Below, piece after piece: positions 1 to 64,000 of a DNA stretch of 64,000 bases; position 1 is the first letter of the stretch; each line of letters starts with the position of its first letter. The stretch is from positions 1-64,000 of the forward strand of contig LWCA01000051.1 of NCBI GenBank assembly GCA_001642005.1. Reading direction: 5' to 3'. A program made the position numbers and the translations under genes. The DNA comes from Intoshia linei. Taxonomy: Eukaryota; Animalia; Orthonectida. The notes under the pieces were generated by a model, which had not been told where the DNA came from, made no database searches, and saw only the letters and a list, made by a program, of their open reading frames with translations.

Positions 1-384
1 TAAATTCTCGAACTCGTTTGATTTTCAAAAAAAAGACAATTGGGCTTTTGACCCGTAAGATGTGAGTTTGGGAGGTTAAAATGTATCTTACTAACACCCC
101 AGAAAATAACTGTCATAGAAATGTGGACTTTATAAAATTCTAAGATTGGTAGTTATTGAAATAAACGAAAACACACAGACACAAACAAATATTGCATATC
201 ATAATATGTAAATAAGTAAGGTTAAAAAATAATATATTTATTTACATTGTTAATAATTCTTAATGCGGATATATTTTGTTGACATTATCGGTTCTCATTC
301 CTTGTCTTTCGAAAAGTGAGATTCACCTATTAATGTTTTTAATATTTTTTGTAAGTTATCTGAATGTAACTGTATCAACCGTCA

Positions 385-860
385 TTTTTTTTAAATTCTA
401 GAAGTATTTTCATTTTTAAAAAAAGGGTAATCTGGAGTTTTGCTCGTGAAAATGCAGTTTTTTAAAATTTTCATTGATGATAATGATTATGACTTAAAAA
501 CCTATCCCTCAATTTATGTTTTATAAAATTTTAAGAATTTTATCATTTTTACTAAAAAGAGTAATTTGTGGTTTTGGCCATGAAGATATGTTTTAAAATT
601 GAAATTTATCATAATGGTGATGATTTTAAAATCTTTATCAGTTTAATAGTTTTATAGTATTTTTTATAATTCTAGGACTTGTTTCAATTTAAAAAAAAAT
701 ATAATTGGTTTTTTACCTTGAAGGACTCAATTTCTGAAAATCACATTTGCGATAAAACATCACCTTTGAAAAACTGTATTAGAAATGGGTATTCTTAAAA
801 CTGGCGCCTCTTACTTTCTTAAATAAATTGTAACAAACAGATACACAGAAATACATTTTT
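385..860 (+). repeat. Dispersed repeat family with about 140-bp internal subunits (DINE-1/HINE-like); other copies at about 1-195, 3735-4175(-), 7955-8410, 9055-9220, 12700-12890(-) and 37260-37450
   Basis: Recurring TTCTAG...AAAAAAGGGTAATCTGG...GTTTTGGCC(A/G)TGAAGAT blocks. Several copies end in ACAG-type microsatellite (e.g. GACAGACAGAC at 9206). The family assignment is inference. Confidence 0.65.
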
Positions 861-1778
861 GACTAAATTAATGTGTATGTACGTCAGGATTTACCATTAT
901 AAATTGTTATCGATTGCGAACCCTAGTTGTAATGGAACTGGAACAGAAAGACAAAATGTCATGTTCTCTAAATAATTGGTACTTTATTATTTACATGTTA
1001 AATCAAAAGTTCTAATTTTTATAACCAAAAATTGATAGTTAATCGATTTATGAAATTGTGAGTGCAAAAAGTGTGGATTAAGCGAAAAGGTATATTAAGC
1101 CCACAAAAGCATATATTATCAAAAATACATGTTGCTATTATACATTTAAATATTTTGGTATGAATTAAAATGTGTGAAAACAGACATGAATGTAGTTATA
1201 AGCGCAATACTCTTATGATAATTTAAATGCTGTTAAAGATTTATGTGAATTATTGATTCAAATAAAATGTAGATTCCATTTCCATAATTATTTACCTTCA
1301 ATATGATTTATTTTAGCGGATTTGAGATATTGTAATAAATTTTATATTTGTACAATTTTCTTAATTTGCTAGCCAAAGTATATCGAATATAGAATTAAAT
1401 TTTTAAACATGTGCATGTATGTTTATTATCTAACTCAGTCGTCCTTAACCTTTTCTTACATAAATATCCAAGCTACCATATAGTCTAAAATTAATGATGG
1501 TATAAAATTATAAATTCAATACTGAATATCTAATTATTTATCTGTAACTGGATGTATTGTTTTTTGCATTCACACAACTAACAATTCCCAAGAGTAATTC
1601 ATTATAACGCAATATTGATATATCATGAATCTTAATGAATAAATGGATTAAATATAATTTAACAATTTTATCTGCAAAATTTTTAGACACTAAATTTTTG
1701 TTTGTTTTAAATGGTAAACAAAATATAATTTTAATGTTTGTGATATCTGAATTTATTTACTCATTTGAAAACTAAAAA

Positions 1779-4589
1779 ATGAAAAAATCTCGTACTACGA
1801 ATAATGAAAAAGTATGTGCTACTAAAAATTACGATAAAAAGATCCATAGGATTGTTTTGACTGGAGGTAACTTACAAAAACGTTTACTCAAATTTTTCAA
1901 GGTCCATGCGGTGGAAAAACTACGGGACAAGTTGCTATTAGCAATTTCTTTGAAAACTTAGGATGGAAGGTTAAATTTGTCTAAATAATTAAATTTAGCA
2001 ATGTTTAGGTGTATAGAGTACCGGAAGCAGCAACAATACTAAAAGCGTATACTTTGATTTTCACATAAATATATAAATTAGAGGTGGCGTAAAAGGAAGT
2101 GATTTTAATGAAAATAATGGTAAATGAAGCCTTTTTTAATTTAATCTTTGATTCATAGTCCGATGCTTCCAATACAACTTGATTTACTTGATGATGCGAC
2201 TTGAAAATACCTATATCGTAATTGCAACAAGATATTCTAATTTAACATAAACGTTAGGAAATGGCTCAACACGAAAAGTCTAATGTTTTGATAATATGCG
2301 ATAGAGGCATTTTGGACGCTACAGTTTGTAAGTGAAATTTTATTTTGATTTAAGCTACAATAATTTGCATGCAAATTTTTTATAGAATATTTATTTTGAA
2401 ATTATCAATTATTCTTATTTAAATTAAGATATGCCAAGTCACATGTGGACAGAATACTTGGACAAGAATAATCTTACAGATGTAGAACTATTTTATGTTA
2501 AATATTTGTTTTTAGATTGATGTAAGGGATAATAGATATGATCACATTTGTCATATGGTCTCAGCGGCCGATGGTAAATCAACATTTAATTAGAATTGAC
2601 TTTATTTTTTTTAAGGTGCTGAAAATTTTTACAATGATAATAATAATTCAGCCAGACATGAAACGATTCAAGAAGCAAGAACGCTAGATAGTCAAACGTT
2701 ACAAGTACACGAAATTTATTTACTCAATTTTATCACATTTAATTGTCAATAGTTCATTATATTGGGATATTTAATGTGATTGAACTGGTTATCAATAAGG
2801 GTCATACAATTTTATTCAGAGTCATGTAACATTTTTTTATTCTTAGAAAATGACACATACTTCTAAATCAGTAAAGTATTGTGGAACATAAGCAATTAAC
2901 GTCAATTTCTATAAAACGTAATGGGTCCGGTATTAAAAGTGGGAAACTCAGATTTATCAGATATTAATTAAAAGAAATAATTTCACAGCTTAGGCGTGGA
3001 TTGGTCATCCGTATATTGATGTTATAGACAATTCAACAAATTTTGCGCATAAAAAGATGAGATTGATAAAGGTTATTATTTTAAGTATCATAAGGTAAAG
3101 TTTAAAAACTAGGCTATTTGTGAACGCATGGGAATTGACACTTCTGACAGACTTGTTCAGAATAGCAAGAAACGCAAATTTCTCATCGAATCTTTGCCAA
3201 ACATTGCTGTAATACAGTTTTAGTATTTAGTTTATTTTATGTCATAGGATTTTCCTGAAACAACGCAAATTTTCAATGTCATTCATCACTATTTGTTATC
3301 CAACGATTCAAATGTTCAGAGTCGTATTAGGAAGAGAGGAATTAATGGTAATATAGATAATTCATATACTTCCCTAATTGATTGGGTCATTCTAGCATGT
3401 TAGTGAAAGTGAAAAAAAAATTTTTGTATACCGTAAAGATTTTTAAGTATGCTAAAATTGAATAATTATTAATTCTAATAATTATATAATAATAATACTA
3501 ATTCTCATTTTTTTACGGATTTTAATGAATGAAAATGTTAAATTAAATTGATAATAAAGACTAGCAATCATAAATATTGACAAATATACCCTGCAAAGAT
3601 CTTTTTTTGTTAAACGGAACTTGTTGTTTATCAGAAGCAAGTTTATCATATCTAGCTTTTGTTAAAGACGAAGGAACTCTCATGCAGCATAGTTGAGAGT
3701 ATAATAATAGATAATTATTTATAATTTATAAATACGTAATGCAGGAAATTTTCTTTTTTAAGATGACCAATGCTGATTCACTCATATTTTTAATTTTTAG
3801 AAAATAAACGATCGAGTAGACAATGTAATCTGTTAAAATTTCTGAAATTGATTCCTTCCAGGCAAAAACCACAATTATCCTTTTTTTAAAAATCACATGA
3901 TTTCTAGAATTATAAAAAATACACAATCTGATAATATTTTAAAACCATTAACATTTTATGATAAATTTTAATTTCAAAATCTTACATCTTCACGGCCAAA
4001 ACACCAAATTACCCTTTTTTAAAAAATGAAAAAACCCTAGAATTTTATACAACATAAATTGTGAGATAGTACTTAATTAACATAACATTAATATCATCAT
4101 AAATTGCAAACTCAAAAAAGTGCATTTTCAAGATCAAAACTTCAGATTAATTTTTTATTAAAAAAAGTTACTCTAGCACCCGGTTAAGAAACACTGGCTT
4201 ATAGGTTACTGGATTTCATATGATGCTTTTAAATTTTAGATTCGTGGTCTTATCTGTACACTGCTCGAATAAAAGGATCACATGATCAAAATCCGGAATT
4301 GAAAAGACAAATTAGTTACAGAGAATACAAGGCACTAAACCTACAGGCCGACCCAAATCGCTATCCAATTTTCAAAAGACGTCACTGTTTTATGTGGAAC
4401 AAGACGTATTACCAATTGGACGTGTACAAGGAGCCATGTCATAAACGTTGCATGAATTTGATATTTCTGGAAACATTCACGTCCAAAACTGATGAATTAC
4501 AATTACCTGATTTTATTAAAATTAACAAAGAAATTACTGGCGTCAATGAATATTCAATGTATAATTTATCTTTAATTAAAGAAAAATGA
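1779..4589 (+). CDS. Ttd14: TRPL translocation defect protein 14-like (P-loop NTPase plus CYTH-like C-terminus), multi-exon
   Basis: Removing the 35-nt intron 1867-1901 gives [19 protein letters not shown] (Walker A). Later exons read [58 protein letters not shown] and SKKRKFLI. The last exon reads [18 protein letters not shown]...NEYSMYNLS, with TGA at 4587-4589. Confidence 0.85.
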
Positions 4590-4620
4590 AAATATATTTA
4601 AAATTTAATAAAATGTATAT

Positions 4621-5667
4621 TCACCAATGGGCGTCATGCAATTGAGTCACTTTACGCAAAAAATACTTATGACTACCATGTAAATCCATTTTTGAAGAAA
4701 CATCCATCCACATTACGTCATTTGCATCGTCACCAGCAGTAAGAGGCAATGCTCCAACACTATTACCAGTTTCGTCGTGAAAATTTACACAAACTGTTTC
4801 CATCCAGGCATTATCCGTATTACGAGAGTCATCCACATATCCATTATAAATCTATATTATGATGAAAGAGAAATATTAAATTGTATACCTTTGTCCCTTT
4901 GGAAAATAAATCTGAAATGGATTTAGAAAATTCTTTTTTTTTAGATTCGTTGAAATTCAAACTATCCAACGCTTCTTCACAAAATTCACGTTGTAAGGTT
5001 TTTGTGACATTTTCATTGTTATCTACCATACCCTATTGTTATTAATTAATTGAAAACTTTTGTTTTTTATAAAGTGTAGTACCCCTGGTATGGCCCACTT
5101 TTTGTTATCTTTTCTTTTAATGGCTATAAATTGAAGCACTGCGTTTTTCGATTTTTTCGACTGATTTTTCCACCTAAATTATGTTAATTTTAATGTCAAA
5201 TATTTTTACCTGGTAATGACAGGGTCAGCAGCATGATTAGGTCCCCATTTCCCCAAGCACCCCCTTCCAATAATGCCTGTACGTCCCATCGGATTTCTAA
5301 ATTTTTTCAAACAAATATTATGTTTCATTACATGGGGATATTATCTTGAGTGGTATCATAAGGACGAATAAAAGAGGTTCGATCGATGACTTGATCGTTA
5401 ATGTTCCATTTTATATTGTATTTTTTGATAGTTTCACTAAAAGTATGTAAAACTAAAATGGATTATAACTTACACGTTTTGGTGTTTTTCGTGAAAGTCA
5501 AGTGGTGGGTCTGCCCATTCTGGCATAGACAATACAGAAGAACTAGTATAATTAATTGGATCGTATTGTGCAAAAGGTATAGACCAGTCAATTTTATCTT
5601 CAGGGACATGTGCTCTGTCAATTGTGTCGTATTTTCTATTTCGACAATTTGAATGCAGAAATACCAT
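4621..5667 (-). CDS. NUDT9: ADP-ribose pyrophosphatase (Nudix hydrolase 9), multi-exon
   Basis: Exons read MVFLHSNCR...[39 protein letters not shown]|GMVD...LQREFCEEA (Nudix box) and [16 protein letters not shown]. The N-terminus could extend upstream (see findings). Confidence 0.93.
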
Positions 5668-5677
5668 ATTTGAAAAA

Positions 5678-6052
5678 TTAGAGATCTTTTTCAATTTCAC
5701 CGTCAGAAAGTTTAGAGTAATTACTTTTATGAACACCCAACTTTGAAACAATATCTTGTTTAAAATTATCCAAAGTTTTCCTAACTTTAGTTTGAGGTGT
5801 TGTTTTAATTAAATTGTGTTGGCTTGACGCAGAATCTTGTTGAATATGTTTCCCACGGTTTGTAAGTTTCTCAATTTGTTTTAGTTTTGTTACAGTTTTT
5901 TCTTTTATCGAAGACACTTCTGATTTTATGGATGTATGAGAACCAGATGAGTCTTTGGATCTACGTGATTCTGTAGATACTGTGGAATTTCGATGTTGAC
6001 CAGTTTTTGATACTTTTTTATATATTCTTTGCAGGTTATCTATTATTTTCAT
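5678..6052 (-). CDS. Orphan 124-aa Ser/Lys-rich ORF directly upstream of NUDT9 (separate gene, uORF or N-terminal exon)
   Basis: 375-nt ATG-to-TAA ORF, long for such AT-rich DNA. No motif recognised. It stops 10 nt before the NUDT9 ATG. Confidence 0.4.
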   Translation of the reverse strand: MKIIDNLQRIYKKVSKTGQHRNSTVSTESRRSKDSSGSHTSIKSEVSSIKEKTVTKLKQIEKLTNRGKHIQQDSASSQHNLIKTTPQTKVRKTLDNFKQDIVSKLGVHKSNYSKLSDGEIEKDL

Positions 6053-6255
6053 AAATTGTTATTCATTCCTTCTACAGCTGTGTAGTTTTAATCAAACGCA
6101 TTCTAGATTTTACGAGTGCATTAATTTTACATGAAATAGGTCATGTATATGTATATATGTAACAATATTCTATTTTTTTTCAACACACATTAACATAATT
6201 ACTTGTACATTATTTTATAAATGGAAAAATTTATTATAAAACAATTAAAATTAAA

Positions 6256-9200
6256 TTAAATTATTGATAAATCACATTCAAGTATACTTTCATACGATTT
6301 TTTGAATGAATTCTTTATTCGTAAAAATTCTTGCTCATTGTAACAGCTGTGCGATACATTGGATTTATTTATTGGTTCTAGATTTATTTTAATAGGATTT
6401 AGCTGATTTCAACAAATCAATATATCATTATTAGTTGGGTCACGATATGATGGGAATTTTGTAGTTTAACCCCGTTTCATTTAATCATTTTAAAATGTTT
6501 TATGATAGTTTAATTGTAACTACAATCGAATCAAATTCTTTATGGTCCAATTAGTAAACAAAAAAAATAAATATTAATTTCACTAGAAAGGGGTCAAAGT
6601 ACAATTAGACTTGTTGCAATAATCAATTAACTAATTTAGTTTCATTATGTCGTTTATCATACTAGTAAACGTTATAAAAAATTACCCTCAATACATATAT
6701 AGGAAAAGTTGAAATTTTCTTTTAATTGACTTTTCAAGATTGGGTTTCCTGTTCGCACAGATATGATATATTTATCGAATCTAATTAATATTTATGATTA
6801 AGTGTATAGAAGGTAATATCTTTTGAAATAATAATAATTGTTAATCTATAGAGCAGGGTCGGAACCAGTGGCCCAAATTATAATTTTGGTGGCTCTTTGA
6901 GTAAATATGTAAATTATTTATTTTTCAACTTTTAAACACTTTTCTACAATAATTAGACAATTTTAATCATTTTAACTCTAAATTTTCAGATTACCATGGA
7001 TATTATTTTGTTGAATACACACTAGAACCGTTTCTCTTTAGTTAAAATTTATATATAAATTTTATATGTAAATTTTCAAAAACGGGGGCCGTAGAATTTT
7101 TTGAATAAAAAAAAATTGGCCCACGAGACACAAAAGGTTTCCAACCCTGATATAGATCATAAGATTATAATATATAAGCGTAAAAACTCCGTCAAAACTT
7201 TTAAATGTTAAGACTTATAAATTGAAAATTTAAATTCTGATAAAATTAACTTTAATTTTCTATGGCACCTATACTTTTTCAGGCGCCTTTTGGCCTGAAC
7301 TAAATTAAGAAATACATTTTTAATAAACATCACTACTTATTTATTTACAGGCGACCAAAATAATAAATTCAAATCAAATTGTAAAATATAACCAATACCG
7401 TAAAAAGTGTTGGTAACACTGTCCTTAAACTGTAATGTTTAAAGTATTATTAATAAAAAAATACTCGAATGCGTATCCATAAAAATAAAAAAAACGTGTC
7501 AGCATTTCTCCGAGGTTATATTTAACATTAGTGTTTTCTAAATATATTGAATTCAAATATAACAATACTATTGTAATAATTATTTAACTTTTTTGTAATT
7601 ACCATTCGAATGACAAATCACTTGCTAAAAATTTAATTGTAAAAAATAGTAATTTATGAAATCAGTGTTTATCAATATTTGGGGTCGCATCTAATTTGTT
7701 TTATTTAAAACTAGTTGACTGTTATGTACTACGTACAAACAGCTAAGCCGAGGCGCATTTTTTTAAAATTGTAGGATGATTATTTACTTTTTCATTTCTA
7801 ATATTACAATAATGTAATTAATTTAACAGTAAACGGTAATGTTAATCAACACTTAAAAAATATTGGTTGATAATATATTAAAAATTATTTTTCACCGGGA
7901 ATGCGTAAATTTATGGGGTTGAAATTTTGTATTTATATCAACTGGAATAAGCTGTATTTTTTTTTAAATTTTTTTATTTCTAGGGCTGTTTTCATTTTTA
8001 AAAAAAAAAGGGTAATCTGGGTTTTTGACTGTGGAAATTACCTTTTTTGAGGTCACCATTTATGATAATTCTTATCAATTTAAAAATTATTCCAGATTTT
8101 ATGTTGTATAAAATACTAGGACTTTCTTAATGTTTACAAAAAAAAAGTAATTTGTGGTTTTGGCCGTGAAGATATAAGATTTTGAAATTGAAAATTATCA
8201 TAATATTAATGTATTTAAAACTTTATTAGAATGTGTATTTTTTATAATTCTAGGATGGGTTTGAATTTAAAAACAAAGAACAATTGTAGTTTTTAACCTA
8301 ATTAAATTTGCGATGTAACATGACTCAGGAAAAACTTACAAGAATATGGAATTTGTAAAACTCATCAATTAAAACTAAAACTTATTTTCTTAAATAAACT
8401 GGAACAAATAAATGAGAATATTCTTAAACTCAACCATTTTTACTTAAATCCAACCATTTTTACTAAAAATCAACCAACCCTTATGAGAAAACCTACTTTT
8501 ACCAACCTTTATTGGAAAAATTCGATTTTAAAAGCCCTTTAGGGACAATCCCAATTTTACCAACCCTAAAAAGAAAAATTCGGTTTTAAAATCCCTTTAG
8601 GGAAAATTCTAGTTTTATTTAACCATCTAATTTTGTCTTTACAAGTCAAACATAATTTAGGAAAAATTGATTAAAATTTGGTTTATAAATTAATATACAT
8701 CCGCTTATTTGTAAAAATGATAAATTAGTGAATAAATATTTTTGACTCATAAAAGTCGCCAAAAAGTAATATACATTCATTGGTTGGTAAAAGTGGGTTT
8801 TTCCTTTAAGGTTTAGTAAAACTGAATTTTTCCTTTTAGTGTTTTTTGTAAATTTTGAGGTAAATTTTGATTTTAAGTAAAAATGGTTGGATTTAAGTAG
8901 ACACCCTTATATAAATATGGATAGTGACTGTACTTGAAGAATTTACAACGGCCATAATTAATCAAAAATTTTGTATTACAAATATTTTGAATATTTTTTA
9001 ATGAAAATTAATAATGTACTAATAATAAATTCAATGCAAAGAATTGAACTATAATTATATTTTTTGAATTATTGGGCTGATTTTATTTTTATAAAAAAGG
9101 AAAAATTTGATTTTTGACCACGAAGGGCTCACTTTCTGAAAATTAAACTTGCATTAAAATATTACTCTCGAAAAACTGAATTAGACATTGGTGTTTTTGA

Positions 9201-11777
9201 AATTCGACAGACAGACTTCAATTTTGTTTGCGACTTCATTTTCACGGCTTTATTTTTGATTTTTGAAGGAATCGAGAATTATAAGTTCTAATAAGCTCTG
9301 AGAGTCACTATTATTGAATTCCTTTATTCGCACAAAAAATTTAATTAAAGTATTTTCTATAAAATCTCCGTTATTCTCATCTGGTGACAAGATTTTTCAC
9401 TATTCACAAAAATTTTTTTAAAACTAAACAATTAAATTCTTAATACCTTTCGTAACTATTGATAAAATAACATTTTAGAAATTTCCCAAATGTATAAAAA
9501 ATGTAAATTGCGCACAGTGGAGGCTTCACTGTACGATTAAGTTGAGAAAAAAGTAATTTCACCATTTTTTTAAAAAAATATCGACCGATAGTGGCCAAAA
9601 CGATATATCAATCTTAGTAGAAAGTTTAGAGGAAAATGGTGCCAAGGCGTCGGAAAAATCTATTTTAAAATACAATTGATAAAAATACTGGTGTATTGTA
9701 TCTAGTTGAATTATAAAATAGCTTAAATAAATTTTTGGTTTATTATTTTTATTGATAGAAAACGCACACGGCAATGGGTTTCTTTGTTTCATCTCAAATT
9801 TTGAAAATCGCGACACAGATTGATAAACGATGCCATAAAATAAAAATTATATAGTTACCGAATATTTATCCAATTTCATAATGATCGGGTTGATTTTGTC
9901 TAAATTAAATGTATACATTTATTAGCAATAATATTATATTTACATTTTGTATTGGTCTTTAACTCGATATAAAATGTATGTTATGTTATATAATTTATGA
10001 TAAATTGGGTTGTGTTTACTATACATAAAGTAGCCCGATTTATGCATTGTGTATCAATGGTTATTTTGCTTTATGGCATAAATTATGGCATAATTTAATA
10101 ATAATAATAAACATAATAATTATTATGCACTACTATTGTTATGATAGATATTTGTAATAGTAAATATTTAATTATTAATGGTAAAGTTACTACATGTCTA
10201 TAATAATATAAATAAAAAGGGTTTCTATTTAAATCCAACCATTTTTACTAAAAATCAAAATTTACTAACACTAAAAGGAAAAATCCAGTATTACAGAATT
10301 TCACTTAAGGTTTAGTAAAATTCGATTTTTCATTAAAGGTTAGTAAAAGTGGGTTTTCTCATAAGAGTTGGTAAAATTGGGATTTTTCTTTAGGGGTTTG
10401 TAAAAGTGGATTTTTTCCGTAAGGGTTAATAAAATTCGATTTTTCCATTAAAGGTTGGTAAAAGTGGATTATTTCCTTAAGGGTTGGTAAAACTCGATTT
10501 TTCTATCATCAGTTGGTAAAAGTGGGTTTTCCCATAAAGGTTTTTAAAACCGAATTTTTCCATTCAAGTTTGGTAAAAGTGTGTTTTCCCATAAGGGTTG
10601 GTAAAAGTTGATTTTTCCCTTAAAGGTTGGTAAAACTGAAATTTTCCCTAAAGGGTTTTGAAAACCGAATTTTTCTATTAAAGTTTATTAAAAGTGGATG
10701 TTTAGTAAAAATCTTTGGATTTAAGTAAAAATGGTTGGGTTTAAGAATATTTTCAAATAAAAATATAACAGAGCAGACATATTACAAGTATTGGTAATTA
10801 AATTAGTTCAATATGTATTACATTGATAAAAGAAAATAATCATTAAAGTAAGCGAATAACTGGAAAGTGTGTTTTTTCTGGCATTATTAATATTGTTCTT
10901 TATGGCCCACATTTTCAGTATTTTAACCAAAATAAATAGTTTCTCATCCACTAAAAGTTTTTTTTTAATTGGTGTATTTTACCGCAAGAATAAGCTTGTA
11001 AAAGTCTAGTATTCAATACAGCGTGCCAGCAATTATACGTCAAATCTATGACAGTATCACTTTGATTGTCATATAAAGATAATAGTGGAGCTTTGGCTCT
11101 AATTATTTTGAGTCTCGAAAAACATTCTAAAAAGTCATCAATTATTTAGTTTTAAACATTATTCATAGTACCAAATTGCTTCAAAACTTTTTTAATCATA
11201 ATTAAAAATCCGGTTGATGAATTCCAACTTGTCTAAAGAGAATTTATTTTCAATCATTCATGATCTATTCCATATATCATTTTAATCAATTATTCATAGG
11301 GTTCTCGAGTACGGTAGGTTCGGCTCTGACAACCGTAATGAAAAACTGTTGATCGTTACGGTAAATATATAATGATTAAATTTTGTTAAGGACAACAAAA
11401 ATAGACATATTCTACCGGTTCCAGATTCCTAATTAATTAAATAATAATTTAAAACCGGTATTTTGGAACGCGAATCTTCAAACACAATTGACATGTCCAA
11501 ATCCGAATTAACAGAACCAAATCCATTTCCAGACGATCCAACCATATACACATGGATATTTATATCTAATTTATATCAAAAATCAAAAAATGTACCAAAA
11601 TTGAAAAAATCATTAATGGCCCGTTCGATAAATAATCTTATGTAGTTTCGATATGCAATGTTCCTGGGATTCATCGAACAATAATTGTTATACTTGAGCA
11701 TTTTGGTAGATAACTAAACAAATTCATTCAGAAATATCAATATAATTATTAATTACAGATTGATAAATATCAGCCAT
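6256..11777 (-). CDS. GLD-2/TENT2-like non-canonical poly(A) polymerase (nucleotidyltransferase plus PAP-associated domain), multi-exon; 5' end may extend to about 12.4 kb
   Basis: Minus-strand exons: YMVGSSGNGFGSVNSDLDMSI (about 11565-11456, GS...DxD); IRAKAPLLSLYDNQSDTVIDLTYNCWHAVLNTRLLQAYS (about 11127-10983); VDEKLFILVKILKMWAIKNNINNARKNTLSSYSLTLMIIFFYQ; probable YKINPIIMKLDKYS (9899-9859); NLGEMLTRFFYFYGYAF (about 7537-7465); FDKYIISVRTG...SYICIE (6780-6686); EPINKSNVSHSC...DLSII with stop at 6256-6258. Confidence 0.85.
6854..7149. mobile_element. hAT/Charlie-like MITE in an intron of the GLD-2-like gene
   Basis: TIRs CAGGGTCGGAACC / GGTTTCCAACCCTG. Imperfect TSD CTATAGAG / ATATAGAT. Confidence 0.7.
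8413..8908. mobile_element. Foldback-like element built from about 32-33-bp subrepeats, copy 1
   Basis: Inverted termini TTAAATCCAACCATTTTTACT / AGTAAAAATGGTTGGATTTAA, with internal TTTTACCAACCC and GGTTGGTAAAA units. Confidence 0.75.
10217..10755. mobile_element. Foldback-like element copy 2 (inverted relative to copy 1), about a dozen tandem 32-33-bp units
   Basis: Units resemble AAGGGTTGGTAAAAGTGGATTTTTCC. Its left end AAGGGTTTCTATTTAAATCCAACC is the reverse complement of the right end of copy 1, and vice versa. Confidence 0.8.
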
Positions 11778-13396
11778 TTGCAACCTTCCATCATTGTTAG
11801 TTTCAAGTTTACTGCAAAATTTAAGTTCAACAATGTAAAATAACCATTTTTTATAATAAAAAAATTACAAATTTTCATTTTTTTTTATTTTGTTGAAGCA
11901 TTGAATCTGTTTTGATAAACAATAATATTATTAAAATGTATATTAGTTTTAAATGGGATTGTCACTTTTTACAATAATTTTAATGGAATTTGGTCATTTT
12001 TATTGACTAAATTTAAGATGTAATTAAAGGTAAATTGGAATTTTTGCATGTAAAAAAGAATATTCCCTTTAAAGTTTAAACCATTTTTAAATTTGTTAAC
12101 TAATCTGACTATAAATCATTAAAAATAACAAGGAAAATGACTGCCGTTTGCGAAAGAAACAATACTAATTGATTATGTTTATATAATTTAAAATCTTTAA
12201 AAATTACCGTACTCTGTGACAGGCGATAATTTTTATTTATATAACTTGGATGAATTAGCAGCCCTTTGTAGTCTAAATTAAAAAAATAAATGAACGTTGC
12301 GTTTTTCATTTTAATTTCAATTATAATTATTGTAGTATCATAATTCACGCACTAAAAGCTTTTCCAGGAATATCATTTTCTTTTTGAAAGTCACATATTA
12401 AATTTGAATTAATTAATATTAATCTTTCATCAGTAGGATAAATAGGGTTCAAAGACATTAAATTAAAATTTTTTAAAATATAATTTTGTAAAACTCGTTT
12501 TATTCATATTTTTATTCATTCGGTATCATTTAATCTAATTTTATTTATTATCGATGTTAAAATTGATAATTTTCAGTAACTTTTAAGTAATTATGTACAT
12601 ATGTCCGTTTATTCAAAAAAGTAGGCGTAGAGTTTTAAAAATAGAACTTCCAATACAGTTTTTCGTTGATTAAATTTATTGCAAATTTTTATTTTCAAAA
12701 ATTGTGTTCTTACGTTCAAAAACCCCAAATATTCTTTTTTTCAAAAATCAAACGAATCCTAGAATTATTAAAAATAAACATACTGAGGCAGATTTTAAAT
12801 TATGAATATTATTATCAAATTTCAATTTTAAAAAAACTTACATTTTCACGGCCAAAACCTCAAATTAGTCATTATTTGAAAAAATAAAATTAAGTCTTAT
12901 AAGTTAAATTTAATGTCATAAAGTGAATCATTCAGTCTAAAAAGAAAAAAAACAAGGAATGTCTACATAAGCTGGGAACATATTTTGTTGGCTGGAATAG
13001 GTATGTATTGGAATTAAACCGTTTTCATTTGTTTAGGATTCACTCACACGAAAAATACCAAATTACGGTAAATATGTGTGAAAACCTTAAAAAATATAAA
13101 GAACTCTTAAGTCATTATATCGACAATAACTTTTATAATTTTGTTACTATCATCTTGAGATTTATTTCAATAATCGTTATGATGTACAACCAGATCATAC
13201 ACTCTATAATAAATTAATAATTCCGTGTTAAAATTAAAAAGTTGGCCCTTGACAGAGATAGCTGCTGTAAAGATAAGAATGAATAGTAACTATAAAATAG
13301 GTTTCCATAGATTTTAAATATGTTTTTGAACATAAATGTAATGTTTACATTAAGATTAAATTATACTTGTTGTTATAGAACTTATAAAATTTCAAA

Positions 13397-15097
13397 ATGA
13401 ATAATTTGGAGATATCTTTAAATAATTGCCGTTCGGTTAGGTTAAAATTGAGATATAACCATCAACCCAGTACAACTGGAATTGGAAATTATCTTTCGAA
13501 ATATGGAGAGGTTCATGGAATTATTATACACCAAAACGAAGAATATAAAGCTTCAGTGTACATGAAAAACGTACACCACGCCGATGATATAATTCCACGT
13601 ATAAATAATGAACAATTAATGGTAATTTTAAAAGATAATGTTAATTTATTCCCAATTATACTCCAAGAATGACGAGTCGTAGAGATATTAATATATATTG
13701 AGATGATTCATTTAATGACTTTTTTTGGAATTATCAAAACTATGTTTGCATACCGCCCCACTTTGTGCAAGTAAAATTATACCACAAAAATGTTTTGTTA
13801 ATTATCAAATTGTGCCTTACCCCATTTAGGGTATATGATTAAAATATCACTAATACATTGGTTTGTATATAGTCTCATTTTTTAGCTTTTATGTATTGTT
13901 GCAATCTTTTTATCTGCAACATGTATCCGTTTTTGTGTACATGTTTAACATTAAGGTATTTTTTAATCCATGTTAAAATAAATAAAATAACCTTTAAAGC
14001 TTATAAGATTTTATTAATCCTGCCAAAAAAATCGTATTGTTTTACAGTGTCACCATGTTTGATTTATTTTGTGGAATAATCGTATTTTTAAATTCCAAGG
14101 GAATTATATAGATAATTTTTCGACCAAAATATTTAAAGATTTTAAAAATAATTAATGATTGTTCGCCCATTTAAACCTGATGACAATTATTTTTAATAGT
14201 CAAAAATATTATACAATTGTAAATATTTTCTTTTATACACGTATTATTTTTAAATTAATATTTATATCGACTTGGGAAGTATGTAATTTTTAAGGGAAAT
14301 TAACGTATATATATTTGACAGGAAGACGGTTGAAAAAATGAGGTGGACATCACCATTCTGTTAATAATATGATTTTGAATAATATTAAATTATGCAGGGA
14401 CAATCAATAACCGCCTCAAATTTTAAACCTCAGAATTTGGTTAGGATTTATGTCCACAAAAGAATCCATCGAATGTCTGTGATTAGATTTGCAGCGTCGT
14501 TTGGTGTTCTACAGTCAGTGGATGAAGAACCTACACATAGATTTGACAGAATAAGCTACCTTATATCATTTGAAGTAAAAAATAAACAATTATCTTTCTA
14601 CGACCGAATACACTGCAATAATGTTTACGCTTATGAGTAATTTAATGTAATTAATATTTTAAATTTATTTTAGTAGTCATATTCCTGTCATGGCAGAAAT
14701 AGTGCCAAACTTTGAGAACAGTAGGTAAATTTTAAAAATTGTAAACATTAATAATGTATTATTATTTACATTGATGTTGAACCATATTTTTAGCGTTTGC
14801 GATTCTGATTTCGTTATAAAGACTGTGGATCATAATGAAGACATAGTTGTTACATGGCATACTTTATTTGATAAGTATCAGAGACTTAATCAAAATTTAC
14901 AGGTTGAGTTTTTAAAGGAAACAGACAATTTAAAAACGTTTATTTCTAATCAAAACGAGGACCAAATAAGACTAGAAAGTTTGTTTATTAATTAATAATT
15001 ATTATCACAGTAATATAATAATAATTTCGTTTTTTTAGAAATCAATAGGGATTTAGAAATGCTGCAAAAACAAAGGGATCAAATATTGTACCATTAA
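13397..15097 (+). CDS. Orphan protein (about 255 aa) with two divergent RRM-like domains and a predicted C-terminal coiled coil
   Basis: Five exons join in phase: 13397-13621, 14398-14636, about 14674-14724, about 14794-14978 and 15039-15097. They give GIGNYLSKYGEVHGI...KASVYMKNVHHADDIIPRINNEQLM|GQSITAS, an RRM-like pattern, then a second unit VIRFAASFGVLQSV...YLISFE. The tail is heptad-like (QIRLEKINRDLEMLQKQRDQ). Confidence 0.6.
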
Positions 15098-15543
15098 TTT
15101 ATGTAAAACTAATGAATCATTAAATCTTTTCTATTTCATTAAGTAATGTCATGACTCATGACATTGTATATTGTCATAATTTAAATGACATTTGAATTTA
15201 AGTGAACACCTAATTGGATTAGGCAGGTTTCAACACTTTACGTCGTGAAACCCAATTTAATATATGTAAATTTACAACCCTATAAAAAATTTATAAAAAT
15301 GTTGCGTAACCAAGAATGAACATTTTTATATAGTCCAAATAATCTCAAGTTTTTTGTTCAACACCAAATTACTTTTTATTAGTGGATTGTCCAGATTGGT
15401 ACCCTGGTTTACAATTTATCGTGCATTTAAAATTTGTTGGCTCAGTAAATGAACGTTTCATAATGAAAGATATTTAAATTAGTTTAATGTGTACTTTATT
15501 TATTTCAGTCCAAGGAACACAATGAAAAATAATTAAATTTTAA

Positions 15544-17050
15544 ATGAATAAAAGCAGCGGTAATATTTAACTAGTGTATAATACCGCTAGGGCATTTCAC
15601 TGGTCTCGTTGAAATTAAATTAAGAATATAATTGAATACATTTGAATTTTAAGAAATTAATTATAACTTTAGAAAAAAAGCTATCCATTTCTTGGAGTGA
15701 CAGTTCATGGCCTCATGTGCTAAGTAAGTATAATGTTATGGACTATTTTTCCCAGTTGAGTAATCCTTTTTACGATAAAACCTGTAACAACCAAATTCTT
15801 AAAATGCAACGTTTGGAAGCAAATAATTTGGTGTAGTTCTTTGATGAATAAATAAATCTATTTATATTATTTTAATAAGCTTAATAATGTGATTTATAAT
15901 TAATTTTGGTTAATCTTAACCAACCTTTACCTGCTATTTACATGCATTTTTTAGAAATATGATAGGACTAGAATACATGTGCGTTTTTGACCAAGAACCA
16001 ATATTATTTATAATACGCAAACAATATAGAAAATCTCCCCATGAAAGTAAGTTTTAATTAAAAAAATTAAAGGTTTTTCTCATAAGATTTGGTAAAATTG
16101 TGTTTTCCAAAAAAATATTTTAAAAATGGAATTTTTCCGTTTAGGTTGATAAAATTGATTTTTTATTTTGTTTTTGTAGAACCCAATAAGGAACTACTTC
16201 TCTAAACCAGGGTTCTAAACCTTTTTTAGAATCGCCCCTAAAACGATAATTCACACATATTTTTAGATTGATAAAATTTACTAGTGAATATTTTCAATTA
16301 CCTGTTAGTAACAAGTTGTTACTGTGACTCAATTTTTTAAAGAATCGACCCATATAACCAATAATTTTCTTCAAAAAATTGAGATACTTTTGTACTTTAG
16401 TTTAGCTATGAAATTTAAGGAATGGACTTTAACATTTTAATTAAATGACGAAGAATAATTTTTGACCTTACAAAATTTTTATTACATTATATATTTTGTG
16501 AAATAAAATAGAAAAATTTGCTCACCATTGAGAATCCCTGATCTAAACTAATCATAATTGATAGTTTAAACATTTTTATGTTTATTTGAATAATTTTATT
16601 AAAGTTCAGTCAATTTCGAGCTATTACATTTGCGCGGGGACCGTATACGAATCACCAGATTTAATGACACTTTACATTTCCAGATTGGTATTTAAATATA
16701 TTCATTATTATCATTGTATATCGCTTGATAGAATTAATATTTCAAATTATCTATTTTTAGATTACAGCTTCATATAATTTACGAAAGGCTTTTGAAGAAG
16801 GTATAAAAATTATTAATGAATTTATTTTTACACGTGCTTAGTACAAAATTACTCGAAATATGACGACGATACAATTGAAAAAGAAAAAAGTTGAAATATT
16901 TACCTATTATATTTAAAATATTAATTAGATAAAACAAAAAATGTAGGATCGTATTTTATGCGCAAAAGGACAGATGTTATATTAACAAATTTATCCCATA
17001 TTTTTCCAATGGACCAGGACAAAAACCAGGAAAATGTTCATAATAATTAA
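15544..17050 (+). CDS. MED6: Mediator subunit 6, multi-exon
   Basis: [14 protein letters not shown]...[25 protein letters not shown]; MIGLEY...[13 protein letters not shown]; [15 protein letters not shown]; [12 protein letters not shown]. Stop TAA at 17048-17050. Confidence 0.93.
16208..16540. mobile_element. hAT/Charlie-like MITE in a MED6 intron
   Basis: Ends CAGGGTTCTAAA / TTGAGAATCCCTG. TSD CTCTAAAC / ATCTAAAC. Confidence 0.75.
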
Positions 17051-17066
17051 ACTGTATTAACGTTTA

Positions 17067-18236
17067 TTATATTATATATTTATTGTTTCTTTCGGAATAC
17101 TTTACTTGTCCCGTTCGTAGTCTTTTTTCAAATCGTGTCTAATAATTTGTTTAAATCACATTTTCAAAAAGTAAAACCTTAATGTAGGTATAATAAGAGA
17201 ATAATAAAACTGGAGGAATCATAATACAAAAATTGAATAAAATGCTTTTTGGAGAGGACCTGTAAAATAGGTGTGTGTGCACTTCCATAGAAGAATAACG
17301 ATTCATGGCTGGGTTCATCTGTTATATAAAATTAGTTTTGGTTACCAGTCTTTTCGGCACCAATAAATAGTATTTATTAAATACTTTTAAATAATTTTTT
17401 CAATGTCCAACAAAAATTATACTTTACAAGAGGTTATTAAACCACCGTATCAAAATATGCAACATGTTAAACATTTAGTTTGAGTTATAATCATTTATAC
17501 TTGCATATTTTGTATACTGCTAATATATTTTAATTATTAAATCATCACTACTTTCTGGTATCATTGTCACCCAAATTAATAATAATAACTGGGTTCAACT
17601 GAAACCTTTTGTATCAATCTCCAAAAACTAGTACTGAAAATATCATTGACCAGTTCACATTAGATTATTAAAAAATGGCATTATTTTTAAGTTAGCCTAC
17701 AAATGATAAATTATTTTAGTTTAAGTCATTCTTATAACTATTACACATCGCCACTAATATTTATATTCTCTTCCACGGCTAACCTTTCCAAACAATAAAA
17801 TTTCAATAATTATTCCAAAGAAATGAAAAATTCCATCCAGATTATGTATCAAACTTTAGGTTGATTTTTTAGAGTCAATCATTGATGATCGTTTGAAAGT
17901 TCATTTTTAATGTTAGCTTTTTTCTACGTTATCTAATTTACCTGTATTAATGGACATTAATTACAACATTGATGTATAAACTGCATTTCAAATTATTTTT
18001 TAATTAAATCAAACTAAATTTTAGATACTATTAAGAATAATACCCATTTACCTTGATAAAAAAAATTAAATTACATTGCCAATGTTTCCATAAGGGTCTG
18101 AGGATAATTTAATATATTGCTTGCTATTTTCTATTCTTAATTGTGCTCTACGTAAACGTAAATCTTTTTCTTTGTCAGAGACATCATATATTACAGATGG
18201 ATTCCACTTTCGAAATGTAATATCCTTTATAGACAT
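17067..18236 (-). CDS. NDUFB4: NADH:ubiquinone oxidoreductase subunit B4 (B15), 3 exons
   Basis: MSIKDITFRKWNPSVIYDVSDKEKDLRLRRAQLRIENSKQYIKLSSDPYGNIGN|MNPAMNRYSSMEVHTHLFYRSSPKSILFNFCIMIPPVLLFSYYTYIK|TRFEKRLRTGQVKYSERNNKYII*. This fits the NDUFB4 pattern (Y-x-S...RAQL...DP...NPA..R...single TM helix). Not in the ORF track. Confidence 0.8.
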
Positions 18237-18447
18237 TTTTGTAAAAAAATAAACTTTTAGTTTTTTAGTTATTTGGCAACTCTAAAAATGTGTAAAAATC
18301 GATTCGTTTAATTAGAATGAAACATTTTTAATAAAATTTTTTGTTTTTTGAGTTAAACTTTAAAGATAAGCGTTATTAAATAATCTACAAAGTTGCATAC
18401 TACCTTAGCTGACTGTTCCACAAAGAAAACGAAACTTTATTGGTAAA

Positions 18448-18913
18448 ATGTCTGATAAAAGCATTGAAGTTTCAAAGGTTTCTGAAAAACCAGATAGTGT
18501 CGACAAATTCAAAGTTGATCAATCGGAAGTAACACCCCCACAATATGTTAGACTGGTGTCGAACGATGACCATGAATTTTTTATTAAAAGTAGATATGCT
18601 AGTACGTCCTCAACTATAAAATCCATTTTATCTTGTGCCGGTATTTTTTAATTAATTTGTTGATTTTAATTTTAATTATTTAGCAAACATTGAAGATAAT
18701 CAATCAAATCAAATTTTTTTAAAGGAAATTCCGTAATAAATTTAGTTTTCGTTAATTTTTTGACGTTTTAGATCGCATATCCTCATAAAAGTGTGTCAAT
18801 ACTTTATGTACAAAATAAAATATGCAGAATGCGCAGGTGATATTCCAGAATTTCATATACCACCAAATATAGCCTTGGAACTGCTTATGGCAGCAAATTA
18901 TTTAGATTGCTAG
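18448..18913 (+). CDS. ELOC: Elongin C, 3 exons
   Basis: [15 protein letters not shown]...[10 protein letters not shown]; KEIP|[17 protein letters not shown]...[23 protein letters not shown]. Stop TAG at 18911-18913. Confidence 0.95.
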
Positions 18914-18940
18914 TATGTCAAATTAAAATTTAATTAAAAA

Positions 18941-21579
18941 TTAATAGTCATCATATTCTTTGTTTAGTCTTCTTCTTTTTAAAGCTGTAAAAAAATCTGT
19001 AATATCATTGGCGTTCACTGTCTAATAATTATGATTAGAGTTTCATTAATTTTACCCTTTTTTGTTTTGAAATGTCGCTTAAATGGCTCACCAATTCTTC
19101 TTTCATGTGTTGATATTCTAAAATAGAATTTAAAATATTTTATTTAACACTGAAACTACCGCAAGGTACTCACAATAATTTAAATGTTTTAAAAATATGC
19201 ATCATAGTATGAATTACGAGGGTTTCCTAAATTTTTCTTACAACGTACTAGTCATTTCATTTACATAAAATTAATTTTTTGTAAAAGGTGTCAGATAGTG
19301 ATTGTGCCTGGACAAAATTCTCGGGATTTTTACGATTTCCCAGAATTTCCCGACTAAAATTGAGACATACCTGTATTTGATTTATGTTTGTTATTACCAT
19401 AAAAATATAATTATATTATAATATTTAAAATTTACCATTTCAAAAATCCCACCACTAATACAATTTAATCAAAAATACCATTTCAAGCGCTCATGGAAAA
19501 ATTGTCTTACACCGATATTCTTTTCAAAAATCCACTTCATCAAACCACCAATAAAAATTCTAATTTTCCAGCCCTTAATGGAAAAATATCCTTTTTTTAA
19601 AACCCTCTTATTCCAACCACAAATAACTAACGCTTAAGGGAATTATCCTCTTTTTACAACATTATTTTGGAAAATATTATGAGTTGTTACGAACTGAAAT
19701 GCTATCATCAAGATTGTTAAAATTAAAGGAAGCCCTTATGACCGTTCAACCTACGTCAACACAAAATGAAAGAAATTTCTCTACTGCTTCTAATTTCGTT
19801 ACAAAACGTAGAACGAGTTTAAAAGACTAATCTATCAATATTATGTGTTTTAAAACACTTTTTCAACAACCTAAAATAAATAAATTTTTTTCTAATTAAA
19901 TTTGTAAATTTCAATCTAGATTCGTGTTATTTCATTATCATTATCATAAATTTCTTTTTGTTTCTAAAATTAATTAAGGTCTCTAAAATTTTTAATTTTT
20001 CTATATTATATATGAATAAAAAATTTTTATTTTTTCCGGGAAATCACAATCACTAGTGTCAGGTCAAGCAGATCTACCCAGAGAGAAGCCTTTGGTAGTG
20101 TAGTAAATTTGTGATAAAAATTAGATAGTTGACTATAATACCATTCAGCATGGACATTTGAGTTGCTTTTGGCATGGTGGTGAGAGCATCCATAGATTTT
20201 TGAAAAGTCGTTTTATTTTCATTTTTTAAATTTTCTCGATAATGTGCAATAGTGTCAATGTTTGAACATATAAAAGAACAGCCTGCTTCATCCAAAAGTT
20301 TCTAAATAAAAATAAATAACCATAAAATCTAACTTTACTTTATCACTTTCGGAAATTTTTTTTCTCCAACCATCTATAAAAAAGGCTGAATTGCTGCTAC
20401 AATTTGTATTTTGTAATTTTTTTTTATTAAAATCAATTAACGCTAAAAAAATAATAAAACATTGATAAAAATAAAAACCGTCTATACTCATAGAATATTT
20501 TTTCAAAAAAATCAATTTTTTTGTACAAACAGGACACAGAAATTCGGAAAATGAATCTGGATCCACTATAAATGTAGTTTCGATATGCTAAAATTAAAAT
20601 GTTTTAGTTTACATAGAAAAATTACATTCACGTGATACCAATCTTCACAGGAAACACAATGTATCATTTCTACATGATTCTAAATGAAATTATTTCTTAA
20701 ATTTCGTGTAAATACAGATTCATCTGGGTATTTTTTATGGCAAAAACAATATAGTCCAATGAAATTTTGTCCATATATATTTTTATCGTTGACTTTTTCT
20801 TTTTCCTAGTTATATGTATAAAGGTTCATGAAGAATTTTATACTTTTTGGAGTGAACACTCTTGCGTAAACTTTGAGTTTCCACAATCACATCGAAAATT
20901 TCTATAAGTATAAAATGTACATATCAATATTAACTAATCAAGTCATTATTACCGGAATCTCAGGATTCGTGAGAAATTTTTGATTGGATTACACAAAGAA
21001 AGAACAATTACACTTTGAGAAAAACTTGGAAACCGGGTTAAAATAAAAAATGTACCGATATCGCTGATTAAAAACGGAAAAGCTTTATAACCACAAAATA
21101 ATGAGTAATGTACCTCTTTGTATATAATTCGTATAAATCATGACCATCATGGCAGTTCAAACTACAACTAAAACATATCCCAGCCAAGTCGTTGTCGTTC
21201 CCACTCTGGCAGGTAACACACGAGTAAACCAACTGTCGGTGCATATATCCCTATTAAAAATTAGAAAAATTTGATAGTACAATACCTGCTTATAAGAACA
21301 CCTTTTTTCATCTTCTCCAACAAGGGAATTGGTCTTTTCGTCAATGTTTTCATGGTATCTAATTACATCCAACATTGACACGGAGTCATCGTCATTTTTA
21401 ACAGAATCAGATCTAGTTTGAGAAATTTCAGGCGTCGGCTCCAAACCATCTTTTATACTCGAACCACTGTTGGATTCCAACTCTTCACTATTTTCGTTTG
21501 TAGCAATAGGGGATTCTACATCATTTTCGGTTAAATCTTTCCAATAACTTTTTGCAGCATTATTTATATCGTCAGACAT
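18941..21579 (-). CDS. UBR7: UBR-box/PHD E3 ubiquitin ligase, multi-exon
   Basis: CSYKQ|GYMHRQLVYSCVTC...AGICFSCSLNCHDGHDLYELYTKR|NFRCDCGNSKF (UBR box); NFIGLYCFCHKKYPD; MIHCVSCEDWYH...EFLCPVC (PHD). C-terminus TVNANDITDFFTALK, stop at 18941-18943. Confidence 0.92.
19296..20055 (+). mobile_element. Non-autonomous hAT element with transposase C-terminal relic, in a UBR7 intron
   Basis: TIR TAGTGATTGTG / CACAATCACTA. TSD GTGTCAGA / GTGTCAGG. Internal [32 protein letters not shown] (about 19731-19830) is the hAT dimerization motif. Confidence 0.88.
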
Positions 21580-21725
21580 GGTAAAAATTTGAAATCTAAC
21601 AATCACTAAAATTAAAAATAACTGATAAGATATACATTGGCGCGATACTGGTTACTAGGTTGATGTAGAGTTTATTCTACATGTTCATAAAATATGCAGT
21701 ATATTTGATATTTTGTTGGTGTCAT

Positions 21726-21997
21726 TGTAATGCAAGTCGGTTTATCTTAAACGGTTCAGTTAAACCATGAAAATTAATTTGATCTCTGGCAGGTCGATGG
21801 TCCGTTGCACAATCCAAAAGGTAACACCTTGAATTGATACAATTTGTTCCTCAATCCGACAGCGCTAGTCGCAAATGCTGTTATCTTCCTGTCCGCCTCT
21901 TTAAAAAAAAATTTAGTTTAAATGATGAAGACTTTATGATGTAATGCAAGTCGGTTTATCTTAAAGGGTTCAGTTAAACCGTGAAAATTCATTTGAT
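21726..21997. repeat. Pair of 58-bp direct repeats (21726-21783 and 21940-21997)
   Basis: TGTAATGCAAGTCGGTTTATCTTAAA(C/G)GGTTCAGTTAAACC(A/G)TGAAAATT(A/C)ATTTGAT, 55 of 58 identical. Confidence 0.95.
21783..21902 (-). mobile_element. Ty3/gypsy reverse-transcriptase fragment
   Basis: KEADRKITAFATSAVGLRNKLYQFKVLPFGLCNGPSTCQR matches the gypsy RT block KTAF...YQFxVMPFGLxNAPxTFQR. Confidence 0.85.
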
Positions 21998-24461
21998 AAA
22001 ATTTATTTTTCAAAATTTCAAACAATTAAATAAACAAAATCATAAAGTGATCTTCACTTTTTATTATAGGTTATGGAATATTTTAGGAATTTTTTTGAAC
22101 CAAATTTGAAGGGGGTGTTTAAATATACGGTAAAACACACACATAGAGACATTGAATTTTATATAAGTAAAGGATAATAAAAGCATAACAATATTCAAAG
22201 GGTACTACACTTGAATTGTTTATTTATTATAATGTAATCTAATAATGTATAAATATTTTAACCTTATTATATTTAAATTTATGTTAGTGATTTATTGTTT
22301 TGTATACATAAATTTGTTTACTAACTTAACGGTGTCAAGTATCAAATTTAATTTGGCTTCAATAATGTTATTTATATTTTGAAATATATTATTAGATGTT
22401 AATTAGGTTGAAAGTATAAATTCCCACAATTTGAGATGCATTTTGTGATAAAACGGCAAGATAATGTATCTAAAAAAGGTACATTGTACAATATACACCC
22501 AGCAAATTAGGGAACGAAAATAAAGAATTTAACAAGTTTATAATTATAAAACCATTGCACATATTGATTATAAATGTTTTCGTCAAAAATTGAAACTTGT
22601 ATTATTGTAAGGGTTCAACAACCGAATTTACTCAGAAATATAATGTAAGTATTGTTTGAACTTCTGGTTGAATAGAAACATCAAATGAATCTTTTGGTGT
22701 TATTTTAGATAAATTTTGGTTGTATAATTATTTTTAACCTCATAGTCTTTGGATAAGTGGTGTCACAAGCTATTCCATCATTTACGTTTGAATTATTACA
22801 ATATTATTACTTTTTATTGACGTGGATGATATAAAAATTTTAATACATTTTAATTACTAGTTAACTGTAAGTTATATTGAAAGTATTAATGTATCATTTA
22901 CTTAAATAAAACCATTTCTTACATGGTAGTAAAGTTTTATTGTATCCTAAATGTTTCAGTTTTTGAACAACGAAAAGCCATTGCACATGGGTAAATTAAA
23001 TCGTGCCTTATTTATTGGAATCTAATGACTTCTTTGCCGATTTCAACTTATTGTCACGGTTGTGTGATATTATGTGTGAGGCTCTGTTTATTATTTACAT
23101 GTTAACATTTTTGTTTAAGTTTAAACATTTTTAACGGCGATTCTTATCAAAAAACATACACTTATAAGCGTTATTAAATTACTGCTCGTATTGTACATAC
23201 AAGTATTTCATACAAATTATGATACTTTGTAAAAAAAAAAATTTGTTTTAATAACGCATCCATATGTCAATTAAAACATAAATAATGTCATTTGTTAATA
23301 AAATAATTATAATTAATAAATAAATCAAATAATCAATAATGTAATTTTTTAACAATAATAGAGATTGAGAACCAATGATGATGTCAGTTATTTTCAAAGT
23401 TCAATTGGCTTGCGGCATATTGAACCAATTTTTGTTATTTATTGAGTCAGTAATACCGACATTTCTGATAAATTAAATAGTTATAAAATAACTGTCATTA
23501 CATTTTACGTATTCAATAAATATGAAGCTACTTTATACAATCGTAACTGTAGAATCGTCTACAATTTTGAATGCTGCATTCTGAGTATTTTGTCATCATA
23601 CTAAAATAATAAAATCCTGTAGGTCGTCGTGGAAATATGATATGTAGGTTCATGCCTATTTTTGATTGTTACCATGGTAATTTTGTGTTTTTGAAAGTGG
23701 AATGCAAATTCAACATCACGGAATTACTGTAGTACATTTATTTGAATTTAAACAATTACATATTACGACATACAATCAAAATAATAATTATTTTTTGATA
23801 TTTAGAAGTAATACGTCCCTTTAATTACTAAAGTGGCTAATAAAAATATCCTGGAAGGTCGAAAAAGTGTCTGAAATTATTGAACAGTATAATGAATGGA
23901 TTCAGCCCATTAAAAAAATTATCAAAAATAACCACAAAGTTACATTTCAATTATATGTAAATGAAAAGTTTTTAAAAGTAATAAATTACTGTGCTTAGAC
24001 ATTATTTAAAAACCAAAGAAATTCATTTATGAGACAGAAACCAGATTTCAATATTTCAAATATGTATACCAGTGATGGCAATCAAATCAAATTTGTGTGT
24101 TAATTTTGAGATTTTATTCGAGAATTATTTTCTGGAGTGTTTTCTAATAATAAAATTGTTACTTAGCCCTCCAATTGAAACAAAATCTATATTTTTTACT
24201 AAAATTCTATAGGTGAGATAATGAGCAAAATTTTTCAGCAAATTTTTCGATGGAATGGTAAATTTCTATTGAACAAATCTTGTAGATTTAAATTTTAATA
24301 ATACGCAAGTGAACCTTGTTTACTCATGGAATCTATTTCTTGATGAGTTTATTTTTATTATATTTTTTAATTTTTAGAGCGTAGATTTTGTGAAGTGTGT
24401 TAAAAAATATGTCAAGTGTGTATTTTTAACACAGAACACACATTTTATAATGACTGATGTA

Positions 24462-25157
24462 CAAAGCCGTCTTAAGCCACTTCATGGCTCTGGGCTAAGT
24501 AAAGGGTCACTTTTTAGAAGACAGGGCATACTGTTGGTTGGAGACTTAGAGTCTTATTTCATAGAGTATTAATAAAAGCATTAAAAGATATTATGTAGGT
24601 TTCTTGTAACTTATTTCTTTTACAAAAACTTCTTAATTAATGAAGAAAGTTTACTCTTTTTATTTGACAATATGCACCATGCAGTCACAAAAAATTCTTG
24701 ACAATTTTTCACAAATGTTGTTTTCTTACTTTTTTTTTGAGAAAAATCAGATATGATATTATCAAAACTTGTATATAAACAGTTGAAAATTAATAAGAGA
24801 AAATCGAAGATTTCCTACTTTCTTTTTGAATAGTGACTTAATAGAAAGGTTTTAATGTTTAATATTATCATTTGAAACAGTTTTTATGTTAATATTATAT
24901 GATGAACATTGTAGAATATATTTTAAATTGAATATTTACCAGAACTTTTATTCTTTAAACTATTTTTTTTCTAGCTATTTGAATTCCCACACTTCAAAAC
25001 TTATAAACTGTTTCTCAAGATATATGTAAAGTATTATTTAATAAATTTGGGGCCTCTTTTTAAGATATAAATGTAAATTACTTATATTAATTTGGGCTTT
25101 TTTTAATGAGTGGCCCTGGGCTATACCCCATATTGCCCATGCCTTAAAACGGCTCTG
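24462..25157. mobile_element. hAT-type MITE, copy 1 of a family
   Basis: TIRs CAAAGCCGTCTTAAG / CTTAAAACGGCTCTG. Perfect 8-bp TSD CTGATGTA at 24454-24461 and 25158-25165. Confidence 0.9.
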
Positions 25158-26089
25158 CTGATGTATACTGTTAATCCGATTTTTTTGAAATTGCAAGATG
25201 AATATTTAGATTTTTAATTTTATAAATTTTTATTTAATTGGAAATAGCTGTATTACTAGTGATTATTATTTTTATTATATTAGTTGATTTTAAAATTTTA
25301 ACACTTTTATATTTTAAAAATAAGGTAATTTAGTTAATTAAGGTTAATTAAGGTAATTAGAATTATGTGACTACTTTTTTAATTATTAATGTTTTTAATG
25401 TTTGCATAATAACTTGGAACGCAGTGATAAACAATAAGAAAGGTGTAATGATCTGCTCATGTTTATCAATGTGTATACATTTTGTAAGTCAGAAAAAAGT
25501 ATACACTCTTTCTTGCAATATGAAGCAATATGCCAATGTAATATTCCGCAAATAATTTAATGCAAAATGAGCGCTTCATGATCAAAAAAAATTGGAAACG
25601 TTGCAGCTGCAGCGCGCTGGATAGAAATTTAGATAGAGGAACCAAAATATAGTGCTCACTGCTATCTGACCATCTCATGAAAATTGAAAATTCCTCCCTG
25701 TTGAGGAATTCCCCGGTTAAGAATCGCTGAAGTAATAAATTCAAAAATATTACCTCAAAGTTGATCAAGTTTTTTTAAAAACTAATATTTGAATATATCT
25801 TATATTTTAAATACATTTGTACAGTAAACAAGAGGTTGACAAGCATCATCAAAAACAGTTTAAATTACAAAAATGACAAATAAAATTATTGTACAACATG
25901 TTCACTGTTAATGTATTACATTAATTATAATTGATTCATATGAAATTTGATTACTTGTACTAATTTTTTAAAATTTTCCATTTTAAAAAAGCTTTTAGGT
26001 CCTTCAATATACATTTCAAATATCGGAACCTTGAATGCCTTGGCGCCTTTGGACTGTTTACATTAACAAAACTGATTGTAAATAGTGTG

Positions 26090-26590
26090 TATGCGTGCGT
26101 CTATATTCTTTGATGATTTTGTAGATGTAAAAGTAAAATGTTCGATTAAGTAGTTCGTTAATGGAAACTGACATAATTGTCTGTTTATAGTTGAAGTTTC
26201 TTGTAAAACTACCGACAGAAATTATAGAAATGTCAAATGACCAATTGTTCGTGTTTTTGAAGTTGGGCATTAAATAAATTATCCACATTAGACGATTAGA
26301 CGAATATATAATTCCGTCACTAAAAATGAAATTGATCCTCCAAATTAAAGACTAATTTCACAACGGGAGCGGATTAATCCGTGTATATTGATTTTACGGA
26401 TTGAGTAGAAATTCTGAAAAGCAAATCTGATACTCTGTCACCAACTGTGATAGAAAAACGAACGTAATGAACAAAATGAGCAAAATAACAGAAATTGTAA
26501 ACCGGGGAGCATTATGGAACCGGATAACGTGTCAAATATTGCTAAATCCAAAACCTACAACTGAGGCTGATTATGAATCCCAAAGGTGAT
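26090..26590 (+). pseudogene. Decayed reading frame, possibly a LINE ORF1-like relic
   Basis: One frame runs about 150 codons with only scattered stops: ETDIIVCL*LKF...SNDQLFVFLKLGIK*IIHIRRLDEY...KLILQIKD*...LIRVY*FYGLSRNSEKQ. It loosely resembles CR1/L2-type ORF1 C-termini. Confidence 0.3.
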
Positions 26591-27437
26591 TGAATAAATA
26601 AACATTTCACATTAATCTATTTCAGTATCCATTTAGCATCTTACTGCAATGAAAGCAATTGTTTAAATTATGTAAATAAATTATTATAATTAAACATGAC
26701 TAAGTTTGATTGGTTCAATGAGTAAGTTCAATAAATGTGTTTTGACAGTCGCATTGAAATGTAGGCCACTGCTCGAGAAATTATATTTTGAAGCAGTAGC
26801 TATTGTGCTCAGTGACTAAATAAATTGAGTTTTGACATTGATGTATTGGTTTTGATTGTAACAGAATGATTAATGAGTTTTTGACACGCCCACTGAACAT
26901 TTAGCTATTTGGATTGCGTCGTAGTAAAACAACTTGGTATCTGTTGATCTATTAGGCGTGGTTCCAGACAGTATGACTAGAAAGTATTTGAAATTTAATC
27001 GATTTAACAGGATAATTTGCAACAATTTACGTCAAGCCAAATAATTGTGAATTATTTACGAATTGGACTGCATACAATTGAAAATTTGTAATTAGTCAGA
27101 TATATCTATTATATGTGATTTTCATTTTATCCTCTTATCATCATGCTGAGCAAAAAACATTTTGTCAAATTTGACGTCGATAGTGAATAAAATTTGACGT
27201 TTTCAATTTTTTTTTGACACACTCAAATATATTGCCCGATTTGGACAAATATCAACACTTTGCTTGCATATTGACTATAATTGACGTGCTCATTGATACG
27301 TTGGTTCATCCTATTTATAGTAATACTAATATTTTAATTTATATCATATATACGTCCATTATAATCATTAATAGGCAAATCAATTACTGTTTAAATTGTC
27401 AGCGTCAATCGCGAAAAGTGATCTTAAGCAATCATTC

Positions 27438-30400
27438 ATGAATCACCCTAATCCAGATTTTCAGACAACTAATTCATCAACTGTCGTGGGTCGTGGGGAT
27501 TACTACGTACAAAACAATCACCATAATCCAGAGTCCAATATAAATGGAAATAAGGTAAATTAGTATTTAGTGGGTGTTTCGTTTCTAACAATCTTTTTAG
27601 TATCAGTCTAGTTCGTTGGATGGTCAACAAAAGCCAGATACAAAGTTTGACCATCAATCTCCGTTTTCGCATATAAATATAAACCAACCCGAGACTTCTA
27701 AAGAAGGTAACTATTTTGGTATTGACAAGAAAACGGTAAACCATTGTATATTTAGGCATGCAAAATTACAATCTCATAAATTTCATGAAAAAAGGAGCAT
27801 CCAAAAATCCAGATTTGCCAGTCTCGGACCCACCAAAATCTGAACATTGTGAATACCAAAATATAAATAATTTCTCAATAGAGGCTGATAATGAAAAATT
27901 TTCCAAAAATAATGAAAACAATGCACAACAAAAACGAAACAAGGAACAAGTATACGGGTAATTAATTTGAAACACATGAAACAAATTTTTATCGTATTTC
28001 AATACTTAAGTTTAAACACATACATTTTTAATCATATCAAAAAAATTTTCCATTTTTTTTCAATTTTTCTTCAATTTTTTAAATATTTTTAATTACATTT
28101 GACATGATATATTGCTGTATCAAATTACATTTTAAATTAAAATTTCTCCGTGTCGTTTTTGTTTGTCAATTGTGATATATTGTATGTGATAGACACGTTC
28201 TTTTTCCGTTGCTGGCTCTAATCTTTGAGAAATGCGAATTGGCAACATGCACATCGCGGGAAAGTGGATCTGCCAATATGGACGTTTGCTCCTCTGCATC
28301 GTTTAATGAGGATATAATTGCATTTTCAAAGCAGGTAATTATTCAATTTTGATATGGTGGGAAAATTCCAAAACAAAATTTCACGCGTTTTTATGGAGGT
28401 TTTGTTAATGCTAGCCAAATTTTTTCAGATTTTTTAGTTTTACTGAGTTTTATTGACAGTTTTAGTGTCACCGGCGTGAGAATTCTCTCTTTATATACAT
28501 GCGCAATAAAACGGTTAATCATAAAACATTACGATAAACACTATTGTTCAATTGAGACTTTAATATACTACTTTTTTGGCAATTCATAAAAATTTTGACA
28601 AATCTTTTCTTTTGTTGTCAAATTGGAATTTAGTTTTATATATTGCTCTTTTATTCATTTTATCCCTTAAACCCTTTTAATGTAATTGTTTTATTGTACT
28701 TATTTATACATTTTAATTTTAGAATTCCTCAAACTCTGTTTATCAAAGTAATAACCCGGATCTTGACAGCTTGGTAATTAATCTAATGAGCCATTTTATG
28801 TTTATTTAGATGACACAGGCTATCCAAGTTTTGCGATTTCACCTTCTAGAAATTGAAAAGGTTTTTTATTTGTCTTAATTAATACGTTTATAATGGTATT
28901 TTTAAAGTATTAACAAAATTAATATCATTTAATTTAAATTTAAGATAACCCTTTCTGTCTTTGAGTGGACCTCAAACAGAATTTAATTGAAAAAAACTTT
29001 AAAACAACCTTAACATTTGAATACAAACTAATACCCTAAAAATTAATATAACAATTGAAAAATGCACTTGAAAGGTATTTTGAAAGTAGTCATATAATAG
29101 ACTCTAAAATTTAAAAACGCACATTACGTTTATTAAAATGTATGCATGTTTTTTTGAATTTATTTGACTCTATTCATTTCAGAAGGACAACTAGTCACAA
29201 TATCTAATGAGGCATTGTAATTTTTAATTACACAACATTTTTTAAAAAATATAAAAATATAAAATAACTATTAATATATTGTAAAAAGTACATTACTATG
29301 ATTGACAGTTATTGTGCATTTATATTTGGAACGTTTTGATCCTACTATTTAGGTTCACGAATTGTGCGACAATTTCTGTCAAAGATATATCAATTGTTTA
29401 AAAGGAAAAATGCCTCTAGATTTGGTTATCGACGATCCCAATTCAGGAAAAGATTATAATATTCAATGTTTACGATCAAGTTCAGGAAACTCGCAACATT
29501 CAGATTATAAAAATGATGAACCAAAAAATAAACGATCCAAGTTCAACGATGATGCTAAAAATAGTAAATACTTTGGTAATTGTTTATATAAGTATACTTC
29601 GGTTGAAACGATGTATAGATTCCGTATATACCATTTGAGTTAACTCTTATTTTAGAAATTATTTTCTGAAATTTTTATTTAATGACAGGGGAGGACCAAG
29701 GCATTCATTTTTCATATTATAATTATTTTTTCACCCAATGGCTCAGATTTTTTGGTCAAAAGCTATTTATGCAAATGGACAGATTAAAAAACCCGTAGTC
29801 ACCGTTATATGTCTGAATTTAGTTTTTCAATCACATTCGTCATGTTTGTAATTGCAAGACACAATTCAGAAATTTTTGTAGAGAGTATAGTCTTGTACAG
29901 CGTGTAATACACAAATTCTCGTGTAATGAGCTAACATATATTCTGACAAACCTACAATGAAAATAGTGTAGGATAATACTGCCTTTATTAGTACGCTTGT
30001 GATAGTAAATTGTAAGAATTCATGAATATTTCAATTCATATGTATAATCTACATTGAATCCCAAAGTGGGTTCTTAATTTTTAAATCTACCGCCGGGCGG
30101 TTTAAAATTTACCATTTTTTAATTTATCAGCCTCGTTAAAATAAACCGAAATATTATTTTCACAGTACAATATTCTTTTCTGCATCGCCAACACTCAATA
30201 CCGTCAAAAATATTAATTCTCTTCATTGCCACTATAGAGAGGGACTACTGTATTAACAATTTACATTTCTTAATAAATAATATCGTTATTTATTACAATT
30301 TGAAGCATTTACCAGATTTATAAGAACCGTAAGAACCGTAAACTAGTGATTGTGCCGGGAAAAAAACCGGCACAGAATTCCCGGGATTTCTCGAAAAAAA

Positions 30401-33400
30401 TTGAGACATATCTGTATTTAATTTATGTTTGTTATTACTATGAAAATCTGATTATATTATAATATTTAAAATTTACCATTTCAAAAATCTTACCATTAAT
30501 AAAATTTAATTAAAAATACCATTTCAAGCCCTCATGGAATTTAAAAAAATCATGAAAAAAATATAATTTTCCAGCTCTTAATGGAAAAATATCCTTTTTC
30601 CAATACTTTTTTTAAAATCCTCTTAGTGCAACCACAAATTACTAACGTTTAAGGGAATTATCCTCTTTTTCCAATACTATTTTAAAAAATGTTACATTTT
30701 TTTTCAATTATCACTGTAAAATAAGAAACGAAATTTTTTAATTGAGTTCGGATTGGTAACATTTGGGAACCACTGATGTAGATGGAAAAAAAGAATAGAA
30801 TATTTTTTTATTAATTTCTAGTGGTCAAATTTAAAAGTAACAGTAGAATCTGCACGAGCAAAGCCGTTTTAAGGCATTGGCAATATGGGCTGTAGCCCAG
30901 GGCCCATCATTAAAAAGAGACCCCCAATTTATTAAAAAATAATTCACATTTATATCTTAAGAATCAGTTTATAAGTTTTGAAGTGTGGGAATTCAAATAG
31001 CTAGAAATAAAATACGTTAAAGAATCAAAGTTCTGGTAATTATTCAATTTAAAATATATTCTACAATGTTCATCATATTATATTGACATAAAAACTGTTT
31101 CAAATGATAATATTGAACATTAAAACCTTTCTATTAAAGTGAATATTCAAAAAAGAAAGTAGGAAATTAACAAAAAAACTATTTCAAATGAGGATTACAA
31201 CCTTTCTAAAATGTAAATATTCCAAAAAGAAAGTAGTATTCAAATGAAAAAGTAAACTTTGTTCATTAATTAATGTAAGTCGGTTTTTGTAAAAGGAATA
31301 AAAGTTACTAGAAACCTACATAATATCTTTTAACGCTTATATTAATACTCAATGAAATAAGATTCTAAGTCTCCAACCACCAATATGCCCTGTCTTCTAA
31401 ACAGGGGTCCTAACTTTTTTATCGCTTCGCTCAAAATTATAAAGGGCCCGGCCCTTTGCTTAGCCCAGGGCCCCGAAGTGGCTTAAGACGGCTCTGTGCA
31501 CGAGAACACTTTTTCCAACTCTACCAGCATTTCCCGTCAAAAATTTTTATTATGCATTCATGATCGTTAGTAAGTTTGTCTTTACTAACTATCCGTAAAT
31601 TATTACCAGTAATCTATGTGGTTTGTATATGTATTAACCTTTAGACAAGGACACTGTCCAATGACGAATTGATATGCAATCCATACAGATACATAGTATC
31701 ATAATGCCATTTCATAACGTTTATTATTTACAATTCCAACTATTATTTTAAATTCTTAGAAAATAAACGGTTAATTAAACAATGTATAACCATTCCATTT
31801 TTAAAAAAACATTACATGCATATGGGCTTACAATTTTCATTTGGTCCGGGCCTACTGCTGCTGCTACACGGCTCTGCCATCTATGGACTATTGTTTTTTG
31901 TATTATTTTATATTATTCTATTTACATATTACTCCTCTCTTAACAACTAAAGTTAAAGATGAATGAAGGACTTATTTTTATTTCTATTTTAAGTGTTTTT
32001 ATACCTTATATGGTGCGCACAGTCAAAAATATTTTTAAATTGAAATTGAAATTATATTGTAGATTGTAAATGATTAAGGTGATTTACGGTTAGGGGTAAT
32101 AATTCATGATTCATGAAAAATAAAAAATAGTTAAAATAGTCACACTAGAATTCTGTAACACAATCCAAAGTTCGTGTCCAGGCGTGCTGAATCGTGGTTG
32201 GTGTCGTATTGAGGAACGCAAAAAGTAAAAAAAAAAAAAAAAGTCATAAAAAGGATGAAAATGAGTGATTTTCTATTTGATTATAATTTTAAATGTTTAT
32301 TAAAAATACATTAATCTATCACAATTTATAATAATTACTAATTACGTGAGCCATAATTTTCATTTGACATTGAGATATTGTCAATTCTTCACATTCTTTG
32401 GTACTTCAGGTCAGTTTAGGAACGATTCATACTGTAACAAGAACAATTAGGTAAGATTAAGAATGTTGGGTTTACAAAAATTTTAATTTAATTTTACATC
32501 ATGACGATTTAAGTGAATATCTACGAAATTTGAAAAAAATGATCAATTACACCAGGTGGTTACCTCTCCGCCGTTTCTTTGATAAAATAAATTTATTTGT
32601 AATAATTACGATTCCATACATATCATATATTGTTTTTTGTATGAAAATTCCTTTTTTAAAGGAAATCCTTTTTTTACATTAAAATTTTCCGTTAATTAGT
32701 ATGTATACTTTAAGGCTTAAATGGTATCAAATACACTTGAAGCAATTAATAATGTTTTCATTGAATAATTTATTAATTAAAATATTATAAAATTTTAAAA
32801 TTAGATAAATTGGACAGTAAATTAAATTCAAATGGAAACTTTATGGGATTATCTAGTATTAAACATGGATCAAAACTTAATGTAAATTGTATTTTATATT
32901 TACGATAATTTTCATTATTTCCATATTTGTGCCACTAAAAATAAGACTCAACAACAGCTGATCAAAAATGTATTTATTGACGTTTAAAAGAGTAAGCTGT
33001 TGTCGAGGGTCATATTTGACAGTCGGGAGACATTGTTTGGAATAAAGTGAACATTCGCTTTAATATTAATTTCAATTTCGTGCATTATTGATATATTGAT
33101 TTTACATTTAAAAATACATTTAGAAGGAATTGAAGAAAAAGCCAGAGTCTAAACGTTCCCTCGACAGTAAGTTTTAGATTATTTATACATTTTATTGTTT
33201 TATTGAGTTTTATGGAATTTTATCGTGTTTTATGATCCAATGTGAGAACTTTTAGATGGTATCTCTGCATTCAACACACTTTAGTAATCAAGTTTTGTTT
33301 TGCTCATCAAGTTCTTAATGTCATGTCAAGAATATGACTGATTTGCATTAATTAATTAAAGATAACATCAATTCATTAGACTAAATTAAATGATATGTAT

Positions 33401-36400
33401 CATTGTTGTGTATTATCGTATATGTACATGGAAATCCATTTATTGAGATTTATTTAATTTGCGTATCAAGTTACACACGCCATTATCATTTTTCGATTAA
33501 TTGAGCCCTCAAGATAATTTCAAATACTGGCTAATCCCGATTTAAAATAAATAAATATACATGTGACCTCTTTACATAAAATTAAAATAACATTTATTTT
33601 TCAAAATCAAATTGTATGACACCTTAATAAGTTTCCCGCTGTTTCAACAACTACGTCAGCAATTGCTTCTTTCAAGGGTCGTTAATCGGTCAATTGACTG
33701 TTCATGTAAATATTGTCTTTATAAGTATTTTATCAAAGCCAATCTATATTCTTATTTTTTAATCAGTTTAGAATGTAATTACGGTTTATATACAAGGGTG
33801 GGCCAAGATGTTTATACTAGTTTCAATTTTTTAACCAGTAAATTAAAAAAGAGTCAATTTCAAAGTTATTCCATCTTTTTAAACTCTTTGTGTAAAAATT
33901 GGAAAAACCTTTTTTGTGTATTTCGTCGATGGGTCACATCAAAAAACAATTTTTATAATCTTTGTATTCAATTTATCATAAACACTACCAATTTCACTTA
34001 TTGAAACTTGCTATATGCTATTTATACTATTAGTAGATGAAGATTCTTCTGAAGACAGCACTTCACCTCGTCAACAAAAAAAACGGGGAATTTTCCCTAA
34101 AGCCGCAACAAATATATTGAGAGCTTGGCTTTTTCAACATCTTTCAGTAATTTTATTTAAAATTACATTTTTATTATTTTTTAGCATCCATATCCGTCTG
34201 AAGATCAAAAAAAACAATTAGCATCTGATACAGGACTCACAATACTGCAAGTAAACAATTGGTATTTTTATTTTTATTTATTACTAATTTACGATCATAA
34301 AACTTAAAAATTTAATTTATTAATCTCTTGGTTTAATCAATAATGCTTAATCAATAATTACAGTAATGATAATAATTTCAACAATTTCAGTTATAATAAA
34401 TTGAGTAAATTCAATAAACAGAAATTGGACATGTAAAAGTTTATTAGTTTTCTAAATTTAAAACCATATTGTTTACAATTATAAACAGTTTTTCTTTTTA
34501 TTTTGTTTACTATATAATTATAACAGTTGATGCGTTGACAAATTCATTTCACGCTATATATTACCATTTTATTGTTTATACAAAATTTTTGCTAAATGAG
34601 ATCATGCGGTATTAACGTTTTATAAGATTTAACTTGTTTAATTATAATTATAATTAATTAATCCAATTTGATAGCACTTTTTTTGATTTTTAAAAATTTT
34701 TAATTTATATTAAATTGAATTTAATAATGATAATTTCTATCCTTACTTTTTTAAAGTAATTACATATGTATTGCTAAAAATGTGTGTGTATAACCATTTG
34801 ATTGACCACCAATTGAAAAAACTGACAGTCCCAGAATTTCAAAAAAAAAAATTCTGAGTCAGTTTCTTCTTCCTGTCTAATTATTCTACCTGTAGTGAAA
34901 TCGACATAGAAGATGACATTATATCTAGAATGTATTAATAAACTAGAAAAATTCTTTATTTTTGATAACTTGAATGGCTTAATCGCATTACAAACCGTGA
35001 AATAAACTATATTAAAAAAAAGACCCAAAACAATATGTGATTTTTATAAAAAAATAAATTAATTAATAATTAATTTGTTTGTTCGTTAACTTTTTTTATC
35101 GAACAAGAAATTTTCATAAAAGTTGCTGTTCGTTAAATTGAGGTTTGACTGTAATAGTTTGCAAATAAAAAAAATAAACAGTATAATACTTTTTTAAAGT
35201 GAAATAATTAATTAAGAAGAATTTTTTTTCTCTATGCTGACTGGAAAAGCTGTATTAAATTTAAATCTAATTAATCTTAAAATTCCAGAAATTAAAATTT
35301 TTATTTTTTTCAATTTTCAAAATGTGTCTTCTGTATGTTTGAACATGCAAATTACACATAATAATAATAAATTGTATAAGACTGCATCAGACTTGAAGAA
35401 CTGTATTAGAATTAGTGTTGTATTAAATTAATAGACGATATTATGGCGTAGTTGGTTATTTATTTTTTAAAAAAGGTGTGATTCCGTTTTTAGCCGTTAA
35501 GATGCCAATTTCTGAAAATGACATTTATCTCAATTTCTACGCCGGAAACGACTGACTTTAAATTTCATAAATTTTTGGGACTGTCAGTTTCTAAATAAAT
35601 GGTTCTACAAAGGCAGACACATATTTGGCAATTTGAGTTTATATACAGAAGTAATAACTTTTTAATTTTTATAATTTATGCAATCTTGCATAAATTGATA
35701 CATTTTGCATTTGACTGCCTTGGATTATCATCATTATCATGTGGGAATAATATTATGAATGCATTATTAATATTCAAGTCTTTAATCTTTAAAAAAAATT
35801 GTACATTTAATTAAAACTGAAAAATGATACATTTCGTTTGTTATTGAAAAATAAAATTATTAATTAAATAAAACAGACATTAGCTCATATCGATAATATA
35901 TAATATCAAATTTCCATAAATTTATCAAACATCTTATTTTTTCACATATTCAATTCAATTGCAGGGTTAATGATGTTTTTAATGTTCCAATGTGAGCATC
36001 ACTATTAATGGACTACTGTAGTTTATAATGTTTTATAAAATATCAGAAATAATCCATAATTATATACCAAAATATCATGTGAACCCGCGTTTCCCAACTT
36101 TTAGTTTCTTGCTACCTGATTAAAGTGTAATATTTTTGACTGAGCCGTAAAGAGCTGTGAACAAGTAAATAAAACGTAAACAATGATAACAAGCATATTT
36201 CAATAAAGGTAATTTGATGGGACCTAAAATTTTTTTTTAATTTTACACAATATACAAATTAAAATATTTTAGGGGCCATTTGTCACGCCAGGGGGCGACG
36301 CCCTGTACCCACCTAGACCCGCTATTGACTCATGAATCTATGAAAGATGTATACAAAATTTAAAGGGATTGTGGTTATTTGAAAATTTTACTTTTAATCT

Positions 36401-38846
36401 CTGAAATGTAATATTTTGAGTTTAGTATGTTTTATTAAATTTCCTCACAAACAATAAAACAATATAAATTGTAATTAAAAACATGTACAACATAGATTAA
36501 TTGATTGTGATCCAAACATTATTGTATACATTCATACGATATATTATTATCAATCTTAATTGTATACCTGCGACACAAATCAATAATGCGCAATTATAAT
36601 TTAATATTTACATTACATGTATGTATTTGGACTACAAAAGTTAAAAAAATTTTTAGTGTTTCTTAAAATTTTTACTTCAGGGTGCTGATGTGAAATACTT
36701 AAAAAAAATACATTAAGAAAAAAATACATTGATATTCGAAAATGTGCAAAAATTTAAAACTATATATAATTTAAATTAAGCCAAAATGACAACCCTATGA
36801 ATGCAAAATTATTTTTGGTTTCAAATTTAAATTGTCTGTGTGTTTTTAATTTAAAAAAAAAATGTATAATTTGTGGTAAGATTTACGATATTAATGATTT
36901 TAAAAACTGTCGCAGAATTTACCCTTTCGTGTTATCCCGTTTATTAAACCAAATATTATAAATGTATGACTCTTTTCGTTCTCGTAAGGAATGGTAACTT
37001 TATATTGATACATACGTTAAATAGTGAAAACAGTTTACCAATTTTTTTTCATATCTAAGTCATCCTGTTAATTAATATCTCGTCAATACAATTAAATTTC
37101 GTCAATAGAGATTTGATATCAGTGTTTCCAAACCTTTTTTACTAAATTATAGTACTTATTTTGATATTACCCACAATATTTTTTTTTAACTGCAAATTGT
37201 ATTGTCGGGTTTTAAAATAAGAACCATACAATTTTATAAAAATCTGATTGTACAAAATAGAAAAATAAAATCATTTCTGAATTTTATAGGCTGATATTAT
37301 TTAAAAAAACGGGAAATTGTGTTTTTGACCCTGAAAAACTCATGGTATGAAAATTAAATTGCAAAAAAACATCACTAGCAAAACTGTATTAGAAATTTGA
37401 TTTTTTTAAATTCTAGAACGGTAATTTTTTAACTGCAACAGACACATTTAATTTTATGTGTAAAGAAGACACATTGTGGCTCTTTTTCTTTTTTTTCATG
37501 AACAATTATATTGTACACTGTGCATGCGACGCAAAAAAATTCCGCTATTATCCATGAAAAATATCAAACTACCCACAGGTTGGGAATCACTGACTAACAT
37601 TAGACTCTAGATCAGTGTTTCCCAACCTTTTAAGTATCATGCCCCACTTTTATCCTTACGAAATTTCTACCCTCCACCATAATTTATAGCAAATATTTCC
37701 ATGTAGTGTCCTAACAGATTTTTTTTATGTTTATATATTACTGCGCAAAAAACTGGAGTAAAATTAAAATACCTAAATATAACATACAATAAACCGAATT
37801 AATTTGTGATTTTTGAGTTTGGTGTAAACATTTTTAGTCTATCAAAAATATGCGAATTTACCAAAGTTTAGTTTATCTTGTTCAAAAATTATCATTGCTG
37901 TAACTTTACCTGGTAAAATTTACCACTGTGTTTCAATAGTAGTTATAAGTTATAATTTAATATGTGATAAACGTGATGTGGTCAATGATCACTGATCATC
38001 ATTGTAATCAAAAACGCATGTAAAAATACCTCTAAAAATATATATAAATTTTAATAAAAATTGAGCTTATCAATGAATTTGTAACAATAGAAAATCATTG
38101 ATAACTAATCAATTATTTTGTTTTCTAAAATTTTTAAAACCCAACCAAATATTTACAAGCTCCACTCAAATTTTCTAAGCTCCACGTTGGGAATCACTGC
38201 TCTAGATAGAAAAACCATATAATAAAAAAATACATTTTTCAACACATTAGTATATTGGTTTTTAATGAGATCTTGTTATATTCTTAGCGGCGCACCGGTT
38301 AAGAATTACTGGAATAGACAGTGAATTTTTGATAACCGAACTTATATAAATTTCAGTTCCAATTTAAAATAATTTATTTTTTACGTTAAATTTTAGGTTC
38401 ATTAATGCACGTCGAAGAATCGTACAACCAATGATAGACCAGTCGAATCGAGCAGGTAAAATTAAAATTTTGTCAATTAAAAAAAATTAAACCCTAGGAC
38501 CAATAAATCTATACCATCCAGACATTTCAGCTTCTACAATACCACCTTACATGGATCATAGTCAATTCATGCCTCGTTCAAGTATTGTGAATATTAATAT
38601 AATCTAATTAAACATTTAGATATAACTAACTTAAACTCCAAAGATATCTTCATGTCTAGATCTCCGTTTTCAATTCCAAATCCAAACTATTATAACATGC
38701 CGACGCTACCACCTTTTCGTCAACCGATAAATACAGGGCCAATGATGCTACCAAGCCCAACGGCTCACATGTTACCTTTTAATCCAAGCTATCCACACTC
38801 ACTGCCAACTCCACCACAACACAACACCAACAAATTTGATTTTTAA
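27438..38846 (+). CDS. Meis: TALE-class homeobox transcription factor Meis/homothorax, multi-exon with large TE-filled introns
   Basis: MEIS domain KRNKEQVYG|[20 protein letters not shown]...[12 protein letters not shown]; [17 protein letters not shown]|[27 protein letters not shown]. Homeodomain [23 protein letters not shown]|[26 protein letters not shown]|[19 protein letters not shown]. Pro-rich tail. The ATG at 27438 is inferred. Confidence 0.95.
30344..30700 (+). mobile_element. Partial copy (left end) of the 19296-20055 hAT element
   Basis: Starts TAGTGATTGTGCC and shares AAATTGAGACATA.CTGTATTT.ATTTATGTTTGTTATTAC and following sequence with 19296-19670. Confidence 0.8.
30859..31496. mobile_element. 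hAT-type MITE, copy 2 (inverted relative to 24462-25157), in a Meis intron
   Basis: Same TIRs. Perfect 8-bp TSD TGCACGAG at 30851-30858 and 31497-31504. Internal sequence is a diverged reverse complement of copy 1. Confidence 0.9.
37120..37592. mobile_element. hAT/Charlie-like MITE in a Meis intron
   Basis: TIRs CAGTGTTTCCAAACC / GGTTGGGAATCACTG. No TSD recognisable. Confidence 0.6.
37613..38199. mobile_element. hAT/Charlie-like MITE in a Meis intron
   Basis: TIRs CAGTGTTTCCCAAC / GTTGGGAATCACTG. Perfect TSD CTCTAGAT at 37605-37612 and 38200-38207. Confidence 0.9.
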
Positions 38847-38977
38847 CCAAACCATTTTAATAAATCTTAAACCATATAAAAATTTTCCAATTTATTCAAA
38901 AAATCAATTAATACAATCTTACAAGGTAAATTTTAATTTTGAATTGGTGATTATTGAGATTTAAAATGGTGGGAATA

Positions 38978-41190
38978 TTAAAGGGGTTGTTCCTGCTCTT
39001 CAACCAAAATATCTTCTATTTTCTTTAATTCGATTATTTCGGCTTGAGTGACGGATGTTTGGCCAATGGCTTGCGAATCGGGTTGAATTGTTTGGGAATT
39101 TTTAGTGTTGCAATCAATTTCGGATTGTAAATCATGTGTTTCCCGGGTATTTATGCCATATTCATTAATATTAACGTTAAGTGACTCAACTTTGATATGA
39201 TTTTCGTTGTTTCTTCTACGACCTGATGAGTTACTACTACTATCGCTAGCATTGCTAGTAAGTTCGATTTCAATGGAATCTTTTTCCTCGTCAAAATTTG
39301 TCAAATCATTTGATTTATCCTGCACTTGCGTAGATTCTGGAACGTGGTTGCTAGTGTCCTCAGGATATTTGGCTTCAAGAAAATCATAACAAGTAGCAAG
39401 TTCAACATCCATATCGGGTTTTGTAACATGCTGTAAAACTCTGGTAGTAAATCTATTGTTTTTTTTCTCTTTCACTTCACCATCCGAAACAGGAATAACA
39501 TTTTCTTTTTTTTCAGTATTTACAAGCGGTGGAAAAGGTTCAAATAAAAACTCGTGATCAATATCTTCTACGTTTTGTAGCATATCCTCTGGTGAAATTG
39601 ATAAGCTGTCATTTGAGCAAGGGTTTGAATTTGAATCTTCTGCTATTTCGTCTTCAATAAACTGTTTCCTAATTAAAATTATATATAATCAATTCAAAAT
39701 TTACACGGAATTTACTCCACCACTGGGGTGACAAAAACTGTCCTCACTGTATCGTTTCAACAAAGAGCTATTAATTTTAGTGTATGTGACAATACTACCA
39801 GTTTCACGCATTTCTAAATTAAACATTAATACTAATAAAAATAAACCAACCATTGATGCAGTTCAATATAACTTGTCTTCGCTTATCTTCAACTTTTTTT
39901 ACCTCGATGTCAAATTTTGGAGCATTTTCAAATGCAACAATAATTAAAGTCATATTGTCTCTACTACCCTAAAATCATGTAACATGGTGAATGATTTAAA
40001 TTTACCCGGTGGAGACTGGTATTGAGGACATTTCGAATGATTGTTTTTAAATCGAAACCGCATTTCAATTGATAGGCAACATAGTCCGATACTTCACAAT
40101 TGGTCATAACATCCCAAATCTATGCAAAATATAAACAAATTAAAAAATCAAATACGCCATCGCATGCTAAAATGATGTATTCAATATCTGATGTGTTTTT
40201 TAGTGAATTGACGTCTGGTTCAGCCGAAACTATTTGTTCTGTGGCACTTATGTTAAACCCTGTTTTATAATCATAATCTCCAACTGCTCTCGAAACGGCT
40301 AACGAATAATTTACTCTACCACCCGCTACGACTCCTCCAGCCTTTTGGATTCGAGCACGTTCAGTAGTTGTTGTAGGTTTGTGATCTATTGTATAAAAAA
40401 TAGAACGATTCAGACCAAACGTGAACCCGTTGTCTTTATATTGTAATTCTCCTTCGGCTTGCCTTTTATAGTCTGGAGACGTAGTAAGTATTTCGTTTTC
40501 AAGGGAACAATCACCGGCAGTATTTTCTTTAAATTTATCTAGAAAATCGAATTTAGATTTGAGCAATGAGCTGTTATCAGCTAATTTAACAATCACACGA
40601 GAATCACCACAATTTGCAATAAATATGTCATTTTTTGTAACGAGAATACATATAACAGTTGATCCACTTCTATCTATACCAGAACTAAAATCTTTGTTTT
40701 GTCTCATCTCATCATCGAAAGATAGAAACCCCTTTTTGATGCATCTAGATACATCATCTTCAAAAGCGTCGAAAGCAGATTCTTTTCGGTAAGTATTCGA
40801 CGTAAAGTATTCAAAATCATTGCCTTCGACAGAATCATGTTCATCTTTTGAATTTTCAGATTCTGCTTTCGAGTTTGTTGTTTGCTGAGACGTGGTAGAC
40901 GACTGTTCTGGGGTTGTATAATTTTCATCAATTTTTGCTAACTTGAGATATAGGTATATATGTTTAAACAAATGCTTGGCGCAGTATTTCGACGCGGCTG
41001 CACCACCGTGACCATCAAAAACTGCAAAAAAACTCCACCCTGGATAACCTTCGATGGAAGTAAGAATGCAATAATCGTCTTCCATTGATAACCGCCACCC
41101 TTGCATAGAACAAGTGGCAAATGACATATTCATCGCATGCCCTACCTCCTCATGTTTGTCCAATTTTGGTGAGCTGAGGAAAGTACCCAT
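38978..41190 (-). CDS. PP2C phosphatase of PPM1A/1B type with acidic low-complexity C-terminal extension, multi-exon
   Basis: MGTFLSSPK (MG start as in PPM1A/B), SMQGWRLSMED, FFAVFDGHGG, ANCGDSR, DHKP, LAVSRAVGD, LACDG|IWDVM, GSRDNMT. A versus B paralog identity cannot be resolved. Confidence 0.92.
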
Positions 41191-42489
41191 AATTCTATGA
41201 AAATTTTAAATTTTTAATAACTATTCTTTCGTTGCAACAATGTACTTAATTTGAAAAAAACAATAAAAACACTATTAAATATTAAATGTAGTTTACTATT
41301 TTTGAGACGTTTCTCAAATAATGTGTGTTATCAAGTCACTATTGAAACAAAACAGTCTATGGTTTATATTGATTTACGTAAAATTGTATAAAACTTTAGT
41401 ACAAACTTGCTAATCTATAAAATTAACAATACTTTACAATGTCCACGTTTAGATTGTAGATATTCAGGTCACAAATTATTCTCTGCAGGTATTGGTAAAT
41501 TTAAGACTGCTTACTTTACTTTTGCAGATTTCTATTGAAATTTAAATGCTAATTCATAAAACGAAAGAACAATTAAAAATAGGTCAAAATTAAAATATTT
41601 TAAGTTGAAATAATAATCAAAAGTTTTGATTAGTTTATTTATTATTATTTTATTGTTTTTATTCAAAACTAATGCATGTAAGTGAACCGATACTGAGTCT
41701 GAAGTATTAAAGCTGAACCTACCATACCCGAGACCACCGAAAATGAAAAACAAACCCTACAAAAGTTATCGAACTGCGGGTGGCATATATTCCATATTCA
41801 CCTCTTGACTAGCGTGGACGTGACGTTTTAAATGTAACATTAAATTATAAAAAACTTTCCATGAATTTATTATTAGATGTTTATATAGAAAATATTTCAT
41901 CCTTTACTTACTTTACTTTAGTCTTTACTTTTTCCGAATTAATTTTCCATTGTGGTTGACACAACCTTTTCTGGTGGACTTATGAAATGTAAATATCAAA
42001 TACCAAGAAAAATTTTATATAAAAATGATGAAAATTTACAAACTGTATTTAATATCAAACGAAATATGATGTGGCTTACCGAAGAAGTTTTAAAAAACTA
42101 ACCAATTTTACTAGGATGGCTTTGTTGCCATTTCCATCCTATTATTTATCAGCATGATGGTTTAGTTTTGTTTTAGACTTACAAAACTGTTTGAACTAAC
42201 AAACAAAAGAAATAGTCACCAAATTTCAAAAATAAGAGATATACGATAAAAAGCTATCATTAGTACCTAATATTACGAAAATTTGTAACAATTTTCAGAC
42301 TCAATCACCTTATTAATTCTAAAAAATAAATACGTTATTATTGTTTTTATCATTATTTTATTATAAATTCGCTCAAATTTCGACAATAGCTTTCATTCTA
42401 ATTTATAACAAAATTATAGTTTTTGATAGAAAGTAATCATTGAATTAACAATAATTTTTTGTGAGTGAATTTTGTATGGCCTGTATTTA

Positions 42490-42945
42490 TTTATTGCGTT
42501 ATTGGTTTATTGCGTTATTGGTTTATTGCGTCAGTATTTTTCTTATTGATTTTTCAGTATTGTAGATAGTTTGTCAGTATAAATAATTGATTGTTAGTAT
42601 TTAAATTAGAAGGGCAGTAAAAAAAATTATTTTCTCAGTACTTTACATATACTGTCAGTATTTAAATTGAATGTTCTGTATAAAATGAAACTGACAAAAA
42701 ATTTTATTTCATAAAAAAATATTCTCTGGTATGAACACCATAGAACATTTATAATTTTTTTGTAATATGGTTTCGATAAATACTGATCTAATTAATATAC
42801 TAATTTACTGACAAAAATACAATTATGTATGACAAGAAAGCAATTAAAAACTGACAAATATGTAATTGAATACTGACAATTTAATGTTGAAAATACCGAA
42901 AATTTTTTATTAAAAAATGTCAGTATTTTAATTAATTACTCCCCA
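42490..42945. repeat. Quasi-palindromic element of TGTCAGTATT / AATACTGACA units with a short TATTGCGTTATTGGTT tandem; partial inverted copy at about 56440-56552
   Basis: Multiple CAGTA units in the left half and (T/A)ACTGA units in the right half. The TAATTACTCCCCA end matches TGGGGAGTAATTA at 56441. Confidence 0.6.
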
Positions 42946-44928
42946 TTTTTTTGTACTAGCCCCAAAAATTTGATCGTAACGGAAATTTTTTTCAGTGGGA
43001 CCTTGGATTTTTTTAAGAGTGAAAGTGTGGCCTATCATAAAAAAATGTTGGTAAACACTGGTTTACCCTTAAAAAAAGTTATACAATGGATAAATCAGTG
43101 GTTGGCGGTTTGGGGTACAAAAATATACGCCTTGGTATTCGTGAGATTCAAATAAAATATACAAAAATTTTATCAACTTTTTTTTAATTTTAGAATTTTT
43201 AATATTTATTACAAAGTTGTCAGATGTTGTGAATTTCCATTAAAACCAAGACGACTTTACATTATCTTTTCAAAAATCCCACCATTAATAAAATTTAATA
43301 AAAAATACACTTTAAAACCCTCAGGGAAAAATCACCTTTTTTCAATCTTGTTTTTAAAAACACGAATTTACCAAATCTTATGAAAAAAACCTTTAATTTT
43401 TTTATATTCCCTTTGAGGTCAAAAAAAATAATTATTTTAAAATGGTGGTCTGTACACTATTTAAATCGATAACCACTGGGATAGATGAATCAAAAAATTT
43501 GAATATTATTAGAAAAATATCAGAATATTAGAAACTGAACGAGAAATGTTTTAATTAGTGGGAAGCGCGCGTCAATTTAAATAATTTCTAACAAACACAA
43601 AGGTAAACCCAGTCCCATTAGTTAATAAATAAAAGTAATCAATACTAAATAGATCAACAAGATAACATTAATACGATATCACATTAAATATGGCTGTTTG
43701 AATAGTATTCGCCTTAAAACCAACCAAAGTGACGGCGAAACAATTAGATTAAAAATTTGACGAATCAATTTGAAAAATTTTTAATGGCTTATTTTAATTT
43801 TTTAACCATTACCTTCTATATTTTCAGTTCTGCCAACTACAAGTATCAAAACTTAAATTATTAGAAAATGATAAATCATTGACACTTTAAATTAAATTGA
43901 AAATAGAATAAATATCAAATTCGTTGCTTTTAAATTATGTAATGCAGCACTTTACATCAGTCTTAATAATATTATTATACTTATCCCCATAACAAAAATA
44001 AACTTTAATAAAACACCATTTTTAATTCTCATAATGAAAGGTTCAAAAAAACAAGTGAAAGTCGATCTATGTTGATCCTTGACGGGACCAATTAAAAATG
44101 TTTGGCGAACCTTTGCATAGAGTGAATAAGGTTATATCAACCCAAAATTATAATGAATCATTATAAATGATGTATTTTATCGAGAAAGATGTGCATGGGT
44201 GCCAAAGGGTAGATTAAAACTTGACACATTTAAGTATAAAACTAAAAAAATTTATTGTGACTCATATAATTTTCTATAAGATCCCAATTTTATGTTTACC
44301 TAACGATCCCTCCAACACCCTGTTAAAGTGAAAGTCGATTCGTATTTTGAATCGATTCTAATCCTTAATTGTGATCTCAATCGGAGTGGAGTTCTGGAAA
44401 TAGAACTGATTGCGTTAGGAAATTACTTGAATTTATAAATTTTCTGATCATAGGCCATTGAGTTAATTGGCCTAAAATCAGTCCATTCATTTGAATAACC
44501 ATTGTTGAACCTGCAGATACATACTTTTAATTAATGCAATCGAATTTAGTGAATTTCTATTTGGAAAAGAAAACTATTTTATATAAAAACAAGGCTATGG
44601 ATAATGTGTCAATAATATCTTTAGTAGATTGGAAATTGAACTTTCTGAATAAAAGTAGCATCAGGAATGACACGTTTATAAAATTATGCAAAATTTTCTA
44701 CAATTTCCTAAAACATTTTCAGTATTTTTTAAATTTACAAATTGGAAACGTTAAAATCTACATACGATACCGCGTATAAAACCATCGGGCATAATGTGAC
44801 CCTTTAATTGTTTGGAATTGATGAGGGAGTAAATGTTAATTGCTTCAATTTCTCAAAATAACAAAACAAAACTCTCATCCGTTTCCAATTTGTTTATTTT
44901 TGTGATCCTTTACAATTTTATTGTAGCG

Positions 44929-45098
44929 CAGGGGTTCCCACACTTTTTTCACGGTGGACCAGTAATACATTATAAATTATATCTCGGACCATTAAAGCGA
45001 AATTACTAGGTGACACTAAAAAAATTTTGATAAAAAACGTCATCAATTAACTTGTTATTAGTAAAAATTTTTCACGGACCGGCATTTGGGAAACGCTG
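44929..45098. mobile_element. Short hAT/Charlie-like MITE
   Basis: Ends CAGGGGTTCCCA / TGGGAAACGCTG. TSD TTGTAGCG / GTGTAGCG. Confidence 0.8.
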
Positions 45099-45816
45099 GT
45101 GTAGCGTAAATCAAACAAATTTTTTGAATCTGATATTTTCTTATTTTTTTCAAATTCACCTAATTAAAATCTGTTTAGAAATGGATGAATTATTTTTACA
45201 TTAGAATGCTAAAATAAAGTTAAACCTTTCTAATAAACCAGTTTTTAAACTATACATGTCCTTGTACTGCAAAATGAGAAAATGGAAATGAAATTCTAAA
45301 TTTTGTTTCATCAATGCAATACATATTATAATTCAAAATTTTAAAAAAATGAGACGCACCAAATTATCGAAATGATATTTAGATTAAATTTTACACATTG
45401 TTGCAACAAAAAATAAAATATATAAACTAAATAGGAAAATGAATTTTTATAAATTAAAAATTACTTTCGAAACAAGCTTCTAATAGAAAACATTGATTTA
45501 AATTTTAAAATTAAATTAAAAAAGCAAGTGATATATCGCAAATTGAAAATATAAGTGTACAAATAGAAATGCATTAGATAAATGAGTCATTGCTGAGTCA
45601 TCATACTTTTCTAACACAATTGTTTTGACAAATAGAACAAATGAAATTTAAATGAAATTACCTGCAATTAATAAGCTATATTCATAAAACGATAAAATGG
45701 AAATAAAACTAATCAAATAATTGTGTCCACTGCAATTTATAAAATGTAGTAAACATTGTTGTAATATTGCATCACCGTGTTACACAAATAAAGTCAACTT
45801 TAATTATTTAAAATAA

Positions 45817-48800
45817 ATGTATGACTGGAAAAAGTTTTATCGTTTAATTGCAACAAAAAATTCCGTTAACGATGAAACATTGGCGAAATTGTATGGCTTG
45901 ATAAAAAAATATATCGGTTAGTTGAATCGAAAATAAAATTAGTCCTTTTTAGATGACCAAAACTCGAATAATGTGGATAAAATTGACAGTATGTCAGAAT
46001 CGATCGAACAAGCAGTAATGTCCATATTTGTCTTATTAGTAGAAAGTAATAACCCGAAACGACAGCACGTTTCAACGATAAATAGAATGTTTGGTTTAGA
46101 ATTGAACTGGGAAAAACTTGATTTGATTTTTGAAATGGTTTTTGAAATGCAGCTATGTATGGATTCCGAGTGTAAAGAAAAATTGTTGAGAGGTGAATTT
46201 ACATTGTCTAGCAATGGGGATGATGATTTTTACATTGACGACGAGGAGGATTTTGGAATATATCGAAATTTACCAGATTATTTTTACGATGTAAGTAAGT
46301 TTCAAGATCATAAAGTATTGAAGAAAAGTGAAAGAATTACTTTTATGAACCATGTTAACTTATTCATGGCTGGAACTTGGATTTCCTCTAAACTTAAAGA
46401 TCATACTTCTGAAATATCTGTGCACTTGTCTAATGATGAAATGGGCAGTATAATATTTGATAAATTCATTAGTAACGATTCCAATAACACAATTCAGAAT
46501 GATTTGGTTGATTTACTAGGATTTGACTGTTTAGATCTCATTGAAATTTTACTTGATAATAGGGATTTTGTTATTATGCGTAGCAAAATGCATGAAACTG
46601 ACATTGATCTGAAAAAATTGAAATCTACCCTTCCACCAGATAAATATTATAAATGTATAGTTCTTCATTCAGCAATTCTAAGAGAAAATAAAAATAAAGC
46701 CAAAATTACAAAATGTGTGCAAATTCCGATAGAGGTTTTAACTGAGTATGTGAAATACCCCAACGTTTACGATTCTTTCCAAACTGCTGTGTCTTTTGGT
46801 AAACGCAAAGCTCTGCCTAGTAATACTAGATATACTAAAACTGCAGAATATGAATCCATCATGGTTCCAGAAACTGAAAGGTCAAAATTAAACCTCGACA
46901 TTTCTCCCATTCATGTTCAGGGTTTGGACAAAATTGGACAAACCGTGTTTACAAATATTAATAAATTTAATTTGGTCCAATCGATCGTGTTCCCCATCGC
47001 GTACAACCACGACGACAACTTATTAGTTGCTGCTCCAACCGGTGCAGGGAAAACTAACATTGCTTTGATGACTATAGTCAGAACAATTAAAAAATTTACT
47101 GAAAATGGAGAAATTGATATCAACAAATTCAAAATCGTGTACATTGCCCCCATGAAAGCTCTAGCCACGGAAATTACTCGGAAATTGGCGGTACCTTTAA
47201 AATCCCTTGGTGTTAATGTGAAAGAATATACTGGTGACATGCGTTTAACAAAAACAGAAATTAAAAATACTCAAATTTTTGTATCAACTCCAGAAAAATG
47301 GGACATTATTACTAGGAAAAATAACAACGAAGTTCCCTTGTCCGACATTCTGGCTCTACTCATTTTAGACGAAATTCATTTGTTAAATGACGAACGAGGA
47401 TCGGTAATTGAAAGCATTGTGGCTCGAACTTTACGTCAAGTCGTAACTTCTCAAAAGCAGATTAGATTGGTCGGGTTATCTGCGACTTTACCCAATTATC
47501 TCGACATTGCTGCATTTCTCAAAGTTGATTATTTTAAGGGTTTATTCTATTTCGATGAACGGTTCAGACCAGTTCCGTTGAACAAAACATTTATCGGGGT
47601 TAGATCTACATTTTCCAATAACTGTAGAATTGCAATGAATCAAATTTGCACGGAAAAAGCGGCGGAAATTTTGGAACGTGACGAGCAAATAATTGTTTTT
47701 GTTCATAGCCGCAATGAAACGGTTAACACGGCAAATTTTATACTTGAAGAATTGGAGAGAAATCATGTCGGGATATATCACAAATTACACGCACACACGA
47801 AACATATATCGTATCGTTTAAAAAATTCTTCCAATGAAGACATTAAAAATTTATGTCATTCGGGTATTTTATTCCACAACGCTTCTCTTTTAAGGGAAGA
47901 TCGATTGGTCGTAGAAAACGAGTTCAAGAAAGGTTCCATCAGACTTTTAGTTAGTACTGCAACTCTAGCGTGGGGTGTTAATTTACCATGCCACGCTGTT
48001 ATTATTAAAGGAACTTTTATTTACGATGTCGACAAATCCAAATATGTTGACATTTCTCAGCTAGATGTAACTCAAATTTTCGGACGAGCCGGTAGGCCTC
48101 AATTTGATACTTACGGTGAAGCGTTTATTATTACGGAACACGCCAAAATGCAAAACTATGTGGATATGCTTTTGAGCAGTACACCAATTGAAAGCAGGTT
48201 TTTGACGCGATTAAACGAAAATTTAAACGCCGAAATTGTACTTGGGACCATTACAAAAGTAGAGGAAGCCATCGAATGGATGCAATACACCTTTATGAGC
48301 ATACGAATGAAACAAAACCCTCATTACTATGGAATAAAACACGTTGATGTATCTGAAAAAGATGTTTTAGAAAATGAAATGCGAAACATGATTTTGGTTG
48401 CTTGTAAATATTTAGATAAAGCTCAAATGATTAGATTCAAAGTTAAGCCCGGTTTTCTTTGTTCAACGGAAATTGGACAAATTGCAGCTCATCACTATCT
48501 AAGTTGTGATACTGTAGTGCATTTTAATAAACAACTGAAACCAAAAATGGATGATTTATCCATTATTTTACTTATCAGTGGATCCTCTGAAATGCTACAA
48601 TTGAACCCTCGTTTTGAAGAACAAGAAGAATTATTTTCTCTTAACAATCGAGTTTCTTATCCTATACAACTGGAAACATCTACAGAATCTGATATCCCCA
48701 GGAATAAAAACAATAGACCTTCTCGAAGACTTAAAAAATCTAAAACCATAATAGACAACGCTACAATGAAATCAGGCATACTTTTGCAAGTCTATTTGGA

Positions 48801-51800
48801 ACATTTACATGTTGGTATTCCATCTCTGTCATCAGATTTGCGATACATTAATAAAAATGTAAGTCGAATTGTTGGTGCATTGTTTAAATTAGTTTTGTAT
48901 AGAGGTTATGCATATATGGTTGACAAAATTTTAAAATTTTGCAAAACTTTTCAGTACAAGTGGTGGTATTTTCATCATCCTTTATACCAATTCCCAAAAG
49001 TGTTGAGTGATCGGATCGTTTATAATCTAGAAAGATATCGATTAAGCGTGGATAAAATTAAGGAAATGATGCCTTCTGAAATTGGAAATATCATAAAAAG
49101 CAATCCAATGGGTGCTACTGTTAAAAGTTTAGCCTGTTGTTTACCAAAATTGGATATTGAAGTTGTTGTTAAACCAGTATCCAGTACAATATTGAGAATT
49201 TTGCTGTTCATCAAACCCGATTTCGTATGGTCTCGCTATCACAATAAAAACGGAGAATCGTTTATTGTTTATATTGTAGATCCGTTAACGTTGCAAATTT
49301 ATCATTATGAGTACATTCACTTTAATCATAAGATGATGGACCGTGAGGAACCTACACAGCTTAATTTTTGTATCCCTATTTTTACTCCTTACCCAACACA
49401 ATACTTTGTTTATTGTGCTTCAGAAAACTGGATATGTGATGATACCATTGTGCCAATAAATATAAGTAATTTAATGCTACCGACACAATACGAAGAGCAC
49501 ACTGAACTACTTGATTTAAATCCGCTGCCCATTGAATCTTTGGGTAATCTTCATTATCAGAATATATACAATTTTACCCACTTTAACCCCATTCAAACTC
49601 AATTTTTTTTCTGTTTATACCACACTGATAAGAATGTCCTTGTTGGAGCTCCAACTGGGTCAGGAAAAACAGTAGCTGCTGAATTGGCCGTTTTAAACCT
49701 TTTCAATACAGATTTTTCCAATTCTGAAACCAAACGACCGTTATCTGTTTACATAGCCCCTTTAAAAGCGTTGGTTAGAGAACGATTTCAAAATTGGCGA
49801 GAAAGGATTGGAAAAAATTTAGGGAAAAATGTTATTGAATTAACGGGTGACGTCAGTCAGGACAGTTTTACCATCAATAGAGCAGACGTAATTATTACTA
49901 CACCCGAAAAATGGGACGGAATTACCAGAGGTTGGAAAACCAGGAGTTATGTTAGACGGGTGAAACTTATCATTATTGATGAAATTCATTTATTGGGAGA
50001 AGAGAGGGGCCCCGTTATAGAATTTATCGTTTCCAGAGCAAATTACATTGCATCTCAATTATCTACGAGTGTAAGAATAGTTGGATTGTCGACCGCTCTT
50101 TCGAATGCAAAAGATTTGGCAAATTGGTTGCAAATAAGTGACTTTGGTTTGTATAATTTCAGACCGTCTGTGCGACCCATACCTTTAGAGGTGCACATTC
50201 AAGGGTTTCCAGGAAGGCATTATTGCCCTCGAATGGCTACAATGAACAGACCGTGTTATCGGGCTATAGAAACTCATAGTCCAAATAAATCAGTCATTGT
50301 GTTTGTGTCCAGTCGAAGACAAACCAGAATAACTGCGTTTGATTTAATTGCGTATGTGGCCTCTGAAAAAAATTCCAAAAAATGGGTAAAAATGGATGAA
50401 CAAGAAAAGCAGAATATCACGTCTACTATATCGAATAACGATTTAAAACAAACAATTATTTGGGGCGTAGGGCTTCATCATGCTGGTCTATGTGACTCCG
50501 ACAGAAAGACAACAGAGCGATTATTTTTAGAAAGAAAAATTCAGATTCTGATTGCAACCAGCACTCTCGCTTGGGGTATAAATATGCCCTGTCATTTAGT
50601 GATAATTAAAGGAACTGAATTTTATGACGGAAAAACGCACACTTATGTAGATTTTCCGATTACTGACGTTCTACAAATGATTGGTAGAGCTGGTCGACCT
50701 CAGTTCGATGAACGAGGTTATGCTGTGATAATGGTTCAGGATCTAAAAAAAGATTTTTATAAGAAATTTTTATATCTACCCTTTCCAGTGGAATCTAGCG
50801 TTCCTTCTGTGCTAGAAGACCACCTTAATGCTGAAATCGCTTCTAGTTCAATAACAAATTACGATGAAGCTTTAAAATATCTGACTATGACATTTTTTTA
50901 TCAGAGATTGTTACAAAATCCCGGCTATTACGGTGCAAAATCAAAAAAAACTACTGAAGTACACGCGTATATTTGTACATTGATTATAAAAAAAATTAAC
51001 ATGCTGATTGAAAGCGGGTGCGTGCAAACGGTCAGTTTGCAAGATAAATCCTTTGACAACAATTTTCCTGTTCCAGGCACCAAAATTGATAAAACTAAAA
51101 CTCTGACAAGCTTATTTAACGTGTGTGGACAAACTAAATTGAAATGTACTGAACTAGGTAGAATAGCATGCGTTTATTACATTAGTCATATTACTGTATC
51201 GTTTTTCAATAAATCGTTATCGTCAGAATCTTCAATCAAAAGTCTTTTGAAGATTCTATGTTATGCTGACGAATTTTCTCTTATGCCGATTCGACACAAT
51301 GAAGAAATATTAAACAAAAATCTTTCGGATAACGTCCGATATCCTATTCTAGAATCTGAATGTGATTCTCCCTACGCGAAAACATTTTTATTGATCCAAT
51401 CTCATTTTTCTGATTTGTCCTTTGAAGTATCAGACTACAAAACCGATTTAAAATCAGTTTTAGATCAAATCCACAGAATACTACAGGCTTTAATGGACAT
51501 TTGCTCACTCAAACAATTTGCCGGTACATTTATTAATTTGTGTTTTATTTCTCAAATGATTATTACTGGTCAATGGATTGACGATCCTCAATGTTTTCAA
51601 ATTGATAAAACCAGAAAACTATCTAAGCAGACTGAATTAGTCTCAGTTTTAAAGACTATGGACAAAAATTCTGTGGATTATATAAACAGGTATTTTGATC
51701 ATATACCAAATCACCTTAAAAATTCAGCCATAAAATTTGTAAATACTATTCCCCGGCTGAACGTTGAAGTTTACCTTGCTCATAAAAGATTGAATCTGAA

Positions 51801-52098
51801 CCAAGTGAATATTATATCTTTTAATAATGATGTGATAATTACCATTAAAATGAAATATTTAACAATCGTAAAATCTAACGACAAAAAAATGATATTTTTG
51901 GCTTTAGTAGAACCAGTCACTGATCTACTCATTTGTACCAAACGGGTAATGTTTAAAAACGAAAACAGGGTTGAAAGGATGACGGTTAAAATTCCAAACC
52001 AAATGTATATGGACAGAAACGTTTCTCTCAATCTCAACATCCTACACAATAATTTTATTGGATTGGATCAAATGTATTCCATTAATTTAAAATTCTAA
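45817..52098 (+). CDS. ASCC3: ASC-1 complex subunit 3, tandem Ski2-like helicase with Sec63 domains; one 36-nt intron (45917-45952) then a 6.1-kb exon
   Basis: Two helicase cassettes: APTGAGKT/DEIH/GLSAT/QIFGRAGRPQFD and APTGSGKT/DEIH/QMIGRAGRPQFD. PGRHYCPRMATMNRP is ASCC3-type rather than BRR2-type. The upstream exon MYDWKKFYRL...KKYI joins in phase. Confidence 0.93.
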
Positions 52099-52120
52099 TG
52101 TAAATTGTGTACAAAATAAA

Positions 52121-53611
52121 TTATGATTTATTAAATGTTGACATTGTTCCAAAATACTTTTTCTGGGCATCAGTTTCTTTAGATTCAATGGCATTTGGGT
52201 TGATAATTTCGAGTCCTTGTAAGGGAGTAAAGGCAACGCTGGATTGAGTTCCACCTGTATTTCTGCGAATACTCGTTGCCACTCCAGCCTGTTTAATGAC
52301 AGACATTTTCCCACTTTTATAGAGTTGGTTTTGCAGGGTTTTAGACATTCTGGCTTTAGTTTTCGAATCAACCATGGCTGTTCTAATTTTTCCAGATCCA
52401 GATTTCCCCAAATGACCCAGTGAAGGACCAAGAATTTCATGGTAAGCATCCTGTTCAATTTCACCAAACGTCATGCGGTTTGCAGCCTTTCTCACATCGG
52501 TTATTCCTAACCGTTCTTTCATTCGACGGTAACGTTTTCCACCCCGTTTTTTATGAGCATAATCAATTGGTGCGGGTAGAGACTTTATTCTTTTTACGGC
52601 GGCAGGTTCTAAAAACTTTTCCATCTTCATTTCAATTTGCGACCTCAGTTGTCTTCCCAATTCACCGTCTAAAGAAGACTGCTTCATGTCAATTCGAGCC
52701 GCCAGAGTAGCTTTGGCTGCAACTGTCCTAGCAATTTTTTGACGAATATCTGTGGGGGCATTTTCAACAATATCACAGGACCAAATGTATCCACGATTAG
52801 ATGTTTTCGTTATGGTAGAAAACCCACTTAAAATTTTTCGTTTAGCTCCAAGTAATTGCATACAATTCGCGGGTATTTTACAAAGGGCTTTTAAACCACC
52901 AGCACAGCCTAATAATTTAGCGGCAATAGACGGGGAAACAACGACAGCTAAATTTGGAGCTATAAACTCCATTCTTGATTCAATGTAGTCCAAAATATTG
53001 GTTTTTTCGGCGTATAAATTTATAATTGTTTCAGACAACCGTTTGCAATGTTCAAGTTCTTCTTGGTCTAATTTAACTCCTTGACTCGACGAAGCACTTA
53101 CACTTACTACCATAACTGTCGCATGGTTCATGTAATCAAGCATTTGTTGGTCACTTTTCCCTCTTTCAATATCATTGCCAAGTCGGCCCACAGTTCTGCA
53201 ATAATCTATTGGATTTGAGACCAGCGATTCCAATTCAGGAAACCTTTTACTATAAACGAGTCTCAGTTGTCTGTCAAACCTAGAAATGTCGTTATCAATC
53301 ATGGCCACAATTTCATTTGCATCGACCATTAATTTGTAGTGCTTGTCAAAGTCTAGTGTTGCTGAATCAACCTCAATGTACTTGTTTATTCGATCGGTTA
53401 AATTTGTCAATTTTTCATCATCCATCAAATTTTCAAAGTTAAAACTAGACAGCGAAATGTGCTGGTTTTTGTTTAGTTCAAATAATGGTATAACATTTTC
53501 TTCCGGTTCATTATTTTTATTGTCGTTTCCTTTTAAATGTTCGACTTCCAGGTTTTTATCTTCATATGCAATTTCGTCAAAATCTGCTAATAATTCATCT
53601 ACTAGCGACAT
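52121..53611 (-). CDS. PRPF31: U4/U6 snRNP protein Prp31, intronless
   Basis: MSLVDELLADF, YSKRFPELESLV, YIESRMEFIAPNL, KKRGGKRYRRMKER, ANRMTFGEI, GTQSSVAFTPLQGLEIINP. Uninterrupted 496-aa ORF. Confidence 0.97.
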   Translation of the reverse strand: MSLVDELLADFDEIAYEDKNLEVEHLKGNDNKNNEPEENVIPLFELNKNQHISLSSFNFENLMDDEKLTNLTDRINKYIEVDSATLDFDKHYKLMVDANEIVAMIDNDISRFDRQLRLVYSKRFPELESLVSNPIDYCRTVGRLGNDIERGKSDQQMLDYMNHATVMVVSVSASSSQGVKLDQEELEHCKRLSETIINLYAEKTNILDYIESRMEFIAPNLAVVVSPSIAAKLLGCAGGLKALCKIPANCMQLLGAKRKILSGFSTITKTSNRGYIWSCDIVENAPTDIRQKIARTVAAKATLAARIDMKQSSLDGELGRQLRSQIEMKMEKFLEPAAVKRIKSLPAPIDYAHKKRGGKRYRRMKERLGITDVRKAANRMTFGEIEQDAYHEILGPSLGHLGKSGSGKIRTAMVDSKTKARMSKTLQNQLYKSGKMSVIKQAGVATSIRRNTGGTQSSVAFTPLQGLEIINPNAIESKETDAQKKYFGTMSTFNKS

Positions 53612-53712
53612 GACTTAAAAATTTTACCAAACAATAACAAATTAACAATCAAATTGAAAATATTTCAATAGTGACGGTTGCTCGGCTATTAAAATTAAAA
53701 TGAAATTAATTT

Positions 53713-56700
53713 ATGTTTTATACCAGAAGTAGGCTTACAAACTTAATTTTTCATAAAGTGTCTCTTTTTTCGAAATTATGTTACTTTGTAAAATTTTCTT
53801 CTAAACCACACTTCATTCCTAAACAGCAACATATATTTAAACAAACAGACATTTACATCATGTATAAGGAAAATTTAGGAGACAAGTCTTTTAAGATAAA
53901 AAATGTTGCTCAACTAATTAGTTTCAAATCTATGATAACAAACGAACTTTTGGAAATTAAACAAATTTTTCATGATAATAATTTCCAATTGAAAGTGGCT
54001 GGAGGAGCAGTTCGGGATTTATTGGTTTCAAATTCTACTCCCCACGATTTAGATTTCGCTACTACTGCTACGCCTGCTGAAATGGTTGAAATGTTTAATA
54101 AATTGAATATACGAATGTTTAATTTCAATGGAGAGAAACATGGCACTGTTACCATTAGATATAAAGAAAAGGTAGAATAGCCGATAATTGAATTTGATTA
54201 ATTTTACAGAATTACGAAATTACAACACTAAGAATTGATCGACTTACCGATGGACGCCATGCAAAAGTTGAATTTATTACAGATTGGTATTATGACGCCC
54301 TTCGTCGCGATTTAACTGTTAATTCATTGTTCTTGGGTATATTTTTCAAATTTACAATAATACATACATCTTACAAGATTTTGACGGGAATATTCATGAT
54401 TATTTCAATGGAATTCAAGATATTGAAGATAAAAACATTCAATTTGTCGGAAACCCCAATAGTCGTATTCAGGAAGATTATCTCAGAATTTTTCGTTACT
54501 TCAGGTAAAAATGTATACAGACAACCAGATTCTTAAAATCTAACAAGTAAGTTAGATTTTAAGAGTTATCATAATTTAAAAATTTTTTAATTAATTTTTT
54601 TACTATTTAAAATGTCTGATTGGTAAAAACATATTACTAACCTCTTAAAGTATAATTTAAGCATTTTATTGATTGTGTTAATTATGTAGTTTGATATTTT
54701 CCATATTGTGGCAATCATATCATTTTTGTCTTGATTTATCTTTAATTTTTTAAAAGTTCATAGATGAGTAGATAGTTTAAAATTTTATTAATTTTCCCTA
54801 AATTACAATTACACGTTTCAATTCGTTTAATCCAGAAAGAATCCTTACGCACCGAGACTCCTCTTCGGGTCTCGAGTATGACAGGCTGGGATCGGGTTAA
54901 ATTGTTTCGTTATTAATAAAATTTAGTCACATTTTCTTATAATAATATTATACCTTATGCACTTTGATTGTATTATTAACTTTTTTATATAAAATGAAAA
55001 TACATTACAAATATGTTAATAACTTAAAAATGAAATTGATCAAACTTCCTATTTTTATTGAACGGAGTGTATCTGCTGGAATGTATTTATTAGCATTTTG
55101 TCATACTTTTTGATTACGTGCTTATTGTGTCCCATTTAAAGTTGTTAAAATATTAATGTATTGTCAAAATTATTATCAAATAAATTAATCGATATATTTA
55201 AGTGGTGTTACATTTTAAAATGGCATACTAAGAATTTTTTATTATTATAGCTAATACTTACGTTTCGTGTCCAATTTAGTGAAATTAAAAATTATGATCA
55301 TATCTCAAATGGTTGACCTACAACGTCATTAACTTAATTATTTGATCCCATTTTTGTTTAAATAGTATTGTCCAAAACACTTAACATTTCACTAAAATTA
55401 ATGAGAAATTTAAGTTTTAAAAATTTTGTATCGAATTTGTCTCATAGTTGGTGGTACTTGTCTAGTAATAAGCATAAGTTTTAAGTTGGAACTTCCAACC
55501 CCTCATGATACTTTTCAGAAAATCATTTTAAAAACCTAGAAAATTATGACTAGTATAAATTAAGCAAATTTTCAGTGATTAAAATAACTTTTAGATTTTT
55601 TTATCGACTTTGTGATGGTGAGAATCATAACAAAGAAAGTATTGAAGCTATAAATGACAATCGATCTGGAATTGAACGTAAGTATTTTATTTTATTTGTT
55701 GATATACAACGAGGTTGTATATCAACGTTTTTTCATAATTCGTCAAAATGGGTGACGCGATATATTTTGAAATTTATTTTAGTTTTTTATTGCAGATCAT
55801 ACATTCCAAAAATTACATTAAATGTTCAAAGTAACAATTGTCAACTCTTTCAAATATTTGATTTTTTTTCTAGAGTCGATTTATTAAAATTTAGAATTGC
55901 ATTTCGCGATTTTTTTAATGTATAGCCGTCATTTTAAGATTTCCCAATTTGATATATGAATTTTTGAGATTTGTCCTGCCACTACTGTTTATTAATAATC
56001 ATTATTAAATATTAAACTATGTATTTAGGAGTGTCCGGTGAACGAATTTATCGTGAAATTAAATTAATTCTTTCTGGTAAAAGATGGACAGATTGTCTAA
56101 TAAAAATGCACGAATGCGAACTTTTTAAATATATTGGTAAATTTATTATAATTTACATAAGGCTTCTCAAAATGGGCGATATCGCTATCAAGGGGCCGAT
56201 TTTAAAAATTATAAAAACTTTTTTTCTAAACTATGTAATTTACTTTTAAACTTTGAAGAAACTTCTTATTCTACTTTTTCATCATCATACCCGGTTGAAC
56301 GTGGATTCAGTGTTGTAATGAATTTATTGACCAAAAATAGGAATAGATTACAAATATTCGACCGTGAAGATTTCCGATTGATGTTGACTGACATAAAAAA
56401 TTAGTAGATCAATATTACATTTATTTTTCATATTTATTATTGGGGAGTAATTAATTTGTCAGTATTTCTTTAAAATAACTAAATTATTTAATTATAGTAT
56501 TACTGATATTTTTTAATAAAAAATTTTCTGTATTTTCAACATAAAATTGTTCTACGTTTGGTAACAAAATTAGAAGCAGTAGAGAAATTTCTTTTATTTT
56601 GTGTTGACGTAGGTTGAACGGTCATAAGGGCTTTCTTTAATTTTAACAATCTTGATAATAACGTTCCAGTTCGTAACAACTCATAATATATTTTAAAATA

Positions 56701-57597
56701 ATGTTGGAAAAAGAGGATAATTCCCTTAAGTGTTAGTAATTTGTAGTATTAATAAGAGGTTTTTAAAAAAAATATTGGAAAAAGGATATTTTTCCATTAA
56801 GGGTTGGAAAATTAGATTTTTTATTTGTGGTTTGATGAAGTATATTAAAAACTTTGTAAATATATCATAATCAGTTGAATCAAAAAAATTAATTAATAAA
56901 TAATTATTGAGTAAATTTTTAAATACATATTATACAACGTAGTCTAAAATGTTTTCAAGGGGACGTTGAAAACATATATTGCTAAAAAGGGGGCGGTATA
57001 CCAAATGAGTTTGGTACCTCTGATTTACATTGTTAATAAATTTAATTCCATTTTGAGGTTTACCAAATGTAAATTTAAGCCATTTCAAAAAAGTATCGAA
57101 AACTTTGCCATCGAATAAAATCATGGAAATTACGAAATTGGTCTGTTTATTTGATTCTATAGATCAGGTTTTTAATTTTTAATCCCACTTTAATTGTTTA
57201 GGTTGAAATATTTAGAAATAGGTGTAAAATATCAAATTTTGAATACAAATTGCTATGCTTCATTATCGAATCAAAACTGACATTTTTTCAAGTTCCAGAA
57301 GAAACACAAATCAAAATTGCCAAAAATTACCTTGTTGATGATTCTAATGAAACCTCCCGCAAAATGATACAACAAACCTTGCTTTTTTATGGCAATACAC
57401 AAATTCACATTATCGATGAATGGAAAATACCAAAATTTCCTGTAACTGGAACAATGTTGCTCAACAAAAATGTAAAAAAAGGACCATTTGTAAAAAGTGC
57501 ATTAGATGAACTGAAAAAAATATGGAAAGATGAAAATTTTCTGTCCACATCCGATAAATTACTGCAACAATTGAACCCACAGTATATAATTAAATAA
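53713..57597 (+). CDS. TRNT1: CCA-adding tRNA nucleotidyltransferase, multi-exon
   Basis: [10 protein letters not shown]...[73 protein letters not shown]. Confidence 0.95.
56265..56405 (+). mobile_element. hAT (Charlie/Buster-type) transposase C-terminal relic
   Basis: [40 protein letters not shown] resembles the recalled FPSSYLVERGFS...KKRNRL motif. Confidence 0.75.
56553..56841 (-). mobile_element. Partial inverted copy of the 19296-20055 hAT element, in a TRNT1 intron
   Basis: Reverse complement of about 19530-19810, e.g. TTGTGTTGACGTAGGTTGAACGGTCATAAGGGC. Confidence 0.8.
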
Positions 57598-57840
57598 ATT
57601 TGTTAATATCAAAATGTTGGTCTAATTTTAGTTTGTTTACTATTAGGTAATAGTGCAGTTCTTCTTAAGCTTTTTTAGATATCGTTTTATTAATTTTCTA
57701 TTAAAACGAATAACTATTATAATTAAAAAACTATTAGCCTAAAATGTAGGCCCTAAATTAACAATCAGGCAGATTAATACCAAATTTTAATAAAATTTGC
57801 AAAAAATGTACATATATTGACATATAGACAATTTATAAAT

Positions 57841-60800
57841 CTAATCTTGTTTCGTTTGGTGTATTTTCATATGAAGGGAAATTAAATTTGCCTCTTCGCA
57901 GCTGTAATCACATATAGTACAAGAATTTGATTTTTTTGCATTGTGGCACGAAATATGTTTAATGAAACCATAATTATTGAAACATAAATAAGGACATTTG
58001 CTACAAGTGTACATTTTAGAGTCAACAAGTGAATGTTTCTGCCGTTGAACGGTAGCATCGATTAAATTTTCTAGGGTATTATTTTTCATAGTATACAAGT
58101 AGTGCTTCTTTGCAAAATTATTCAAATGATCAATATTATCATTGATTAATTTCATTCTAACGTTAAATTCTTTATTGGGTGGATAAGGATAAACTTTCTT
58201 TTTAAAATTTATAATTTCATTTATTTTTTTATTTTCATTTTCTTGTCCGTTTAAAATAGACAAATCTGTTGAATCCATTCCATCATTCAATACGCTTGAA
58301 TCTTGAATACGTTTATTTTTGTAGTTACTAGAATGCACCGCAAAGTGTTGCACAAGATGTCGTTTTCTAGAAACCCAGTAATCGCACAACGTGCATTTAA
58401 CAAAATTTTCGCGTTTAACGTGAAATTGTAAGTGTTTGTAAAATGTATCCTTCATCTTCGTGTCATATGGACACTTTGTGCAATAATATATTTGTTTTGG
58501 GTGTTTATTAAATACACGAAAATTATCCTTTTGGGTTGTAGAATGTACATTTAAATGTAATAACAACTCGACTGAATCGTCTACAAAATATGGACAAAGG
58601 TGGCACCTGTAACGAGATAAAAATCTGATATGACTATTACAATGAATTTCCATTGCATTTTTATCAAAACCACGATAACCACACATGGTACAAGTGTAAA
58701 AATTGTTAAATTTTTTTAAATACCCGAGATGAGAATTTTGATGTTTTAAATTTGTAAATGATTTGGTTTTGGAATTGACTAAAACATTAGCAACATTCAA
58801 AGAATTAAAATTAATCATTTTAACGTTTAAATTATCTATAAAATTTTTTTCGGCAAATTTCCTATATATCCCGCTTTCACGAACACTTGAATGTACATTT
58901 TCTAAATGCAAATAAATTTTCCATTTTTTCCATTCACCAAAACTACACAATTTGCATTCGTAACGATACTTTTTATGCATAACGTATAAATGATTGTCTG
59001 CGAAATTATACAAATTTTGGTTGCAAATAAGACATTCATAACTTTGGTACCTTTTTACTGGAGAATCATTTTCAAAATTCGTAATAAACAAGTGCGCCAA
59101 ATATCCCTTTAATAAAACAGTCGGGGAATAAGTGACATATTCTTCAATAGATTCAAATTTAAATTCTGAATTTGCGTGACATTTAAGAAAGTGCGTGTCC
59201 ATTTTTTTAGAATAATAACATTTGAAAGGACAATAACTACACAAATACCTATTGCATTCCACGATTGTTGATTTTACACATTTTTTATTTGTACATAAAT
59301 GTTCCACAATTTGAATCAATAAATTAGATGCGTAGTTGCATTTAAAACACTGGTATGGCTGAGGACAGAGATTGTTTTTAGTTTTATCCAAAATACAATC
59401 ATCTGACAAGTTGTGTTGTTGGATGTGGCAGTTTAAGGCTTCTTTGTGAGTTTTATCGTTATTCATAGGGAGAATTGAATAGGCCAGTCTGCCGTTTTTT
59501 GAAAAAACATAACATTCTTGAAAATTAAATTCTGATTTCTTAGTCTAAAAAAAGCATAAATTATAATAATATTTAATAATATACTAATTGCATATTTTGG
59601 ATTTTTTCAGATATCTTATCATAATCATGCATAAATATTTCAGAGTGTTTTTTGTGTAAATGGTACTTTATATTCGCCTAAAATAAATCATTAAATTTCA
59701 AATTGAAAGATCTCATGAAGGTGGGAAACCAGAAAAACCAAGGGCGGTCTTCTAAGCAATTAGCAACCTTATTGAAAATGAAAAAAATGAAATTAGTTTT
59801 TTATCAGCATGGATGAACTTCAAATCAAAATTTAACCGACAAGACCGGTATATGTGTAACAGGAAGTTTTTTTAATCCGCCTACTGAATACATTAATATT
59901 TATTAAATTTTTATATAAAAACCTTTCCATATAAGAAATGTGTACAAAAACTACACTTGAACGTCATACATGCTTGATTTTCATTGATATGTTGAACAAG
60001 GGAATCTTTATTCTTGTGAAAGAATAAACAAGATTGACATTTAAACATGTACTTGTAATTAATTTGATTATATTTTTCCATTTTTACATTTGAAGCTTGT
60101 CGTAATTTGTCACATATAGATCGTTTAAAAGAAATGACGCCTTTGTATTTATTGGGAAAATTACACTTTCGACGATTTTTTAATTTCTGGAAAGTAGTTT
60201 TCGAAACTTGCAAACTTGATATTTTTCCATAGTTGTCATAAAAATTATTTTGTGCCTTATCTTGACTTAAATCCAACGAGTTTAATTGACAATCAAGAAT
60301 ATCAGTAATAGAGAATTTGGTGGGCTCTTTAATTTTTAATTTAATTGCAGTAAAATTATTTTTAAAAGTATCAGACGTAGAAACGATTGTTTCGGATTTA
60401 ATAGATTTGGAATGTATTTGTTTAATACTTTGCGAGTCACAAATTTGAAATGTATGAACGTTTGTATTTGATTGTTTGCGCAAGTTTGAAATTTTTTTAT
60501 TTAATTCAGTCAAAGATAAATTTGAGGTTTCAAATGAATCAATAAGTTTTGTTTCCGTATCATTCATGGCTCGACATAATATATTTTCTTGGTTAATATT
60601 AGTTTCCAGTTTTATAAATTTATGTGGAATAATTTCAGAGAAATCGTGTTGCAATTGACTATTTACATTATTCATATTTTGCAATTTTATAGATTCACCA
60701 CTATTGAAATGTTCATATAATGGTAAACCTTTCAAACTTTGATCATCATAAATACATTGGCTGTGGCGTTTACTGGCTATGGTATCTATGGTCTTAATGG

Positions 60801-60852
60801 GTGCTGAATATTTCATTTGTGTCATTTTATGCTTCAAATAAATGCAGTTCAA
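57841..60852 (-). CDS. Multi-C2H2 zinc-finger protein, at least 3 exons; 5' end uncertain
   Basis: More than 10 CxxC...H motifs (e.g. YRCHLCPY...LLLHLNVH, YYCTKCPY...YKHLQFH). Splicing completes FKCSFCTHFLYGK|ANIKYHLHKKH and joins in frame to the 541-aa ORF. Confidence 0.82.
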
Positions 60853-61407
60853 TCCTTAAAATTGTTAGATTATCGCTCAATTGTCCAAAAAATATGTAGC
60901 ACTGGTAATTTGATTTGTCTGGAATTGAAAATTACAGGTCCACAGACAATAAGATCATGGTGATCGTGCTTAATGCCAATTTTTATAAGTTGAAATTTAA
61001 ATTATGTGCACTGAAACATGTAATTGTTGTATTGTTCTGAATTATTTTTCAATACATGCCACATATTTCGGTAAAATTAACAGTGACATGGATTACTTTT
61101 TTTAAATGATCAAATTAATACAACTTAATACTAATATTTTTATGATTTGACTCTAAAATGCACTTTGATTTAGTTTAGATTTCAATTTTGAACAGTGGTT
61201 CCCAAATTTTTTACTGTTGCAACGCGGTCAAAAATTTAGGTAAATATTTGGCGACACACCCAATATGTAAATTTTTTTTGACAATTCAAATCGATTTGCC
61301 CGAAAAATTTGACTGGGTTTTTCTGGAATAGTCTCCAAAAAAATGTGACATAATGTTAAAACATTATTAAAATGACTACAAAATTTTTGATATAATTATT
61401 TTTAATA

Positions 61408-61716
61408 CAGTGGTTGTCGATTTAAAGCACACTTGTTTGTTTTTGGTAGATTTAAAAAGAAAAAAATATTAATTTCAACATTAAATACTAAATGGATACA
61501 TTTCTTATATTGCGGGTACTCTATTTCCTATTTAAATGTGAATTCTCATATTTTAATAATTTTGAAAAATTAAAAATAAAGCACATATTTATTTTAAACC
61601 ACAGCATTTATTGCGAGTTCTATTTTTCATATACATTATCTTTAGAAAATCTCGAAAACATTAAATTTAAAGTACGCTATTTTTCAGAAAGCCGTGGTTT
61701 AAATCGACAACCACTG
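61408..61716. mobile_element. Tc1/mariner-pogo type MITE
   Basis: 23-bp TIR CAGTGGTTGTCGATTTAAA(G/C)CAC (22 of 23 match), flanked by TA on both sides. A related end lies near 43460-43480. Confidence 0.88.
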
Positions 61717-62959
61717 TATATATAATATTTTTGATTTGTTTGAAATTGTTTATTGTGAAAACCTAAAAAAATGATCCGCTATTAGATCATCAGTAATCAT
61801 TTTATAATAAAAGTTAATACTATACAGTAAAATAAAAAATTTGTAATAATTAAGGGTTATTGAATATAATTTGTCAATAAGTTTGAAGAATATTCAATAA
61901 AGATATATGGGTGGAAATCTAATAAATTGAATAAATTCCTTCAAATTTTTTTTCATTTCAAATACAAATTTCAAAATCACTTTGTATATAATTTTAGTCT
62001 AAAACTACAACAAAGTATAAATTTGTTATTATCATTTTTATTACAATGTTGGTAAAATTTAACCGAAATGTTTTTAAAGTGCTAATTCCGTTAATTATTG
62101 ATACCAAATTGTTATTTTTTACTCACCAACAGCAGATACTAAATATACACCATCATATTGAAAAAGACAATATCGGTATTTACTATTTTTCTGAGATTGA
62201 AGCTATTTATGACAATTTTGAGGATTGTACTGTTTGTACTTTATTGTTAAGATTATACACACATTTTGTTTAATAAATTAAAAAATAGGATCATAAAATT
62301 GTTATTAAAATTCTTTACGAAAATGTTAACAAAATAAAATTAAGGTGGAATAATTTACTTTTAATTAAAAGGTAATGTGATATGAAGTGTCCACCGTTGA
62401 GAAAAGTGTGTGAACCCTTGGTTTGCACTTTATCAATGTATTTTTCATGGTTATGAGATTATTAATTTCGTCTTTTACCTGGTTTGATAAATATTACATA
62501 TTCATGTATATAGTGAAAAGGGGTTTTATTGTATTTACAATATACATTATAATATTCTAAATTATAAATCTTTGTATGATAAATTGAAATGATTAAGCGT
62601 TTTCTTCAGTTTTTCGTAATTATGAGTTTTTGGTATTAATAATTCATTGTCTATTTTATTTTTGGGTGAAATTGTAGTTGAAATTGATTTTCTCTGTTTT
62701 TTTGGTTCAGGTTCTTGAAATTCATTATTTAAAACTTCGATTTGTAACTCTTTTTCTGGTGAGATCTTGATAATTTCTTGTGCTTCTTTTCTGATATTTT
62801 TCTTATCCATATCCGAATCGGCTAAATAAGATAATTAAAAAAAATAAACAAATAAATTTAATACTGTAAAAAAGTTGAGAATTAATATTAAATTATTAAT
62901 AATGTGAGGCTCAGTCACCAAACAAAATATTGAACTATAATTTTAATTTAAGAAATTTC

Positions 62960-63240
62960 AAAATTATATAAAGCTTCTCCGTCTTGCATATCCAAAATTT
63001 TGAGTAATAAGGATAATTGATATACGTAAATGATAGTTTTATTCAGATGACAGTGAAGATTATGAAGATGGCTCTGTTGCATTTGACACCTTTAACGAGT
63101 TTGTTGTTGCGAGAACATTAGAGTCTCTCTCGAAAGTTATTCATAACGTTAGGAAGATTGTAAAATAGTTCAAAAAGAGTTCAGTCAAAAATTATATGTT
63201 ACAGAAGTATGTATAGAGGGATCATAGATTAAATACAGGT
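62960..63240 (+). mobile_element. hAT transposase relic (internal fragment)
   Basis: The frame from 63046 reads DDSEDYEDG...SKVIHNVRKIVK*FKKSSVKNYMLQKYV*. This matches the recalled hAT block KVRKxVKxFxxSPxKNxxLQKYV after an acidic stretch. Two in-frame stops. Confidence 0.7.
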
Positions 63241-63346
63241 GTACCATTTAGAACGATGCACTTGTTAAAACATTTCATATTATGAGTGCACTGACGAAAT
63301 AAAGAACAAATCAACTGTATAAAAACAAGTTTGTTGTTAAACAAAG

Positions 63347-64000
63347 TTGAACACTAGGGGTGTGACCAAATTTTATAAATTAAGTCCTGTATCGGCAAAA
63401 GTTGTAATTGACTACTATCTGTCCGGCCATAAAGGACATGATCACTCCATAATTAGGAGTCACTTGTCCTATGCATGGTTCTCAGTGGTCATATTATCGA
63501 TGATAGCTGAGTCCTTATGGCTCCTTATAGCTGAGCCCCGGATGGAGAGTAGATAAAATATATAACTTCACAAAATGTATACTACTACACGATGTTCCCA
63601 GGGAATTAAATGTTATCATGACAAAGGATAAAAATAAAATGTTTGACTTTAAATCTGTGGTATAGTACGATATATCTTTTGGATTAGCGAAGATAAGCGC
63701 TTATTCATCAGGAGCACTCCCACACCTTTACACTTTCTTTGTAACTTACCTTGCATTCATGACAAATGTGGATTATTTGAACATGATTATTACAAGGGAC
63801 TCTGATACACAGTGTTATACTGATGGCCATACGTGTTGTGCGATATTTAAGAACACAAACGGTATTGCAAACTACTGGATATGTTGCTGATAAAATTATA
63901 GAACCCAAAAAGGACAAAAACAAATTGGTCAGATTCATTAACGAAACCAGACTTAATTTCAAATTCGACTCAGAAGACCTCTCAATGACTGAGGCAATAC
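63347..64000 (+). pseudogene. Endogenous viral element: decayed rhabdovirus-like (Mononegavirales) nucleoprotein, runs off the window
   Basis: Three consecutive frames: VVIDYYLSGHKGHDHSIIRSHLS / CILLHDVPRELNVIMTKDKNKMFDFKSVV*YDISFGLAKISAYSSGALPHLYTFFVTYLAFMTNVDYLN / SVILMAIRVVRYLR. These are colinear with recalled rhabdoviral N blocks, including G(L/I)SxKSPYSS. Two frameshifts, one internal stop, no intron needed. Confidence 0.72.

Follow-up and report, generated by a model that had tools for sequence, protein, structure and literature searches.

A probable decayed nucleoprotein fragment of a rhabdovirus-like virus in the genome of the orthonectid Intoshia linei

Is the end of this Intoshia linei contig the remnant of an RNA virus gene, and if so, how complete is it, how did it come to lie beside animal genes and does it serve any purpose there? 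The window, i.e., the whole stretch of 64,000 nt that we analysed (contig LWCA01000051.1, positions 1 to 64,000), had been described preliminarily as ending in a rhabdovirus-like nucleoprotein (N) gene that entered the germline as cDNA of an N mRNA and is now pseudogenised. We find it probable that the locus is a broken, 5'-truncated copy of a rhabdovirus-like N, an old insert in the orthonectid (Intoshia linei) germline that was duplicated and is decaying without function. This reading rests on colinear pieces that are homologous to N, on two frameshifts, on the presence of the stretch in genomic-type DNA and on a second copy that has also decayed. We class the element as a pseudogenised non-retroviral endogenous viral element (EVE).

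The element lies on the forward strand, and all coordinates below refer to that strand unless marked otherwise. Piece A (63395..63517) belongs to a frame that is open from 63341. Its viral homology begins at about 63400-63410, with AKVVID at 63395, such that the start at 63347 given in the preliminary description is about 50 nt too early. The first break (63503..63539) is a frame-shifting insertion that holds a second copy of ATAGCTGAG and is absent from the sister copy discussed below. A frameshift had been placed near this duplication, and the ATAGCTGAG pair is indeed found at 63503/63527. Its copies are, however, 24 nt apart, which is a frame-neutral spacing. That is, the repeat marks the insertion, and the length of the insertion rather than the spacing of the repeat shifts the frame.

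Piece B (63540..63662) starts with GWRVDK at 63540 and runs into an in-frame stop codon (63663..63665), which is seen in the window. Piece C (63666..63788) follows in the same frame and carries a degenerate RNA-binding motif, GLAKISAYSS, at 63681-63710. A second frameshift between about 63789 and 63811 precedes piece D (63787..63999), i.e., 71 open codons up to the window end with SVILMA at 63811. The peptides quoted in the preliminary description are all present in the sequence, and its positions for the stop codon and for GLAKISAYSS are exact. The GC content per 100 nt is 0.29-0.41 in 63400-63999 versus 0.15-0.33 in 61500-63399. The first ~195 N residues are absent. The element is a fragment, i.e., the middle and probably C-terminal part of N, and not a gene.

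Support for an N origin comes from two kinds of profile. Among 24,736 Pfam models, Rhabdo_ncap is the top match of the middle frame when the stop is read as X (E 1.1e-4, profile positions 238-308 of 410), though the 21.7 bits of this 115-residue fragment are below the curated gathering cut-off of 26 bits. The profile comparison that had been suggested for the locus thereby points to the expected family. Piece A has no Pfam match. We also compared all 135 stop-free frames of at least 58 aa from the window, among which only piece C matches a viral nucleoprotein family (E 0.009) and none matches another viral gene. A better match to a cellular or transposon protein had been named as the outcome that would speak against N. 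On this point, piece C alone does not exceed likely chance matches of the 135 frames, e.g., IFT57, CTK3 and ParM.

For the second kind of profile, natural N genes were collected with a DNA pattern built on the G(L/I)SxKSPYSS motif as given in an excerpt of PMC4234470, which yielded 27 loci with an N ORF in 26/27. A 79-member N panel was compiled from IMG/VR, taking the best 80 of 84 loci by alignment and obtaining an N protein from 79. All panel members tested match PF00945 (19/19), and the panel profile matches 12 solved nucleoprotein sequences. On this profile of 424 positions, the best whole-profile matches of pieces A, B and C are found at 199-216, 243-268 and 279-303, respectively, i.e., in the same order and with the spacing that their DNA predicts, and hhalign extends piece C up to N residue 317. 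The earlier statement that conserved N blocks occur in order is thus borne out. Individually, piece A reaches 19.5 bits (0/60 shuffles get there), piece B 13.5 bits (2/60) and piece C 29.2 bits (0/60; hhalign probability 72%).

The element as a whole obtains 32.0 bits, compared with at most 24.2 bits in 150 shuffles and at most 26.0 bits elsewhere in the window (127 blocks of 1 kb). The respective frameshift-aware path stays in the middle frame and extends across neither shift. On the forward strand, the best score outside the element is 19.9 bits. Taking the N proteins one by one, 7/79 match the window at E<=0.05, all of them within 63300-64000. At E<=0.5 and using 26 N queries, 8/10 rows fall into the element and 2 at 19267-19350. 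Six of the nine defined positions of G(L/I)SxKSPYSS are kept in the element's motif, and the histidine of the P-x-(F/L)-H pattern named along with it in the preliminary description is out of place. Among the near-invariant N columns within the span (n=17), 6 are kept, 4 changed and 7 uncovered. Of the marks of PF00945, the central N blocks in order and a degenerate G(L/I)SxKSPYSS motif are present, and both the Pfam and the panel tests identify the element as homologous to a non-retroviral virus protein.

Searches for individual relatives return little. A PDB sequence search finds nothing with the middle frame, and with the profile of both copies it finds 2 weak, unrelated matches, none of them to a viral chain. 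No viral protein is found in the large protein searches. Word-indexed searches retain 0/8 candidates in one case and one protein out of 965, P0121, in another. Scans for related loci give 0/4 stretches in viral contigs and 0/159 in metagenome contigs, and Rfam has no match in 61000-64000. An AlphaFold model from a 4-row alignment has a pLDDT of 36, and Foldseek with this low-confidence model returns nothing at E<=0.001, to which we give no weight.

For piece D, the preliminary description had read the frame after the second shift as N that is open to the window end. The open frame stands, and one of this length occurs in 31/2000 shuffles. The N match is weak, since the local score of piece D is not above that of shuffles (23/60 get there). 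Its best 25-residue diagonal among 20 tried is exactly the expected one (5.9 bits). Piece D is therefore a likely, if weakly supported, continuation of N. Two other matches of piece D were taken as chance, i.e., a related-locus match of 1/20 stretches to a 97-kb contig (E 3e-4, relative to the candidates only) and a ParM_N match (E 0.007).

Within 1.84 billion representative proteins, HMMER identifies a single match, P0121 (E 3.4e-9), which is Intoshia linei A3Q56_07923 (OAF64296.1), annotated as hypothetical and located on a 4,664-nt contig. It matches the window at 63410-63517 and 63459-63710, with 65% identity to piece A (37 aa from 63410) and 54% identity to piece B. Compared to the window copy, of which it covers 63410-63710, this sister reaches about 20 N positions further 5', ends at the motif and has its own local frame change. 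P0121 also matches Rhabdo_ncap on its own (E 0.037), its 13.4 bits being below the cut-off of 26. Its residues 41-240 obtain 29.6 bits on a 26-member N profile and its residues 41-166 about 19.0-19.5 bits on the 79-member profile. Combining both copies, the two-copy profile matches the 79 viral N with a probability of 91-92% (E ~1e-6, 111 columns, N residues 179-291) and a score of 46.7 versus at most 25.8 in 100 column shuffles. With independent profile tests and a second decayed I. linei copy, both the rhabdovirus-like N origin and the pseudogene state of the preliminary description are upheld.

Next to its N part, the gene model of A3Q56_07923 includes other sequence: P0121 residues 170-326 comprise a PHD finger followed by a stretch with look-alikes of the FLYWCH/MULE cluster, below the bar for naming a family. 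Judged from the protein sequence, this join may be a chimera made by the gene prediction, or else the N fragment may lie beside or within a Mutator-like element. Nothing in the window matches the PHD and transposase-like part.

The two copies are 64% identical over 85 codons, counted in the clearly homologous blocks that were hand-picked from the alignment. We compared their differences with a neutral expectation that assumes drift at ~0.2 substitutions per site, under which about 2 stops should arise as well. Here, 12/31 differences are conservative versus 35% expected, such that the copies differ as neutral decay predicts. This is consistent with duplication and decay of a single old insertion, and not with two selected viral genes. 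An origin of the copies from two separate viruses under selection is unsupported, since the changes look neutral.

The window stretch is found in six sequencing runs (X1-X6) from two studies. In X2 and X5, eight host introns with canonical ends are spliced out, which marks both as RNA-type runs. Their joints in 54169-57200 and 59544-59922 show host introns of 34-41 nt beside others of 245-1,090 nt. X1 has none of these joints and reads through the host introns, i.e., it behaves as genomic DNA. A single gap-free X1 contig covers 63363-64000 and 148 nt beyond, which gives the element's presence as DNA. In X2, which is from the other study, a gap-free 700-nt contig of depth 6.5 covers 63363-64000 and 62 nt beyond. 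Since both frameshifts recur gap-free in the X1 and X2 contigs, they are not assembly errors. Both contigs differ from the window at the same three places, one of which is inside the stop codon at 63663-63665. X3, which has a 154-nt piece on the element, also reads another base within this codon, so the stop is not fixed. Differences between X1 and the host sequence of the window are about as frequent (9 in 2,982 nt). Independent samples and decay come together here, as the two studies share both frameshifts and the three other letters. None of the listed pieces of X4, X5 and X6 falls on the element, and those of X1 leave out ~62550-63215, but such holes prove nothing.

The X1 depth is 32 on the element compared with 4-14 on seven listed host pieces, which hints at 2-4 near-identical element copies, although depth is no copy number. 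This hint, the contig at 63363-64000 in a spliced run (X2) and the X3 piece are also what an improbable alternative would draw on, by which the viral origin is the same but the element is kept as an antisense, piRNA-like source of small RNAs against a related virus. A spiralian precedent is available in the rhabdo-like N EVE of the dog whelk (excerpt of PMC6085071). The X2 depth on the element (6.5) is, however, not above that of the X2 intron pieces (4.1 and 7.6), so there is no sign of transcription beyond a background of pre-mRNA or DNA. Furthermore, the neutral-looking drift between the copies would erode any match to a live virus, and our literature search found no paper on Piwi genes in Intoshia.

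We now turn to the DNA to which the element, a decaying insert in our preferred reading, is joined in the assembly, i.e., to animal genes. The window encodes a Sec63/DEAD helicase, Prp31, a PolyA_pol-domain gene, a C2H2 gene, PP2C, MED6 and a MEIS domain. The identity of Prp31 to its 119 listed homologues is only about 44-56%, and where these are named they come almost exclusively from animals. The neighbourhood suggests that the source is a fast-evolving animal whose genome is AT-rich. The frames of the helicase (2,051 codons, forward strand) and of Prp31 (497 codons, reverse strand) are both uninterrupted within 45943-53614, run towards each other and end with hardly any spacer between them. 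A 90-codon open frame at 62562-62834 (reverse strand) has no Pfam match. Contigs of depth 89-134 cover 62347-62821 in X2, X3, X4 and X5, and this frame is likely an expressed small host gene of unassigned family.

Several repeats accompany these genes. X1 depth rises to ~3,600 in 62010-62411 and to ~380 in 56308-57009, the latter within introns of the PolyA_pol-domain gene, versus about 8 otherwise, i.e., both are high-copy repeats. At 61394-61730, 37-nt inverted repeats (86% alike) lie ~340 nt apart with TA adjoining their ends, which resembles a MITE of Tc1/mariner type. A weak match to a hAT dimerisation domain at 19627-19827 (forward strand, E 0.003) is possibly a transposase remnant.

Immediately left of the element, the depth tables delimit a repeat-rich flank (63237..63404, no strand assigned) with loose ends at 63237, 63331, 63352 and 63404. 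It includes a high-depth repeat at about 63237-63331, and the stretch 63352-63404, which also occurs in another sequence context, ends where the viral homology starts. The left junction passes through these repeats, and no listed contig from X1-X6 spans it to connect the element with unique host DNA. The evidence for a germline insertion at this exact site is therefore the assembly itself. Within 62801-64000, neither a target-site duplication nor a gene-end signal nor poly(A) was seen; the 3' end, with any poly(A), would be located past 64000.

Upstream of the element, contigs of X2-X6 (depth 3-31) cover 62865-63323, which has no long open frame, and an acidic 43-codon frame without N similarity is found at 63037-63168. 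This is possibly a non-coding or decayed transcript. It was also considered as the absent N-terminal part and rejected, the one frame tried there (63037-63165) being without N match and forward-strand scores outside the element reaching no more than 19.9 bits.

The unbridged repeats of the flank bear on a second alternative, namely that the N fossil stems from the parasite's worm host, or from some other animal sequenced along with it, and became linked to parasite DNA via the 63237-63404 repeats during assembly. The element is also at most ~2.6 kb from an end of the 66,591-nt contig, and X2, the best holder besides the source, is recorded as another organism. Against this stands that in the DNA-type run X1 the depth of the element exceeds that of single-copy parasite genes, which is unusual for a contaminant, and that overlapping pieces of equal depth reach left to 63302. 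In addition, a second copy is found in an I. linei record, and X3, which holds part of the element, has the same recorded organism as X1. We therefore regard such a misjoin as very unlikely. That the N similarity is chance and the stretch a decayed cellular or transposon coding sequence, as the low single-piece scores, the 19-33% identity to viral N over the 64 best columns and the PHD and FLYWCH/MULE-like parts of the sister gene model could suggest, is the least credible reading and already largely refuted by three colinear pieces with the right spacing, by two copies that match N independently, by scores of the element (32.0 bits) and of the two-copy profile (46.7) above their nulls, and by a PHD and transposase-like part without counterpart in the window.

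The preferred reading, i.e., an old N insert that was duplicated and decays without function, allows the following course of events. Non-retroviral EVEs originate from viral mRNA that a reverse transcriptase of the host has copied into germline DNA. Here, a negative-strand RNA virus would have infected the germline or the plasmodium, and its N mRNA may have been reverse-transcribed by a host retroelement and inserted. The absent first ~195 residues could reflect a 5' truncation, which given established EVE biology fits reverse transcription of an mRNA, or a later loss at the repeat. Subsequently, the insert would have been copied together with some flank, and the copies presumably drifted neutrally. 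If piece D continues N, the gene end would be expected about 100-150 nt past the window and near the X1 contig stop, which is suggestive only. By its N sequence the source virus appears rhabdo-like; membership of Rhabdoviridae would need the L gene.

EVEs from N genes are a well-known kind and the mechanism is not new; the value of this case is in its host and its virus. The host range of rhabdo-like viruses is extended to a phylum of minute parasitic spiralians, and among the 1.84 billion representative proteins searched the source virus is without a close relative. Furthermore, the 'hypothetical' A3Q56_07923 can be re-labelled as partly viral, and the element provides a probe to seek the living virus in RNA of the parasite and of its host.

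According to an excerpt of PMC6396948, the I. linei proteome contains an RdRP of a viral family, probably from horizontal transfer. Together with the element, this permits a test of whether several genes in I. linei derive from one virus. A bolder scenario, which we rate as a long shot, combines these observations: a deeply divergent rhabdo-like virus of an undescribed lineage infected Orthonectida, its N fragment was captured and spread by a DNA transposon and is still transcribed for small RNAs, and the I. linei RdRP came from the same virus. Spread by a DNA transposon is suggested because the sister copy adjoins PHD and FLYWCH/MULE-like sequence and the window copy adjoins repeats and looks amplified. 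If true, an animal genome that is among the most reduced would have kept several genes of an orthonectid virus.

Finally, we compare the element with known systems. With the animal rhabdovirus N of PF00945 (79 from IMG/VR), it shares the order and spacing of the central blocks as well as the degenerate G(L/I)SxKSPYSS motif. Its identity to these proteins is 19-33% (mean 27%) over the 64 best columns, compared to a median of 41% (minimum 24%) of the viruses among themselves, a distance that arose in part through decay once the fragment was inserted. No nearest genus stands out among the 79 viral N. About 64-110 columns are alignable, at ~25% identity.

In our literature search, outside whose scope most subscription papers lie, no rhabdo-like virus or EVE was reported in Orthonectida and no paper pairs Intoshia linei with 'endogenous viral'. 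'Intoshia' is also absent from the supplements of PMC12548735, PMC10101049 and PMC6396948.

Rhabdovirus-derived EVEs are described for sandflies (PMC10974309), ticks (PMC10675110) and copepods (discussed in PMC5958147), each in excerpt. These arthropod elements are alike in being N-gene fragments in host DNA. The I. linei element differs from them by its host, a strongly reduced parasite among the spiralians, and by a source virus to which nothing closely related has been sampled.

The most similar case is the rhabdo-like N EVE of the dog whelk (PMC6085071). Both elements comprise a rhabdo-like N only and reside in a spiralian host, no polymerase was detected alongside either, and both can be amplified from DNA. 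The dog whelk ORF can be placed in a tree near lyssaviruses and, as excerpted, yields antisense 5'U small RNAs; for this EVE, as for those of Aedes, a role as small-RNA source was proposed. The I. linei element differs in being frameshifted and truncated, in belonging to another phylum and in having a diverged sister copy.
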